Assembly (NCBI RefSeq): GCF_055900595.2
Contig: NZ_CM148325.1
Length of the DNA: 64,000 bases
Direction: 5' to 3' (one strand)
This document shows, one piece after another, positions 1-64,000 of the stretch (positions are counted from its first letter, which is position 1; each line of letters starts with the position of its first letter). The notes beneath the pieces were generated by a model. That model made no database searches. It saw only the letters and a program-made list of their open reading frames with translations, and was not told the origin of the DNA. The translations under genes were made by a program, and so were the position numbers.

Positions 1-10
1 AGGATTTATC

Positions 11-565
11 ATGACCGCGTATTGGCTGGCCCAGGGCGTGGGTGTCATCGCCTTTCTGATTGGTATCACAACATTTTTCAATCGTGACGAACGTCGCTTC
101 AAAAAGCAGCTTTCGGTCTATAGCGCCGTTATTGGCGTACATTTTTTTCTTCTGGGCACCTATCCCGCTGGTGCCAGTGCCATCCTTAATGCCATTCGTA
201 CATTGATTACCTTACGCACGCGCAGCTTATGGGTAATGGCGATTTTTATTGTGCTGACTGGCGGAATTGGCCTCGCGAAGTTCCATCATCCTGTCGAACT
301 ATTGCCGGTTATCGGCACGATTGTCAGTACCTGGGCGCTATTCCGCTGTAAAGGGCTGACCATGCGCTGCGTAATGTGGTTTTCAACGTGTTGCTGGGTG
401 ATTCACAACTTCTGGGCGGGGTCGATAGGCGGCACGATGATTGAGGGGAGTTTTCTGCTGATGAATGGCCTGAATATCATTCGTTTTTGGCGTATGCAGA
501 GAAGGGGAATTGATCCGTTTAAAGTAGAGAAAACAACCCCTTCCGCCGTAGACGAAAGGGGCTAA
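11..565 (+). CDS. ygjV: inner membrane protein YgjV
   Basis: 184 aa hydrophobic ORF from ATG; convergent with sstT as in K-12 synteny. Confidence 0.8.
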   Translation: MTAYWLAQGVGVIAFLIGITTFFNRDERRFKKQLSVYSAVIGVHFFLLGTYPAGASAILNAIRTLITLRTRSLWVMAIFIVLTGGIGLAKFHHPVELLPVIGTIVSTWALFRCKGLTMRCVMWFSTCCWVIHNFWAGSIGGTMIEGSFLLMNGLNIIRFWRMQRRGIDPFKVEKTTPSAVDERG

Positions 566-568
566 GTA

Positions 569-1813
569 TTAGTTACGCAGGGCGCTATTTGCCAGACGAT
601 CGTCTTCCGCCTGGCAAGCTGCTGCAGTGAACAGCACGTCAGTTGAAGAGTTCAGCGCGGTTTCGCAAGAGTCCTGCAATACGCCGATGATAAAGCCGAC
701 GGCAACCACCTGCATGGCGATATCGTTCGAAATACCGAACATATTACAGGCCAGCGGGATCAGCAGCAGAGAACCACCTGCCACGCCGGACGCACCACAG
801 GCGCACAGAGAAGCAACTACGCTCAACAGCAGCGCCGTTGGTAGATCCACCGGAATACCCAGCGTATTAACCGCAGCCAGCGTCAACACGGTAATGGTGA
901 TTGCTGCGCCCGCCATATTGATCGTTGCACCTAGCGGAATAGAAACGGAATAGGTATCACGATCCAGATTCAGCTTTTCACACAGCGCCATATTCACCGG
1001 AATGTTCGCCGCAGAGCTGCGGGTGAAGAAGGCGTACACGCCGCTTTCGCGCAGGCACAGCAGCACCAGCGGGAACGGGTTACGACGAATTTTCCACCAT
1101 ACCAGCAGCGGGTTAACCACCAACGCCACCAGCAACATACAGCCAACCAGCACCACCAGCAGTTGCGCGTAGCCCCACAGGGTGGAGAAACCGGTGGTTG
1201 CCAGCGTTGAAGCTACCAGACCAAAAATACCGATTGGTGCGAAACGAATGACCAGTTTCACCATAAAGGTGACGGCATTCGACATATCATTGACCAGGTT
1301 TTTAGTGGTTTCGTTACCGTGACGCAGTGCAAAACCGAGGCCAATTGCCCACACCAGAATCCCGATGTAGTTACCTTTCAGCAACGCGTCGATGGGGTTG
1401 GAAACCATGCTCATTACCAGCCCACGCATCACTTCTACAATGCCTGACGGTGGCGAAATATCACTCGCGCTACTGGACAAGTGCAGGGTAGAAGGGAAGG
1501 CAAAGCTGAAGACTACCGCGGCCAGAGCAGCAGAGAAGGTGCCCAGCAGATAGAGGAACAGAATAGGGCGAATGTTGGTTTTCTGCCCGTGCTGGTGGTT
1601 AGCAATAGATGCCATTACCAGCATCAGCACCAGAATCGGCGCTACAGCTTTCAGGGCACCAACGAACAAAGTACCTAACAGACCGACAGCTTCAGCCGCC
1701 GGTTTTGAGATCCATGCCAGAAGAATCCCCAGAACAAGGCCGACCAGGATTTGTTTTACCAGGCTGCCATGAGCCAGACGCCGGAATAGCCCCGGTGAAC
1801 GTTGCGTAGTCAT
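569..1813 (-). CDS. sstT: serine/threonine:Na+ symporter SstT
   Basis: 414 aa multi-TM ORF, ATG start, length and N-terminus [10 protein letters not shown] fit SstT. Confidence 0.92.
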
Positions 1814-2135
1814 TTTTCGATCCTTTCATTGTGTTGTCGCACATCCCTGGTGCGTTCTGTCGACGCATCTTTCAGGATGTAACAAAGTGTTTGCAAGGTC
1901 GAGTATAAGGAAAGTTACAGCTTCGGGAAGCGAAAAATGCTGGATTTTAAAGAGAGGTCATATTTTGCAACTTAATGGTTACATTTGTTTGACATAAAAA
2001 TAAAGCCCAACGTGCGGCTTCCAGACTGATGACAACGTCAAAAAAGTACTCGGTCAGTCCCCTCTCCCTGGAAGAGAGAGGGAGAAAACGGTGCTCATGT
2101 TGATGACAAGGTACACGGCTTAGGCAGATTAAAAA

Positions 2136-3101
2136 TCATCCCACCCGCTGCTTATCATGCCGATAATTCACCCAGGCGTTGATAATAAACGTCATCACCA
2201 GAATGCCAAACACCACACCCAGCGAAACGGCGATCGGAATATGGTAGAAGTCGACAATCAGCATCTTGATACCGATAAACACCAGAATCACTGCCAGACC
2301 ATATTTGAGCATCGAGAAACGTTCTGCTACGCCCGCCAGCAGGAAATACATCGCACGCAGGCCGAGGATCGCAAACAGGTTTGAGGTCAGCACAATAAAC
2401 GGATCGGTGGTAACAGCGAAGATAGCCGGAATGCTATCCACGGCGAAAATCACGTCGCTCAACTCCACCAGAATCAGTACCAGCATCAGCGGCGTGGCAT
2501 ACAACAAACCATTCTTACGCACAAAGAAATGCTCGTTGTCGATGGTGTCGGTCATGCGCAAATGACCGCGCAGCCAGCGCACCAGCGGCTTGTCACCAAT
2601 ACCTGATTCATCTTCATGAGCCAGCGCCATCTTCACGCCAGTAAACAGCAGGAAGGCACCGAAGATATACAGGATCCAGTCGAACTGCGAAATCAGCCAG
2701 CTGCCAGTGAAGATCATGATGGTACGCAGAACAATCGCCCCGAGTACGCCATACACGAGCACGCGGCGTTGTAATGCCGCCGGAACAGAGAAATAGCTGA
2801 ACAACATCAGCCAGACGAAGACGTTATCGACCGCCAGTGATTTCTCAATCAGATAACCCGTGAGGAAGGCCAATGCCTGAGGGTCCGCGACTTCGCGCCC
2901 CTGTGTCTGCGCCAGATACCACCAGAAAGCGGCATTAAACAATAACGACAGTGTCACCCAGACCAGCGACCAGGCCGCAGCCTGTTTCATGGTCATGGCA
3001 TGTGCCCCGCGACGCCCCTGCAACAACAGGTCGATAGCCAGCATAATGACGACAACAACAGCGAATCCGCCCCATAGCAACGGCGTGCCGACAGTATTCA
3101 T
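2136..3101 (-). CDS. alx: TerC-family membrane protein Alx
   Basis: 321 aa TerC-like ORF preceded by a long structured leader. Confidence 0.9.
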
Positions 3102-3300
3102 AGAAGTTCCTTACACATAAAAAAACGGCCAACGTCGGAAGACGTCAGCCGCTGCTTTTTATGCATAGACCTCGCCTTCCGGCAAGGTCTCACTTACAAC
3201 AAAAAAGGAATACGTCTGCGTATTCCTTTCGGGTTGCCCGGTGACCGGATGTGGTTTTTCACACATCGTAATGACGATCGACCGGCAATGAAGTTACTCC
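3102..3300 (-). promoter_or_regulatory. sraF: alx 5' leader, yybP-ykoY (Mn/pH-responsive) riboswitch-like element with terminator hairpins
   Basis: minus-strand leader contains AAAGGGGAGUA core, a perfect hairpin AGGAAUACG-CAGA-CGUAUUCCU followed by U6, and a second hairpin plus U7 abutting the alx start. Confidence 0.5.
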
Positions 3301-3383
3301 CCTTTGCAGGTAACAAAGTATGACAGACCATTCGGTCAGTCAATGGTCTGTTACATCCCTTTTACACTGTTTTACTTTGGCTA

Positions 3384-4370
3384 TTATAGTTTTACGCTAT
3401 CTGCCGGAAAAATCACCCCGGTCTGGCGGCGGATCTCGGTCAGCAGCCTGGCGGTGATACGACTGACCGCCAGCCCTGGATGATCTACCAGATGTTCATC
3501 CACCAGGGTAGCGAACAGCTCTGCTTCGTACAGCATGGTATTAATATGCTGCGGTTGGGTAAGATCCTGCATCTGGCTGCCGCGCGGCACATAGCAAACT
3601 TTCTGGCATTCAGACAGTTTTTCAATCACCAGCGATCCCGCTTCGCCCTGAATCTCACTTGCCAGCACAGAATCACTGACCTTTGAGTGCTGCAAGGTAA
3701 CGCTGAAATCACCGTAATCCATCACCACCACGCCGTGGGCATCCACACCACTTGCCAGCAAACTGGCGGTTGCCTGCACGCTTTTCGGTTCACCAAATAA
3801 CGCCACCGCCGACGCCAGACAGTAAAAGCCGATATCCATAATTGAACCGTTGGAGAATGCCGGATTGAAGGTGTTGGGATTCTCGCCGTCCAGATAACGT
3901 TGATATCGCGAGGAATATTGGCAATAGTTGAAAAAGACTTTACGCAATTTGCCAACTTTCGGCAGTACCTGGCGTAACAAATGGAAATTCGGCAGGCTGG
4001 CGGTTTTAAATGCCTCAAACAGCACCACCTGATTTTCCCGCGCACAGGCAATGGCGGCATCCACTTCCGCCAGATTCGACGCCAGCGGTTTCTCGCAAAT
4101 CACATGAATTTTATGGCTAAGGAAAAGTTGTGTCTGGGAAAAGTGCAGGGCATTCGGGCTGGCAATATACACCGCGTCAATAGCATCACTTTCTGCCATC
4201 GCTTCCAGCGACGTAAACAGATGCTCGACAGAAAAATCATTGGCGAAGTGCTGGGCCTTTTCAAGGCTGCGGGAATAGACAGCGGTTAACTTGTATTTAC
4301 CGCTCTCATGGGCGGCCTCGACGAACTGGCGGGTGATCCAGTTCGTGCCAATCACAGCGAAACGTATCAT
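3384..4370 (-). CDS. ygjR: Gfo/Idh/MocA-family oxidoreductase YgjR
   Basis: ORF 3384..4388; start placed at internal ATG (MIRFAVIGTNWI, Rossmann N-terminus), 328 aa. Confidence 0.85.
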   Translation of the reverse strand: MIRFAVIGTNWITRQFVEAAHESGKYKLTAVYSRSLEKAQHFANDFSVEHLFTSLEAMAESDAIDAVYIASPNALHFSQTQLFLSHKIHVICEKPLASNLAEVDAAIACARENQVVLFEAFKTASLPNFHLLRQVLPKVGKLRKVFFNYCQYSSRYQRYLDGENPNTFNPAFSNGSIMDIGFYCLASAVALFGEPKSVQATASLLASGVDAHGVVVMDYGDFSVTLQHSKVSDSVLASEIQGEAGSLVIEKLSECQKVCYVPRGSQMQDLTQPQHINTMLYEAELFATLVDEHLVDHPGLAVSRITARLLTEIRRQTGVIFPADSVKL

Positions 4371-4448
4371 AACGCGTGGATACTCCATAAAGGGATTCTG
4401 CCGTCAATGTAGCACGCCTTTTTCATCTTCGACGTGCGCAGATACGCA

Positions 4449-5141
4449 TTATTCTTTCGCCGGACAGCCATGCTCGCTAAACGGCCCAATCATGACCGAC
4501 GGCCCGAGATATTTCGGCTGTCGATGGAGGATTTTCGCGTCAATCACTGCGCTGACGCGAGCGAGTTTCTCCCGCAGCTGAGTATAAAAACCATGTTTCA
4601 TATTCAGGTCTGGTGCGTTAAACCCGATGGCATCGATGCCGTACTGTTTTGCCAGCCAGATGGCGCGTTGGTTATGAAATTCTTGCGAAATAATAGTGAT
4701 ATGGCTTTCACCAAACACCTTTTTGGCACGCACCACCGAATCAAGCGTTGAGAATCCGGCATAGTCGCAGAAGATGACTTTTGCGGGTACGCCTTTAGCG
4801 ATCAAAGCCTGCTGCATGCCTGAGGCTTCATCGTAATTTTTACGTCCGTTATCGCCGCTCACTAGTAGCCATTTCACTTTTCCGGCGTGGTACAACTCTG
4901 CGGCGGTATCAATGCGTCGGGTAAAGTAGCGATTACCCGGCCTCGCCCCCAACAATAAACCCACGTTGCGTGTTGGAACGGCGTTAACATCGTTCCAGGT
5001 CAGCTGTTTGCTGGCGTTGACCATTGCGCGATCGGCGATAAAAATTGTCGCTCCTGCCACAAGTAACAGTAAGCAGGCAATCTTTAGAGTCCGGCGAGAA
5101 AAACAAACGCGGCGAAAAAGGCGGGCAAATGCGCGCAGCAT
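4449..5141 (-). CDS. ygjQ: DUF218 (ElyC/SanA-like) membrane-anchored protein YgjQ
   Basis: 230 aa ORF, ATG start, N-terminal TM segment. Confidence 0.85.
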
Positions 5142-5218
5142 GGTCGTTATCCTTAACGAAAGGGGGGGAGGTCGATTTTAGGCGCTAAAGGAGGAAAAGA
5201 TAACGCCTGACATCATTT

Positions 5219-5722
5219 TCAGATTTTGTCCTGCCCAAGCGACAACTGCGTTAGCCACAGCCGGGTGTCGAACTCAAGCTGGTGGTACTGCGGTTCCATA
5301 TGACAGCACAACTGGTAAAACGCTTTGTTGTGCTCTTTCTCCTTCAGGTGCGCCAACTCGTGCACCACGATCATGCGCAAAAACGGTTCCGGCGCGTTGC
5401 GAAACACGGTAGCGACGCGGATCTCTGCTTTTGCTTTCAGCTTGCCGCCCTGCACACGCGAAACAGCGGTATGTAACCCGAGCGCGTTTTTCAGCACATG
5501 GATCTTGTTGTCATACATCACTTTATTGATCGGTGGAGCATTACGCAGAAACTGATTTTTCAGATCCTGAGTATATTGCCAAAGGGCTTTATCGGTGGCG
5601 TAGTCGTGTGTTCCCGGATAGCGTTTTGCCAGCACATCGCCCAGACGCTGTTCATTAATCAGCGTGCGCACCTGGGAAAGCAACTGTTCGGGATAACCCT
5701 GAAGATAAGTAAGATTGCTCAT
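5219..5722 (-). CDS. ygjP: HExxH metal-dependent hydrolase YgjP (WLM/SprT-like)
   Basis: [11 protein letters not shown] motif; start set to ATG at codon 13 of the ORF (167 aa); ORF track start is GTG. Confidence 0.8.
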
Positions 5723-5806
5723 AACCGCCCACGAAAAAGAGAAAAAGGGTATACTCACGCACCCTTTTCAGGGGCAACGTCGAAATTTTATCATTCAGGA
5801 GGGCCG

Positions 5807-6943
5807 ATGAGCCACTTAGACAACGGTTTCCGTTCACTGACACTACAACGTTTTCCGGCGACGGATGACGTTAACCCGCTACAGGCGTGGGAAGCGGCAG
5901 ATGAATATTTGCTGCAACAGTTGGACGACACAGAAATCCGCGGCCCGGTGTTAATCCTGAATGATGCCTTTGGGGCGTTAAGTTGTGCGCTGGCGGAACA
6001 TAAGCCGTACAGCATTGGCGACTCATACATCAGCGAACTGGCGACGCGCGAGAATTTACGCCTCAACGGGATTGATGAATCGAGCGTGAAGTTTCTCGAC
6101 AGCACCGCTGACTACCCGCAGCAGCCGGGCGTGGTACTGATCAAAGTGCCGAAAACACTGGCATTGCTGGAACAGCAACTGCGCGCATTGCGCAAAGTAG
6201 TCACGCCGGATACACGTATTATTGCCGGTGCTAAAGCCCGTGACATTCACACCTCCACGCTGGAACTGTTCGAAAAAGTGCTCGGCCCGACCACCACCAC
6301 GCTGGCATGGAAGAAAGCGCGCCTGATTAACTGCACTTTCAACGAGCCGCCGCTGGTTGATGCACCGCAAACCGTTAGCTGGAAGCTGGAGGGTACTGAC
6401 TGGACTATCCACAACCATGCGAATGTCTTCTCACGCACCGGGCTTGATATTGGCGCGCGCTTCTTTATGCAGCATCTGCCAGAGAATCTCGAGGGTGAGG
6501 TTGTCGATCTCGGTTGTGGTAACGGCGTTATTGGCCTGACGCTGCTTGATAAAAACCCGCAGGCGAAAGTGGTGTTTGTCGATGAATCACCGATGGCGGT
6601 TGCTTCCAGCCGTTTGAATGTTGAAACCAACATGCCAGAGGCGTTGGATCGCTGCGAGTTTATGATCAACAACGCGCTCTCCGGCGTGGAGCCGTTCCGC
6701 TTTAATGCTGTGCTCTGCAACCCGCCGTTTCACCAGCAACATGCACTGACCGATAACGTTGCCTGGGAAATGTTCCACCACGCGCGCCGCTGCCTGAAAA
6801 TCAACGGCGAGCTGTATATCGTTGCCAACCGTCACCTGGATTACTTCCATAAACTGAAGAAAATTTTTGGCAACTGCACCACCATTGCCACAAATAATAA
6901 ATTTGTGGTGCTGAAAGCGGTGAAGCTGGGGCGTCGTCGGTAA
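5807..6943 (+). CDS. rlmG: 23S rRNA m2G1835 methyltransferase RlmG
   Basis: ATG at 5807 after AGGAGGG RBS; 378 aa; NPPFH methyltransferase motif; the upstream ORF extension overlaps ygjP. Confidence 0.9.
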
Positions 6944-6954
6944 GATTGACAGCT

Positions 6955-7050
6955 ACCTGCCGGATGCGGCGTAAACGCCTTATCCGGCATACGTTCAGCA
7001 CATTACCCCCAGGTCGGATAAGACGCGGCAAGCGTCGCATCCGGCAATGT
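6955..7050. repeat. REP/BIME palindromic units
   Basis: GCCGGATGCGGCGTAAACGCCTTATCCGGC and a second inverted REP copy. Confidence 0.7.
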
Positions 7051-7198
7051 CTGCCCAGTTCTGGAATCGCGCTTCCATAAAACAAAAAATCCCTGTCACC
7101 ATCCTCTACATTCTCTTGTTTAGCGTTTTTCTACGTTTATTCTTCCGTCACACAGATAAATTCATCCGTTGCCAATTTGTCAACGGACGTGATGAAGA

Positions 7199-7513
7199 AT
7201 GCACCTGATAACTCAAAAAGAATTGAAAGATGCTGCGGAAAAATACCCGCAACATAAAACGGAGTTGGGGGCTCTGGGGAACACGATTGCTAAGGGATAT
7301 TTCAAAAAACCTGAGTCATTAAAAGCAGTATTCCCTTCTCTGGATAACTTCAAATATCTGGATAAGCATTATGTTTTCAATGTCGGGGGCAATGAATTAC
7401 GTGTTGTAGCAATGGTCTTTTTTGAATCGCAAAAGTGCTACATACGTGAAGTTATGACGCATAAAGAATACGATTTCTTTACCGCCGTTCATCGTACTAA
7501 GGGGAAAAAATGA
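7199..7513 (+). CDS. higB: type II toxin HigB (mRNA interferase)
   Basis: 104 aa ORF, 4 bp ATGA overlap with downstream antitoxin gene. Confidence 0.9.
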   Translation: MHLITQKELKDAAEKYPQHKTELGALGNTIAKGYFKKPESLKAVFPSLDNFKYLDKHYVFNVGGNELRVVAMVFFESQKCYIREVMTHKEYDFFTAVHRTKGKK

Positions 7514-7926
7514 TTGCGATTGCCGACATCTTGCAAGCAGGAGAAAAGCTAACTGCTGTGGCACCTTTTCTGGCGGGTATTCAGAACGAGGAACAATACA
7601 CCCAGGCGCTGGAACTGGTAGATCATCTGCTGCTCAACGATCCTGAAAACCCCTTGCTGGATCTGGTGTGTGCCAAAATAACCGCGTGGGAAGAATCAGC
7701 GCCCGAATTTGCTGAATTTAATGCCATGGCTCAAGCCATGCCTGGCGGTATAGCTGTGATTCGTACCCTTATGGATCAATATGGTTTAACCCTTTCCGAT
7801 CTGCCGGAAATTGGCAGTAAATCGATGGTGTCACGCGTTTTGAGCGGGAAGAGGAAATTAACGCTGGAACACGCTAAAAAACTGGCAACGCGATTCGGCA
7901 TTTCTCCCGCCTTGTTTATTGATTAA
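7510..7926 (+). CDS. higA: type II antitoxin HigA (HTH-XRE)
   Basis: 138 aa ORF translationally coupled to higB. Confidence 0.9.
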   Translation: MIAIADILQAGEKLTAVAPFLAGIQNEEQYTQALELVDHLLLNDPENPLLDLVCAKITAWEESAPEFAEFNAMAQAMPGGIAVIRTLMDQYGLTLSDLPEIGSKSMVSRVLSGKRKLTLEHAKKLATRFGISPALFID

Positions 7927-7933
7927 CGCGACG

Positions 7934-7957
7934 TGCCGGATGCGTCACATCCGGCAC
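7934..7957. repeat. single REP-like hairpin (possible bidirectional terminator)
   Basis: GTGCCGGATGCGTCACATCCGGCAC between convergent higA and fadH. Confidence 0.6.
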
Positions 7958-7970
7958 TTCAAATAACGAT

Positions 7971-10016
<2,046 letters not shown>

Positions 10017-10116
10017 TTATGTGGTCGGATGAGTTCTAATTTAGCCGTCGCTGGAGAAAAGGGAAAAGGGGAGTGCGGGGTTTGTGATGGGAATCAAAAA
10101 GAATACGCTGGTGGTA

Positions 10117-10204
<88 letters not shown>

Positions 10205-10213
10205 CGTTGCAAA

Positions 10214-15265
<5,052 letters not shown>

Positions 15266-15277
15266 ATGCCGCCGTAA

Positions 15278-20537
<5,260 letters not shown>

Positions 20538-20578
20538 AACAATCGGATGGCGACGTCGTATCGCCATCCGATTTGATA

Positions 20579-22069
<1,491 letters not shown>

Positions 22070-22298
22070 TTACGCAATATTTAATGCTATTTGTTAACAT
22101 TTGCTGTTATTTTGCACGGTCTATATTGGGTATGGATGTGGTGATCGCTGCGCAAATGCACGCTTTCAGGGCAATAATTGCCTGATTTTTGGGCAACATA
22201 ATTAACGTTTTCGTATAGTAACAGAGTGAAAGTATTTTAAATCAAGGAATTAGATTTGTGCTTTAATCGCAAATTGCGATCTAAATCAAATTAATCGG

Positions 22299-22328
22299 TT
22301 AAAGATAACCGCAGCGGGGCCGACATAA
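22299..22328 (+). promoter_or_regulatory. candidate sigma28 (FliA) promoter for aer
   Basis: TAAAGATA-N11-GCCGACATAA resembles the TAAAGTTT-N11-GCCGATAA consensus, about 50 bp upstream of the aer ATG. Confidence 0.5.
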
Positions 22329-22375
22329 ACTCTGACAAGAAGTTAACAACCATATAACCTGCACAGGACGCGAAC

Positions 22376-23896
22376 ATGTCTTCTCATCCGTATGTCACCC
22401 AGCAAAATACCCCGCTGGCGGACGATACCACTCTGATGTCCACTACCGATCTGCAAAGCTATATCACTCATGCTAATGACACTTTTGTGCAGGTGAGCGG
22501 CTATACCTTGCAGGAGTTACAGGGGCAGCCGCACAATATGGTGCGTCATCCCGATATGCCAAAAGCGGCGTTTGCGGATATGTGGTTCACCCTGAAAAAA
22601 GGGGAGCCCTGGAGCGGCATCGTGAAAAATCGCCGCAAAAATGGCGACCATTATTGGGTGCGGGCCAATGCGGTACCGATGGTGCGCGAGGGAAAAATCA
22701 GTGGCTATATGTCGATTCGTACCCGGGCGACGGATGAAGAGATTGCGGCGGTGGAGCCACTGTACAAAGCGTTGAACGCCGGACGTACCAGTAAGCGTAT
22801 TCATAAAGGCCTGGTGGTGCGTAAAGGCTGGCTGGGAAAACTGCCTTCATTGCCGCTTCGCTGGCGGGCGCGTGGAGTGATGACGCTGATGTTTATCTTG
22901 TTGGCGGCTATGCTTTGGTTTGTTGCTGCCCCGGTGGTGTCATATTTCCTCTGTGCGTTAGTGGTATTGTTAGTAATCGCCTGTTTTGAATGGCAGATTG
23001 TGCGCCCGATAGAAAATGTCGCCCGTCAGGCACTGAAGGTGGCGACCGGAGAACGTAATAGTGTTGAGCATCTGAATCGCAGCGATGAGCTGGGGCTGAC
23101 ATTACGCGCGGTAGGGCAGCTTGGCCTGATGTGCCGTTGGCTAATTAACGATGTCTCGAGCCAGGTGTCCAGTGTCAGAAACGGCAGCGAGACGCTGGCG
23201 AAAGGCACTGATGAACTGAACGAACATACCCAACAGACGGTTGATAATGTTCAGCAAACGGTGGCGACCATGAACCAGATGGCGGCGTCGGTGAAACAGA
23301 ACTCTGCCACGGCGTCGGCTGCCGATAAACTTTCGATCACCGCCAGTAATGCGGCCGTGCAGGGCGGGGAGGCGATGTCCACGGTGATCAAAACGATGGA
23401 CGATATTGCTGACAGTACCCAGCGCATTGGCACCATTACTTCGCTGATTAACGATATTGCGTTTCAGACCAATATTCTGGCCCTGAATGCGGCGGTGGAA
23501 GCGGCGCGTGCCGGAGAACAAGGCAAAGGTTTTGCAGTGGTGGCAGGGGAAGTGCGTCATTTAGCCAGCCGCAGTGCTAATGCCGCCAACGATATTCGCA
23601 AGCTGATTGATGCCAGTGCTGATAAGGTGCAATCCGGTTCGCAGCAGGTACACGCCGCCGGACGGACGATGGAAGATATTGTGGCGCAGGTAAAAAACGT
23701 CACCCAGTTGATAGCTCAGATTAGCCATTCAACGTTGGAACAGTCCGATGGGCTTTCCAGCCTGACCCGTGCAGTGGATGAGCTTAACCTGATCACCCAG
23801 AAAAACGCCGAGTTAGTGGAAGAGAGTGCGCAGGTGTCGGCGATGGTGAAACACCGCGCCAGCCGACTGGAAGACGCGGTGACGGTGCTGCATTAA
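22376..23896 (+). CDS. aer: aerotaxis receptor Aer (PAS-FAD plus MCP signalling domain)
   Basis: 506 aa; N-terminal PAS, central TM hairpin, C-terminal methyl-accepting domain. Confidence 0.93.
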   Translation: MSSHPYVTQQNTPLADDTTLMSTTDLQSYITHANDTFVQVSGYTLQELQGQPHNMVRHPDMPKAAFADMWFTLKKGEPWSGIVKNRRKNGDHYWVRANAVPMVREGKISGYMSIRTRATDEEIAAVEPLYKALNAGRTSKRIHKGLVVRKGWLGKLPSLPLRWRARGVMTLMFILLAAMLWFVAAPVVSYFLCALVVLLVIACFEWQIVRPIENVARQALKVATGERNSVEHLNRSDELGLTLRAVGQLGLMCRWLINDVSSQVSSVRNGSETLAKGTDELNEHTQQTVDNVQQTVATMNQMAASVKQNSATASAADKLSITASNAAVQGGEAMSTVIKTMDDIADSTQRIGTITSLINDIAFQTNILALNAAVEAARAGEQGKGFAVVAGEVRHLASRSANAANDIRKLIDASADKVQSGSQQVHAAGRTMEDIVAQVKNVTQLIAQISHSTLEQSDGLSSLTRAVDELNLITQKNAELVEESAQVSAMVKHRASRLEDAVTVLH

Positions 23897-23900
23897 TCGG

Positions 23901-23999
23901 TATGCCGGATATAGCCGTTTGTACACAATGCCTGATGCGATGCTGGCGCATCTTATCAGGCCTACGGGGTGTGTAGGGTACGCCGCATCCGGCAATCGG
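23901..23999. repeat. REP/BIME palindromic units
   Basis: GCCTGATGCGATGCTGGCGCATCTTATCAGGCCTAC and GCCGCATCCGGCA copies. Confidence 0.6.
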
Positions 24000-24002
24000 T
24001 GA

Positions 24003-24626
24003 TTAATCCAGTTGGGTAATATCAAAAGCGGCGCGGTCGATCACCGCAATGATCTTTTTTATTTGTGCATCAGTGATATCGCTCTGGTTGACGCGTAAAT
24101 CCAGCACCGCTTTAAAATTATCCAGTGCCCGCTTCATTTGCGGGTTCTGACGGAGTGCAGCACCAACGCAACGCGCTTTGATGCGTTCTTCGATCATCTC
24201 CACCTGTTCGCGGTTTTCTTCCAGCCACTGCGCGCCCTGTTCGGTCAGCGCAATCTGCTTCTTACCACCTTCCTCTTCGCGGATGGTAATTAGCGACTGC
24301 TCCTGAAGAAAATCCAGCGTCGGGTAGATGACGCCCGGGCTTGGGGTGTAATTTCCCTGGGTCAGATTTTCAATCGCTTTAATCAATTCGTAACCGTGGC
24401 TGTCATCGCGCGAGAGAATATCCAGAATCACCAGACGCAATTCGCCGTGACCAAAGAAACGTTGCCGACGACCGCCGCCGCGACCGTGGCGACCACCGCA
24501 GCATTGACCGTGTTCATGCTGGTGACCGTGTCCACAGTGTTCATGTTCTGATTTCTCACCTTTGCAGCAGCCTTCATGGCGTGGCTGGCCTTCATGTTTA
24601 CAACACCCTTCGTGATGATGGCTCAT
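24003..24626 (-). CDS. yqjI: PadR-family repressor YqjI with His/Cys-rich N-terminus
   Basis: 207 aa; N-terminus MSHHHEGCCKHEGQPRHEGCC... then PadR-like winged helix. Confidence 0.9.
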   Translation of the reverse strand: MSHHHEGCCKHEGQPRHEGCCKGEKSEHEHCGHGHQHEHGQCCGGRHGRGGGRRQRFFGHGELRLVILDILSRDDSHGYELIKAIENLTQGNYTPSPGVIYPTLDFLQEQSLITIREEEGGKKQIALTEQGAQWLEENREQVEMIEERIKARCVGAALRQNPQMKRALDNFKAVLDLRVNQSDITDAQIKKIIAVIDRAAFDITQLD

Positions 24627-24644
24627 ATCAGCCTCCTTTTGCTT

Positions 24645-24662
24645 AATTAGATATATCTAATT
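24645..24662. promoter_or_regulatory. perfect 18 bp palindrome AATTAGATATATCTAATT (candidate YqjI operator)
   Basis: exact inverted repeat 19 bp upstream of the yqjI start; related copy TTAGATATATCTGA at 24877-24890 ahead of yqjH. Confidence 0.5.
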
Positions 24663-24726
24663 TATATCTGATGTAAGCATTAGTGCAAGTGTAAAAATGA
24701 TTTTTAAACGTGGACTCATCTCACAC

Positions 24727-24805
24727 GTAGGCCGGATAAGGCGTTCACGCCGCATCCGGTGTTGAGTAATGATGCCTGAGAAGAGGCGGTTCGTCTTATC
24801 AGACT
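24727..24805. repeat. REP elements in the yqjI-yqjH intergenic region
   Basis: GTAGGCCGGATAAGGCGTTCACGCCGCATCCGG plus a second partial copy. Confidence 0.6.
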
Positions 24806-24845
24806 ATAGACATATCAGTTCTACAAATCGCTTGCATTTATCACG

Positions 24846-24866
24846 ATTAACAATCATTATCATTTA
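24846..24866. promoter_or_regulatory. candidate Fur box upstream of yqjH
   Basis: AATCATTATC matches a Fur consensus half-site; yqjH is a ferric reductase gene. Confidence 0.4.
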
Positions 24867-24913
24867 ATAATTTTATTTAGATATATCTGATTATCATCAC
24901 GAAGGCGATAACA

Positions 24914-25678
24914 ATGAATAATTCCCCCAGCTACCCACAGCGCGTTCGCAATGATCTGCGCTTCCGTGAACTGACTGTGTTACGCGTTGAGCGTATCAGT
25001 GCCGGTTTTCAGCGCATTGTCCTCAGCGGCGAGGCGCTGGACGGTTTTACATCGCGCGGCTTTGACGATCACAGCAAACTCTTCTTTCCTCAATCTGACG
25101 TTCACTTTGTGCCGCCAACGGTAACGGAAGAGGGGATCGTCTGGCCGGAAGGACCACGCCCACCGTCGCGTGACTATACGCCACTGTATGACGAACAACG
25201 TCATGAACTGGCGATCGATTTCTTTATTCACGACGGCGGAGTCGCCAGCAGCTGGGCGATGCAGGCGCAACCGGGCGATAAACTCACGGTGGCAGGGCCG
25301 CGCGGTTCGCTGGTGGTGCCGGAAGATTACGCGTATCAGGTGTATGTTTGCGATGAGTCCGGAATGCCGGCACTGCGCCGCCGCCTGGAAACGTTGAGTA
25401 AACTTGCCGTTAAACCGCAAGTTACCGCGCTGGTCAGTGTACAGGATAACGCCTGTCAGGATTATCTCGCGCACCTTGATGGTTTTAATATCGAATGGTT
25501 GGCGCATGATGAGGAGGCGGTAGACGCACGCCTGGCGCAGCTGCAAATCCCTGCCGATGATTACTTCATCTGGATAACCGGCGAAGGCAAAGTAGTTAAG
25601 AATTTAAGCAGCCGCTTTGAAGCGGAACAGTATGACCCACAGCGGGTACGCGCAGCGGCTTACTGGCACGAAAAGTAA
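24914..25678 (+). CDS. yqjH: NADPH-dependent ferric-chelate (siderophore) reductase YqjH
   Basis: 254 aa, FAD-binding siderophore-interacting fold. Confidence 0.9.
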   Translation: MNNSPSYPQRVRNDLRFRELTVLRVERISAGFQRIVLSGEALDGFTSRGFDDHSKLFFPQSDVHFVPPTVTEEGIVWPEGPRPPSRDYTPLYDEQRHELAIDFFIHDGGVASSWAMQAQPGDKLTVAGPRGSLVVPEDYAYQVYVCDESGMPALRRRLETLSKLAVKPQVTALVSVQDNACQDYLAHLDGFNIEWLAHDEEAVDARLAQLQIPADDYFIWITGEGKVVKNLSSRFEAEQYDPQRVRAAAYWHEK

Positions 25679-25697
25679 CTGATATATAAAAAGAAAA

Positions 25698-25724
25698 AGG
25701 CTGACGATTTCTCGTCAGCCTTTG
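25698..25724. terminator. bidirectional intrinsic terminator (yqjH on plus, ileX on minus)
   Basis: AGGCTGACGA-TTTC-TCGTCAGCCT perfect 10 bp stem; minus strand followed by TTTTTCTTTTT. Confidence 0.65.
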
Positions 25725-25731
25725 CTATGTC

Positions 25732-25807
25732 TGGTGGCCCCTGCTGGACTTGAACCAGCGACCAAGCGATTATGAGTCGCCTGCTCTAACCACTGAGCTA
25801 AGGGGCC
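25732..25807 (-). tRNA. ileX: tRNA-Ile2 (anticodon CAU, lysidine-modified), 76 nt with encoded CCA
   Basis: reverse complement reads GGCCCCTTAGCTCAGTGGTTAGAGCAGGCGACTCATAATCGC...GGTTCAAGTCC...GGGGCCACCA. Confidence 0.88.
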
Positions 25808-25931
25808 ATGGTAGCGGATTATAAAGTAACTCCGTGTCGCAATCCAGCCATTACCGCTCGCCTGCTGTTTTTATAAACAATGTATTTTCAATCCGTTATA
25901 CTTTTCCTGGTGATGTTAGAAAGGAGTAAAT

Positions 25932-26438
25932 ATGGTTGAGGATATTTTGGCTCCAGGGTTACGGGTTGTGTTTTGCGGTATCAATCCTGGTCTTTCATCC
26001 GCCGGAACTGGTTTTCCCTTTGCTCATCCGGCAAATCGCTTCTGGAAGGTGATATATCAGGCTGGGTTTACCGACCGTCAGTTGAAGCCGCAGGAGGCAC
26101 AGCATCTGCTGGATTATCGTTGTGGTGTCACCAAACTGGTAGACCGTCCAACGGTGCAAGCCAATGAAGTTTCAAAGCAGGAGCTGCACGCAGGCGGGCG
26201 TAAGCTGATTGAAAAAATTGAGGATTATCAACCACAAGCGTTGGCAATTCTGGGCAAACAGGCGTTTGAGCAAGGATTCAGCCAACGCGGTGCACAGTGG
26301 GGGAAGCAAACGCTCACTATTGGTTCGACGCAGATTTGGGTACTGCCAAATCCCAGCGGTTTAAGTCGCGTTTCACTGGAGAAACTGGTTGAGGCGTATC
26401 GGGAACTGGACCAGGCGCTGGTAGTGCGTGGGCGATAA
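25932..26438 (+). CDS. mug: G/U mismatch-specific DNA glycosylase Mug
   Basis: 168 aa, UDG-family fold. Confidence 0.92.
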
Positions 26439-26441
26439 AAA

Positions 26442-26465
26442 ACGCCACCGAAAAGGTGGCGTTTG
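26442..26465. terminator. bidirectional intrinsic terminator (mug / rpoD)
   Basis: ACGCCACC-GAAAA-GGTGGCGT flanked by A-run and T-run. Confidence 0.65.
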
Positions 26466-26479
26466 TGCAAAGGGAAAAG

Positions 26480-26513
26480 TGCCGGATGTGGCGTAACGCC
26501 TGATCCGGCCTAC
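26480..26513. repeat. REP element
   Basis: GTGCCGGATGTGGCGTAACGCCTGATCCGGCCTAC. Confidence 0.6.
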
Positions 26514-26516
26514 CGA

Positions 26517-28358
26517 TTAATCGTCCAGGAAGCTACGCAGTACTTCAGAACGGCTCGGGTGACGCAGTTTACGCAGCGCCTTTGCTTCGATCTGACGGAT
26601 ACGTTCACGGGTAACGTCGAACTGTTTACCCACTTCTTCCAGCGTGTGGTCGGTGTTCATATCGATACCGAAGCGCATACGCAGAACTTTCGCTTCACGC
26701 GCGGTCAGGCCAGCCAGCACGTCGTGCGTTGCCGCACGCAGGCTTTCGGTGGTCGCAGAATCCAGCGGCAGCTCGAGGGTGGTATCCTCGATGAAATCCC
26801 CCAGATGCGAATCTTCATCATCACCGATCGGCGTTTCCATGGAGATTGGCTCTTTGGCGATCTTCAGCACTTTGCGGATCTTGTCTTCCGGCATCAGCAT
26901 ACGTTCAGCCAGTTCTTCCGGCGTCGGCTCGCGGCCCATCTCTTGCAGCATCTGGCGAGAAATACGGTTGAGCTTGTTGATAGTCTCAATCATATGCACT
27001 GGAATACGGATGGTGCGCGCCTGATCCGCGATAGAACGAGTAATCGCCTGACGGATCCACCAGGTTGCGTAGGTGGAGAACTTGTAACCACGGCGATATT
27101 CGAACTTATCTACCGCTTTCATCAGGCCGATGTTACCTTCCTGAATCAGGTCAAGGAACTGCAAGCCACGGTTGGTGTATTTCTTAGCGATAGAAATAAC
27201 CAGACGTAGGTTCGCTTCAACCATCTCTTTCTTCGCACGGCGGGCTTTCGCTTCACCGATGGACATACGACGGTTGATATCTTTAACCTGCTCGATGGTC
27301 AGGCCGGTTTCTTCTTCAATCTGCTGCAGTTTCTGCAGGGCGCGATGCACTTCTTCAGAGACATCGTGCAGTTTTTCCGACCACGGCTTGTTCATCGCAA
27401 TTGCCGCGTTGAACCAGGTATCGCTGGTTTCGTTGCCGGTAAACAGGGTAATGAAGTTTTTCTTCGGCATTTTGCACTGCTCAACGCAGAGCTTCATGAT
27501 CAGACGTTCTTGCGTACGAACGCGGTCCATCATGACGCGCATGCTGTTGACCAGGTAGTCAAACTGCTTCGGCACCAGGCGGAACTGTTTGAATACTTCA
27601 GACAGTTTCAGGATCTCTTCCTGAGCGGCTGCGTGACTGCGACCTTTCGCTTTGATGGTGTCACGCGTTACAACGTACTGAGCGCGCAGTTCCGCAAATT
27701 TTTCGCGAGCCAGTTCCGGGTCGATGCTGTTGTCATCATCGGCGCTATCGTCATCGCCATCTTCTTCGTCTTCATCTTCGTCATCGTCCAGATCTTCCTG
27801 GGAAAGCTCAGAACCGACGTGAGTGGCGGTAGGTGCCAGATCTTCTTCTGCGTTCGGGTCAACAAAGCCGGTGATCAGATCGGACAGACGCGCTTCTTCT
27901 GCTTCAACACGATCGTACTGTTCCAGCAGATAGGTGATCGCTTCCGGATATTCAGCAACGGAGCATTGAACCTGGTTGATCCCGTCTTCAATACGCTTAG
28001 CGATGTCAATTTCGCCTTCGCGGGTCAACAGTTCAACGGTGCCCATTTCACGCATGTACATGCGTACCGGGTCAGTCGTGCGCCCGATTTCAGATTCCAC
28101 GCTGGAAAGCACCTGCGCGGCGGCTTCGGCAGCATCTTCGTCCGCGGTGTTTTCAGCCAGCATCAGATCATCGGCATCCGGTGCTTCTTCCATCACCTGA
28201 ATGCCCATGTCGTTGATCATTTGGATGATGTCTTCGATCTGATCTGAATCGACGATATCTTCCGGCAGATGGTCATTGACCTCGGCATAGGTCAGATAGC
28301 CTTGCTCCTTACCACGGGTGACAAGAAGTTTCAGCTGTGACTGCGGGTTTTGCTCCAT
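26517..28358 (-). CDS. rpoD: RNA polymerase sigma-70 RpoD
   Basis: 613 aa, acidic region 1.1/non-conserved region, conserved regions 2-4. Confidence 0.96.
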
Positions 28359-28552
28359 AAGACGGTATCCACACTTATTTCATGAGGTTGGTGTTGGGCG
28401 ATTGACCCGCTGTCCTTCAGCCGTTAACGCTGAAATCCAACGGTTATTTACCGCCAACGATAATTACGAGGGCGTACTTATATATTTGCCGCTGCCTCTC
28501 AGTGCGGCTGTCGGGGGCTTCCCGATCGCTCTTCGGCACTTAAGCCGTTAAA

Positions 28553-30298
28553 TTACTTTTTCGCCAGCTCCTGGTTTAATGTCCAGAGCTCCAGGCGTTC
28601 TTCGTTGCTTAAACCATGCGTGCGCTCACGAGCGATTAACTCTTCCTGGCGCAGTTCAAGCAGCGAATCAAACATATGGTTGAGTGAGTCGGTGAAGGTT
28701 TGCTCAGCAATATTCCTATCTGCTATATCGTCCCACATCGACAGTTTTTCAAGGGTGGCAGCATTATTTGTACCACGATAGTGCTCTAAAAGTTGCCCGG
28801 TGGTCAGACCCGGCTGAGAGAGACAAGTGTTGACCAGTTCTCTGAATAAGCCAAGTCCAGGGAGCTTATTTTCATCCAGATTCTCAAGCGGCGGGACCAA
28901 TGTCGCTAATTCTGGATTTTGCACCAGCAACCCTATAAGTATACGCATGGTCGTGCGTTTTAGCTGTGGAACAGGGCGAGAAACGCTGCTCTCCGCCGCT
29001 TTTGGCATTAATCGTTCAAGCTGGCTGTCATCAAGTATGCCTAATTTGTTGCCTAATTCCTGACGAAGATATATTCGCAGCGTTTCGCCCGGCACCTGCG
29101 ATATCAATGGCAGTGCCAGCGTACTCAAACGTGCGCGCCCGTCAGGGGTACTCAGATCAACTTGCGGCATCAGACTGTTAAACAGAAAAGCGGAGAGCGG
29201 CATCGCCTGCTCCATCCGCGCTTCAAACGCTTCTTTACCTTCTTTGCGCACCAGCGTGTCAGGGTCTTCGCCATCAGGCAAAAACATAAAACGTAGCTGC
29301 CGTCCGTCTGTCATGTAAGGCAACGCCGTTTCCAACGCTCGCCAGGCAGCATCGCGACCGGCACGGTCGCCGTCATAACAGCAAATGACATTGTTGGTCG
29401 CGCGGAACAACAACTGAATGTGATCGGCAGTGGTTGACGTGCCTAACGACGCGACAGCGTAATTAATGCCGTATTGCGCCAACGCCACCACGTCCATATA
29501 GCCTTCGACCACAAGCAGACGATTGGGTTCAGCGTTATCCTGCTGCGCCTCATAAAGACCGTATAGCTGGCGGCCTTTATGGAAAATATCGGTTTCCGGC
29601 GAGTTCAGGTATTTGGGGGTATCGTTGCCCAACACGCGCCCGCCAAAACCAATCACCCGACCGCGTTTATCGCGAATGGGGAACATCACCCGCTCGCGGA
29701 AACGATCGTAACTGCGACCCTGATCGTTGGTGACCAACATGCCCGCATCAATCAATGACTGACGATTTTCTGGATTACCGCCAAACCGTTTCAGGACGTT
29801 GTCCCAGCCGGGGGGCGCAAAACCAATCGCAAAGCGGGCGATAACCTCGTGGCTTAATCCGCGTTTTTCCAGATACTGGCGCGCAGACGTGGCAACAGGT
29901 TGCTGTAAAGATTGTTGGTAAAACGTATTCAGACCGTCCATCAACTGATAAAGCGTTTGCCGTTGATGGCGCTCGATCTGACTGGGGCCGCTGCCTGCTT
30001 CAAATGGCACTTCAAGATTGTGCATTGCCGCCAGCTCTTCGACCGTTTCGACGAACTCGAGCTTGTCGTAGTTCATCAGGAAGTCGATCGCGTTGCCGTG
30101 CGCGCCACATCCAAAGCAGTGGTAAAACTGTTTCTCACCGTTAACGGTGAATGACGGGGTTTTCTCGTTGTGGAATGGACAACACGCGTGAAAATTCTTG
30201 CCCTGCTTTTTCAGCTTTACACGGGCATCGATCAGATCGACGATGTCAGTGCGTGCCAGCAGATCATTAATGAATACGCGTGGGATTCGTCCAGCCAT
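28553..30298 (-). CDS. dnaG: DNA primase DnaG
   Basis: 581 aa, N-terminal zinc ribbon (CPFHNEKTPSF), TOPRIM core. Confidence 0.96.
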   Translation of the reverse strand: MAGRIPRVFINDLLARTDIVDLIDARVKLKKQGKNFHACCPFHNEKTPSFTVNGEKQFYHCFGCGAHGNAIDFLMNYDKLEFVETVEELAAMHNLEVPFEAGSGPSQIERHQRQTLYQLMDGLNTFYQQSLQQPVATSARQYLEKRGLSHEVIARFAIGFAPPGWDNVLKRFGGNPENRQSLIDAGMLVTNDQGRSYDRFRERVMFPIRDKRGRVIGFGGRVLGNDTPKYLNSPETDIFHKGRQLYGLYEAQQDNAEPNRLLVVEGYMDVVALAQYGINYAVASLGTSTTADHIQLLFRATNNVICCYDGDRAGRDAAWRALETALPYMTDGRQLRFMFLPDGEDPDTLVRKEGKEAFEARMEQAMPLSAFLFNSLMPQVDLSTPDGRARLSTLALPLISQVPGETLRIYLRQELGNKLGILDDSQLERLMPKAAESSVSRPVPQLKRTTMRILIGLLVQNPELATLVPPLENLDENKLPGLGLFRELVNTCLSQPGLTTGQLLEHYRGTNNAATLEKLSMWDDIADRNIAEQTFTDSLNHMFDSLLELRQEELIARERTHGLSNEERLELWTLNQELAKK

Positions 30299-30408
30299 AG
30301 GCCCCGATTTTTAGCAATTCATAAACGAAAATAAGCCGCGCATTCCTTTCGGAAGCACGGCCTTACAACTACAACTCGGTCTGATCGGAGAGCAACGCTC
30401 TCGGGGAA

Positions 30409-30663
<255 letters not shown>

Positions 30664-30861
30664 TCAACGCCAGCTTATTTCAAAATGGTGCGGAATTTTA
30701 CTGCAATTGCTGCTGCTTTGTAAAGCACCGCGGCCTTTTTTGAAAGGGACTTTTATAAGGGTGAGGAGTATACACGAGGCTTTCTCCAGGGGCGAACAAA
30801 GTTTTACATCAACCCGCATTGGTCCTACACTGCGCGGTAATAAAGCGAGGTAAAACAAGTC

Positions 30862-31875
30862 ATGCGTGTACTGGGTATTGAAACTTCCTGCGATGAAACC
30901 GGCATCGCCATTTACGACGATGAAAAAGGTTTGTTAGCCAACCAATTGTATAGTCAGGTGAAATTGCACGCTGACTACGGCGGCGTCGTGCCTGAACTGG
31001 CCTCCCGCGATCACGTGCGTAAAACCGTACCGTTGATCCAGGAGGCGCTGAAAGAGTCCGGTTTAACGGCAAAAGACATTGACGCCGTGGCCTATACTGC
31101 AGGCCCTGGATTAGTCGGTGCGCTGTTGGTTGGCGCAACGGTCGGGCGTTCGCTGGCGTTTGCCTGGGGCGTTCCGGCGATCCCGGTACACCATATGGAA
31201 GGGCATCTGTTAGCGCCGATGCTTGAAGATAATCCGCCAGAATTCCCGTTTGTCGCGTTGCTGGTTTCCGGCGGTCATACGCAGTTAATCAGCGTGACTG
31301 GCATTGGTCAGTACGAGCTGCTCGGAGAGTCTATCGATGATGCCGCCGGGGAAGCGTTTGATAAAACCGCGAAGCTGCTGGGGCTGGATTATCCTGGCGG
31401 GCCATTACTGTCGAAAATGGCGGCTCAGGGTACTGCCGGGCGCTTTGTCTTCCCGCGTCCGATGACCGACCGTCCGGGGCTGGATTTCAGCTTTTCTGGT
31501 CTGAAAACCTTTGCGGCGAACACGATTCGTGACAACGGCACCGACGACCAGACGCGTGCTGATATCGCCCGCGCCTTTGAAGATGCGGTGGTCGATACGT
31601 TGATGATTAAGTGTAAGCGAGCGCTGGATCAGACGGGCTTTAAGCGACTGGTAATGGCAGGCGGCGTGAGTGCTAACCGCACGTTACGGGCGAAGCTGGC
31701 TGAAATGATGAAAAAACGCCGTGGCGAAGTGTTCTACGCGCGTCCGGAATTTTGTACTGATAACGGCGCGATGATCGCCTATGCCGGAATGGTGCGGTTT
31801 AAAGCAGGCGCGACGGCGGATCTCGGCGTTAGCGTGCGTCCGCGCTGGCCGCTGGCAGAGTTACCGGCCGCGTAA
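30862..31875 (+). CDS. tsaD: tRNA t6A37 threonylcarbamoyltransferase TsaD
   Basis: 337 aa, Kae1/TsaD family, divergent from rpsU. Confidence 0.93.
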
Positions 31876-31917
31876 AACTATTAGGTGCCGGAGAGTCACT
31901 TCCGGCACCGTCCTCAC

Positions 31918-33381
31918 TTAAAGCAACACCACGGGCATCCACAGTAAGCCGGTAATCACCAGCAACACGAGGAATATCAGCCCAAAAATTGCACCCAGTC
32001 GCCAGTAATCCACCGTTGGCAGATAACCACTACCGTAGTAAATCGGACTGGGTCCGGTGGCGTATGGTGTAAGAATGCTCCCCAGACCAATGGCCGCGCC
32101 AACCATCAGGCAGAACACGGGAAGCGGGATTTCCGGCATCGCCAGCGCGGCGGCAATCATCATCGGCGCGAGAGCGGAGGTATACGCCGTGGCGCTGGCA
32201 AAGAAGTAGCGTAGCAGATAAAACACCACAATCAACGCCACCATCACCATCGTTGGCGAATAACCGCTTAAGCTGCCTGCTAACAGTTTGCCAAACCAGC
32301 TAATAAAACCGGTGTTGTTGAGTCCGGTAGCGAGGGTGATAAGCGAGGCCAGCCAGAAGAAAACGTTCCACGCCGCTTTATTACTGACAATATCGTCCCA
32401 GCAGATAATGCGCAGAAGCAGCATCAGTGCCACCACGCTGTAACCGACCATCGCGGCATCGATATAATCACCGCCGAAAATCCACAGCACCAGTGCGCCT
32501 ACCATCAGCCCCAGCATCCGTTTTTCACGAGAACAGAGCGGGCCCATTGCCTGCAGTTCCGTCTCTGCCCAGCGCGGCACCTGATCGCCAGACTTCAGTA
32601 CCGGCGGGTACAGCACGTAAGCCAGCCAGGGAACCAGCAGAACCAGTAAAATGCTGAGCGGCAACATCCCGAGGAACCAGTCGCCCCAGCTCAGCGTGGC
32701 GTGAGATGCGCTTTTCATCAGGCCAATTAACAGCAAATTTGGAGCCATCGCCGTCAGGAAAATGGCGCTGGTCACGCAGTCGGCAATAATCCCCATCCAC
32801 ATGATGTACGAGCCAATGCTGCGCGAACTGCTGTCGTTTGGTTGTGATTGATAGAGTGGTGGCAGGTTACGGATGATGGGATAGATAATCCCCGCACCGC
32901 GCGCCGAGTTGGACGGTGTTACAGGTGCCAGGATCAGCTCGGAGAACATTACCGCATAGCCGAGAAACAGCGTACGATGCCCCATCTTTTTCACCAGAAT
33001 CAGCGCGATACGTCGCCCCAGCCCGGTTTTTTCATAGCCTGTGCCAAACATAAAGGCGGCGAAAATCAGCCAGATAACCGAATTAGAAAAACCAGAAACC
33101 GCCCAGGAGAGGGATTTGGCGGTGAACTTAAAACCTGGCTGGGCGAGCTGCTCCGGGCTAAACAGCAGCCACGGCGAGAGAATGGCGATAATGGAGATAC
33201 CCACCATCGCCACCACGGCACCCGGCACGGGTTCGAGGATCAGTCCAACGATCACGCCAGTAAAAACGGCAAAGTAGAGCCAGGTATGACTCTCCAGCCC
33301 TGCGGGAACCGGAATTAGAGCAATAATGGCGATGACCGCCAGCGGCGCAAGGTATCGCCACCATTCAGTGGAAGGTTTCAT
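31918..33381 (-). CDS. ttdT: L-tartrate/succinate antiporter TtdT
   Basis: 487 aa DASS-family transporter downstream of ttdAB. Confidence 0.9.
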   Translation of the reverse strand: MKPSTEWWRYLAPLAVIAIIALIPVPAGLESHTWLYFAVFTGVIVGLILEPVPGAVVAMVGISIIAILSPWLLFSPEQLAQPGFKFTAKSLSWAVSGFSNSVIWLIFAAFMFGTGYEKTGLGRRIALILVKKMGHRTLFLGYAVMFSELILAPVTPSNSARGAGIIYPIIRNLPPLYQSQPNDSSSRSIGSYIMWMGIIADCVTSAIFLTAMAPNLLLIGLMKSASHATLSWGDWFLGMLPLSILLVLLVPWLAYVLYPPVLKSGDQVPRWAETELQAMGPLCSREKRMLGLMVGALVLWIFGGDYIDAAMVGYSVVALMLLLRIICWDDIVSNKAAWNVFFWLASLITLATGLNNTGFISWFGKLLAGSLSGYSPTMVMVALIVVFYLLRYFFASATAYTSALAPMMIAAALAMPEIPLPVFCLMVGAAIGLGSILTPYATGPSPIYYGSGYLPTVDYWRLGAIFGLIFLVLLVITGLLWMPVVLL

Positions 33382-33430
33382 CGTGTTATGCCTGCGAAAA
33401 AGGAGAGGGGGGTGAGCCTCTCCGGGAGGG

Positions 33431-34036
33431 TTATTTGATGTAGTGGACGTGCTCGCAAATCTCTTCCACGATGGGATCGCGGCGTTCGGCGAACAGCTTT
33501 TTGTTTTCGGCTATCAGGTTGTTGCCGTGGGTATCAATAGAGACAATCAGCGGACCGAACTCTTTGACCCGGCAGACCCACAGCGACTCCGGCATCCCGA
33601 GTTCTGTCCAGTGCACCTCTTCAATCTCTTCCACCTGGGTTGCCGCCAGTACTGCGCAGCCTGCCGGGAAAATCACATGCAGCGCCTTGAATTTCTGGCA
33701 GCCTTCTTCGGTCAGCGGCCCCATTCCGCCTTTGCCGACCACCAGTTTCACGCCGGTCTGTTCGATAAATTCACGTTCAAAACTTTCCATACGCATACTG
33801 GTTGTCGGGCCGACGGATACCATCTCCCATTTGTCGCCGTTTTTGCGCACGATGGGGCCAGCGTGGAAAATCGCTTTGCCGTTGAGATCGTAAGGGATCG
33901 GACGTTTGAGTTCGATCAAGCGACGGTGACAAACGTCACGGCAGGTTACCAGCGTACCGGTCAGGTAGATCACATCGCCGACGCGAATATCTTGCAGATC
34001 TTCAGCTTTGATCGGGGTTGTCAGGATCTTTTTCAT
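33431..34036 (-). CDS. ttdB: L(+)-tartrate dehydratase beta subunit
   Basis: 201 aa, fumarase class I C-terminal-like; overlaps ttdA by 4 bp. Confidence 0.92.
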
Positions 34037-34944
34037 AACGCGCTCCGGGTGTGAGACAGATTTTCAAAGGTGAGATCGGCATGAACCAGCAGTGTGCCGC
34101 GACGATGCGCCCAGCAGCCGGTAGAAACAGCAACGCCGATGGTTGACGGATGGCGGGCGGCAGATTCGATATGTACGCCCATCACTGAACTGTTGCCAGT
34201 CAGCCCCTGTGGACCAATCCCCAGACGGTTGAGTCCTTCTTCCAGGCGTAGTTCCAGCTCTGCCGCTTTTGGATTGGGATGGCGGCTGCCAATTGGGCGC
34301 AAAATGGCTTTACGTGAGAGCACAGCGGCGGTTTCCACCGAGGTGGCGATGCCCACGCCTACCAGTACCGGTGGACAGGCGTTTACGGCGAGGGTGGAGA
34401 TATTTTCGAAGACGAATTTCACTACGCCTTCGTAGCCTTCCGACGGCATTAACACTTTCGAACGACCAGGCAACGTGCAGCCGCCGCCTGCCATGTAAAC
34501 TTCGATTTCCGCATCGTCACCGTCGGGGACGATATCCCAGGTGACCCACGGTACGCCGCTGCCGGTATTTTTGCCGGTGTTCACTTCGTCAAAAATTTCT
34601 ACCGCATTGTGACGCAGTGGCGCTTTGACGGTTGCCTCTTCCACGGCTTGCTTAAGAATGCTTTGCAGCTCGCCAAGCAGTGGGAAACGGGAACCGACCT
34701 TAACAAAAAACATGATTTCGCCGGTGTCCTGACAGGCAGGACGATTCAGGTCGATTGCTTTTTGCATGTTGTCGAACATCGTGTGGTAGATGATTTTCCC
34801 CATCGACGACGTTTCGGCATCCTTTAGCTGTTTTAGTTTGTCCACCACGTCATCGGGCATTCGGGTAGAAATCATGGCGGTAAAGTTAGCGACAATCTCC
34901 GTCAACTTATTCACTGCCTGTTGCTTATTACTTTCGCTCATCAT
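34033..34944 (-). CDS. ttdA: L(+)-tartrate dehydratase alpha subunit
   Basis: 303 aa, Fe-S hydro-lyase N-terminal-like domain. Confidence 0.92.
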
Positions 34945-35150
34945 GGCAACTCCAGTTTATGTATTTGTCTGGAAAAATTCACCGCCACAAACTACCACTA
35001 AAAATGTGGTTTTATATTTTTTGCCGCCGTGAATATGTAATTCACAGTTCGTGAATCAACGCGAAAATAAGAATGAATATTGCGCCAGAGCAGGGAATGG
35101 CAATGTTTTGCGAAATACACTGCGCTTATCATAACTGCGGATAATTAACG

Positions 35151-36083
35151 ATGCTGAATAGCTGGCCTTTAGCCAAAGATTTGCAGGTACTGGTAGAAAT
35201 CGTCCACAGCGGGAGTTTTAGCGCCGCAGCGGCGACGCTTGGGCAGACGCCTGCATTTGTCACCAAGCGGATCCAAATCCTTGAAAATACGCTGGCAACA
35301 ACGCTGCTGAACCGCTCCGCTCGCGGCGTGGCGCTGACTGAAAGTGGCCAACGTTGTTACGAGCATGCGCTGGAAATCCTCACCCAATATCAGAGACTGG
35401 TCGATGACGTCACGCAAATCAAAACGCGCCCGGAGGGGATGATTCGTATTGGCTGTAGTTTTGGTTTTGGGCGCAGCCATATTGCGCCAGCTATTACCGA
35501 ACTGATGCGCAATTATCCTGAGTTACAGGTGCATTTTGAATTGTTCGATCGGCAAATTGATTTAGTGCAGGATAATATTGATCTGGATATTCGTATTAAT
35601 GACGAAATTCCTGATTATTATATTGCGCATCTTTTGACAAAAAATAAACGAATATTATGTGCAGCACCTGAGTATCTGCAAAAATATCCGCAGCCACAAT
35701 CCTTGCAGGAATTAAGTCGTCATGACTGTCTGGTGACCAAAGAGCGCGATATGACCCACGGAATATGGGAGTTGGGGAACGGTCAGGAGAAAAAATCGGT
35801 GAAGGTAAGCGGGCACCTTTCCTCCAATAGCGGCGAGATTGTGCTGCAATGGGCGCTGGAAGGAAAAGGAATTATGCTGCGTTCTGAGTGGGATGTTTTA
35901 CCGTTTCTGGAGAGTGGCAAACTGGTGCGAGTATTGCCGGAGTATGCACAAAGCGCCAATATCTGGGCTGTTTACCGGGAGCCGCTCTATCGCAGCATGA
36001 AATTACGTGTCTGCGTGGAATTTCTGGCAGCATGGTGCCAGCAGCGGCTGGGCAAGCCCGACGAAGGCTATCAGGTTATGTAG
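35151..36083 (+). CDS. ttdR: LysR-family activator TtdR
   Basis: 310 aa with N-terminal HTH, divergent from ttdA. Confidence 0.9.
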
Positions 36084-36095
36084 ACTCGCGAAAAA

Positions 36096-36713
36096 TCACT
36101 CAGGATCCTTTTCGCGCTTTCTTTTGAATTTCGTCCAGATTTTTGTCTCCTGACGACGCCACAGACGCTGGATGTTGTCATGATGGCGCAGCAGGATCAG
36201 GCATGAGAGCATCGAAACCGGGAAGGTGAATTGTGGCTTAAACCACCAGACGTAAAATGGAGCAATCAGTGCGCTGACAATCGCTCCCAGCGACGAGTAT
36301 CCGCTCAATAGCACGGTCAGTAACCAGGTTCCCGCCATTACTCCGGTGAGATCCCAGCCAATTGGTGCGATGGCACCAAAAGCGGTAGCAACGCCTTTTC
36401 CTCCTTTAAAACCGAAGAAAACGGGCCAGATGTGTCCAAGGCAGGCGGCGATGGCAATTAAGCCTAGCCAGAAGGGGCTGACACCTAATTCATACGCGCC
36501 CCAGACGGGCAACATTCCTTTCAGAACGTCGAAAATCAGTACTGCTACGGCTGCTCCCTTGCCACCGATACGTAACACATTGGTTGCGCCAGGATTACCG
36601 GAGCCGCTGGTTCGCGGATCGGGCAGCCCACACAAGCGGCAAACCAGAATGGCACTGGAAATGGAGCCGCAGAGGTACGCGATGAGGATCATTCCAGGCG
36701 CGATTGCACTCAT
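36096..36713 (-). CDS. plsY: glycerol-3-phosphate acyltransferase PlsY
   Basis: 205 aa polytopic membrane protein. Confidence 0.92.
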
Positions 36714-36817
36714 AAGCTGTTCCGTTTTGAAAATTCGTGTTCAACGATGAATCTGTGGATAATACGCACATTTCGCCGGAAGTGGTATCCGGTTAGCCAA
36801 AAAGCAGGCAGGACGTG

Positions 36818-37186
36818 ATGGATATTGTATTTATAGAGCAACTTTCGGTAATCACCACTATTGGTGTTTACGACTGGGAACAGACCATCGAACAGAAGTT
36901 AGTGTTTGATATCGAAATGGCGTGGGATAACCGTAAAGCGGCGAAAAGTGATGATGTGGCGGATTGCCTCAGTTACGCTGACATTGCAGAAACGGTAGTC
37001 AGCCACGTCGAGGGCGCGCGTTTTGCGCTGGTGGAACGTGTGGCGGAAGAGGTGGCGGAGCTGCTGTTAGCACGCTTCAACTCGCCGTGGGTGCGTATCA
37101 AACTCAGCAAGCCAGGCGCAGTGGCGCGGGCGGCGAATGTTGGCGTCATCATTGAGCGTGGCAATAATCTGAAAGAAAATAATTAA
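36818..37186 (+). CDS. folB: dihydroneopterin aldolase FolB
   Basis: ATG at 36818 (122 aa); ORF track begins one codon earlier at GTG. Confidence 0.92.
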   Translation: MDIVFIEQLSVITTIGVYDWEQTIEQKLVFDIEMAWDNRKAAKSDDVADCLSYADIAETVVSHVEGARFALVERVAEEVAELLLARFNSPWVRIKLSKPGAVARAANVGVIIERGNNLKENN

Positions 37187-37276
37187 TTTTACAGCTGTTA
37201 AACCAAACGGTTATAACCTGGTCATACTGCAATAGTTTGGACAAGCGTTACATTTTTATAATTTAGGGGTTTATTG

Positions 37277-38098
37277 ATGAGCGATATGCACTCGCTGCTG
37301 ATAGCGGCAATATTGGGTGTGGTCGAAGGATTGACAGAATTTCTGCCGGTATCCAGCACGGGCCATATGATTATTGTCGGTCACTTGTTGGGATTTGAGG
37401 GCGACACGGCGAAAACCTTTGAAGTCGTGATCCAGTTAGGATCAATTCTGGCGGTAGTAGTGATGTTCTGGCGACGTCTGTTTGGCCTTATTGGTATTCA
37501 CTTTGGTCGTCCGCTGCAACACGAAGGAGAAAGCAAAGGCCGTTTAACGCTGATCCACATTCTGCTTGGCATGATCCCAGCGGTAGTACTGGGGCTGTTG
37601 TTCCACGACACGATTAAGTCGTTGTTTAATCCAATAAATGTGATGTATGCGCTGGTCGTTGGCGGTCTGTTGCTGATTGCCGCCGAATGCCTGAAACCAA
37701 AAGAACCGCGTGCGCCGGGTCTCGATGATATGACCTATCGTCAGGCGTTTATGATTGGCTGCTTCCAGTGTCTGGCGCTGTGGCCAGGTTTCTCCCGTTC
37801 CGGGGCGACCATTTCAGGTGGGATGCTGATGGGCGTGAGCCGTTATGCGGCTTCTGAGTTCTCGTTCCTGCTGGCGGTGCCGATGATGATGGGCGCAACG
37901 GCGCTCGATCTCTACAAAAGCTGGGGCTTCCTGACAACTGGCGATATCCCGATGTTTGCCGTTGGGTTTATCACTGCCTTCGTAGTGGCGCTGATAGCGA
38001 TTAAAACCTTCCTGCAATTGATTAAGCGCATTTCGTTTATCCCTTTCGCCATTTATCGCTTTATTGTGGCGGCTGCGGTGTATGTCGTGTTCTTTTGA
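37277..38098 (+). CDS. uppP: undecaprenyl-diphosphate phosphatase UppP (BacA)
   Basis: ATG at 37277 (273 aa), polytopic membrane protein; ORF track begins at TTG one codon earlier. Confidence 0.92.
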
Positions 38099-38110
38099 TT
38101 GAGGAATAGT

Positions 38111-38150
38111 GTCGGATATGACGCTTGTGCGTCTTATCCGACCTGGCCGG
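38111..38150. repeat. REP element
   Basis: GTCGGATATGACGCTTGTGCGTCTTATCCGAC. Confidence 0.6.
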
Positions 38151-38178
38151 TGTTTGCAATAAATTGAAATTCAAGTGC

Positions 38179-39417
38179 TTAATCAGGCTTTGGACAACGT
38201 TGTTCCTTCCAGCTGGCTACCGCCGCAATCCGCCGTCGGGTCAGCTCTTCGCGAATCTCCACACCTTTAAATCCCGCTTCAACGACGGCTTTTGTCGGCA
38301 CTGACTGTGCCACTTCCCAGGCTTCGCGCAACCAGCGGCCTTGCGGGTAGTCCGCTGATTCAAAACCGGTTCTGCCGCGCACATCAGCCTCGCTGGTCAG
38401 CGCCAGTTGCTCGACACGCTGCGGTTTACGCCAGGCGTCGATGGAATCAAATAGTTTGACGATGGTTTTTGGGTTCAGCATTGGGAAGGTGTGGATGAGA
38501 TCGTGAAACTCAGCCACCAGTCTGGCTAAATCGCGAATTTCATTTGGCACGCGCAGACGCTGGCATAGTTGTTCCACTAACTTCACACCCACCGGGCCAT
38601 GACCATGATGACGCGGCCAAAGTTCTGGCGGCGTCAGTCCTTTACCGAGATCGTGGCATAGCGTTGCGAAACGGACATCGACCTGCGGACTTAGCATCGC
38701 CGCCATTGAGAGCGTCATTAAGGTGTGAATACCGGTGTCGATTTCCGGATGCCACTTGGCAGGGGCCGGAACGCCAAACAGGGCGTCAATTTCCGGGAAT
38801 AAAACGCGCAGTGCGCCGCAATCGCGCAGTACCTGGAAGAACACCTGGGGATTGCGGGTAGTGAGGGCGCTTTCCGTCTCTTTCCACACCCGTTCAGGCG
38901 TCAGGTGTTCCAGTTCACCCGCGTGGGTCATCTCGCGCATCAGCGCCAGAGTTTCATCGGCAATACGAAAACCGAGGTGGGCATAACGCGCAGCAAAACG
39001 CGCCACGCGCAGTACGCGTAACGGATCTTCGCCAAAAGCGGGGGAAACATGGCGCAACAGACGATTTTGCAGATCGCCCAGACCGTTGTACGGGTCGATA
39101 ATCTCGCCGTTATCGTCCTGGGCCAGCGCATTAATGGTCAGATCGCGCCGCTTAAGATCATCTTCCAGCGTGACATCCGGTGCGGCATAGCAGGTAAAAC
39201 CGGTGTAACCGGAACCGGATTTCCGTTCGGTACGTGCCAGCGCATACTCTTCATGCGTTTGCGGATGCAGAAAAACAGGAAAATCGCGGCCTACCTGCTG
39301 GTAGCCCGCGTCGAGCATCTCCTGTGGCGTACTACCGACTACCACCCAATCTCTGTCTTTGACCGGTAGCCCTAACAATGCATCCCGAACAGCACCACCG
39401 ACCAGATAAATCTTCAC
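38179..39417 (-). CDS. cca: tRNA nucleotidyltransferase (CCA-adding enzyme) with HD domain
   Basis: 412 aa, GTG start (plus CAC at 39415-39417), [17 protein letters not shown]-terminus. Confidence 0.93.
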
Positions 39418-39480
39418 GCCATCATCCCTTCGTCAAATACACAATTCCTAATAATAAGACAGTGCAACGAAGAAGGCGAT

Positions 39481-40101
39481 TTAGTTCATCCAGCGATCTT
39501 TACGTTTGCGCGTTGGGATCAGGTGCGGCAGTACCAGACCGAGCAGCAAGCCAAGCCCCAGCACGCCGCCACCATACATAAACCACTGCATGATGATGGT
39601 GCGCTGTTTGTCATCCAGCTGCACGCTGGCGGCATCGACCTTTTTCTGCGCGACAATCAGCTCGTTTTTCAGTTTCTGATTTTCTTCTTTTAACCCGTTG
39701 ATCACGCTGTCGCTCTGCGCCACTTTTTGCTGCATTTCTGCGGTGCGCTGATTCCAGGTGTTATCGATATTGGTGAGCTTATCGGTCAGGGTTTTGACCT
39801 GATTTTCCAGATCTGGCACACGGGAGCGCAGGCTTGGCTCTGTGCTAAGTTGTTTCAACGGGATCCAGGCAGTACGGCCAGAGCTGTCTTTCACCTGGGC
39901 ATAATTGGTGTTGGCGTCAGTTTGTAATAAGGTCACTTCCTCGCCGGCGTTAACCGTGCCCACGAGGCGATAATGGTCTCCCGGACCGCTACGGACCCAG
40001 GTATTCAGTTCGTCAGAAACATAGCGCGTTTCTTCAGCGTGTGAGACGGCAGTGGCGCTAAGCGCGAGTAAAGTTAATCCGATCAGGCGTAATTTTGGCA
40101 T
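39481..40101 (-). CDS. ygiM: membrane-anchored SH3-domain protein YgiM
   Basis: 206 aa with signal/anchor, coiled-coil segment and C-terminal TM helix. Confidence 0.88.
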   Translation of the reverse strand: MPKLRLIGLTLLALSATAVSHAEETRYVSDELNTWVRSGPGDHYRLVGTVNAGEEVTLLQTDANTNYAQVKDSSGRTAWIPLKQLSTEPSLRSRVPDLENQVKTLTDKLTNIDNTWNQRTAEMQQKVAQSDSVINGLKEENQKLKNELIVAQKKVDAASVQLDDKQRTIIMQWFMYGGGVLGLGLLLGLVLPHLIPTRKRKDRWMN

Positions 40102-40443
40102 CAGGCTGTCGTTATTGTCATGGAAAGTGGAACGATAGTAGTGGCATCAGTGTCGCTACGCAAAGCATTCGACATCAATCGGAATCCTCTGTGTCAGGTC
40201 TTGCCACTGCTTCAAACTTTTACGCCCGTCAAATTGCCCGTTGCATGGCAATTTGGCGCAAAATACTATCTACTGACAAAAAAGATCGCATTAAGTTCGC
40301 CGTTCATCGTCACTTATGTGACATAACCGATAAGTAAAGGCCTTGACATCCTCCCCCACCTTCGCGCAAAGCGACTCAGGAGGGGGATTCCCTTGTCAGG
40401 GTAGCAATACGTTGCCGCATTGCCCGGTTCCTCGCTCGACGGC

Positions 40444-41649
40444 TTACGCCGCCTTACGGGCGCGTCCTTTACGGACTGACGGCAATATTTGTCCTGCCGC
40501 CATGACTTCAAAACCTGCTGTTAATATATTGCGAGCGCCGTTTACATCGGCGTTTGCCGTATAGCCGCACGCGGTACAGATAAAGCTCGCCTGCGTCCTG
40601 CGGTTATTTTTCGATGTATGCCCACAACATGCGCATTTCTGACTGGTGTACGCCGGATTAATCGCCAGCACATCACCGCCGCGCCATGCCTGCTTATATT
40701 CGAGCTGGCGGCGCATTTCTGCCCAGCCCTGATCCAGTATCGCCCGGTTAAGACCTGATTTTGCCGCGACGTTGCGCCCCGGCTGGTCTACCGTACCCGC
40801 TGCTGATTTTGACATGTTCGAAACCTTTAAATCCTCAATGACTATCATCGCGTGGTTTTTGCTGATCGTCGTCGTGGTTTTATGAAGGTAATCGCGGCGG
40901 ATGTTTGCGATATGAGAGTGGAAACGGGAAATCTTCGCTTTCTGCTTTTTCCAGTTGGCGGAGAATTTAACCATCCGGGCCAGACGGCGCTGTAAGCGAG
41001 CCAGCTTATCCTGATTTTTTTTAAAGCTGTTTACCGGTTCAAAGACCGTGCCGTCTGAAAGTGTTGCCAGCTTTGTTATACCTGCATCCAGGCCTATTGC
41101 GCTGGTCGATGCGTGAATCGGATCGGTAACAGCTAATTCGACCTGAAAAGACACATACCAGTGTCCGGCATGCTGGCTGATGGTGCAATTTTTAATGACG
41201 CCTTCAATCTTCCGGGACTGACGAAATTTAACCCAGCCCAGTCCTGACGAGAGTTTCACACGGCCATAATCCAGCCCACAATATTTGCTGAAATTGACGA
41301 ACCGGATAGAGTCGCAGCCTTTGGTTTTCTTTTTGAAAACGGGCTTTTCAGCCGTCAGGGATTTATCAAAACAGCGATCCCATGCGCTCCGCAGGTCTTT
41401 CAGTTTCTGCTGGAGGTTGTCAGTGTAACCCTCAGCAAGAAAGGCCAGCTCAGGGAGTTTTTTCCAGCCCGTAAGTCGTTTATTCAGGTCGAAAGCTGAC
41501 GGAATTTTTCCGCCCGCGTCATGAATGCTCAGTGTTTCATTCAGTGCATAGTTCCAGACAAAGCGAGCGCAACCGCACAACTGACGCAACCTTTGCGCCT
41601 GCTGGTCAGTGGGGTAGAGCCTGTATTTATATGCTTTCTGGATTAACAT
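40444..41649 (-). CDS. tnpB: TnpB (OrfB) RuvC-like nuclease, IS605 family
   Basis: 401 aa; N-terminus MLIQKAYKYRLYPT; RuvC D (IGLDAG), E (IVIEDL), D (NADVNGA) residues and CxxC...CxxC zinc finger all present. Confidence 0.9.
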   Translation of the reverse strand: MLIQKAYKYRLYPTDQQAQRLRQLCGCARFVWNYALNETLSIHDAGGKIPSAFDLNKRLTGWKKLPELAFLAEGYTDNLQQKLKDLRSAWDRCFDKSLTAEKPVFKKKTKGCDSIRFVNFSKYCGLDYGRVKLSSGLGWVKFRQSRKIEGVIKNCTISQHAGHWYVSFQVELAVTDPIHASTSAIGLDAGITKLATLSDGTVFEPVNSFKKNQDKLARLQRRLARMVKFSANWKKQKAKISRFHSHIANIRRDYLHKTTTTISKNHAMIVIEDLKVSNMSKSAAGTVDQPGRNVAAKSGLNRAILDQGWAEMRRQLEYKQAWRGGDVLAINPAYTSQKCACCGHTSKNNRRTQASFICTACGYTANADVNGARNILTAGFEVMAAGQILPSVRKGRARKAA

Positions 41650-41715
41650 TTTGCATTCAGTATGTGGTTATTTAGAATGTACAATATATCCACATTTTTT
41701 TGGGAGGATCAATAC

Positions 41716-42114
41716 GTGTGCGAAATCAATCGTTCACGCTATTCAGCTTACCTGTTGCATGTTCACGTTGTTTTTATGACAAAATACCGCCGTCCAGTTT
41801 TTGGTGAATTGCATCATGCAAACATGCGTCAGTATGTAGCGGAGGTATGCGCGGACTTTGGCGCCGAGTTAAAGGAATGTGACGGCGAGGCAGATCATGT
41901 TCACATGCTGATTGAATACCCACCGTTGGTGCAACTCACAAAGCTGGTAAACAGCCTTAAGTCCGTTACCAGTAGGCGGCTGCGGAATGATTTTATTGAT
42001 TTGCGCGCCGCGTATTCAAAGCCCGTACTCTGGTCACGCTCTTATTTCATCGGTTCATGTGGTGGAGCACCGCTGGAAGTTGTGAAAAAGTATATTCAGA
42101 ATCAGCGTGGCTGA
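41716..42114 (+). CDS. tnpA: TnpA Y1 (HuH) transposase, IS200/IS605 family
   Basis: HVHMLIEYPP HuH motif and catalytic Tyr in WSRSYFIGSCGG; start placed at GTG 41716 after GGGAGGA RBS (132 aa); first in-frame ATG is at 41662. Confidence 0.82.
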   Translation: MCEINRSRYSAYLLHVHVVFMTKYRRPVFGELHHANMRQYVAEVCADFGAELKECDGEADHVHMLIEYPPLVQLTKLVNSLKSVTSRRLRNDFIDLRAAYSKPVLWSRSYFIGSCGGAPLEVVKKYIQNQRG

Positions 42115-42184
42115 TAAACTGCGGGCTTAACAGCCCAAATTCCCCTCCCGCCTACGTTGGGGGGGAGTACCCAGTGGAGGAAGG

Positions 42185-43486
42185 ATGGCTCAGGAAATCG
42201 AATTAAAGTTTATTGTTAATCACAGTGCCGTTGAGGCGTTGCGTGACCATCTCAATACGCTGGGCGGCGAGCACCATGACCCCGTGCAGTTGCTGAATAT
42301 TTACTACGAAACGCTGGATAACTGGCTGCGTGGGCACGACATGGGCTTACGTATCCGTGGCGAAAACGGTCGCTATGAGATGACCATGAAAGTTGCAGGA
42401 AGAGTGACAGGCGGCTTACACCAGCGCCCGGAATATAACGTGGCTTTGAGCGAACCGACGCTCGACCTGGCGCAGTTACCGACGGAAGTCTGGCCGAACG
42501 GCGAATTGCCTGCCGATCTCGCTTCCCGCGTACAACCGCTGTTCAGCACCGATTTTTATCGCGAAAAGTGGCTGGTAGAGGTCGATGGTAGCCAAATTGA
42601 AATCGCTCTCGACCAGGGGGAAGTGAAAGCGGGGGAATTTGCTGAGCCTATCTGCGAGCTTGAACTGGAACTGCTTAGCGGCGACACGCGCGCCGTGCTG
42701 AAACTGGCGAACCAACTGGTATCGCAAACCGGATTACGTCAGGGCAGCCTGAGCAAAGCCGCGCGCGGCTATCATCTGGCGCAGGGCAATCCCGCGCGTG
42801 AAATCAAACCGACCACCATTTTGCATGTTGCGGCAAAAGCCGATGTGGAACAGGGGCTGGAAGCGGCGCTCGAGCTGGCGTTAGCGCAATGGCAGTATCA
42901 TGAAGAACTGTGGGTCCGCGGCAACGATGCGGCGAAAGAGCAAGTGCTGGCTGCCATTGGCCTGGTCCGTCATACGCTGATGCTGTTCGGTGGCATTGTG
43001 CCGCGTAAAGCGAGCACTCACTTACGTGACCTGCTGACTCAATGCGAAGCGACCATCGCATCTGCGGTGTCTGCCGTAACGGCGGTCTACTCTACCGAAA
43101 CGGCGATGGCGAAGCTGGCGTTGACCGAATGGCTGGTAAGCAAAGCCTGGCAGCCGTTTTTAGATGCCAAAGCGCAGGGCAAAATCAGCGATTCTTTCAA
43201 ACGCTTTGCCGATATCCATCTTTCCCGCCATGCCGCTGAACTGAAAAGCGTTTTCTGCCAGCCATTAGGCGATCGCTACCGTGACCAATTGCCGCGCCTG
43301 ACGCGTGACATTGACTCAATATTGTTGCTGGCGGGTTACTACGATCCTCTCGTCGCGCAAGCCTGGCTGGAGAACTGGCAGGGACTGCGTCATGCCATTG
43401 CGACCGGGCAACGCATTGAAATTGAACATTTCCGTAATGAGGCAAACAATCAGGAACCGTTCTGGTTGCACAGCGGAAAACGTTAA
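42185..43486 (+). CDS. ygiF: inorganic triphosphatase YgiF (CYTH plus CHAD)
   Basis: 433 aa, N-terminal CYTH EIELKF motif; GGAGG RBS. Confidence 0.9.
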
Positions 43487-43508
43487 TCAGGCAAGGATAA
43501 AATCGCTT

Positions 43509-46349
43509 ATGAAGCCGCTCTCTTCACCGTTACAGCAGTACTGGCAGACCGTTGTTGAGCGGCTGCCAGCGCCTTTAGCCGAGGAATCACTTAGCGCACA
43601 GGCGAAGTCAGTACTTACCTTCAGTGATTTTGTGCAGGACAGCGTAATTGCGCATCCAGAGTGGCTGACGGAACTGGAAAGCCAGCCGCCGCAGGCCGAC
43701 GAATGGCAGCATTACGGTGCATGGTTGCAGAAGGCGCTCAGTGATGTAAGCGACGAAGCAGGGTTAATGCGTGAGCTGCGTCTGTTCCGGCGGCGCATTA
43801 TGGTGCGCATTGCCTGGGCGCAAACGCTGGCACTGGTTACTGAAGAGAGCATATTGCAGCAGCTCAGCCATCTGGCGGAGACATTGATTGTCGCCGCGCG
43901 TGACTGGCTGTATGAGGCCTGCTGCCGCGAGTGGGGTACGCCCTGCAATGCGCAGGGTGAAGCGCAACCGCTGCTGATTTTAGGCATGGGTAAACTGGGC
44001 GGCGGGGAGCTGAATTTTTCCTCAGATATCGATCTGATTTTTGTCTGGCCGGAACATGGTTGCACGCAGGGCGGACGCAGGGAACTGGATAACGCTCAGT
44101 TCTTTACCCGCATGGGTCAGCGGCTGATTAAAGTGCTGGATCAACCAACGCAGGATGGTTTTGTTTATCGCGTGGATATGCGACTGCGTCCGTTTGGCGA
44201 AAGTGGCCCGCTGGTGCTGAGCTTTGCGGCACTGGAAGACTATTACCAGGAGCAGGGGCGCGACTGGGAGCGTTACGCGATGGTCAAGGCGCGGATTATG
44301 GGGGATAGCGAAGGCGTCTATGCTAACGAGTTGCGTGCGATGCTGCGCCCGTTTGTTTTCCGCCGTTACATCGATTTCAGCGTCATCCAGTCGCTGCGCA
44401 ACATGAAAGGGATGATTGCCCGTGAAGTACGTCGTCGTGGTTTGACCGATAACATCAAACTTGGCGCGGGTGGCATTCGCGAAATTGAATTTATCGTCCA
44501 GGTATTCCAGCTCATTCGCGGCGGGCGCGAACCGTCGCTGCAATCGCGCTCTTTACTGCCAACGCTCAGCGCCATTGCCGCGCTGCATCTGCTTTCTGAA
44601 AACGATGCCGAACAATTGCGAGTGGCGTATCTCTTCCTGCGGCGTCTGGAAAACCTGCTGCAAAGCATTAACGACGAACAAACTCAGACGCTTCCTTCGG
44701 ATGAGCTTAACCGTGCGCGGCTGGCATGGGCAATGGATTTCGCGGACTGGCCGCAACTAACCGGGGCGCTGACCGGACATATGACCAATGTGCGCCGGGT
44801 GTTTAACGAATTGATTGGCGATGACGAAAGCGAAACACAGGAAGAGTCGCTATCGGAACAGTGGCGTGAGTTGTGGCAGGATGCGTTGCAGGAAGATGAC
44901 ACTACGCCAGTACTGGCGCATCTTAGCGAAGATGATCGCAAACAGGTGCTAACACTGATTGCCGATTTCCGCAAAGAGCTGGATAAGCGCACAATCGGGC
45001 CGCGAGGACGTCAGGTGCTCGACCATCTGATGCCGCATCTGCTAAGTGATGTCTGTGCGCGTGAAGACGCTGCTGTCACGCTGTCGCGCATTACGGCTTT
45101 GCTGGTGGGGATTGTTACCCGCACTACCTATCTTGAGCTGCTTAGTGAATTCCCCGCAGCGCTTAAGCATTTGATTTCGCTGTGCGCCGCATCGCCGATG
45201 ATTGCCAGCCAACTGGCGCGTTATCCATTATTGCTGGACGAACTGCTCGATCCGAACACTCTTTACCAGCCGACGGCGACGGATGCCTACCGTGATGAAC
45301 TGCGCCAGTATTTGCTGCGCGTGCCGGAAGATGACGAAGAACAACAGCTTGAGGCGCTGCGTCAGTTCAAACAGGCGCAACTGTTACGTATTGCGGCAGC
45401 GGATATCGCCGGTACGCTACCGGTAATGAAAGTGAGCGATCACTTAACCTGGCTGGCGGAAGCTATGATAGATGCCGTCGTTCAGCAGGCGTGGGTTCAA
45501 ATGGTTGCCCGCTACGGTAAACCGAATCACCTGAACGAACGCGAAGGGCGTGGTTTTGCGGTGGTCGGCTACGGCAAGCTGGGCGGCTGGGAGTTAGGCT
45601 ACAGTTCCGATCTTGACCTGATCTTCCTCCATGATTGCCCAATGGATGCGATGACTGACGGCGAGCGGGAAATCGACGGGCGACAGTTTTATCTGCGTCT
45701 GGCGCAACGCATTATGCACCTGTTCAGCACGCGAACTTCTTCCGGTATTTTGTACGAAGTGGATGCACGGCTGCGTCCGTCCGGGGCGGCGGGAATGCTG
45801 GTTACCTCTGCAGAAGCGTTTGCCGATTATCAGAAAAACGAGGCCTGGACGTGGGAGCATCAGGCGCTGGTGCGTGCGCGTGTAGTGTACGGCGATCCGC
45901 AGCTCACCGCGCACTTTGACGCGGTGCGTCGCGAGATTATGACGCTGCCGCGTGAAGGTAAAACTCTGCAAACGGAAGTGCGGGAAATGCGCGAGAAAAT
46001 GCGCGCGCATCTCGGCAATAAACATCGCGATCGCTTTGATATCAAAGCCGATGAAGGCGGAATTACCGATATCGAATTTATTACCCAATATCTGGTGTTG
46101 CGCTACGCTCATGAAAAACCGAAGTTAACGCGCTGGTCAGACAACGTGCGTATTCTGGAGCTGCTGGCGCAAAACGACATTATGGAAGAGCAGGAAGCGA
46201 TGGCGCTGACCCGTGCTTACACGACGCTGCGCGATGAACTTCATCATCTGGCATTACAGGAATTGCCGGGTCATGTGCCGGAAGATTGCTTTACCGCAGA
46301 GCGTGAACTGGTGCGGGCAAGCTGGCAGAAGTGGCTGGTGGAAGAATGA
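43509..46349 (+). CDS. glnE: glutamine synthetase adenylyltransferase/adenylyl-removing enzyme GlnE
   Basis: start at ATG for [12 protein letters not shown] (946 aa); two nucleotidyltransferase domains; ORF track extension upstream overlaps ygiF. Confidence 0.93.
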
Positions 46350-46396
46350 AGTATGGTATTATCGCGCGCAAATTTTGAATCTCTCAGGAGACAGGA

Positions 46397-47830
46397 ATGA
46401 AAGTAACGCTGCCAGAGTTTGAACGTGCAGGAGTGATGGTGGTTGGTGATGTGATGCTGGATCGTTACTGGTACGGTCCCACCAGCCGTATCTCGCCGGA
46501 AGCGCCGGTGCCCGTGGTTAAAGTGAATACCATCGAAGAACGTCCGGGCGGCGCGGCTAACGTGGCGATGAATATCGCTTCTCTCGGTGCTAATGCACGC
46601 CTGGTCGGGTTGACGGGCATTGACGATGCGGCGCGCGCGCTGAGTAAATCTCTGGCCGACGTCAACGTCAAATGCGACTTCGTTTCTGTACCGACGCATC
46701 CGACCATCACCAAATTACGGGTACTTTCCCGCAACCAACAGCTGATCCGTCTGGATTTTGAAGAAGGTTTCGAAGGGGTTGATCCGCAGCCGCTGCACGA
46801 GCGGATTAATCAGGCGCTGAGTTCGATTGGCGCGCTGGTGCTCTCTGACTACGCGAAAGGTGCGCTGGCAAGCGTGCAGCAGATGATCCAACTGGCGCGT
46901 AAAGCGGGCGTTCCGGTGCTGATTGATCCAAAAGGCACCGATTTTGAGCGCTACCGCGGCGCTACGCTGTTAACGCCGAATCTCTCGGAATTTGAAGCTG
47001 TTGTCGGTAAATGTAAGACCGAAGAAGAGATTGTTGAGCGCGGCATGAAACTGATTGCCGATTACGAACTCTCGGCTCTGTTGGTGACCCGTTCCGAACA
47101 AGGGATGTCGCTGCTGCAACCGGGTAAAGAGCCGCTGCATATGCCAACCCAGGCGCAAGAAGTGTATGACGTCACCGGTGCGGGCGATACGGTGATTGGT
47201 GTGCTGGCAGCAACGCTGGCGGCGGGTAATTCGCTGGAAGAAGCCTGCTTCTTTGCCAACGCGGCGGCCGGTGTGGTGGTTGGCAAACTGGGAACATCCA
47301 CGGTTTCGCCGATCGAGCTGGAAAATGCAGTACGTGGACGTGCAGATACCGGCTTTGGTGTGATGACCGAAGAGGAACTGAAGCTTGCTGTAGCGGCGGC
47401 GCGTAAACGCGGTGAAAAAGTGGTGATGACCAATGGCGTCTTCGACATCCTGCACGCCGGGCACGTCTCCTATCTGGCAAATGCCCGCAAACTGGGTGAC
47501 CGCCTGATTGTCGCTGTGAACAGCGATGCCTCCACCAAACGGCTGAAAGGGGATTCCCGCCCCGTTAACCCTCTCGAACAGCGTATGATTGTGCTGGGGG
47601 CACTGGAAGCGGTCGACTGGGTGGTGTCGTTTGAAGAAGACACGCCGCAGCGCTTGATCGCCGGGATCTTGCCAGACCTGCTGGTGAAAGGCGGCGACTA
47701 TAAACCAGAAGAGATTGCCGGGAGTAAAGAAGTCTGGGCCAACGGTGGCGAAGTGTTGGTGCTCAACTTTGAAGACGGTTGCTCAACGACCAACATCATC
47801 AAGAAGATCCAACAGGATAAAAAAGGCTAA
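46397..47830 (+). CDS. hldE: bifunctional heptose 7-phosphate kinase / heptose 1-phosphate adenylyltransferase HldE
   Basis: 477 aa, N-terminal ribokinase-like and C-terminal cytidylyltransferase domains. Confidence 0.93.
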
Positions 47831-47909
47831 CCGGAAAGCGGTTCACAGATCTCGCTTCGAACCAGGCAGGCCTATTGACGCTGTTGTTTTTTCAACCTAA
47901 AGTAAAGGA

Positions 47910-48060
47910 ACAAGGGTAAGGGAGGATTTCTCCCCCCTCTGAATTGGTTGTTAATAAGCCTGGAAACTTACTAGTAACAACACAATCAGTATGATGACGA
48001 ACTTCATCATAACCCTTTCCTTCTATAAGGCCCCTTCTTCGGGAGGGGCTTTCCCGTTTC
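47910..48060 (+). ncRNA. sibE: Sib antisense sRNA, copy proximal to hldE (likely sibE)
   Basis: plus-strand TTGACG-N17-TAAAGT promoter at 47875-47903; plus-strand terminator CCCCUUC-UUCG-GGAGGGG at 48031-48048 then U-rich tract; fully antisense to the ibs ORF; ends inferred. Confidence 0.6.
47951..48010 (-). CDS. ibsE: Ibs-family hydrophobic toxin peptide (19 aa, MMKFVIILIVLLLVSFQAY)
   Basis: minus-strand ATGATG start preceded by GGAAAGGG RBS, TAA stop; sequence fits the Ibs pattern. Confidence 0.75.
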   Translation of the reverse strand: MMKFVIILIVLLLVSFQAY

Positions 48061-48202
48061 AGCCCCTTGCTGACTCCCCGATTGTTGATGAGCGCCAGAC
48101 CCCGCGCAATGCTTTCCCAGAGGCAGTTTTGCCTTCCCCGAGCAGTCACGCAAAACGCTGCAACAGCCTGATCATTTGCAGTTTTTTGTGGAACACAGAT
48201 AT

Positions 48203-48231
48203 AAAAAATCCCCGGTTTTTTGGGCCAGGGA
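48203..48231 (-). terminator. intrinsic terminator copy within repeat 1 (minus strand)
   Basis: minus-strand UCCCUGG-CCCAAAAAA-CCGGGGA followed by UUUUUUAU; the G-U pair makes the stem complete only on the minus strand. Confidence 0.55.
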
Positions 48232-48286
48232 TATGTGTTAATGAAACCTTCTTGACGCTGATTTTTTTTCAACCTAAAGTAAAGGA

Positions 48287-48436
48287 ACAAGGGTAAGGGA
48301 GGATTTCTCCCCCCTCTGAATGGCCGTTAATAAGCGTGGAAACTTATCAGTAACAGCACAATCAGTATGATGACGAACTTCATCATAACCCTTTCCTTAT
48401 GTAAGGCCCCTTCCTCGGGAGGGGCTTTCCCGTTTC
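48287..48436 (+). ncRNA. sibD: Sib antisense sRNA, copy proximal to yqiK (likely sibD)
   Basis: TTGACG-N17-TAAAGT at 48252-48280; terminator hairpin at 48405-48426; antisense to second ibs ORF. Confidence 0.6.
48327..48386 (-). CDS. ibsD: Ibs-family hydrophobic toxin peptide (19 aa, MMKFVIILIVLLLISFHAY)
   Basis: second copy of the 19-codon ORF with the same RBS context. Confidence 0.75.
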   Translation of the reverse strand: MMKFVIILIVLLLISFHAY

Positions 48437-48576
48437 AGCCCCTTGCTGACTCCCCGATTGTTGATGAGCGCCAGACCCCGCGCAATGCTTTCTCTTATGC
48501 AGTTTTCTCTTCCCCGAGTTGGCTCGCAAAACGCTGTAACAACCTGATCATTTGTACTTTTTAGCGGAACGCAGAT

Positions 48577-48607
48577 ATAAAAAATCCCCGGCTTTTTGGG
48601 CCAGGGA
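48577..48607 (-). terminator. intrinsic terminator downstream of yqiK
   Basis: minus-strand UCCCUGG-CCCAAAAAG-CCGGGGA followed by U6, about 20 bp after the yqiK stop. Confidence 0.6.
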
Positions 48608-48624
48608 TGTTCATAGTTGAAAAT

Positions 48625-50301
48625 TTATTCTATGTTTTCTGCGACGGGAGTTGTTGAGGTTAAGGGTGAAGTCAATGCCGCCAGTGAGCCGCCTGAAACG
48701 CCAATTTCATTGAGCAAGGAGTCAATCAGCGGTGCCTGTGTGCGGTAAGAAAGGGCGGCAGACAATGCCTGTTCTGCCAGGTTTCCGCCACTAACGCTGC
48801 CTGATGCCGCATCCCCCGCAGCACCACCTCGGTTTAATCCATCGACCTGAATAATCTTGATGCCGTCAATGGACTTCATCGGCTCAACGGATTTCTCTAT
48901 TACTGCAGGTAACGACTGTAATAGCGCCAGTTTGAATTTAAGGCTGGTTTGCTCGTCAGAAAGTACGTTGATAGCGTCGTTCAGCGCACGTTGCGCTTCT
49001 GCTTCCGCCAGGCCTTTTTTGCGTGTTGCTTCGGCTAACTCAACGATCGCCGCCGCCTGCATCTCTGCGGCTTCTTTCTCTGCGGCTTCTTTCTCTGCTT
49101 TCGCCCGCACGGTCAGTTCAACCGCTTTGGTTTCTGCATCCTGCGCGGCAGCGATTAGGGCAACTTGTTTAGCACGATCGGCTTCTGCGGTCTGGCGAGT
49201 GGTTTCTACGTTTTGCTGGGCGCTTACCGCTTCTGCAAGTGCAAGGTTGGCACGCGCTTCCGCTTGTGACTGCTGTTCCGATTTGGCGGCAATAGCGATC
49301 GATTTCGTCTGGTTGGCGATTTCGGTGACCTGCTGCTGTTCGATCTCTTTAATGCGAACTTCACGTTCAGCTTCAACTTTTCTGGAACGGACGACCTGTT
49401 CGCGGTCGATTTCCGTTTCCTGAATCTGTCGTTCAGCCAGAATTCGCGTCTGCTCTGCTTCCCGACGACGCTCGGCCTCAAAAGCCGCAATTTTCGCATT
49501 CTGCTCAGCGGTACGGGTTTTAACCTGCTGCTCCTGCTCAAGCGTCATAAACGCTTCTTGCTGTTCAATCTCCAGCTTCCGCGAAAGCGCATCACGGTTT
49601 TTCTCACGCACCGCAACTTCTACATCCTGTTCAACTTCGTTACGTTCGCGACGACGGCGCTCCGTCTCCTGCGTCAGCTTGGTTAAACCTTCGGCGTCAA
49701 AGGCGTTGTTAGGATTGAAATGTTCCTTCGACGTCTGGTTAAAGTTGGTAAGTGAAACGCTTTCCAGTTCCAGGCCGTTTTTCGACAGATCTTCAGCAAC
49801 GGTATTTTGTACGCCCTGCACGAAGTTCTCGCGGGTATCCTGTAACTCATGCATGGTCATTTGTGCAGCTGTTGCACGGAGGGCATCGACAAATTTATCT
49901 TCAACCAACATACGTAAGTCTTCAGGCGACAGGGTGCGTTGCCCCAGCGTCTGGGCGGCGGTGGCAATACCTTCCACTGACGGTTTTACCCGCACAAAGA
50001 AAGCGACAACGACATCGACGCGCATACGATCTTTCGTAATCAGGCTATCAATGGTTGAGCGGCTGACTTCCAGCTTCAGAGTATTCATATTGATGGGGAT
50101 TATTTCATGAAAGATCGGCATCACGATTGCGCCACCGCTCATTACCACTTTTTGCCCACCTAAACCAGTACGAACAAAAGCTTGCTCTGCCGAAGCGCGA
50201 CGATAGAGCCTGGCGAAAATAATTCCAATAATAAACAGAATGCATACGGCAATAATTGCGGTAAACATCCAGGAGGGCACAGAATTAACAATATCATCCA
50301 T
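48625..50301 (-). CDS. yqiK: SPFH/band-7 (flotillin-like) inner membrane protein YqiK
   Basis: 558 aa, N-terminal TM, SPFH domain, long E/A/R/Q-rich coiled coil. Confidence 0.9.
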   Translation of the reverse strand: MDDIVNSVPSWMFTAIIAVCILFIIGIIFARLYRRASAEQAFVRTGLGGQKVVMSGGAIVMPIFHEIIPINMNTLKLEVSRSTIDSLITKDRMRVDVVVAFFVRVKPSVEGIATAAQTLGQRTLSPEDLRMLVEDKFVDALRATAAQMTMHELQDTRENFVQGVQNTVAEDLSKNGLELESVSLTNFNQTSKEHFNPNNAFDAEGLTKLTQETERRRRERNEVEQDVEVAVREKNRDALSRKLEIEQQEAFMTLEQEQQVKTRTAEQNAKIAAFEAERRREAEQTRILAERQIQETEIDREQVVRSRKVEAEREVRIKEIEQQQVTEIANQTKSIAIAAKSEQQSQAEARANLALAEAVSAQQNVETTRQTAEADRAKQVALIAAAQDAETKAVELTVRAKAEKEAAEKEAAEMQAAAIVELAEATRKKGLAEAEAQRALNDAINVLSDEQTSLKFKLALLQSLPAVIEKSVEPMKSIDGIKIIQVDGLNRGGAAGDAASGSVSGGNLAEQALSAALSYRTQAPLIDSLLNEIGVSGGSLAALTSPLTSTTPVAENIE

Positions 50302-50327
50302 TATTAAATTTCCTTTTGATTAATAAA

Positions 50328-50957
50328 TTACAGTATTTGGGGCCAGGGTTTTTTTTTCGCCAAATATCGCGTTGCAGAAAGTCGGCAAATAATTAATACT
50401 TTGTCTCCTTTAGTGAAAGTTTTTTCTTCTTCAGGTTCCAGTAGTAAATAATGTATTTGGCCAAATTGATCGGTGAGTTTTCCTTCACAGGGGTTACCTG
50501 AAGTGGCCTGATGTCCGGTAATTAATGCCATGCAGCCAATATATTCTTCTTCTGTAATAGCTGAACTATGGTCGCGTGGAATCCAGGGCGCAACTATTTT
50601 ACCGGTATAATGCACCGCAATAATCGTTAGCAGTAAACTGACAGGAACCACAAACAGATTTGTGAGTGGTGATTGCCAGACCATGATGCAGACCTGCTGT
50701 AGCAGGATGCCAATAAGGCCAAAAAAACCAGCATGTAAGCAGAGAACGACGAGAGCTGGCAATCTTCCAAAATTGAGATAATGAAGTGCCTGGCTAATAT
50801 GACCTGTGGTTATGGAATCATAATGGTCAAGATGTGCATCAAGAGCACCGGAAAGCATGTGACCGCAGATAAGTGCAAAAATTTCTAAAAGGCCGATCAA
50901 AAGTACAAAAGAAATAGCGAAAAGATAAGGGGTGTTATAGTCAGCGAATAAAATCAT
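50328..50957 (-). CDS. yqiJ: NfeD-like membrane protein YqiJ
   Basis: 209 aa multi-TM ORF immediately upstream of yqiK (NfeD-SPFH operon arrangement). Confidence 0.88.
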
Positions 50958-51226
50958 ATGTCACTCCAATGTCCATTTAGTGACGCAATATTTATTTTGC
51001 GATAATTTCCTTGCTTACATTTATCTTTGTTAATAATAACACATGTTAGCGATGTTCTGAAAGAGAAAGTCTTTTAATGTTGTTTTTTTATTTTTCACTA
51101 AAAAGTGTGATCGGGAACAATATATTTACGCACGTTATGTTTAAAGGCACTACACTGATTGGGGAATACTGAAATCAGAAAAAGCATATGGCCTTAAAAG
51201 GTATGCGATAACCGGAGGATGTGCTT

Positions 51227-51427
51227 ATGGATCATAGTCTTAATTCTTTAAATAACTTCGATTTCCTGGCGCGTAGTTTTGCCAGAATGCACGCAGAAGG
51301 TCGCCCGGTCGATATTCTGGCCGTTACTGGTAACATGGATGAAGAACATAGAACCTGGTTTTGCGCACGTTATGCCTGGTATTGCCAACAGATGATGCAA
51401 ACCAGAGAACTGGAATTAGAACATTGA
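51227..51427 (+). CDS. glgS: surface composition / glycogen synthesis regulator GlgS
   Basis: ATG at 51227 after GGAGG RBS, 66 aa [18 protein letters not shown]...; ORF track starts two codons earlier at GTG. Confidence 0.9.
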
Positions 51428-51431
51428 TATT

Positions 51432-51453
51432 ACGGGCCGTCTGGCCCGTTTTT
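51432..51453. terminator. hairpin terminator between convergent glgS and ubiK
   Basis: ACGGGCC-GTCT-GGCCCGT followed by TTTT on plus. Confidence 0.55.
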
Positions 51454-51461
51454 GTGGTGCT

Positions 51462-51761
51462 TTATTCTGCTTTATCAACCGGCGGGATAGCTGGAGGAGA
51501 TTGAAGTTCTGCTACCGGATTATTGCGCGCTTCCAGTTCGCTGATGCGTTGTTCCAGTAACGCCAGTTTTTCACGAGTCCGTAACAGGACTTGCGTCTGA
51601 ACGTCGAATTCTTCGCGGCTTACCAGATCGAGACGCGTCAACTGCGCTTGTAGGGTTTGGCGGATTTTTTTCTCCACATCTTCCCCGAACTCCCTGATTC
51701 CTTTAGGCATTGATTCGTGAACCTGGCGAGCGATTTGCTCAATTTTTTTCGGGTCAATCAT
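51462..51761 (-). CDS. ubiK: ubiquinone biosynthesis accessory factor UbiK (YqiC)
   Basis: start at ATG for [19 protein letters not shown] (99 aa) after AGGGA RBS; coiled-coil BMFP-like. Confidence 0.85.
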
Positions 51762-51882
51762 TGTAGTTTCCCTGTACTGATAGGTGTTGAGTGCCATTGT
51801 AGTGCGATAAGGGTAAGTCATAAACCAGAATTATGTGAAGCTATGCGTTGCTGCCGCTAATCATTAGCGTTATAGTGAATCC

Positions 51883-52134
51883 GCTTATTCTCAGGGCGGG
51901 GCGAAATTCCCCACCGGCGGTAAATCAACTCAGTTGAAAGCCCGCGAGCGCTTTGGGTGCGAACTCAAAGGACAGCAGATCCGGTGTAATTCCGGGGCCG
52001 ACGGTTAGAGTCCGGATGGGAGAGAGTAACGATTCTGTCGGGCATGGACCCGCTCACGTTATTTTGGCTATATGCCGCCACTCCTAAGACTGCCCTGATT
52101 CTGGTAACCATAATTTTAGTGAGGTTTTTTTACC
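51883..52134 (+). promoter_or_regulatory. sroG: FMN riboswitch (RFN element) and expression platform in the ribB leader
   Basis: CAGGGCGGGGCGAAATTCCCCACCGGCGGTAAA...CCGACGGTTAGAGTCCGGATGGGAGAGAGTAACG matches conserved RFN aptamer blocks directly upstream of ribB. Confidence 0.85.
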
Positions 52135-52788
52135 ATGAATCAGACGCTACTTTCCTCTTTTGGTACGCCTTTCGAACGTGTTGAAAATGCACTGGCTGCG
52201 CTGCGTGAAGGACGCGGTGTAATGGTGCTTGATGATGAAGACCGTGAAAACGAAGGCGATATGATCTTCCCGGCAGAAACCATGACCGTTGAGCAGATGG
52301 CGCTGACCATTCGCCACGGTAGCGGTATTGTTTGCCTGTGCATTACTGAAGATCGCCGTAAACAACTCGATCTGCCAATGATGGTAGAAAATAACACCAG
52401 CGCCTATGGCACCGGTTTTACCGTGACCATTGAAGCGGCTGAAGGTGTGACTACCGGTGTTTCTGCCGCTGACCGTATTACTACCGTTCGCGCAGCGATT
52501 GCCGATGGCGCAAAACCTTCTGATCTGAATCGTCCTGGCCACGTTTTCCCACTGCGCGCGCAGGCGGGTGGTGTGCTGACGCGTGGCGGCCATACTGAAG
52601 CGACTATTGATCTGATGACGCTGGCAGGCTTTAAACCGGCTGGTGTGCTGTGTGAGCTGACTAATGACGATGGCACGATGGCGCGTGCACCAGAGTGCAT
52701 TGAGTTTGCCAATAAACACAATATGGCGCTCGTGACTATTGAAGACCTGGTGGCATACCGTCAGGCACATGAGCGTAAAGCTAGCTGA
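52135..52788 (+). CDS. ribB: 3,4-dihydroxy-2-butanone 4-phosphate synthase RibB
   Basis: 217 aa, DRENEGD motif. Confidence 0.95.
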
Positions 52789-52826
52789 AAACCGCTGCTT
52801 AATTTACCGCGTTAATCAATAAATAT

Positions 52827-52850
52827 CCTCCGGCATAGCCGGAGGTTTTT
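52827..52850 (+). terminator. ribB intrinsic terminator
   Basis: CCTCCGGC-ATA-GCCGGAGG followed by TTTTT. Confidence 0.7.
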
Positions 52851-52868
52851 CAAATGCGCCTGTAAGGC

Positions 52869-53575
52869 TCTGTTACCAGCCGCGCCCTAACAGGCGCATA
52901 CGATCTGACATTTGCATTCAACTTCGTTACTTACGGCCCGTAAACGGGCTGCCCGGATATGGAATCGATAACTGCTCCCCCATTTTATCCTCTTCAAGCT
53001 GGTGCTTTATGTAGTCCTGTATCTTCGCCGTGTTCTTACCCACCGTATCGACATAGTACCCTCGGCACCAGAACTCCCTGTTTCTGTATTTGAATTTCAA
53101 ATCCCCAAACTGCTCGTAAAGCATCAGACTGCTTTTCCCTTTCAGATATCCCATAAAGCCGGATACGCTCATTTTGGGTGGGATTTCCACAAGCATATGG
53201 ATATGATCTGCGCAGCACTCTGCTTCCAGAATCCGTACGCTTTTCCACTCACACAGCTTTCTCAAAATACTGCCTATCGCCCTACGCTTCTCTCCGTAAA
53301 ACGCCAGTCTTCGGTATTTCGGCGCAAAAACTATGTGATATTTACAGTTCCAGCGGGTGTGCGCTAAGCTCTTTTCGTCCCCCATTGGGACCCCCTTTTG
53401 ATTTCTTGTTTGACACTTGCAGTTGCCAGACCGCAAGGTGTTTTAACAAATCAAAAGGGGTTTTAATAACTGGCTCAAAGCTGAAAGCTTTCCGGAACCC
53501 CCAGCCTAGCTGGGGGTTTTCTGTGCACAAGAAACCGAAGCTATTACTGGCTTCGGTTTTTATTTTGCTCTTGTT
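52869..53575. mobile_element. IS200 copy (about 0.7 kb)
   Basis: 152 aa IS200-type TnpA plus characteristic structured left end: terminator hairpin AAACCGAAGC...GCTTCGGTTT (53532-53559), hairpin AACCCCCAGC...GCTGGGGGTT, and a long stem pairing with the RBS; boundaries estimated from the expected ~707 bp size. Confidence 0.75.
52927..53385 (-). CDS. tnpA: IS200 transposase TnpA (Y1 HuH)
   Basis: start at ATG for MGDEKSLAHTRWNCKYHIVFAPKYRR; HIHMLVEIPP HuH motif; 152 aa. Confidence 0.9.
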   Translation of the reverse strand: MGDEKSLAHTRWNCKYHIVFAPKYRRLAFYGEKRRAIGSILRKLCEWKSVRILEAECCADHIHMLVEIPPKMSVSGFMGYLKGKSSLMLYEQFGDLKFKYRNREFWCRGYYVDTVGKNTAKIQDYIKHQLEEDKMGEQLSIPYPGSPFTGRK

Positions 53576-53761
53576 ATGCAAGATGTTAATTCCTCTTCTC
53601 TTTCTATGAGAAAATTTCATTAATATCAGGCATTCTTTTCCATTATGATCAAAATCATATAATTGTTCCGTTATTATGCGACCATATGAATATATCCGAA
53701 AAAGGATATGTGAATTTTATGCGCTAAATGTTTAGTATTGTTAAATATTAAGGGTAAAAGG

Positions 53762-53932
53762 ATGTTTATCGCCTGGTACTGGATTGTATTGATTGCTCTG
53801 GTTGTGGTGGGTTATTTACTGCATTTGAAACGTTATTGTCGGGCGTTTCGTCAGGACAGAGACGCACTGCTTGAAGCGCGGAATAAATACTTAAACAGTA
53901 CGAGAGAAGAGACAGCCGAGAAGGTAGAATAG
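53762..53932 (+). CDS. small (56 aa) single-TM protein, unassigned
   Basis: ATG at 53762 after AAGGG RBS; MFIAWYWIVLIALVVVGYLLHL TM helix then charged tail; terminator hairpin downstream. Confidence 0.5.
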   Translation: MFIAWYWIVLIALVVVGYLLHLKRYCRAFRQDRDALLEARNKYLNSTREETAEKVE

Positions 53933-53949
53933 GGCTTTAGTGAAGCTGG

Positions 53950-53980
53950 CAGAAGTTGTCCATGCGCTGGACAACTTCTG
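53950..53980. terminator. bidirectional hairpin terminator (small ORF / zupT)
   Basis: CAGAAGTTGTCC-ATGCGCTG-GGACAACTTCTG perfect 12 bp stem. Confidence 0.6.
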
Positions 53981-53989
53981 ATGTTGCTT

Positions 53990-54763
53990 TTAACCAATTC
54001 CCGCCGTTTGTAGTAGCACTAAACTGAATCCCATCACTGACATTCCACATAGCACGCCATAGCTGGGGTTATTATTGGGGTCAATCTCTTTAGCTAGCGG
54101 CATTAATTCATCAACCGAGAGCGCCACCATAATTCCTGCAACCGCCGCCATGATTGCCGCCATGACCACCGGAGAAATCATGCTACCGAGGATTAACCAC
54201 GCCAGAACACCACCAAGAATTTCTGCCAGCCCAGAAATGCCCGCCCACAAAATTGCGGTGCGTTTTGACCCCGTTGCCGCGTAAACCGGCCCCGCAACTG
54301 CCAGACCTTCAGGAATATTATGCAATGCAACAGCCAGCGCGATGCCAAAGCCCAGCTCCAGGTTACTGCTCGCCGTGACAAAGGTGGCAATGCCTTCCGG
54401 GAAGTTATGCAGACTGATGCCGAGAGTGAGCAGAATGGCTGTGCGCTTGATCGATTTTGGCAACGGCTGCACCGATTTTTGCATTAAATCCTGCGGATGC
54501 GCATGTGGCAACATGCGGTCCAGACCAAAATAGCCAAGCAGACCGAAGATAAACATTCCATAACCCAGCACAGGCGACATTCCTTCGGCGGCTAATGCGG
54601 CAGGAAGCATTTCCATTAATGAGATGAGCAACATAATCCCCGCCGCAAATCCTAGCGAAAACGCCAGTAAGCGGTTCGAGGGTTTTTGTCCGAGAACGCC
54701 GAGAAACGCGCCAATAAACGTGGCTGCCCCCGCCAGTATGGTCAGAATGAGAGGTACTGACAT
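53990..54763 (-). CDS. zupT: ZIP-family zinc transporter ZupT
   Basis: start at ATG for [20 protein letters not shown] (257 aa) after GGAG RBS. Confidence 0.92.
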
Positions 54764-54905
54764 CGACAACTCCTTATAAATCTTTACCTTCAGGCAGATC
54801 GTCAAAATAACTGATGATCATCATCATTGTTATCCGGGTTCTTACTCCGCCGAACAAGCGTATTGTGAGGATATCAAAATGACACCTTTAGTTAAGGATA
54901 TCATC

Positions 54906-55694
54906 ATGTCTTCAACACGTATGCCAGCATTGTTTTTAGGTCACGGTAGTCCGATGAACGTGCTGGAAGATAATTTGTATACCCGCAGCTGGCAGAAGTT
55001 GGGGATGACATTGCCACGCCCGCAAGCGATTGTTGTGGTTTCGGCTCACTGGTTTACCCGTGGAACTGGAGTGACCGCGATGGAGACGCCGCCCACGATT
55101 CATGATTTTGGCGGTTTTCCGCAGGCGCTGTACGACACCCATTATCCTGCTCCGGGTTCGCCTGCGCTGGCACAGCGTCTGGTTGAGCTGTTAGCGCCGG
55201 TCCCTGTGACGCTGGATAAAGAAGCCTGGGGCTTTGACCACGGTTCCTGGGGCGTGCTGATTAAGATGTATCCTGACGCCGATATCCCGATGGTGCAGTT
55301 GAGTATCGACAGTACCAAACCTGCCGCCTGGCACTTTGAGATGGGGCGTAAACTGGCGGCTCTGCGAGACGAAGGAATAATGTTGGTCGCCAGCGGTAAC
55401 GTGGTGCATAACCTGCGTACGGTGAAGTGGCACGGTGATAGTTCACCGTATCCTTGGGCGATGTCGTTTAATGAGTATGTGAAAGCGAATCTGACGTGGC
55501 AAGGACCGGTAGAACAGCATCCTCTGGTGAATTATCTCGACCATGAAGGTGGCGCGTTATCGAACCCAACGCCAGAGCACTATCTGCCGTTGTTGTATGT
55601 CTTAGGTGCGTGGGATGGGCAGGAGCCAATTACCATTCCGGTCGATGGTATAGAAATGGGCAGTTTAAGTATGTTGTCGGTGCAGATAGGCTAA
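54906..55694 (+). CDS. ygiD: extradiol ring-cleavage dioxygenase class III (4,5-DOPA dioxygenase-like) YgiD
   Basis: ATG at 54906 after AAGGA RBS (262 aa); an in-frame ATG at 54879 would give 271 aa. Confidence 0.85.
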   Translation: MSSTRMPALFLGHGSPMNVLEDNLYTRSWQKLGMTLPRPQAIVVVSAHWFTRGTGVTAMETPPTIHDFGGFPQALYDTHYPAPGSPALAQRLVELLAPVPVTLDKEAWGFDHGSWGVLIKMYPDADIPMVQLSIDSTKPAAWHFEMGRKLAALRDEGIMLVASGNVVHNLRTVKWHGDSSPYPWAMSFNEYVKANLTWQGPVEQHPLVNYLDHEGGALSNPTPEHYLPLLYVLGAWDGQEPITIPVDGIEMGSLSMLSVQIG

Positions 55695-55698
55695 TAAT

Positions 55699-55724
55699 TA
55701 CCGGATGGCGAGTGCCATCCGGTA
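55699..55724. terminator. bidirectional hairpin terminator (ygiD / ygiC)
   Basis: ACCGGATGGC-GAGT-GCCATCCGGT perfect 10 bp stem. Confidence 0.6.
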
Positions 55725-55731
55725 TCATGGC

Positions 55732-56892
55732 TTATTCAACAAAAATATGTGGATAAAACCGAGACATATCCTGGGTGATCAATGCACGGTCTTCACGAAT
55801 GCCAATTCCGGCAGGTTGATCGTTCACCAGCCAGCTACCAATCAGCATATAGCTATCGCCGAATTTTGGTAACGGGTGGAATTGCTGAACAATCATCCCT
55901 TCTTCGCCATACGGACCTTCTGCTGCTTCAATGGTTTTGCCGTTCTCAATGATCGACACGTTTGCGCCTTCACGGGAGAAGATCGGTTTAACCACATATT
56001 TTTCCATTTGCGGATGATCATCTTCCGCAAAATAAGCGGGCAGCAGGTTCGGGTGATTCGGGAACATCTCCCACAGTAGCGGCAGAAGCGCTTTGTTGGA
56101 GATAATGCTCTTCCACGCCGGTTCCAGCCAGCGTACGCCTGCATCCTCCAGCTTGGTGGAGAACATCTCACGCAGCATAAATTCCCACGGATACAGCTTG
56201 AACAGGTTAGAAATCACCTGATCCTGTAAATCCGTGAACTGACCTTTTTCGCCTAAACCGATATCGTCGATGTAGAGGAATTCAGTAGCGATTTCAGCTT
56301 CTGTCGCGCAGTCCTGCAAATACTGAATGGTTCCGCGATCTTCCACCGTGTCGCGACAGCAGGTGAGATGCAGCAACTGGAAGCCATACTGTTCACGCAG
56401 CTGGACAAAGCGATCGATCAGCTTCTCTTGCAGACTGTTAAACTGGTCGCTGCCTTCCGGCAGGTTACCGGCGTTAAGCTGATCTTCCAGCCAGATCCAC
56501 TGAAAGAATGCGGCTTCATACAGTGACGTTGGCGTATCGGCGTTATTTTCCAGAAGTTTAGGTTCGCCAGTACCATCCCACGCCAGATCAAGACGCGAAT
56601 AAAGCGATGGCTGGTGAGTCAGCCATGACTGGCGCACAAAACTCCAGGTGTGTTTTGGAATGCGGAATTTGGTCATCAGCTCATCGCTGGCGATCACTTT
56701 TTCAACCACTTTCAGGCACATCTGGTGCAGTTCGGCGGTGACTTCTTCCAGCTTTTCAACCTGGGAGAGGGTCAACTTGTAGTAAGCATCTTCACACCAG
56801 TATGGCTCTCCGTACATGGTGTGAAAATTGAAACCGTATTCGTGGGCTTTTTCGCGCCAGTCCGGACGCTCGGTAATACTGACTCTTTCCAT
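55732..56892 (-). CDS. ygiC: glutathionylspermidine synthase-like ATP-grasp protein YgiC
   Basis: 386 aa. Confidence 0.9.
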
Positions 56893-56897
56893 CGGTA

Positions 56898-57569
56898 TCA
56901 GCCACCCATTGAACGAGAAGAGGTGCCAGTTGCGCTACGCTGCATGGTGCTTTGTTTGGCAACAGATTCACCAAAGCCACCGCGGGTAACGGTAGTGGTG
57001 GTCGCCGGTTTCGGTGCCATGGCTGTCTTCGGTACGGTCATGGTGCGGCCTGGCTGCGCTGCGCCATAGTTTTTACCGGTGGCATCAGTATATTTACCGT
57101 AAGCCGGGCTGGCTGGGTTTTTCGAGGAGAACAGCGGCTGTTGTGCAAAGCCCGCGCCGCCGCCCATCAGACGCCCCATCATGTAACCGGCCATCAGCGG
57201 CATCCAGAAACTCCCGCTGGATTGCTGGGCCTGCGCCTGGTTTTCTGGTGCCATACCAGCCTGGGCTGGTGCCTGCTGGCACTGGCCTTCGCCAAATTCA
57301 GCAATACAGTCTTCACGAGTGGCGTATTTCGGCGCAGTACGTTCGGCTTCTTTCAGCGCATTGTTGTACGCAGTGGTACATTCTGCGCTTTTGCCTGGGT
57401 TTGCGGCTGAGCAGTCATCAGCATTTTGATACAGAGACACTGTCTCATCACTCTTTTCACAGCCTGCCAGCATAAAAACAGTGGCAACAGCAAGAGCGAC
57501 AGGTGTCAGATGGCGTGCGCTCCAGTTTTTGCGGAACGATGCGTGGCGTATGGATTTTGTCCGTTTCAT
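56898..57569 (-). CDS. ygiB: DUF1190 lipoprotein YgiB
   Basis: start at ATG for [12 protein letters not shown] (223 aa); lipobox LAGC. Confidence 0.86.
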
Positions 57570-57716
57570 TTTTGTCTTCCGGGACCAGTGGTAAATACCC
57601 ATCAGAATAGAGGATGGCTGGTCGAAATTGAAGCGGGAAGGGGGAAGAATGCGGCAGATAACCCGTATCTTTACGTTGCCTTACGTTCAGACGGGGCCGA
57701 AGCCCCGTCGTCAGCA

Positions 57717-59198
57717 TCAGTTACGGAAAGGGTTATGACCGTTACTGGTAGTCGTGCGTGCGGATGCTTGCTGAACGGCTGGGGCCGGGCTATCTGGTGC
57801 ATAACCATCAGCAATAGCATTTTGTTCTGGCGTTTGCGGCGCAACGTTTTCTGGATTAGTGGAAACCGGTTTGCTCAGCGCATTGTTCAGTGCCAGCAGA
57901 TCCTGCTCGTTCAACGTACCCAGAGCTGATTTAATATTCAACTGGTTAATCAGGTAGTTATAACGCGCATTCGCCAGCTCTTGCTTGGCGTTGTACAGCG
58001 TGGTGGTGGCATCCAGCACATCAACAATGGTACGCGTACCGACCGAGTAGCCCGCTTCCATCGCGTCTAATGAGCTTTGAGCGGAAACTACGGCTTGTTT
58101 GTAGGCGTTAATGCTACTGATAGAAGCATTAATATTGTTGAAGGAGGAACGTACGGTTTGCACGACGCTACGATGGGCGCTTTCCAGTTGCTCACTGGCA
58201 CCAACAAAGTTGTACTGGGCCTGTTTCACCTGCGAGTTAACCATTCCGCCCTGATAAATCGGCAGCGAGAAGCTCAGACCAACTTTGTTCTGGCCCATAT
58301 TGCTATCGTCATACTGGGTACCAGCGGCACCACGGGTTTTCGAACCGCTATATGAGGTGTCAGAAATCCCGGTAGAAGCCGTTAAATCCAGAGTCGGTAA
58401 GTGACCATCCTGCGCCTGGCGAATTTGCTCGCGCGCCAGGTCCTGGCTCAAACGTGCCTGTAACAGCGACAGGTTGCGTTTTTCGGCTTCTTTCAGCAGC
58501 GCGTTAACCGGCTGTGGTTTGTCGGTTTTAAAGTTATCGACATTCAGTGCCGCCAGTTCCGGATAGTAATTACCGGTGATCTGACGCAGTTGCTCTACAG
58601 CGTTATCGAGGTTATTACGTGCGGTCACTTCATTCGCCAGCACGGTATCGTACTGTGCACGGGCGTTCTGCACGTCGGTGATCGCCACCAGGCCCACGTT
58701 AAAACGTTGAGTGGTTTGATCTAACTGACGGTAGATCGCTTCTTTTTGCGCCTGCGTATAGGAAAGAACATCAATGGCATTCAACACGTTGAAATAAGCA
58801 GTCGCGGTGTTGAGGATCAAGGTTTGTTGATCGGTCTGATACGTGACGTCCTGAATACCCGCTGCTTTTTCCTGTAGCGTTAACGCACGCCATTTCGACA
58901 TATCAAAAATGGATTGAGTTAACTGCAGGGACGCACTGGTCGCGTTAGAGTTGATGCCGTTCGCGTCGCGGTAGCCGTTGCTATAGGTGTAATCTGCACC
59001 TAAACCTAGCTGTGGCAGTAATGGACTGCGCGCTTCATTAATTTTTTCAAAGGCAGCATCACGATCGGCGGCAGACTTACGCAATTCCGGGTTACTAAGG
59101 CGTGCTTGCTGATAAACTTGCATCAGGTTCTCGGCCTGGCTCAACGTACTGAACCCAGAAAGGCTCAGGCCGATAAGAATGGGGAGCAATTTCTTCAT
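57717..59198 (-). CDS. tolC: outer membrane efflux channel TolC
   Basis: start at ATG for MKKLLPILIGLSLSGFSTLSQA signal peptide (493 aa). Confidence 0.95.
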   Translation of the reverse strand: MKKLLPILIGLSLSGFSTLSQAENLMQVYQQARLSNPELRKSAADRDAAFEKINEARSPLLPQLGLGADYTYSNGYRDANGINSNATSASLQLTQSIFDMSKWRALTLQEKAAGIQDVTYQTDQQTLILNTATAYFNVLNAIDVLSYTQAQKEAIYRQLDQTTQRFNVGLVAITDVQNARAQYDTVLANEVTARNNLDNAVEQLRQITGNYYPELAALNVDNFKTDKPQPVNALLKEAEKRNLSLLQARLSQDLAREQIRQAQDGHLPTLDLTASTGISDTSYSGSKTRGAAGTQYDDSNMGQNKVGLSFSLPIYQGGMVNSQVKQAQYNFVGASEQLESAHRSVVQTVRSSFNNINASISSINAYKQAVVSAQSSLDAMEAGYSVGTRTIVDVLDATTTLYNAKQELANARYNYLINQLNIKSALGTLNEQDLLALNNALSKPVSTNPENVAPQTPEQNAIADGYAPDSPAPAVQQASARTTTSNGHNPFRN

Positions 59199-59402
59199 TT
59201 GCATTCCTTGTGGTGAAGCAGTATTTAGCGCGATCAAACTGTAAAATTATTGCGGATTCTAGCAGAAGCCGCTACCGCAAAAGGTTGGCGTTACGTGCCA
59301 TAGGGCGTTAATGTGCCTCAATTTAACACATGACTGCTCAAACGGCAGTCAAACGTCGCTGAAATTCACATTTAATTCACTATTAGTGCCAGGACATTAA
59401 CA

Positions 59403-60032
59403 ATGCTTAAGCCAGACAACCTGCCCGTTACTTTTGGCAAAAACGATGTTGAAATTATTGCACGAGAAACACTTTATCGCGGCTTTTTTTCATTAGATCT
59501 TTATAGATTTCGTCATCGTCTATTCAACGGGCAAATGAGTCGTGAGGTACGGCGGGAAATTTTTGAGCGCGGTCACGCCGCAGTCTTGCTACCCTTTGAC
59601 CCAGTGCGCGATGAAGTTGTGCTGATTGAGCAGATTCGGATTGCCGCGTATGACACCAGCGAAACCCCCTGGCTACTGGAGATGGTGGCCGGGATGATTG
59701 AAGAGGGTGAAAGTGTGGAAGATGTCGCCCGTCGCGAAGCGATTGAAGAGGCGGGACTGATAGTCAAACGGACCAAACCGGTGTTAAGTTTCCTGGCAAG
59801 CCCTGGGGGCACCAGTGAGCGTTCGTCAATTATGGTGGGCGAAGTGGACGCCACGACCGCAAGCGGTATTCACGGTCTGGCTGATGAAAACGAAGATATT
59901 CGCGTTCATGTGGTAAGCCGGGAACAGGCATACCAATGGGTAGAAGAGGGGAAAATCGACAACGCAGCGTCGGTCATCGCTTTGCAATGGCTGCAGCTGC
60001 ATCATCAAGCGTTAAAAAATGAGTGGGCATAA
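59403..60032 (+). CDS. nudF: ADP-ribose pyrophosphatase NudF (Nudix)
   Basis: 209 aa, Nudix box. Confidence 0.93.
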
Positions 60033-60455
60033 ATGAAGCGTTACACACCTGACTTTCCTGAAATGATGCGCCTGTGCGAGATGAACTTTTCACAATTGCG
60101 GCGTTTGTTACCGCGCAATGACGCACCCGGCGAAACTGTAAGCTATCAGGTGGCAAACGCACAATATCGGCTAACGATTGTGGAATCGACCCGATACACT
60201 ACCCTGGTGACAATCGAACAGACTGCGCCCGCGATCAGTTACTGGAGCCTTCCGTCAATGACGGTGCGTCTGTATCATGACGCGATGGTGGCTGAAGTGT
60301 GTTCAAGTCAGCAGATTTTTCGCTTCAAAGCGCGGTATGATTATCCTAATAAAAAGTTGCATCAACGCGACGAAAAGCATCAAATTAACCAGTTTTTAGC
60401 GGACTGGTTGCGATACTGTTTAGCACATGGAGCGATGGCGATTCCGGTTTATTAG
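60033..60455 (+). CDS. yqiB: DUF1249 protein YqiB
   Basis: 140 aa, start abuts nudF stop. Confidence 0.88.
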
Positions 60456-60479
60456 CGTCGTGAAACCTAAGGACACCAT

Positions 60480-61307
60480 TTGGAAAGCCTGTTAACCCTT
60501 CCTCTGGCTGGTGAGGCCAGAGTCAGGATTTTACAAATTACCGACACTCACCTGTTTGCGCAAAAGCACGAAGCCCTGTTGGGGGTAAATACCTGGGAAA
60601 GCTACCAGGCGGTGCTGGAGGCGATTCGTCCACACCAGCACGAATTCGACCTGATTGTCGCGACCGGTGATTTAGCGCAGGATCAATCCTCTGCGGCCTA
60701 TCAGCATTTCGCTGAAGGCATCGCAAGTTTTCGTGCGCCCTGCGTCTGGCTGCCGGGCAACCACGATTTTCAGCCTGCGATGTACAGCGCGCTACAGGAT
60801 GCGGGGATCTCCCCGGCGAAGCGGGTGTTTATTGGTGAGCAATGGCAAATCCTGTTGCTGGATAGCCAGGTGTTTGGCGTGCCGCACGGTGAGCTGAGCG
60901 AGTTTCAGCTTGAGTGGCTGGAACGTAAACTGGCTGATGCGCCAGAACGCCATACGTTGCTGCTGCTGCACCATCATCCGTTGCCTGCGGGCTGTAGCTG
61001 GCTTGACCAACACAGTCTGCGTAACGCGGGCGAACTGGATAACGTGCTGGCGAAGTTTCCGAACGTTAAATACTTGCTGTGTGGACATATCCATCAGGAG
61101 CTGGATCTCGACTGGAATGGTCGCCGCCTGCTGGCAACGCCATCGACCTGTGTACAGTTTAAGCCGCATTGTTCCAACTTTACGCTGGACACCATCGCGC
61201 CTGGCTGGCGTACGCTCGAGTTACATGCTGATGGTACGCTGACCACCGAGGTGCACCGCCTGGCGGACACACGTTTCCAACCTGATACCGCTTCAGAAGG
61301 CTACTGA
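60480..61307 (+). CDS. cpdA: 3',5'-cAMP phosphodiesterase CpdA (calcineurin-like metallophosphoesterase)
   Basis: 275 aa; start codon is TTG at 60480 after AAGGA RBS; D-x-H...GD...GNHD motifs. Confidence 0.9.
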
Positions 61308-61888
61308 TGTCTACGCTTCTTTATTTACACGGTTTCAACAGTTCGCCGCGCTCTGCAAAAGCGAGTTTGTTGAAAAACTGGCTGGCGGAACATCACCCTG
61401 ACGTTGAGATGATCATTCCGCAGTTACCACCGTACCCTTCCGATGCGGCAGAACTGCTGGAATCCATTGTCCTGGAACATGGCGGCGATTCGCTGGGGAT
61501 CGTCGGTTCATCACTGGGGGGATATTACGCCACCTGGTTGTCGCAATGTTTTATGCTGCCCGCCGTGGTGGTAAACCCAGCGGTGCGCCCGTTTGAACTG
61601 CTGACGGACTATCTCGGTCAGAACGAGAACCCCTACACCGGGCAGCAATATGTGCTAGAGTCACGCCATATTTACGATCTCAAAGTCATGCAGATTGACC
61701 CGCTGGAAGCGCCGGATTTGATTTGGCTGCTGCAACAGACGGGAGATGAAGTGCTGGATTACCGCCAGGCGGTGGCGTACTACGCTTCCTGCCGCCAGAC
61801 TGTTATAGAAGGCGGCAACCATGCATTCACAGGCTTCGAAGATTATTTCAACCCGATCGTCGATTTTCTTGGTCTGCACCATCTCTGA
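61307..61888 (+). CDS. yqiA: alpha/beta-hydrolase esterase YqiA
   Basis: 193 aa; ATG overlaps cpdA TGA by 1 nt. Confidence 0.9.
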
Positions 61889-61913
61889 CGATCAACTCGA
61901 ATTGCTAACTTAA

Positions 61914-63809
<1,896 letters not shown>

Positions 63810-63820
63810 AGGAAAGAACA

Positions 63821-63845
63821 TTGCCCGGTCAGGATGGCCGGGCAA
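63821..63845. terminator. bidirectional hairpin terminator (parE / ygiN)
   Basis: TTGCCCGG-TCAGGATGG-CCGGGCAA. Confidence 0.6.
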
Positions 63846-63856
63846 ACAAGGCAGGA

Positions 63857-64000
63857 TTAAATCCCTGGCTGCAGAATACGAATATTCATCTCCAGCACGT
63901 CGCCTTTTACGGCTTCGCTGTACGCCTTCATGTGCGGGGTTTGCAGATGCGCTTCAAGGTGCGCGATGCTTTCCCACTGCTCAATCATCACGATAGAATC
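63857..64000 (-). CDS. ygiN: quinol monooxygenase YgiN, C-terminal 47 codons only (gene runs off the window)
   Basis: minus-strand frame reads ...IVMIEQWESIAHLEAHLQTPHMKAYSEAVKGDVLEMNIRILQPGI-stop. Confidence 0.85.
   Translation of the reverse strand, partial: DSIVMIEQWESIAHLEAHLQTPHMKAYSEAVKGDVLEMNIRILQPGI

Follow-up and report, generated by a model that had tools for sequence, protein, structure and literature searches.

The yqiJ-yqiK operon and neighbouring Sib/Ibs repeats of Escherichia coli: an adjacency apparently explained by inherited gene order

Organization of the yqiJ-yqiK locus

The window (64,000 nucleotides of contig NZ_CM148325.1, assembly GCF_055900595.2) carries two minus-strand ORFs, yqiK (48625..50301; 558 aa; Pfam Band_7 and Flot domains) and yqiJ (50328..50957; 209 aa; YqiJ_N and YqiJ_OB domains), with an intergenic gap of 26 nt according to the ORF coordinates. 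The pair is flanked by glgS and ubiK on the yqiJ side and by ibs/sib repeats and hldE on the yqiK side, and its neighbours in the window are core housekeeping genes (hldE, glnE, glgS, ubiK and ribB). Both genes are annotated by RefSeq in 5342 of 5426 complete E. coli genomes, and the proteins are 97% (YqiK) and 94% (YqiJ) identical to their K-12 orthologues (b3051 and b3050, respectively), which are found in the same order, with the same spacing and the same neighbours (hldE, ibs/sib, glgS). In K-12, fimbrial genes (yqiGHI/ygiL) separate glgS from ubiK; these are missing from the window. A yqiJ homologue is located immediately upstream of yqiK in every fetched locus with a full yqiK (35/35), as well as in a 36th locus (L039) that ends inside yqiK. 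Upstream of yqiJ, a consensus scan identified a candidate sigma-70-like promoter on the minus strand (51033..51061; TTCAGA and TATTAT separated by 17 nt, plus an upstream TG); the number of sigma-70-like sites in the region equals the expectation from shuffled sequence.

Taken as a whole, the locus is very probably yqiJ-yqiK as found on the chromosome of an E. coli lineage that has diverged somewhat from the rest. Its genes, domains, operon pairing and neighbouring Sib/Ibs repeats are already known from annotation of, and publications on, E. coli K-12 and Salmonella. Compared with most E. coli, the DNA of the locus is ~92–94% identical. A hypervariable yqiJK locus, suggested by DNA identity of 92–93%, was considered and rejected: the flanking genes are also ~95–96% identical to those of K-12, so that the divergence is that of the lineage and extends to the entire region, and yqiJK is only moderately more diverged at synonymous sites.

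YqiK is a flotillin-family protein

YqiK matches Band_7 (PF01145) over residues 39–190 (68.1 bits, gathering score 23.6; E 1.3e-18) and the full Flot profile (PF15975) over residues 411–535 (136.2 bits, cut-off 27; E 7.9e-40), with an N-terminal hydrophobic stretch at residues 4–36 (Kyte-Doolittle values up to 2.98). Residues 201–470 are 55% E/A/R/Q and only 1% P+G, and the predicted structure (pLDDT 56) contains one ~200-residue helix (224–423). These features bear out the original prediction of a flotillin-like SPFH protein with a long E/A/R/Q-rich coiled coil. Against the FloT equivalog model (NCBIfam NF058507) YqiK scores 88.3 bits, compared with a cut-off of 700 bits; although a member of the flotillin family, it does not qualify as a FloT equivalog.

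The structure prediction, based on a 15-sequence alignment, gave a poor model, so that its fold matches offer weak, local-similarity support. The best four PDB matches (Foldseek) are flotillin-1/2 chains of 9BQ2 and 9L3G (E 2e-7 to 8e-6; TM-scores 0.15–0.23), which align with the model over 400–447 columns at an identity of only 18–20%, and the next matches of this low-confidence model are prohibitin, stomatin and HflK/C. Searches of PDB by sequence, with YqiK alone or with the 15-sequence profile, returned no match. Like YqiK, the eukaryotic flotillin-1/2 complex (9BQ2, 9L3G) and bacterial FloT have an SPFH domain, a long helical wall segment and a Flot C-terminal domain. If it resembles the solved complexes of flotillin, HflK/C, stomatin and prohibitin, YqiK may form a large cage that sits on the inner membrane, on its cytoplasmic side, and encloses a membrane patch; this assembly would be a homo-oligomer, in contrast to the hetero-oligomeric flotillin-1/2. 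Punctate foci have been reported for plasmid-expressed YqiK (10.1101/2022.07.25.501378).

A perfect 15-nt tandem duplication (GCAGAGAAAGAAGCC ×2; 49069..49098, minus strand) adds AEKEA to the coiled coil, giving 558 aa here compared with 553 aa for K-12 YqiK, in which the last residues of the tail also differ. This duplication and the resulting insertion were found in none of the 14 other aligned YqiK sequences.

YqiJ resembles NfeD proteins by fold

Pfam searches with YqiJ report only YqiJ_N (E 7.8e-16) and YqiJ_OB (E 6.1e-15), with no match to NfeD (PF01957) at E ≤ 0.01 and none to a ClpP-like serine protease domain, so that this 209-aa protein does not belong to the long NfeD/STOPP class; NCBIfam has no family for YqiJ. 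Three hydrophobic predicted transmembrane helices and a C-terminal OB-fold barrel indicate an inner-membrane protein, and an AF2 model (pLDDT 78) places helices at residues 6–43, 65–94 and 100–125 and the barrel at ~143–202 (barrel pLDDT ~78–91). The two best PDB fold matches of the barrel are NfeD C-terminal domains, 3WWV (TM-score 0.71 on the target; E 5e-4) and 2K14, and a sequence search of PDB gave one chance-level match only. YqiJ therefore appears, from its modelled structure, to be NfeD-like by fold and not by sequence family, and it is in this sense that the NfeD-like partner originally predicted for YqiK was recovered.

The proteins with these barrels, Pyrococcus horikoshii PH1510 (3WWV) and Bacillus subtilis YuaF (2K14), likewise consist of a membrane-embedded N-terminal part followed by an OB-fold barrel, and are encoded beside an SPFH gene. 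However, identity within the aligned barrel is only 11–18%, and YqiJ has no counterpart of the ClpP-like protease found in long NfeD/STOPP proteins. YqiJ is a short NfeD-type partner with a cytoplasmic OB-fold barrel that would dock on or inside the YqiK assembly, and the pair is likely to act in membrane organization or protection from membrane stress, rather than in catalysis.

Tandem Sib/Ibs repeats downstream of yqiK

Two matches to Rfam SIB_RNA (RF00113; gathering score 56) are present between yqiK and hldE, at 47875-48025 (142.9 bits) and 48252-48401 (147.4 bits). They correspond to two plus-strand Sib antitoxin RNA copies, at 47875..48056 (transcript ~47905-48056, by homology to K-12 sibD) and 48252..48432 (transcript ~48282-48432, by alignment). 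Antisense to each is an intact minus-strand ibs toxin ORF of 19 aa, MMKFVIILIVLLLVSFQAY at 47951..48010 and MMKFVIILIVLLLISFHAY at 48327..48386, both annotated as Ibs family toxin in an identical genome (NZ_CM128600.1). By Rfam score together with an antisense hydrophobic ORF of ~19 aa, both repeats are Sib/Ibs type I toxin-antitoxin loci.

Direct repeats (47875-47944/48252-48321, 97% identity; 47945-48244/48321-48620, 89% identity) define two units of ~376 bp. Unit 1 (47875..48251; 377 bp) contains, in plus-strand order, the Sib promoter, Sib RNA (plus strand) with antisense ibs (minus strand), the ibs upstream region and a copy of a hairpin discussed below; unit 2 (48252..48620) has the same layout and stops ~5 nt short of the stop codon of yqiK. 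Comparison of the units suggests that a block of ~376 bp, reaching from the Sib promoter almost to the end of yqiK, has been tandemly duplicated in Escherichia. K-12 likewise has two tandem units of ~376 bp, including the hairpin, between hldE and yqiK (sibD/ibsD and sibE/ibsE); the units in the window are 89–97% identical to each other and 90–93% identical to those of K-12, from which they differ as sequence variants only. Approximately 9 of 29 evenly sampled E. coli genomes have one unit, not two, at this site, and a single ibs/sib has been described between yqiK and rfaE in Salmonella (10.1101/2025.05.26.656083). The remaining K-12 units are located between yegL and mdtA (sibA/B) and between fau and serA (sibC), and homology among all five K-12 units stops ~20 nt after the Sib terminator.

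A hairpin between yqiK and ibs

An intrinsic-terminator-like hairpin (ATCCCTGGCCCAAAAAGCCGGGGAT followed by TTTTTT; 48608..48584 within a feature spanning 48574..48608, minus strand) is found 17 nt beyond the end of yqiK, upstream of the unit 2 ibs promoter region, with a folding energy of −17.5 kcal/mol (z −3.8). A copy of this hairpin and its T-run lies at the end of unit 1 (48232..48208 within 48198..48232, minus strand), with one loop-closing change and weaker folding (−11.6 kcal/mol; z −1.65). The yqiK-proximal terminator apparently occurs twice because the ~376 bp block containing it was tandemly duplicated. A third hairpin-like repeat, inside yqiJ (50333-50357; 76% identity over 25 nt), was taken as chance.

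Across genera, wherever a locus contains sib the same hairpin follows yqiK, whereas syntenic loci lacking sib have unrelated, REP-like hairpins after yqiK (8/8). The hairpin thus appears to be kept or lost with the ibs/sib block and to behave as part of it. The original prediction had described this element as the terminator of yqiK, duplicated into the toxin repeat; the second copy is indeed there, but attribution of the hairpin to yqiK alone is incomplete, given its co-presence with ibs/sib across genera.

Conversely, the hairpin could be the ancestral terminator of yqiK itself, its second copy being a passive by-product of the duplication with no role for ibs. We regard this as possible but rather unlikely. 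That the duplicated block extends to ~5 nt from the yqiK stop codon, that the K-12 sibA, sibB and sibC units lack this hairpin and that the unit 1 copy has decayed to weaker folding in this strain would all agree with such an origin, and replacement of the whole spacer on loss of sib would explain the co-presence of hairpin and sib equally well, so that the two readings do not separate cleanly at the sequence level. However, the distribution across genera, with the hairpin confined to loci that have ibs/sib and other hairpins at all eight sib-less syntenic loci, is less easily accommodated, and at sibC the different terminator of serA holds the equivalent position upstream of ibsC, as might be expected if insulation is needed repeatedly.

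Read on the minus strand, in the direction of yqiK, the duplicated block comprises the hairpin terminator, the ibs promoter and leader, and ibs/sib. The hairpin would end yqiK transcripts and shield downstream ibs from read-through. Beyond such putative transcriptional insulation, the sequence supports no relation between yqiJK and ibs.

Co-occurrence of yqiJK with Sib

In a small sample of 36 loci, each species being represented by a single genome and the search by peptide patterns being biased towards close relatives, the Sib model used here identified Sib in 12 of the 20 informative loci of other species that have the order ribB-ubiK-yqiJK-hldE-glnE; it was missing from the other 8, and none was found near yqiJK placed elsewhere (0/14). 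Rfam agrees on the absence of Sib in all 14 non-syntenic loci and in 7 of the 8 sib-less syntenic loci. Two Citrobacter youngae genomes differ in the presence of Sib at the syntenic locus. Escherichia and Salmonella retain the yqiK-ibs arrangement, as do some species of Citrobacter, Kluyvera, Phytobacter, Klebsiella and Kosakonia. No SPFH or NfeD genes are present at the K-12 sibA/B/C loci (three of the five K-12 Sib/Ibs copies), and the other SPFH/NfeD operon of K-12, qmcA-ybbJ, has no sib neighbour.

As Sib is found at 12/20 syntenic but 0/14 non-syntenic loci, and the other K-12 copies are unpaired, the adjacency of yqiJK and ibs/sib appears to reflect synteny only, with no detectable functional tie; the order yqiK-ibs/sib-hldE would simply have been inherited and be common to many Enterobacteriaceae. 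The original prediction had noted the toxin neighbourhood as lacking evidence of a functional link and proposed a co-occurrence analysis across genomes. That analysis, carried out here, found no co-occurrence beyond shared synteny, and settles the question in favour of inherited gene order over a functional module.

Functional coupling is very improbable. It could take the form of an SPFH/NfeD assembly that buffers the membrane-depolarising Ibs peptides or sequesters them, or of incomplete termination after yqiK, by which toxin expression would follow transcription of yqiJK. yqiK and ibs do lie on the same strand with only the hairpin between them, in an arrangement kept in several genera, and both systems can be tied to membrane stress, since overproduction of IbsC induces pspABCDE (review PMC8309996) and relatives of yqiJK lie behind a pspA-like gene in three distant loci. 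Nevertheless, yqiJK occurs without Sib in 8 of 20 syntenic loci, with the two C. youngae genomes differing in this respect, and Sib is absent from all relocated yqiJK loci; three of the five K-12 Sib/Ibs copies have no SPFH or NfeD gene to couple with, and a strong terminator-like hairpin argues for insulation. A more elaborate version would make the yqiK-ibs hairpin a regulated, leaky insulator, with read-through into ibs under membrane stress out-titrating Sib, Ibs then reducing proton flux and ATP, and a YqiJK scaffold, linked to PspA in distant relatives, protecting the membrane. We consider this very improbable; if it were true, yqiJK and ibs/sib would respond to stress as one unit in the Enterobacteriaceae that have retained the two.

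Conservation and selection

dN/dS is 0.01–0.03 for yqiK and 0.06–0.14 for yqiJ. Across gamma- and beta-proteobacterial clades YqiK is 73–80% identical, coiled coil included, compared with 30–48% for YqiJ in the same comparisons; YqiK is thus extremely conserved, and YqiJ diverges fast. Recent horizontal transfer, which the flat 73–80% identity of YqiK might suggest, is not proven, as the low identity of YqiJ (30–48%) fits old divergence in which the few free positions of YqiK are saturated.

In K-12, deletion of yqiK gave no growth, biofilm or stress phenotypes, and native YqiK-GFP was undetectable (10.1101/2022.07.25.501378). Very strong purifying selection on YqiK combined with no reported deletion phenotype and a very low native level presents a paradox, and implies an important function under other conditions.

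yqiJK at other genomic sites and a pspA-like neighbour

yqiJK is found at unrelated genomic sites in Pseudocitrobacter, Hafnia, Serratia, Erwinia, Buttiauxella, Burkholderiales and Alphaproteobacteria. Such mobility might be expected of an anti-phage or mobile defence module, the toxin-antitoxin repeats then making up a small defence islet, but this is extremely improbable: neither protein matches PADLOC-DB at E ≤ 0.01, the neighbours of relocated loci are not conserved and give no sign of defence genes, those in the window are core housekeeping genes, and yqiK is under very strong purifying, not diversifying, selection. Around relocated yqiJK no third gene is conserved beyond yqiJ and yqiK, save for a pspA-like gene in 3 of the 14 loci.

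In these three non-syntenic loci (Cupriavidus, an alphaproteobacterial MAG and Reyranella), a PspA_IM30 gene lies directly upstream of yqiJ. Links between PspA, NfeD and SPFH proteins have been described previously, both in B. subtilis (pspA-ydjGHI; PMC8581546) and in surveys of genome neighbourhoods (PMC9239133). The three yqiJK loci have the same layout as the B. subtilis operon, i.e. a PspA-family gene ahead of those for a membrane partner and an SPFH protein (YdjI in B. subtilis). In contrast to pspA-ydjGHI, yqiJK in the window has no pspA gene beside it, and YdjI is soluble, binding the membrane via YdjG/H, whereas YqiK has its own hydrophobic N-terminus. The pspA-like gene ahead of some distant yqiJK operons points to membrane-stress conditions as those under which the function of YqiJK might be found.

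The yqiJ-yqiK operon and its location

On the minus strand of the window, yqiK (48625-50301; 558 aa) and yqiJ (50328-50957; 209 aa) are co-oriented and separated by 26 nt, in the order glnE, hldE, two Sib/Ibs units, yqiK, yqiJ, glgS, ubiK, an FMN riboswitch with ribB, an IS200-type element, yqiD and zupT. The encoded proteins are 97% (YqiK) and 94% (YqiJ) identical to those of K-12, with Pfam matches to Band_7/SPFH (68 bits) and Flotillin (136 bits) for YqiK and to YqiJ_N and YqiJ_OB for YqiJ. Megablast with 47800-51100 as query against 5,426 complete E. coli genomes matched 5,425, and in 5,342 the region is near full length, where the annotation lists yqiK as a flotillin family protein and yqiJ as an OB-fold protein, together with hldE and one or two Ibs toxins. 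ORFs, Pfam and E. coli annotation all agree with the yqiJ-yqiK pair originally predicted at 48625-50957, which is an already known operon in its known location. In E. coli EC0900 (NZ_CP158187.1, 7032-8929; urine isolate), IS903B takes the place of ibs/sib, yqiK, yqiJ, glgS and part of a fimbrial usher gene, showing that at least one clinical strain can dispense with yqiJK.

Co-occurrence of yqiJK and sib

A YqiK scan of the GTDB set (one genome per species) yielded 36 loci, all of which were searched with a covariance model built from seven Sib sequences, flanking genes being placed by tblastn. Two loci were too incomplete for scoring, leaving 20 informative loci with the ancestral order (ribB-ubiK-yqiJK-hldE-glnE) and 14 with yqiJK elsewhere in the genome. 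Sib is found downstream of yqiK in 12 of the 20 syntenic loci (Escherichia species, one Citrobacter youngae genome, Citrobacter sp. FP75, Kluyvera, two Phytobacter species, an Enterobacteriaceae genome, Klebsiella spallanzanii and Kosakonia) and is absent from the other eight (the other C. youngae genome, C. werkmanii, three other Citrobacter, Phytobacter massiliensis, Entomohabitans and Intestinirhabdus) and from all 14 relocated loci (Pseudocitrobacter, Hafnia, Serratia, Erwinia, Buttiauxella, Paraburkholderia, Cupriavidus and two Alphaproteobacteria). Rfam's Sib model also detected no Sib in 14/14 non-syntenic and 7/8 sib-less syntenic loci. In K-12, sibA/B lie between yegL and mdtA and sibC between fau and serA, and no Sib neighbour was found for qmcA-ybbJ, the second E. 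coli SPFH/NfeD operon. Co-occurrence therefore reflects shared synteny only, and the distribution data give no support for a dedicated yqiJK-ibs/sib link. The original prediction had proposed this check while noting no evidence of a functional link with the toxin repeats, a caution that the negative outcome upholds. A single ibs/sib has been reported in the same yqiK-rfaE spacer of Salmonella (2025 preprint, 10.1101/2025.05.26.656083).

Sib/Ibs repeats and the duplicated hairpin

Rfam identified two SIB_RNA copies (47875-48025, 143 bits; 48252-48401, 147 bits; gathering score 56 bits), each with an intact antisense 19-aa Ibs ORF. These lie within tandem units of ~376 bp detected by repeat search (unit 1, 47875-48251; unit 2, 48252-48620; 89-97% identity), and unit 2 extends to ~5 nt short of the yqiK stop codon. 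On the yqiK strand (minus), 17 nt past this stop, a hairpin (ATCCCTGGCCCAAAAAGCCGGGGAT followed by TTTTTT; 48608..48584) has a predicted folding energy of -17.5 kcal/mol (z -3.8). A copy at the end of unit 1 (48232..48208) folds more weakly (-11.6 kcal/mol) because of one base change at the loop-closing pair. With one copy 3′ of yqiK and one closing unit 1, the earlier claim of a yqiK terminator duplicated into the toxin repeat is correct.

K-12 sibD/sibE have the same extended units as the window, whereas homology in K-12 sibA, sibB and sibC is limited to the Sib promoter through ~20 nt beyond the Sib terminator. In an evenly spaced sample of E. coli matches, 9/29 full-length matches carry a single unit, so copy number at this site is polymorphic; one-unit matches are 376 bp shorter and have one annotated Ibs gene. 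K. spallanzanii carries one full Sib copy and, between this copy and yqiK, a ~60-nt match (7883-7942 of its locus, minus strand; 41 bits) resembling a second copy that has been truncated. A short motif, TTTTGCG(T/A)G, precedes each ibs start by ~120 nt (48060-48200 and 48437-48575, minus strand). All five K-12 units share it, as do those of Citrobacter, Phytobacter, Kluyvera and Klebsiella, and it may be the -35 region of the ibs promoter.

The same hairpin is found 12-40 nt past the yqiK stop in every sib-containing locus (lacking the T-run in Kosakonia); in the eight syntenic loci without sib, the spacer (50-250 nt) contains unrelated hairpins, most of them REP-like (GCCGGATG...CATCCGGC). 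The hairpin, ibs upstream region and ibs/sib are therefore a single block in gain, loss and duplication. The sibC locus has the serA terminator at the corresponding site upstream of ibsC. The inferred role of a terminator placed before the ibs promoter is to stop read-through from the preceding gene from yielding toxin mRNA beyond the control of Sib. From sequence alone the hairpin could be assigned to either yqiK or the ibs/sib block, because loss of sib may have replaced the entire spacer.

YqiK and YqiJ proteins

YqiK has a hydrophobic N-terminus (residues 4-36), and residues 201-470 are 55% E/A/R/Q and 1% P+G; residues 224-423 form a single helix in a poor AlphaFold model (pLDDT 56). Pfam and composition thus confirm the predicted flotillin-like SPFH protein with a long E/A/R/Q-rich coiled coil. 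The best PDB fold matches of this model (pLDDT 56) are four flotillin-1/2 chains (flotillin complex 9BQ2, 9L3G), followed by prohibitin, stomatin, HflK/C and erlin. YqiK had no match when the PDB was searched by sequence. Assignment as a FloT equivalog was ruled out (88 bits vs a 700-bit cut-off). The YqiJ model is usable (pLDDT 78), with three long helices and a C-terminal barrel whose two best PDB matches are NfeD C-terminal domains (P. horikoshii 1510-C, 3WWV; B. subtilis YuaF, 2K14), and YqiJ lacks a protease domain. The 'NfeD-like partner' designation thus holds by fold and SPFH-gene context, but not by family, as YqiJ does not match Pfam NfeD. Known structures of SPFH assemblies make it likely, by analogy, that YqiK builds a homo-oligomeric cage at the inner membrane's cytoplasmic face and that YqiJ is the integral-membrane partner of this cage. 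No PADLOC model matched YqiK or YqiJ. In K-12, native YqiK-GFP was undetectable, plasmid-expressed protein formed punctate foci, and yqiK deletion gave no growth, biofilm or stress phenotype (10.1101/2022.07.25.501378).

A perfect 15-nt tandem duplication (GCAGAGAAAGAAGCC x2; 49069-49098, minus strand) inserts AEKEA into the coiled coil close to where the Flot domain begins, only in the window's YqiK among 15 aligned sequences. Five residues being neither a heptad nor a hendecad multiple, the insertion would put the helix out of register unless the helix bends at this point. At columns 322-332 of a YqiK alignment, YqiK of Cupriavidus and Serratia have an 11-residue insertion (IEQQKVTQMAA and IEQSKVTEMAA, respectively), a tandem copy of the next segment, IEQxKVTEIAE, and a hendecad-length coiled-coil repeat.

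Evolution of the pair and PspA context

The rates at which the two proteins (48625-50957, compared with the loci of other genomes) evolve differ greatly. In comparisons with K-12, other Escherichia and E. albertii, dN/dS is 0.01-0.03 for yqiK and 0.06-0.14 for yqiJ. Between all major clades sampled (gamma- and beta-proteobacteria, including Burkholderiales) YqiK identity is 73-80%, with ~330 invariant columns, coiled coil included, and YqiJ identity is 30-48%. yqiJK dS is 0.92-1.17 vs E. albertii and 0.63 vs E. coli L034, approximately twice that of flanking genes.

At relocated loci the conserved genes are yqiJ and yqiK only. In three of these the gene immediately before yqiJ-yqiK, in the same orientation, is a PspA_IM30 gene (Cupriavidus sp. 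BIS7, L021 4478-5203; an alphaproteobacterial MAG, L033 4572-5315; a Reyranella MAG, L040 4617-5309), a layout resembling the PspA-SPFH link of B. subtilis pspA-ydjGHI (PMC8581546) and Acidobacteriota PspA-Band 7/FloT-NfeD neighbourhoods (PMC9239133). IbsC overproduction is reported to induce pspABCDE (PMC8309996), which is the only thread joining yqiJK and ibs/sib in a common theme.

Lineage and neighbouring variation

Comparison of 42185-57247 places this region in an uncommon E. coli lineage: flanking core genes have only ~95-96% DNA identity to K-12 (dS 0.10-0.30), and only 8/5,458 matching records have ≥99% identity over 47800-51100, the best being strain E400634 (human stool, Kenya; 100%). 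An IS200/IS605-type transposase ORF (52927-53436, minus strand), with an STnc490 match (53395-53518, minus strand; Rfam, 146 bits), lies between ribB and yqiD; this element is not at this site in K-12, nor in the otherwise identical E400634. The K-12 yqiI-yqiH-yqiG-ygiL fimbrial cluster, situated there between glgS and ubiK and interrupted by an IS2 insertion, is absent at the glgS-ubiK junction (51428-51461), ubiK directly following glgS as in E400634 and five other Escherichia loci (L005, L006, L022, L034, L036). UbiK (51462-51761) is 85% identical to that of K-12 (dN/dS 0.28; neighbouring proteins 98-100%) and 96% identical to the E. coli L034 allele, and ubiK appears to have divergent alleles tied to whether the adjacent fimbrial cluster is present.

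Follow-up and report, generated by a model that had tools for sequence, protein, structure and literature searches.

Does the close apposition of glgS and ubiK in some strains of Escherichia coli represent a site that never held the fimbrial operon found there in K-12, or a site from which that operon was cleanly deleted? The question arose from an initial annotation of a stretch of 64,000 nucleotides (the window), made from the letters alone. We examined the junction in the window, compared it with K-12, with the complete genomes of E. coli and with related species, and assessed how the occupied and unoccupied states could have arisen.

The glgS-ubiK junction in the window

The DNA of the window belongs to E. 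coli, and the 4.2 kb around the junction were 100% identical to several complete genomes, e.g., those of E400634 and Z0117EC0005. The glgS gene (66 aa) occupied positions 51227 to 51427 on the plus strand; it was taken from the list of open reading frames, matched the Pfam GlgS family (E = 5.7e-45), and carries that name in the annotations of Z0117EC0005 and E400634, which are identical here. The ubiK gene (yqiC; 99 aa) lay on the minus strand at 51462 to 51761, matched the Pfam BMFP/UbiK family over residues 1 to 78 (E = 1.6e-27), and is annotated as a 300-bp ubiK in the same two genomes. With the TGA stop of glgS at 51425-51427 and the TAA stop of ubiK, on the minus strand, at 51462-51464, the spacer between the convergent stops measured exactly 34 bp (51428-51461), in agreement with the initial estimate of about 34 bp.

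This spacer is the unoccupied site of the ygiL-yqiGHI island of K-12. Searches of the 64-kb window by tblastn with YgiL, YqiG, YqiH, YqiI and three B2-type proteins returned no fimbrial remnants, which bears out the absence of the operon that had been noted, and there was no IS2 at the site. A scan of the region from 46 to 56 kb against Rfam gave no match within the spacer; the complete list of matches in that region comprised an FMN riboswitch, two Sib RNAs, and the leader of an IS200 element. The riboswitch (51883-52031, plus strand; RF00050, 120.9 bits) is located 5' of ribB (52135-52788, plus strand), a gene identified from the list of open reading frames and the annotation of related loci, and one that forms the left border of a second fimbrial site described below.

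Comparison with K-12 and the C-terminus of UbiK

The gene order in MG1655 is ribB, ubiK, ygiL, yqiG (split by IS2I), yqiH, yqiI, glgS, and yqiJ, and the stops of ubiK and glgS are 6,608 bp (6.6 kb) apart, compared to the 34 bp by which the UbiK flank of the island directly adjoins the GlgS flank in the window. The placement of a fimbrial cluster of several kilobases and an IS2 between these genes in K-12, as stated in the initial annotation, was therefore correct. The K-12 genes correspond to the Yqi-like locus b3043-b3048 of Wurpel et al. (2013, PMC3559732), of which the window, at the same chromosomal position, carries the unoccupied allele; the K-12 locus has fimbrial genes, IS2, and a UbiK of 96 aa, whereas the window lacks the first two and encodes a UbiK of 99 aa.

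The two alleles do not differ by a clean insertion into the spacer. Pairwise alignment of the window with K-12 extended on the glgS side through the hairpin to approximately position 51456, and homology restarted in BLAST only at 51531, 69 nt inside ubiK, such that the difference spans from about 51457, just past the hairpin, to 51530, at ubiK codon 78. Residues 1 to 77 of UbiK were identical, after which the window encodes 22 residues (codons 78-99; 51465-51530, minus strand) and K-12 encodes 19 (NRSTEIKKQPDPETLPPTL). The 22-residue tail, delimited by BLAST, by the translations and by its sharing with outgroups, is referred to here as the ancestral tail, and the ubiK of the window as the ancestral allele. 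The two proteins part where the Pfam BMFP domain ends (residues 1-78), which is also where the second predicted helix of Salmonella YqiC ends (residues 49-79; PMC3107778).

The K-12 tail starts like the tails of other genera (ENRS...EIK). An enterobacterium with approximately 77 to 82% DNA identity to E. coli, seen in two Logan assemblies (L033, positions 152-846, SRR33454298; L034, ERR3179213), encodes a K-12-like tail, NRSTVTVVKDDQETLPPTL (...ETLPPTL). In this organism GlgS has 70 aa, the ubiK-glgS spacer is 191 bp long with the same hairpin core, and the fimbrial operon is absent. The K-12 tail is thus a genuine UbiK tail type and not the product of random read-through.

The hairpin between the stops

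The single hairpin that had been noticed in the spacer was recovered both by a terminator scan and by folding. It spans 51432-51449 (ACGGGCC-gtct-GGCCCGT), with a 7-bp stem (ACGGGCC/GGCCCGT) that contains 6 GC pairs and a loop of 4 nt. On the glgS strand the terminator scan found a T run directly 3' of it (51450-51454), giving the GC-rich stem-loop followed by a U-rich stretch, TTTTTGTGG, that defines an intrinsic terminator. In the ubiK sense the sequence 3' of the stem is UAAUAUCAAU, which makes a poor U tract, and the scan found no minus-strand site; this is not the pattern of a bidirectional terminator. The 51-nt hairpin context had folding energies of -16.1 kcal/mol on the plus strand and -15.4 kcal/mol on the minus strand (z = -2.8 and -3.6, respectively), and 2 of 200 shuffled sequences folded equally well on each strand.

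Conservation of the core is a stronger argument than these shuffle statistics that the hairpin is not due to chance. The core, CGGGCC-N4-GGCCCG, did not vary among the 24 junctions examined, which came from at least five genera, and the loop did, with ten different tetraloops. The outer stem differed in sequence with complementarity kept (tgag/ttca in Salmonella; aaaaagaga/tctcttttt in Citrobacter sp. NCU1). In the 24 junctions the hairpin was always near the glgS stop, with a T-rich tract after it in the glgS sense, and in K-12 it is likewise retained beside glgS. Taken together, these data suggest that the hairpin is best described as the intrinsic terminator of glgS, which in the ancestral arrangement would also face ubiK; it would probably stop ubiK transcription less well, as the ubiK strand has no U run. 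The window resembles the shared terminators of convergent genes in having a GC-rich stem-loop between two stops and a U run on the glgS strand. It is unlike the fully bidirectional form, with A and T runs on both sides, which was present in only some genera, e.g., in Citrobacter sp. NCU1.

Distribution of the two alleles in E. coli

The contiguous glgS-ubiK junction was found in 2,062 of 5,426 complete E. coli genomes, the K-12-type operon body in 3,366, and the K-12-type UbiK tail with the ygiL leader in 3,362. The empty and occupied counts together approximate the whole collection, and the locus is thus biallelic in E. coli, with 2,062 empty and about 3,365 occupied sites. The near equality of the tail and operon counts likewise indicates that the type of UbiK tail is coupled to the operon; approximately 62% of the genomes encode the UbiK isoform with the K-12-type tail and approximately 38% that with the ancestral tail. 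Nor do the counts point to any empty-site genome in which the K-12-type tail borders the glgS hairpin directly, as it would in a clean deletion allele. The operon body was at least 80% covered in 3,269 of the 3,366 matching genomes, leaving about 100 partial clusters, and fell into two main allelic groups, one with at least 99% identity to K-12 (1,581 records) and one with approximately 94.6% (1,510 records, including O26).

These counts and the survey of Wurpel et al. (2013, PMC3559732), in which the variability and both of the fimbrial loci considered here were already described, uphold the earlier view that the locus is a known variable one, and the empty site is an ordinary strain marker. 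Its main value is as a clean marker of this kind; what we add is which state is ancestral, where exactly the borders lie, and that the UbiK tail is dimorphic in step with the island.

Direction of change

We scanned for outgroup junctions with a GlgS query, using one genome per species, and obtained 27 loci. Both genes were present in E. albertii, three cryptic Escherichia lineages, E. whittamii, nine Citrobacter, Salmonella enterica subsp. arizonae and diarizonae, and three Trabulsiella. At every scanned locus with both genes, glgS and ubiK were convergent, 28 to 73 bp apart, and separated by the same hairpin core, and all of these outgroups encoded the window-type UbiK tail (...P(A)PAIPPVD...). 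The UbiK of E. fergusonii was of the ancestral tail type as well. In S. Typhimurium, Carrica et al. (2011, PMC3107778) described yqiC as convergent to glgS and divergent from ribB, and as encoding a protein of 99 residues with helices ending near residue 79; this arrangement and tail type are like those of the window. The Salmonella subspecies examined differ from the window in having a spacer of 73 bp, compared to 34 bp, and a longer outer hairpin stem.

As the tight junction, its hairpin core and the type of UbiK tail all recur in the outgroups, the empty junction is ancestral and the occupied K-12 junction derived. The choice between ancestral absence and clean deletion, which the initial annotation had left to be checked by alignment, is thereby decided for ancestral absence. 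We consider it highly probable that the junction in the window was never occupied and that ygiL-yqiGHI was received later, on the lineage leading to K-12-like E. coli.

The window could, however, descend from operon-bearing ancestors that regained the ancestral allele by homologous recombination with an empty-site strain. Such a reversion would suit the strongly mosaic neighborhood, in which the window differs by 3 to 9% from other E. coli in yqiK/yqiJ and by 4% beyond ribB, and the 5' end of ubiK, the riboswitch and the 5' end of ribB are by contrast nearly identical to other E. coli. It would also suit the rarity of the haplotype, which was matched at 99% or more by only 8 of the 5,426 complete genomes. 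Nothing points to it specifically, though: the nearest relatives of the window are all empty-site strains, and the window-type junction was found in every outgroup. We therefore regard reversion as unlikely.

Origin of the occupied allele

The K-12 insert has a GC content of 40.1%, compared to 49.6% in its flanks. Its borders showed neither direct nor inverted repeats of at least 9 nt, and no integrase or tRNA is annotated there, which is not what an integrase- or tRNA-associated island would show. Differences between K-12 and the window were concentrated at the borders. Within glgS, 8 of 9 differences fell in the last 45 nt (binomial P = 4.5e-5), and divergence in the first two 50-nt bins was 18% and 8% toward glgS and 10% and 12% toward ubiK, as against 0 to 2% beyond approximately 50 to 100 nt on each side of the junction. 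Other empty-site strains diverged from the window by just 0 to 4% in the glgS-side bins. Because K-12 (group A) shares the private substitutions and the borders with O26 (B1), a single origin is indicated.

These features bear on the possibility that a mobile fimbrial island inserted, independently or site-specifically, into the 34-bp spacer of K-12-like strains by transposition or through an integrase. The low GC content of the insert would be in keeping with such an event, as would the frequent carriage of fimbrial operons on mobile elements and the presence of an usher fragment on a few plasmids. Borders without integrase, tRNA, or direct or inverted repeats are not, and the difference reaches beyond the spacer into glgS and ubiK alike, where there are donor-like substitutions and a UbiK tail that is homologous but foreign; moreover, the A and B1 alleles have identical borders. 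We consider this scenario quite improbable, more so than reversion.

The simplest reading of the island's origin, and to us the most likely, would be a single homologous recombination event that brought in DNA of a diverged enterobacterial donor whose own ubiK and glgS already flanked the operon. In the ancestral state the two convergent genes share one GC-rich hairpin. With crossovers inside glgS (at approximately nt 160 of 201) and inside ubiK (at approximately codons 40-77), the 3' end of glgS, the loop of the hairpin, the operon, the AT-rich regulatory region, and the tail of UbiK would all stem from the donor in K-12-type strains. Such an import would have swapped the last 22 codons of ubiK for a foreign tail of 19 codons and, at the same time, parted two convergent genes that had a common terminator.

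Two observations speak against the import. No donor with the operon between ubiK and glgS was found, the YqiH relatives outside E. coli and Shigella having at most 53% identity, and the sole lineage found with a K-12-like tail (L033/L034) has no operon at the site. Alternatively, the spikes of divergence could stem from long-term suppression of recombination beside an old indel and not from donor DNA.

Two candidate donors were considered and rejected. P0128, with a 75% match to YqiH, proved to be a K-12-like E. coli scaffold with a mosaic yqiH 3' end and yqiI. The enterobacterium L033 was set aside in view of the K-12-private substitutions in ubiK codons 40-77, which do not specifically match it; it is a relative of the tail type rather than the donor. 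The mosaic lies in an ENA metagenome scaffold (L035, 8475-9821) that was K-12-like, with 99.9% identity up to position 8475; from there on the last part of yqiH and the whole of yqiI belong to a divergent allele (chaperone 75% identical overall), as if the adhesin end of the operon had undergone allelic replacement.

A true secondary deletion at this locus was available for comparison. In TL012, ygiL and half of the usher were lost via IS1, and the K-12-type ubiK of 291 bp was kept. The window carries no scar of this type; its UbiK tail is ancestral and no island-linked sequence is retained, whereas TL012 keeps both the K-12 tail and IS1. A precise loss of a K-12-type ygiL-yqiGHI from the lineage of the window is almost certainly not the explanation, even though fimbrial operons are often degraded (as the partial clusters at this locus attest) and IS-mediated losses such as that of TL012 do happen here, because no deletion starting from a K-12-type site could bring back the 22-codon tail, the hairpin loop and the glgS 3' end common to other species and genera, because K-12 tail and operon co-occur almost perfectly, because the deletion allele examined keeps the derived tail with an IS scar, and because the outgroup comparison contradicts it.

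A second fimbrial site between ribB and yqiD

The spacer between ribB and yqiD (52789-53761) is the site of the Yqi/EA-I operon of extraintestinal pathogenic E. coli (ExPEC) in B2 strains; in the window it lacks fimbrial genes and holds an IS200. The B2-type genomes 21AR0707 and UTI89 had the same tight glgS-ubiK junction as the window together with a four-gene chaperone-usher operon between ribB and yqiD. With a query free of IS1, this operon was counted in 994 of 5,426 genomes, including UTI89, Nissle 1917, and NRG 857C. Its proteins had 38% (adhesin, YqiI), 50% (chaperone, YqiH), and 56% (usher, YqiG) identity to those of K-12. The operon matches the yqi/EA-I cluster, which is present in ExPEC and absent from K-12 and O157:H7 (Antão et al. 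2009, PMC2771359). The Yqi/EA-I fimbriae of B2 strains also go under the name 'Ygi' (see Spurbeck et al. 2011, cited in Wurpel et al. 2013). They represent a related four-gene operon in the same neighborhood, whose carriers share the tight junction of the window, but one that sits at ribB-yqiD, unlike the K-12 operon. The name is a trap, as 'yqi' refers in K-12 and in ExPEC to two distinct fimbrial operons, whose sites are approximately 1.3 kb apart in the window.

The window has neither operon, and both were also absent from Z0117EC0005, E400634, and 2017C-4173W12. Wurpel et al. (2013, PMC3559732) described the Yqi (B2) and Yqi-like (A, B1, D, E) fimbriae as related, encoded at different loci, and mutually exclusive. 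If the two operons do exclude each other, as that report and our two B2-type genomes suggest, the double-empty state would comprise approximately 1,070 genomes (20%).

Yqi-related chaperone-usher operons were also observed directly 3' of ribB in E. whittamii (L007, 4494-9461) and Trabulsiella (L019, 11607-16577; L020; L022), at the same site as in B2 E. coli, with proteins of 35 to 56% identity to K-12. Within this part of the family, the operon beside ribB may therefore predate the other one.

The IS200 copy lies between ribB and yqiD on the minus strand (52817-53527; approximately 711 bp, with an end-point ambiguity of 7 nt). It contains tnpA (52927-53385, minus strand; Pfam Y1_Tnp, E = 7.9e-37) and the STnc490 leader RNA of IS200 (53395-53518, minus strand; RF01405, 146 bits). 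Since it is absent from Z0117EC0005 and E400634, which are otherwise 99.97 to 100% identical, this copy appears to be private to the window strain within the collection.

Implications for UbiK

In the literature consulted on these loci, we found no statement that the K-12 island arrived with a different UbiK C-terminus. The difference in the tail is relevant when UbiK results are transferred among K-12, Salmonella, and B2 strains. One could speculate further that import of the fimbrial island also altered metabolism in a hidden way and so set the major phylogroups apart, either through the UbiK tail or through lost coupling with glgS. If so, the tail or the loss of convergent-transcription coupling would affect the UbiJ-UbiK complex, ubiquinone levels or glgS expression; we think such an effect unlikely.

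Observations in neighboring genes and other records

The yqiK gene of the window (48625-50301) encodes 558 aa, compared to 553 aa in K-12, and its DNA differs by approximately 9% from K-12, O26 and B2 alike, more than the surrounding genes; yqiJ follows at 50328-50957. Two Sib antitoxin RNAs of the Ibs/Sib type I toxin-antitoxin system (47875-48025 and 48252-48401) lie between hldE and yqiK, arranged as the sibD/sibE pair of K-12, and 21AR0707 (B2) has only one annotated ibs toxin gene there.

Contigs from metagenome-assembled genomes labeled 'Collinsella sp.' and 'Bacillota bacterium' (L018, L028, L029) carried glgS-yqiI-yqiH-yqiG with 88 to 100% protein identity to K-12, and judging by this identity they are evidently E. 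coli contamination of the bins.

Another presence/absence polymorphism was seen a few kilobases away. A module of dsbI, dsbL, and an aryl-sulfate sulfotransferase gene lies between ygiD and ygiC in 2017C-4173W12 (L031, 13027-16195) and is absent in K-12, Z0117EC0005, and E400634; in UTI89 (L037, 11082-11447), at least dsbI adjoins ygiD.

Follow-up and report, generated by a model that had tools for sequence, protein, structure and literature searches.

The window, the whole stretch of 64,000 nucleotides analysed here, carries at positions 52820-53530 a complete element of the IS200 group, 711 bp long and with tnpA on the minus strand, which is an ordinary intact IS200 copy. Very probably it is an intact, multi-copy insertion sequence, an isoform of E. 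coli IS200C with tnpA as its only gene, whose recent transposition placed it in the ribB 3' untranslated region, at the very foot of the terminator hairpin. IS200 is a well-known element, and the sole part of our results worth following up is the possible target rule, according to which such elements land at the foot of terminators. The coordinates of the element, its parts and its neighbours are collected in Table 1.

Table 1. Features of the IS200 copy and of the ribB-yqiD region in the window (LE, left end; RE, right end).
Feature	Position	Strand	Remarks
IS200-group element, isoform of IS200C, complete	52820..53530 (LE 53530, RE 52820)	-	Borders from empty site and alignments to copies
tnpA, Y1 HUH transposase, 152 aa, intact	52927..53385	-	IS nt 146-604; stop codon 52927-52929
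LE subterminal perfect hairpin, AACCCCCAGC-TAG-GCTGGGGGTT	53496..53518	-	IS nt 13-35; whole: AACCCCCAGCTAGGCTGGGGGTT
tnpA 5'UTR stem-loop	53392..53460	-	IS nt 71-139; arms 53392-53407 and 53445-53460
RE subterminal hairpin, CCTCCGGC-TAT-GCCGGAGG	52827..52845	.	IS nt 686-704
Interrupted palindrome, ATGCGCCTGT...ACAGGCGCAT	52854..52899	.	IS nt 632-677; arms 52854-52863 and 52890-52899; internal to the IS
Antisense ORFs of 121 aa and 143 aa		+	Inside the IS, overlapping tnpA; from a mechanical ORF list
ribB (3,4-dihydroxy-2-butanone-4-phosphate synthase)	52135..52788	+	Upstream neighbour; stop 31 nt from the IS right end
Native ribB intrinsic terminator, GAAACCGAAGC-TATTACTG-GCTTCGGTTTTTATTTT	53531..53565	+	Whole: GAAACCGAAGCTATTACTGGCTTCGGTTTTTATTTT; cut off from ribB by the IS
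FMN riboswitch RF00050	51883-52031	+	Upstream of ribB; 120.9 bits vs gathering score 66.2; annotated in E. coli relatives
yqiD, 56-aa predicted membrane protein	53762..53932	+	Downstream neighbour; 231 nt from the IS left end; 'protein YqiD' in RefSeq relatives
zupT		-	In the region beyond yqiD

The borders were set by exact prefix and suffix matching of the window to an isogenic empty site with 100% identical flanks. The left flank is identical up to position 52819 and the right flank from position 53528 onwards, with a 3-nt overlap, and the inserted block 52820-53530 is precise: relative to this empty site there is no target duplication and no deletion beyond the overlap. The resulting junction ambiguity of at most 3 nt (CAA on the plus strand, TTG on the minus strand) makes 52818-53528 an equally valid placement, and judging from the sequence several cleavage points within TT/TTG would be compatible with the junctions. 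The empty site of K-12 yields an identical junction. Alignments to more than 50 independent copies from E. coli, Yersinia pestis (IS1541), Dickeya and Vibrio all end at IS nt 1 and 711. The ends of the element, TTGTGCACAG... and ...GGAGGATATTTA, form no terminal inverted repeats, and tnpA, the sole gene, takes up 459 of the 711 bp; there is no tnpB. The element is oriented opposite to ribB, and its left end lies against the ribB terminator hairpin.

A megablast search with the interval 52700-53800 found it intact in none of 5426 complete E. coli genomes, that is, the site is occupied in none of them. Throughout these genomes the flanks match as two pieces with a gap of approximately 712 bp, and the middle part matches IS200 copies located elsewhere. 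The 4.8 kb upstream in the window are 100% identical in three genomes, including that of strain Z0117EC0005, which provided the isogenic empty site and in which the spacing between ribB and yqiD is 262 bp.

These borders differ from those of the first-pass annotation, which had placed the element at 52869-53575, just after a ribB terminator at 52827-52850, and had taken an interrupted palindrome of 44 bp for either the right end of the IS or its target structure. We give this anatomy practically no chance of being correct. It agrees with the published IS200 length of 707 bp, and the hairpin at 52827-52845 with the five T residues behind it does resemble, and probably acts as, a terminator after ribB. 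However, the empty sites of K-12 and of the isogenic strain lack 52820-53530 and keep 53531-53575, and both the hairpin and the palindrome occur in IS200/IS1541 copies in unrelated contexts and hosts. Compared with the isogenic empty site, both ends of the annotated span were shifted by 45-49 bp. Since the true borders lie some 45-50 bases to the left, the supposed ribB terminator hairpin belongs to the IS, where it is present in every IS200/IS1541 copy examined, and the real one is on the far side, within 53531-53575. This segment, previously counted as part of the IS, is host DNA: it contains the native ribB terminator, and K-12 as well as every other empty site has it. Thus, the IS sits after the stop codon of ribB but before the terminator, not behind it. 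The palindrome itself exists, with arms displaced by 1-3 nt from the coordinates first given, but it represents neither the right border of the IS nor the target structure: it lies inside the element, in the right-end region, and is conserved in nearly all relatives examined.

Other parts of the annotation agree with our results. The copy had been called a full-length IS200, and the element is indeed complete, with TnpA matching both Y1_Tnp and transpos_IS200. The left-end terminator hairpin and the stem sequestering the ribosome-binding site were both found (53496-53518, and arms 53392-53407 and 53445-53460, respectively). K-12 had been said to lack IS200; its record has a match to the flanks only, at one place, and the proposed comparison of the ribB-zupT interval revealed empty sites without 52820-53530 in both K-12 and the isogenic strain. 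An alignment with Salmonella IS200, also suggested there, gave approximately 91% identity between the non-coding ends and those of an IS200F copy; compared with E. coli IS200C copies, these ends are 96% identical. With the ends similar and the element complete, neither poor identity outside tnpA nor truncation was observed.

The predicted transposase matches the Pfam Y1_Tnp model (E=8e-37) and the NCBIfam equivalog transpos_IS200 (144 bits, cut-off 55). It aligns with the solved structures 2ec2, 2f4f, IS608 TnpA 2a6m (E=3e-19) and 2xm3 (5e-16). The HUH motif is H61-I-H63, and the candidate catalytic tyrosine is Y125, located within the C-terminal QDYIKHQ. Residue C58 is the consensus residue, whereas a 99.7% identical copy (L002) has R58 at this position.

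The layout of the element (hairpin at nt 13-35, stem-loop at nt 71-139 and the STnc490/art200 region) agrees with that published for Salmonella IS200, which has a bidirectional terminator at nt 12-34, a stem-loop at nt 69-138 and the RNA art200 antisense to the 5'UTR (PMC4513863, PMC5435999). The left-end hairpin corresponds to this bidirectional terminator and is presumably the hairpin bound by TnpA. In the predicted fold (minimum free energy -64.1 kcal/mol, z = -5.0), the 5'UTR stem pairs the Shine-Dalgarno sequence AAGGGGG with the upstream CCCCUUUU. The Rfam family STnc490 (RF01405) matches 53395-53518 over its full model (1-124) with 146 bits against a gathering score of 56, and this match is overlapped by the 5'UTR stem-loop. 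Another Rfam candidate, STnc240 at 53505-53568 (26.9 bits against a gathering score of 55, E=0.45), was rejected, as it is just the shape of the native ribB terminator.

At the other end of the element, the hairpin CCTCCGGCATAGCCGGAGG lies 7 nt from the right border and is followed on the plus strand by TTTTT (52846-52850). It scores as terminator-like on that strand, with a fold of -16.9 kcal/mol, and with its T run it has the form of an intrinsic terminator located 38 nt behind the ribB stop codon. The hairpin is conserved in all 18 distinct elements compared, and in a Vibrio copy a T-A pair of its stem is replaced by A-T, a compensatory change. The left-end and right-end hairpins (CCCCCAGCTAGGCTGGGGG and CCTCCGGCTATGCCGGAGG, respectively) agree at 14 of 19 positions, with compensatory differences, and each is preceded by a run of A residues, GAAAA at the left end and GAAAAA at the right end. 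The interrupted palindrome, which can alternatively be drawn with 14-nt arms at 93%, sits between the tnpA stop codon and the right-end hairpin. The copies from E. coli, Yersinia, Dickeya and Vibrio keep its outer 8 bp (ATGCGCCT/AGGCGCAT); an Edwardsiella copy (L068) has lost the 5' ATGC of the left arm through a deletion. Among the 18 distinct elements this region hardly varies, too little for covariation analysis. The palindrome could serve as a 3' structure of tnpA or as a part of the right end needed in transposition.

Among known elements, IS200C is the closest relative. Copies annotated as such are 95-96% identical to the window element over nt 1-711 and share its length of 711 bp, the ends TTGTGCACAG...GGAGGATATTTA, the hairpins and the target context. 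The two differ by approximately 4% in nucleotide sequence and at 4-7 of 152 TnpA residues, the window protein having D3, L27, A28 and G31 where IS200C has N, Q, V and R. PGAP names the IS200C protein 'IS200/IS605-like element IS200C family transposase' and the window variant only 'IS200/IS605 family transposase'. The Salmonella IS200F copy is approximately 91% identical over nt 10-670, with a nearly identical left-end hairpin and 5'UTR stem-loop. Salmonella IS200, on which the experimental work was done, differs in the first 10 nt of its left end (TTGTCTATGG vs TTGTGCACAG in the window) and in its published length (707 bp vs 711 bp). Because the aligned Salmonella plasmid copy is truncated at the right end by another IS, right ends were compared using E. 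coli and Yersinia copies. IS1541, the IS200 orthologue of Y. pestis and Y. pseudotuberculosis, is 710 bp long and 87% identical over its full length. Its right-end hairpin is identical, its left-end hairpin is the pattern with which copies were retrieved, and its target context is the same hairpin and T run as at the window site; it forms head-to-tail tandems in Y. pestis, whereas none were seen in the window. More distantly, IS608 and ISDra2 resemble the window element in having a Y1 HUH TnpA and subterminal hairpins at both ends, and resemble IS200 in having no inverted repeats, no target duplication, a conserved sequence 5' of the left end and a preferred +1 base. Unlike IS200, they carry tnpB; their targets are TTAC or TTGAT, with no reported need for a hairpin, and their hairpins, in contrast to the perfect ones of IS200, are imperfect palindromes.

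At least 40 E. coli genomes contain copies 100% identical to the window element, each at 8-17 places. Z0117EC0005, with its empty ribB site, has 17 places with 100% identical copies. Overall, IS200 sequences were found in 2642 of the 5426 complete E. coli genomes. The intact reading frame, the identical copies elsewhere and an occupied site that is unique among 5426 genomes together point to a recent transposition within the lineage. Judged by these comparisons, the insertion is recent and strain-specific, a known element at a new site. We consider it improbable that the copy is an inert relic that is no longer mobile. IS200 is notoriously inactive in laboratory assays (PMC4513863), which would fit a relic, but the window copy has an intact reading frame with consensus residues such as C58 and both ends complete, it is 100% identical to other copies, and the site is polymorphic between genomes with identical flanks. 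Still less probable is that a ribB-zupT segment with the IS already in it was brought in by recombination or horizontal transfer: the flanks are 100% identical to those of empty-site strains (60 nt and 244 nt at the junctions, and 4.8 kb upstream), there is no donor with an occupied site among the 5426 genomes, and the lineage already has identical copies at many places. The ribB insertion can serve as a strain-specific marker, and a lineage with 8-17 identical copies signals recent movement of an element that is mostly considered dormant.

A further copy, 99.7% identical, is located in a prophage of E. coli strain 48956 (L002, 1517-2227), between the genes for head-tail joining and the large terminase. 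This prophage-borne copy indicates that IS200 can travel on phage genomes.

At the ribB locus, the target is marked by the hairpin of the native terminator, against which the left end lies. This hairpin folds at -20.3 kcal/mol on the plus strand and -15.4 kcal/mol on the minus strand. Read on the minus strand, the junction is AAAACCGAAGCCAGTAATAGCTTCGGTTTC|TTGTGCAC, that is, a hairpin followed by TTTC|TT; the T tract here (TTTCTTG) is poorer than at most other sites. The insertion has displaced this terminator by 711 bp from ribB. Transcripts of ribB would now end at the hairpin and U5 supplied by the right end, 38 nt after the stop codon. In the empty site approximately 33 nt separate the ribB stop codon from the start of the native hairpin; since the right-end hairpin is at about the same distance, the insertion is expected to be nearly neutral. 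From the sequence, then, termination of ribB should take place at the right-end hairpin and U5, with little effect on ribB. The annotation of this transcription unit is corrected accordingly, its predicted 3' end being now an IS-borne hairpin. The transposase gene, in turn, should be kept silent, because transcription towards it would have to pass two upstream hairpins, the native terminator read backwards and then the left-end hairpin.

Downstream, yqiD has a promoter-like site at 53620-53649 and, on the plus strand, sits behind the left-end hairpin and the native terminator. A 13-bp hairpin (CAGAAGTTGTCCA...TGGACAACTTCTG) at 53950-53980, between the convergent yqiD and zupT, is probably a shared terminator.

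The position of the window copy at a terminator hairpin is shared by most of its relatives. We surveyed the flanks of other copies, read on the tnpA-sense strand; the copies were retrieved by the exact left-end hairpin pattern, and all of them consequently share the GAAAA run. In a set consisting mainly of Y. pestis copies, 36 of 44 have a strict GC-rich hairpin ending 0-6 nt before the left end, compared with 329 of 3000 random 45-mers (11%) and 185 of 1870 TTTNTT sites (10%; Fisher p ~1e-27). The flank logo has T at positions -4, -3 and -2 in 37, 44 and 37 of the 44 copies, so the left flank reads TTTN in 37-44 of them (TTTC in the window), and TT follows the right end at +1/+2 in all 44. 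A hairpin adjoining the right end on the other strand was seen in 4 of 44 copies, which is the background level. All nine E. coli IS200C copies are located directly behind a hairpin with a T run, five of them just downstream of a co-oriented gene (creD, dsbA twice, emrB and plaP), at its terminator. A hairpin and T run also precede the left end in one Salmonella IS200F copy and in 52 of 64 copies from Oxalobacter, Mailhella, Desulfovibrio, Vibrio, Brenneria and Bacillota metagenome-assembled genomes (MAGs). The survey provides a simple rule for where IS200-type elements land: in the T tract behind a terminator hairpin.

Taken as a whole, the survey covers approximately 118 copies of the IS200/IS1541 type, found in Enterobacterales, Vibrio, Oxalobacter, Desulfovibrionaceae and Bacillota MAGs; with few exceptions their left ends adjoin a GC hairpin and T run in one fixed orientation, and the right end is always followed by TT. 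An IS1541 copy that separates pheL from pheA in Yersinia has been described (PMC3082878); its location in the pheA attenuator region would fit the same rule. A similar niche is occupied by group IIC introns, which sit just downstream of terminator motifs consisting of an inverted repeat followed by Ts (PMC1702495), like the left end of IS200. These are unrelated retroelements with a ribozyme and a reverse transcriptase, and the likeness is one of niche only.

What produces this pattern is a separate matter. We propose, tentatively and with considerable doubt, that transposases of the IS200 group target the T tract immediately 3' of a GC-rich hairpin, a terminator in single-stranded form. Such a target would imitate the right end of the element, and the A-run guides would recognise it. 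In IS608, each cleavage site is recognised by pairing with a guide tetranucleotide located 5' of the respective hairpin, and there is also a preference for the base that follows the cut (PMC5934647). Following this IS608 paradigm (PMC5934647), TnpA dimers would bind the related left-end and right-end hairpins on the tnpA-sense strand, and this strand would be excised as a circle and pasted 3' of a T-rich cleavage sequence (TTTN, then TT). The cleavage sequence would pair with the A-run guide (GAAAA or GAAAAA) located just 5' of each hairpin, the A runs pairing with TTTN at the left flank and with TTTA at the tip of the right end, with T preferred at +1. The preferred target would be a GC-rich hairpin followed by a T tract, i.e. 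an intrinsic terminator, which resembles the right end of the element (hairpin and ATATTTA|TT). Guide-target pairing and peel-and-paste transposition in IS200 are thus assumed by analogy with IS608, and the window copy is presumably active.

A different explanation, which we judge unlikely, is that the location at terminators results from selection: insertion would be random at T-rich sites, and only harmless, silent insertions behind terminators would persist. Such survival could account for part of the hairpin association. Terminator-proximal intergenic positions are indeed expected to be neutral, and a preprint (10.1101/2025.07.22.666184) interprets terminator-like sequences found upstream of IS200/IS605 elements as a brake on expression of the transposase. 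On the other hand, the spacing is precise to the nucleotide, with the stem ending 0-6 nt from the left end and the T run adjoining it. The orientation relative to the hairpin and T side is fixed in approximately 100 copies from distant hosts, just 10% of TTTNTT sites have such a hairpin, and hairpins next to the right end on the other strand stay at background (4/44). Moreover, the prophage copy L002, located between two genes without an obvious terminator, still adjoins a GC-rich hairpin.

If structure targeting is true, it would explain the nucleotide-precise placement behind terminators from Enterobacterales to Desulfovibrionaceae and Bacillota, the head-to-tail tandems of Y. pestis, and harmless insertions such as the one at ribB, where the right end of the IS would supply a substitute terminator. 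Should the rule be mechanistic, it would extend the guide-and-target logic of IS608 to a structured target and help to explain the silent persistence of these elements at high copy number. An explicit target rule for IS200 was not found in the full-text literature searched, and older IS1541/IS200 papers, which were outside the reach of that search, may state one; we do not claim the rule as new.

The junction between the IS and the host, at 53515-53536, is a 22-nt near-palindrome, GGTTTTCTGTGCACAAGAAACC, in which the target T tract and the foot of the hairpin are complementary to the A run and the first bases of the left-end hairpin. Such complementarity is what an A-run guide would predict.

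The strand on which transposition would take place can be related to replication. GC skew is positive on the plus strand, which in this single case suggests that the plus strand is the leading strand and that the active (minus) strand of the IS would lie on the leading-strand template, opposite to the lagging-strand preference reported for IS608 and ISDra2 (PMC5027513).

In Y. pestis NCTC5923, IS1541 forms head-to-tail tandems or partial tandems at four loci (L071, 1986-3405; L073, 11930-13349; L070, 1-1044; L117, 3910-4719). The second copy starts 0-1 nt after the right end of the first (...GGAGGATATTTA|TTGTGCCC), behind the right-end hairpin and ATATTTA. This arrangement suggests that the right end mimics a target or that the tandems are retained circle junctions.

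Finally, the exact 23-nt left-end hairpin was found at the ends of contigs in MAGs of Bacillota, Peptococcaceae, Oxalobacter, Saccharibacteria and Elusimicrobiaceae (L012-L024, L029-L033, L005-L008, L010, L060 and L061). Only the first 50-110 nt resemble the enterobacterial element, with 78-100% identity, and these sequences represent either distant relatives of IS200 that have conserved the left-end hairpin or binning artefacts.

Follow-up and report, generated by a model that had tools for sequence, protein, structure and literature searches.

A 56-codon open reading frame lies between an IS200 element and zupT in the 64,000-nucleotide stretch of DNA analysed here (hereafter the window), and this locus raises the question of what small protein is encoded there, how its expression is controlled and with what it might work. 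The ORF begins at an ATG at position 53762 and ends with a TAG at 53930-53932 (53762..53932, + strand; 56 amino acids plus stop), and its product is MFIAWYWIVLIALVVVGYLLHLKRYCRAFRQDRDALLEARNKYLNSTREETAEKVE. The initial annotation had described a ribosome-binding site, an N-terminal transmembrane helix, a charged C-terminal tail and a hairpin, every one of which is present in the sequence, and had suggested that the product might be an annotated single-pass membrane small protein of K-12. Indeed, the ORF is yqiD (b-number b4756; PMC13273102), an E. coli small inner-membrane protein gene that is already named and annotated. The window protein is equal in length to YqiD of K-12 MG1655 and identical to it at 55 of 56 residues, F19L being the only change, and the K-12 gene likewise lies between ribB and zupT (MG1655 coordinates 3183381..3183551; VanOrsdel et al., 2018, PMC6001520). 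RefSeq places a ‘protein YqiD’ CDS at the same position in strain EC42405, where the sequence is 100% identical, and in the K-12-derived strain C600; in both strains its neighbours are ribB, which is on the same strand, and zupT, which converges on it. Moreover, a 441-bp query spanning the yqiD locus matched 4,432 of 5,426 complete E. coli genomes, and the annotation beneath the matches reads ‘yqiD: protein YqiD’. The coding assignment thus draws on the ORF list, the RefSeq annotation, the published sequence (PMC6001520) and the substitution analysis given below.

The position of the start codon required separate consideration, as the ORF list also contains a 64-residue alternative with a TTG start at 53738. 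In the Salmonella yqiD leader a 1-nt indel places the upstream TTG/ATG out of frame, and the YqiD homologues all begin with M(F/Y)I(A/S)W. Together, these observations indicate that translation starts at the ATG at 53762. This codon is preceded at a spacing of 7 nt by a Shine-Dalgarno sequence, AAGGG (53750-53754, + strand), which is kept in E. coli, Salmonella and Citrobacter.

Synthesis of the protein has been demonstrated in K-12. YqiD carrying a chromosomally encoded C-terminal SPA tag was detected by immunoblot in LB cultures, where it was grouped with proteins mostly present at high levels, and the gene was reported as positive in a ribosome profiling screen that used tetracycline as the inhibitor (PMC6001520). 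Ribosome occupancy, which the initial annotation had named as a check on the ORF, is therefore documented for the K-12 gene. The searchable literature yielded no experiment on the function, partner, topology or phenotype of YqiD.

The yqiD gene is almost universal in the species. Two alleles together account for ∼ 5,422 of the 5,426 complete E. coli genomes. The second allele is found in ∼ 990 E. coli genomes that do not contain the K-12-type locus, where RefSeq labels the product ‘hypothetical protein’. It also encodes 56 amino acids, of which the first 41 are similar to the K-12 type while the C-terminal tail is different, and it resembles the E. fergusonii protein. The two E. coli alleles are deeply diverged, with a core dS of 1.2-1.4. 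When codons 1-41 of yqiD were compared with those of Salmonella, Citrobacter and the second E. coli allele by the Nei-Gojobori method, dN/dS was 0.03-0.10 and dS ranged from 1.1 to > 2, meaning that synonymous sites are saturated. Judged from these substitution rates, the YqiD protein is under strong purifying selection. Homologues were identified in E. albertii, E. fergusonii, Citrobacter, Salmonella, Enterobacter sp., Kosakonia, Phytobacter and Atlantibacter, and the homologue searches returned none from genera such as Klebsiella. Conservation across Escherichia, on which the initial annotation had made its reading of the ORF depend, is thus borne out and extends to several further genera.

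In UniProt and NCBI the homologues from Salmonella, Citrobacter, Kosakonia, Phytobacter and E. fergusonii bear the name ‘DUF4051 domain-containing protein’. The proteins so named are clear homologues of YqiD, with E-values down to 1e-29; they occupy the same neighbourhood and share with it the core MFIAWYW...KRYCRAFRQDRDALL. A search of the available copy of Pfam-A with YqiD and five homologues at E ≤ 10 gave no match to DUF4051, the model seemingly being absent from that copy, so that the membership of YqiD in DUF4051 is proposed from the source names and from homology rather than from a model score. Searches of Pfam, NCBIfam and PADLOC with YqiD returned nothing above threshold. Sub-threshold matches to DUF2621, DUF4381, DUF6526 and others were driven by the hydrophobic helix and were discarded, and when a profile was searched against the Protein Data Bank, every match was to an unrelated helical protein and had E ≥ 0.03. 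A DUF4051 family gene has also appeared in an expression study of enteroaggregative E. coli 042, where orf3334 belonged to a group of just three tested genes with higher expression in an aar mutant (PMC5570504); orf3334 may be yqiD.

The predicted architecture of YqiD is simple. Residues 2-20 form its most hydrophobic 19-residue window, with a mean Kyte-Doolittle value of 2.48, and residues 2-22 are predicted to form one transmembrane helix. The tail (residues 23-56) contains nine K/R and seven D/E residues, and the first 15 residues beyond the helix contain five K/R and two D/E. By the positive-inside rule and this charge count, YqiD is predicted to be oriented N-out, C-in, with its C-terminus in the cytoplasm. 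The protein is accordingly predicted to have no periplasmic domain, with only Met1 and the aromatic FIAWYW start of the helix lying outside. An AlphaFold2 model, for which an alignment of homologues served as input, shows a single continuous helix from residue 2 to residue 55, with block-mean pLDDT values of 84 and 88 over residues 1-20 and of 53-69 further on, in the cytoplasmic part. The helix runs on into a conserved basic juxtamembrane segment, KRYCRAFRQDRDALLEAR, which is followed by a variable charged tail of ∼ 15 residues.

An alignment of 21 family sequences shows where the constraint on this structure falls. Residues M1, W5, A28 and R30 are invariant, and I3, W7, Y18, R24, R33, A35 and L36 are nearly so; the last ∼ 15 residues vary freely. 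Constraint therefore falls on the aromatic residues that open the helix and, on its cytoplasmic continuation, on a stripe comprising R24, A28, R30, R33, A35 and L36. Such a pattern, with the tail left free, fits a docking surface better than it fits an enzyme or a channel. Taken together, the identity of the gene, its coding status and the architecture of its product are assigned with high confidence.

The sequence before yqiD is also unusual. Across E. coli, Salmonella and Citrobacter the ∼ 120 bp preceding the ATG show a high degree of conservation, despite the saturation of synonymous sites within the gene itself. Two candidate promoters can be placed in the upstream region. A candidate σ70 promoter read by eye, GTGAAT-17 nt-TAGTAT (53710..53738, + strand; GTGAAA in K-12), lies in a block conserved in E. 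coli, Salmonella and Citrobacter and would give a leader of ∼ 17 nt. An alternative candidate, TTAATA-18 nt-TATGAT (53620..53649, + strand), came from a consensus scan in which the number of matches was no higher than in shuffled sequence; its leader would be ∼ 105 nt long. The putative -10 element of this second candidate coincides with the left arm of a conserved palindrome, TATGAT-CAAA-ATCATA (53644..53659, no strand assigned). In each of the five sequences compared, namely two E. coli of the K-12 type, the variant E. coli allele, Salmonella and Citrobacter, its positions 2-15 are paired, and the palindrome is a possible operator of yqiD. The consensus sequences of Fur, Zur and ArcA were compared with it by eye; the best of these, Fur, matched at about 12 of 19 positions with the wrong spacing between the arms, and none was accepted.

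A structured RNA could in principle impose similar conservation. For the ∼ 105-nt conserved block RNAalifold returned -12 kcal/mol; the covariation term was positive, compensatory pairs were absent, and the folding z-score of the single sequence was only -1.6. An Rfam scan found nothing credible in the block and no Rfam RNA overlapping yqiD. The lack of a conserved RNA structure and of an Rfam match places the conservation at the level of DNA, and it is probably due to promoter and operator sequences. Upstream non-coding variants have been reported to alter yqiD expression among E. coli isolates (bioRxiv 10.1101/2025.06.10.658842).

This raises the question of whether the IS200 element in the window, which the initial annotation had placed about 190 bp upstream and had suggested could affect expression of the gene, has any such effect. 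Alignment with EC42405 and C600 defines the element as a 711-bp gap (52820..53530, - strand), with an uncertainty of ± 2 nt at its ends that stems from an AA ambiguity at the junction, and the EC42405 alignment corrects the distance between IS200 and the yqiD ATG to 231 bp. The element is inserted 31 nt past the stop codon of ribB (52135..52788, + strand; ORF list and RefSeq annotation), directly before the native ribB terminator, and, besides F19L, this insertion between ribB and its terminator sets the window strain apart from K-12. An FMN riboswitch precedes ribB at 51883-52031 (+ strand, 121 bits) and is annotated likewise by RefSeq in related strains. The IS200 copy shares 99-99.9% identity with copies found elsewhere in E. 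coli under the annotation ‘IS200/IS605 family transposase’, and a query spanning both junctions found the element at this site in none of the 5,426 complete E. coli genomes (coverage ≥ 80%). Its tnpA gene (52927..53385, - strand) encodes 152 amino acids if counted from MGDEKSLAHTRW, as judged from the ORF list and the annotation of near-identical copies. The tnpA 5′ leader (53395..53518, - strand) matches Rfam family STnc490 (RF01405) with 146 bits and E = 3e-31; STnc490 is an RNA that binds Hfq and is the counterpart of the IS200 tnpA leader.

Three terminator-like hairpins on the + strand now separate ribB from yqiD. One is the native intrinsic terminator of ribB (53530..53561, + strand), located by a terminator scan and with a folding energy of -20.3 kcal/mol (z = -5.3); it follows ribB directly in IS-free strains and is parted from it by IS200 in the window. 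The other two are hairpins at the ends of the element, one at 52827-52845 (+ strand) followed by TTTTT and one near 53496-53518 (+ strand) followed by TTTT. In addition, the 231 bp from the end of IS200 to the yqiD ATG are 100% identical to the sequence of IS-free EC42405. With terminators upstream and an intact native upstream region, little effect on yqiD expression is to be expected, and the sequence suggests that IS200 most likely leaves it unchanged. Transcription of ribB, on the other hand, should end at the IS200-end hairpin 52827-52845 instead of at its own terminator. The opposite view, that the insertion materially alters yqiD expression in the window strain, can appeal to the short distance between element and gene, to the effects reported for upstream non-coding variants in E. 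coli isolates and to the chance that the AT-rich upstream region depends on a wider DNA context; however, IS200 lies upstream of an intact ribB terminator and itself ends with + strand hairpins and T-runs, and the unaltered 231 bp include the ∼ 120-bp block conserved across genera. A material effect is hence considered unlikely, contrary to what had been suggested initially, and the insertion offers a natural test of how well yqiD is insulated from upstream transcription.

On its other side yqiD faces zupT, which encodes a ZIP-family metal transporter (53990..54763, - strand; ORF list and RefSeq annotation). The two genes are convergent and their stop codons are 57 bp apart. Between them a terminator scan identified a 13-bp hairpin (53950-53980, no strand assigned) followed by ATGTTGCTTTT. 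The 66-nt segment that contains it (53930-53995) has a minimum free energy of -25.0 kcal/mol on the + strand (z = -3.3) and of -24.3 kcal/mol on the - strand, and where the variant allele and Salmonella differ in the stem, the substitutions are paired and so retain it. The hairpin is likely to be the terminator of yqiD and is probably, or at least possibly, shared with zupT, although only the + strand has a T-run, and a weak one.

The convergent pairing of yqiD and zupT is itself a stable feature. It was seen in 11 of the 13 gene arrangements examined, from at least six genera (the window and loci L001, L002, L004, L005, L010, L011, L013, L014, L015 and L016). In two of these the genes even run into each other at their 3′ ends, the overlap being 18 bp in Phytobacter (L005, 4001-4225 and 4208-4981) and 4 bp in Enterobacter sp. 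(L016, 3501-3701 and 3698-4474). Such coding overlaps imply that the two transcripts are partly antisense to each other in these organisms.

The flank towards ribB is occupied differently from lineage to lineage. Nothing is inserted between ribB and yqiD in K-12, IS200 is present in the window strain, and a four-gene chaperone-usher fimbrial operon is found in the variant-allele E. coli strain Z1323CEC0015. The fimbrial operon and the minority yqiD allele are located at 3413-9106 of L014 (NZ_CP148423.1). In Salmonella, Enterobacter sp. and L013 the gap contains an assT-dsbL-dsbI island, and family members are found divergent from assT or dsbL in L007-L009, L010, L013, L016 and L017. A paralogous subgroup with RRWRE tails adjoins this island at a distance from zupT (L007-L009 and L017), and the paralogues P0113 and P0115 are likewise located away from zupT. 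A second family member was sought in the assT-ygiC gap of an E. coli strain that carries the island, and only a weak resemblance over 24 residues (37% identity) was seen, which was rejected as a match. The ORF in question, of 42 amino acids, lies at 14468-14596 in L014 and weakly resembles P0113; it may be a decayed copy.

How might such a protein act? The reading preferred here, to which a probability of roughly 40% is attached, is that YqiD is a small accessory or regulatory subunit of a larger inner-membrane protein; it is put forward largely by analogy with other small membrane proteins. The gene has its own conserved ∼ 120-bp upstream region and ends at the hairpin that it probably has in common with zupT; in the proposed mechanism the protein would dock on its partner through the transmembrane helix and the conserved juxtamembrane face. 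ZupT, as a near-constant neighbour, would be the first candidate for the partner.

Several more specific or competing explanations can be weighed against the same observations. If YqiD modulates ZupT, membrane binding would tune the activity, stability or metal selectivity of the transporter. The convergent arrangement, kept in 11 of 13 cases while the other flank was replaced by IS200, the fimbrial operon or the assT island, would fit this idea, as would the 3′ overlaps in Phytobacter and Enterobacter sp., and small proteins that regulate metal transporters do exist, for example MntS with MntP and MgtS with MgtA. Convergent genes, however, are not operonic and so are not co-transcribed, and an old, stable gene order could equally explain the adjacency. 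Moreover, ZupT is far more widespread than the YqiD family and is present in genera such as Klebsiella, in which no family member was seen, so that ZupT probably functions independently of YqiD; the location of P0113 and P0115 away from zupT, and of a subgroup beside assT/dsbL/dsbI, also argues against the idea. Modulation of ZupT in particular is therefore thought unlikely. The association with the island suggests instead that the family may work with the AssT arylsulfate sulfotransferase and the DsbL/DsbI disulfide system, for instance on the membrane protein DsbI, and both the divergent arrangements and the distinct RRWRE-tail subgroup next to the island speak for it. Yet K-12 and the window strain have yqiD and no assT island, E. 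coli strains with the island between ygiD and ygiC carry at most a degenerate family remnant there, and the association may simply reflect an insertion hot spot; this alternative appears distinctly improbable. A combined scheme, in which YqiD/DUF4051 proteins would be dedicated regulatory subunits of whichever membrane machine is encoded next door, ZupT in most genera and DsbI/AssT for the paralogues, is a speculative extension and is judged doubtful, on a par with modulation of ZupT.

Two further readings were weighed. With its small size, hydrophobic N-terminal helix and charged tail, YqiD bears a superficial likeness to the Hok and Ldr toxins, and it could be imagined as a type I toxin-like, membrane-damaging peptide that is normally silent. 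This is very improbable: cells grown in ordinary rich medium contain detectable YqiD made from the chromosomal gene (PMC6001520), and the gene is single-copy, syntenic and vertically inherited, with no antisense RNA family, no conserved leader structure and no PADLOC match. In keeping with this, a promoter scan found no promoter-like site on the - strand within or downstream of yqiD, the sole one (53589..53562) lying upstream and pointing away; like the searches for an antisense RNA and for a leader structure, this is a weak test. Finally, yqiD might be no more than an ORF that occurs by chance in AT-rich spacer DNA and lacks a function as a protein. Small size and the lack of a curated family match are all that favours this, and it is refuted by the low dN/dS values over codons 1-41, by the near-universal presence of the gene in complete E. 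coli genomes and by detection of the protein, so that its probability is negligible. A small subunit of a larger inner-membrane protein stays the preferred, if tentative, reading.

As a finding in its own right yqiD adds little, since the gene already had a name and an annotation and its translation had been demonstrated. Its value lies in its being a well-defined orphan that is subject to strong purifying selection, that essentially all E. coli carry and whose place beside zupT is stable while the opposite flank has been rebuilt repeatedly. Identification of its partner would provide a further case of the control of a transporter by a small protein. Should the scheme of a dedicated subunit be correct, a conserved 56-residue protein would tune metal uptake in the Enterobacteriaceae, and the palindrome TATGAT-N4-ATCATA would be the operator of a putative regulator.

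YqiD can be compared with two groups of known small membrane proteins. In the toxins Hok, Ldr and TisB, as in YqiD, a charged tail follows a small hydrophobic helix; unlike them, YqiD is detectable during normal growth, has no antisense RNA that could be found, and is encoded by a single-copy, syntenic gene. A functional analogy can be drawn with AcrZ, MgtS, CydX and KdpF, which are also of ∼ 30-60 amino acids with one transmembrane helix and no enzymatic domain, and which bind a larger membrane protein; they have no sequence similarity to YqiD. In contrast to CydX and KdpF, yqiD is not in an operon with a candidate partner. The C-terminus of AcrZ is cytoplasmic, as is predicted for YqiD, and AcrZ docks on AcrB in a manner analogous to that proposed here for YqiD and its partner.
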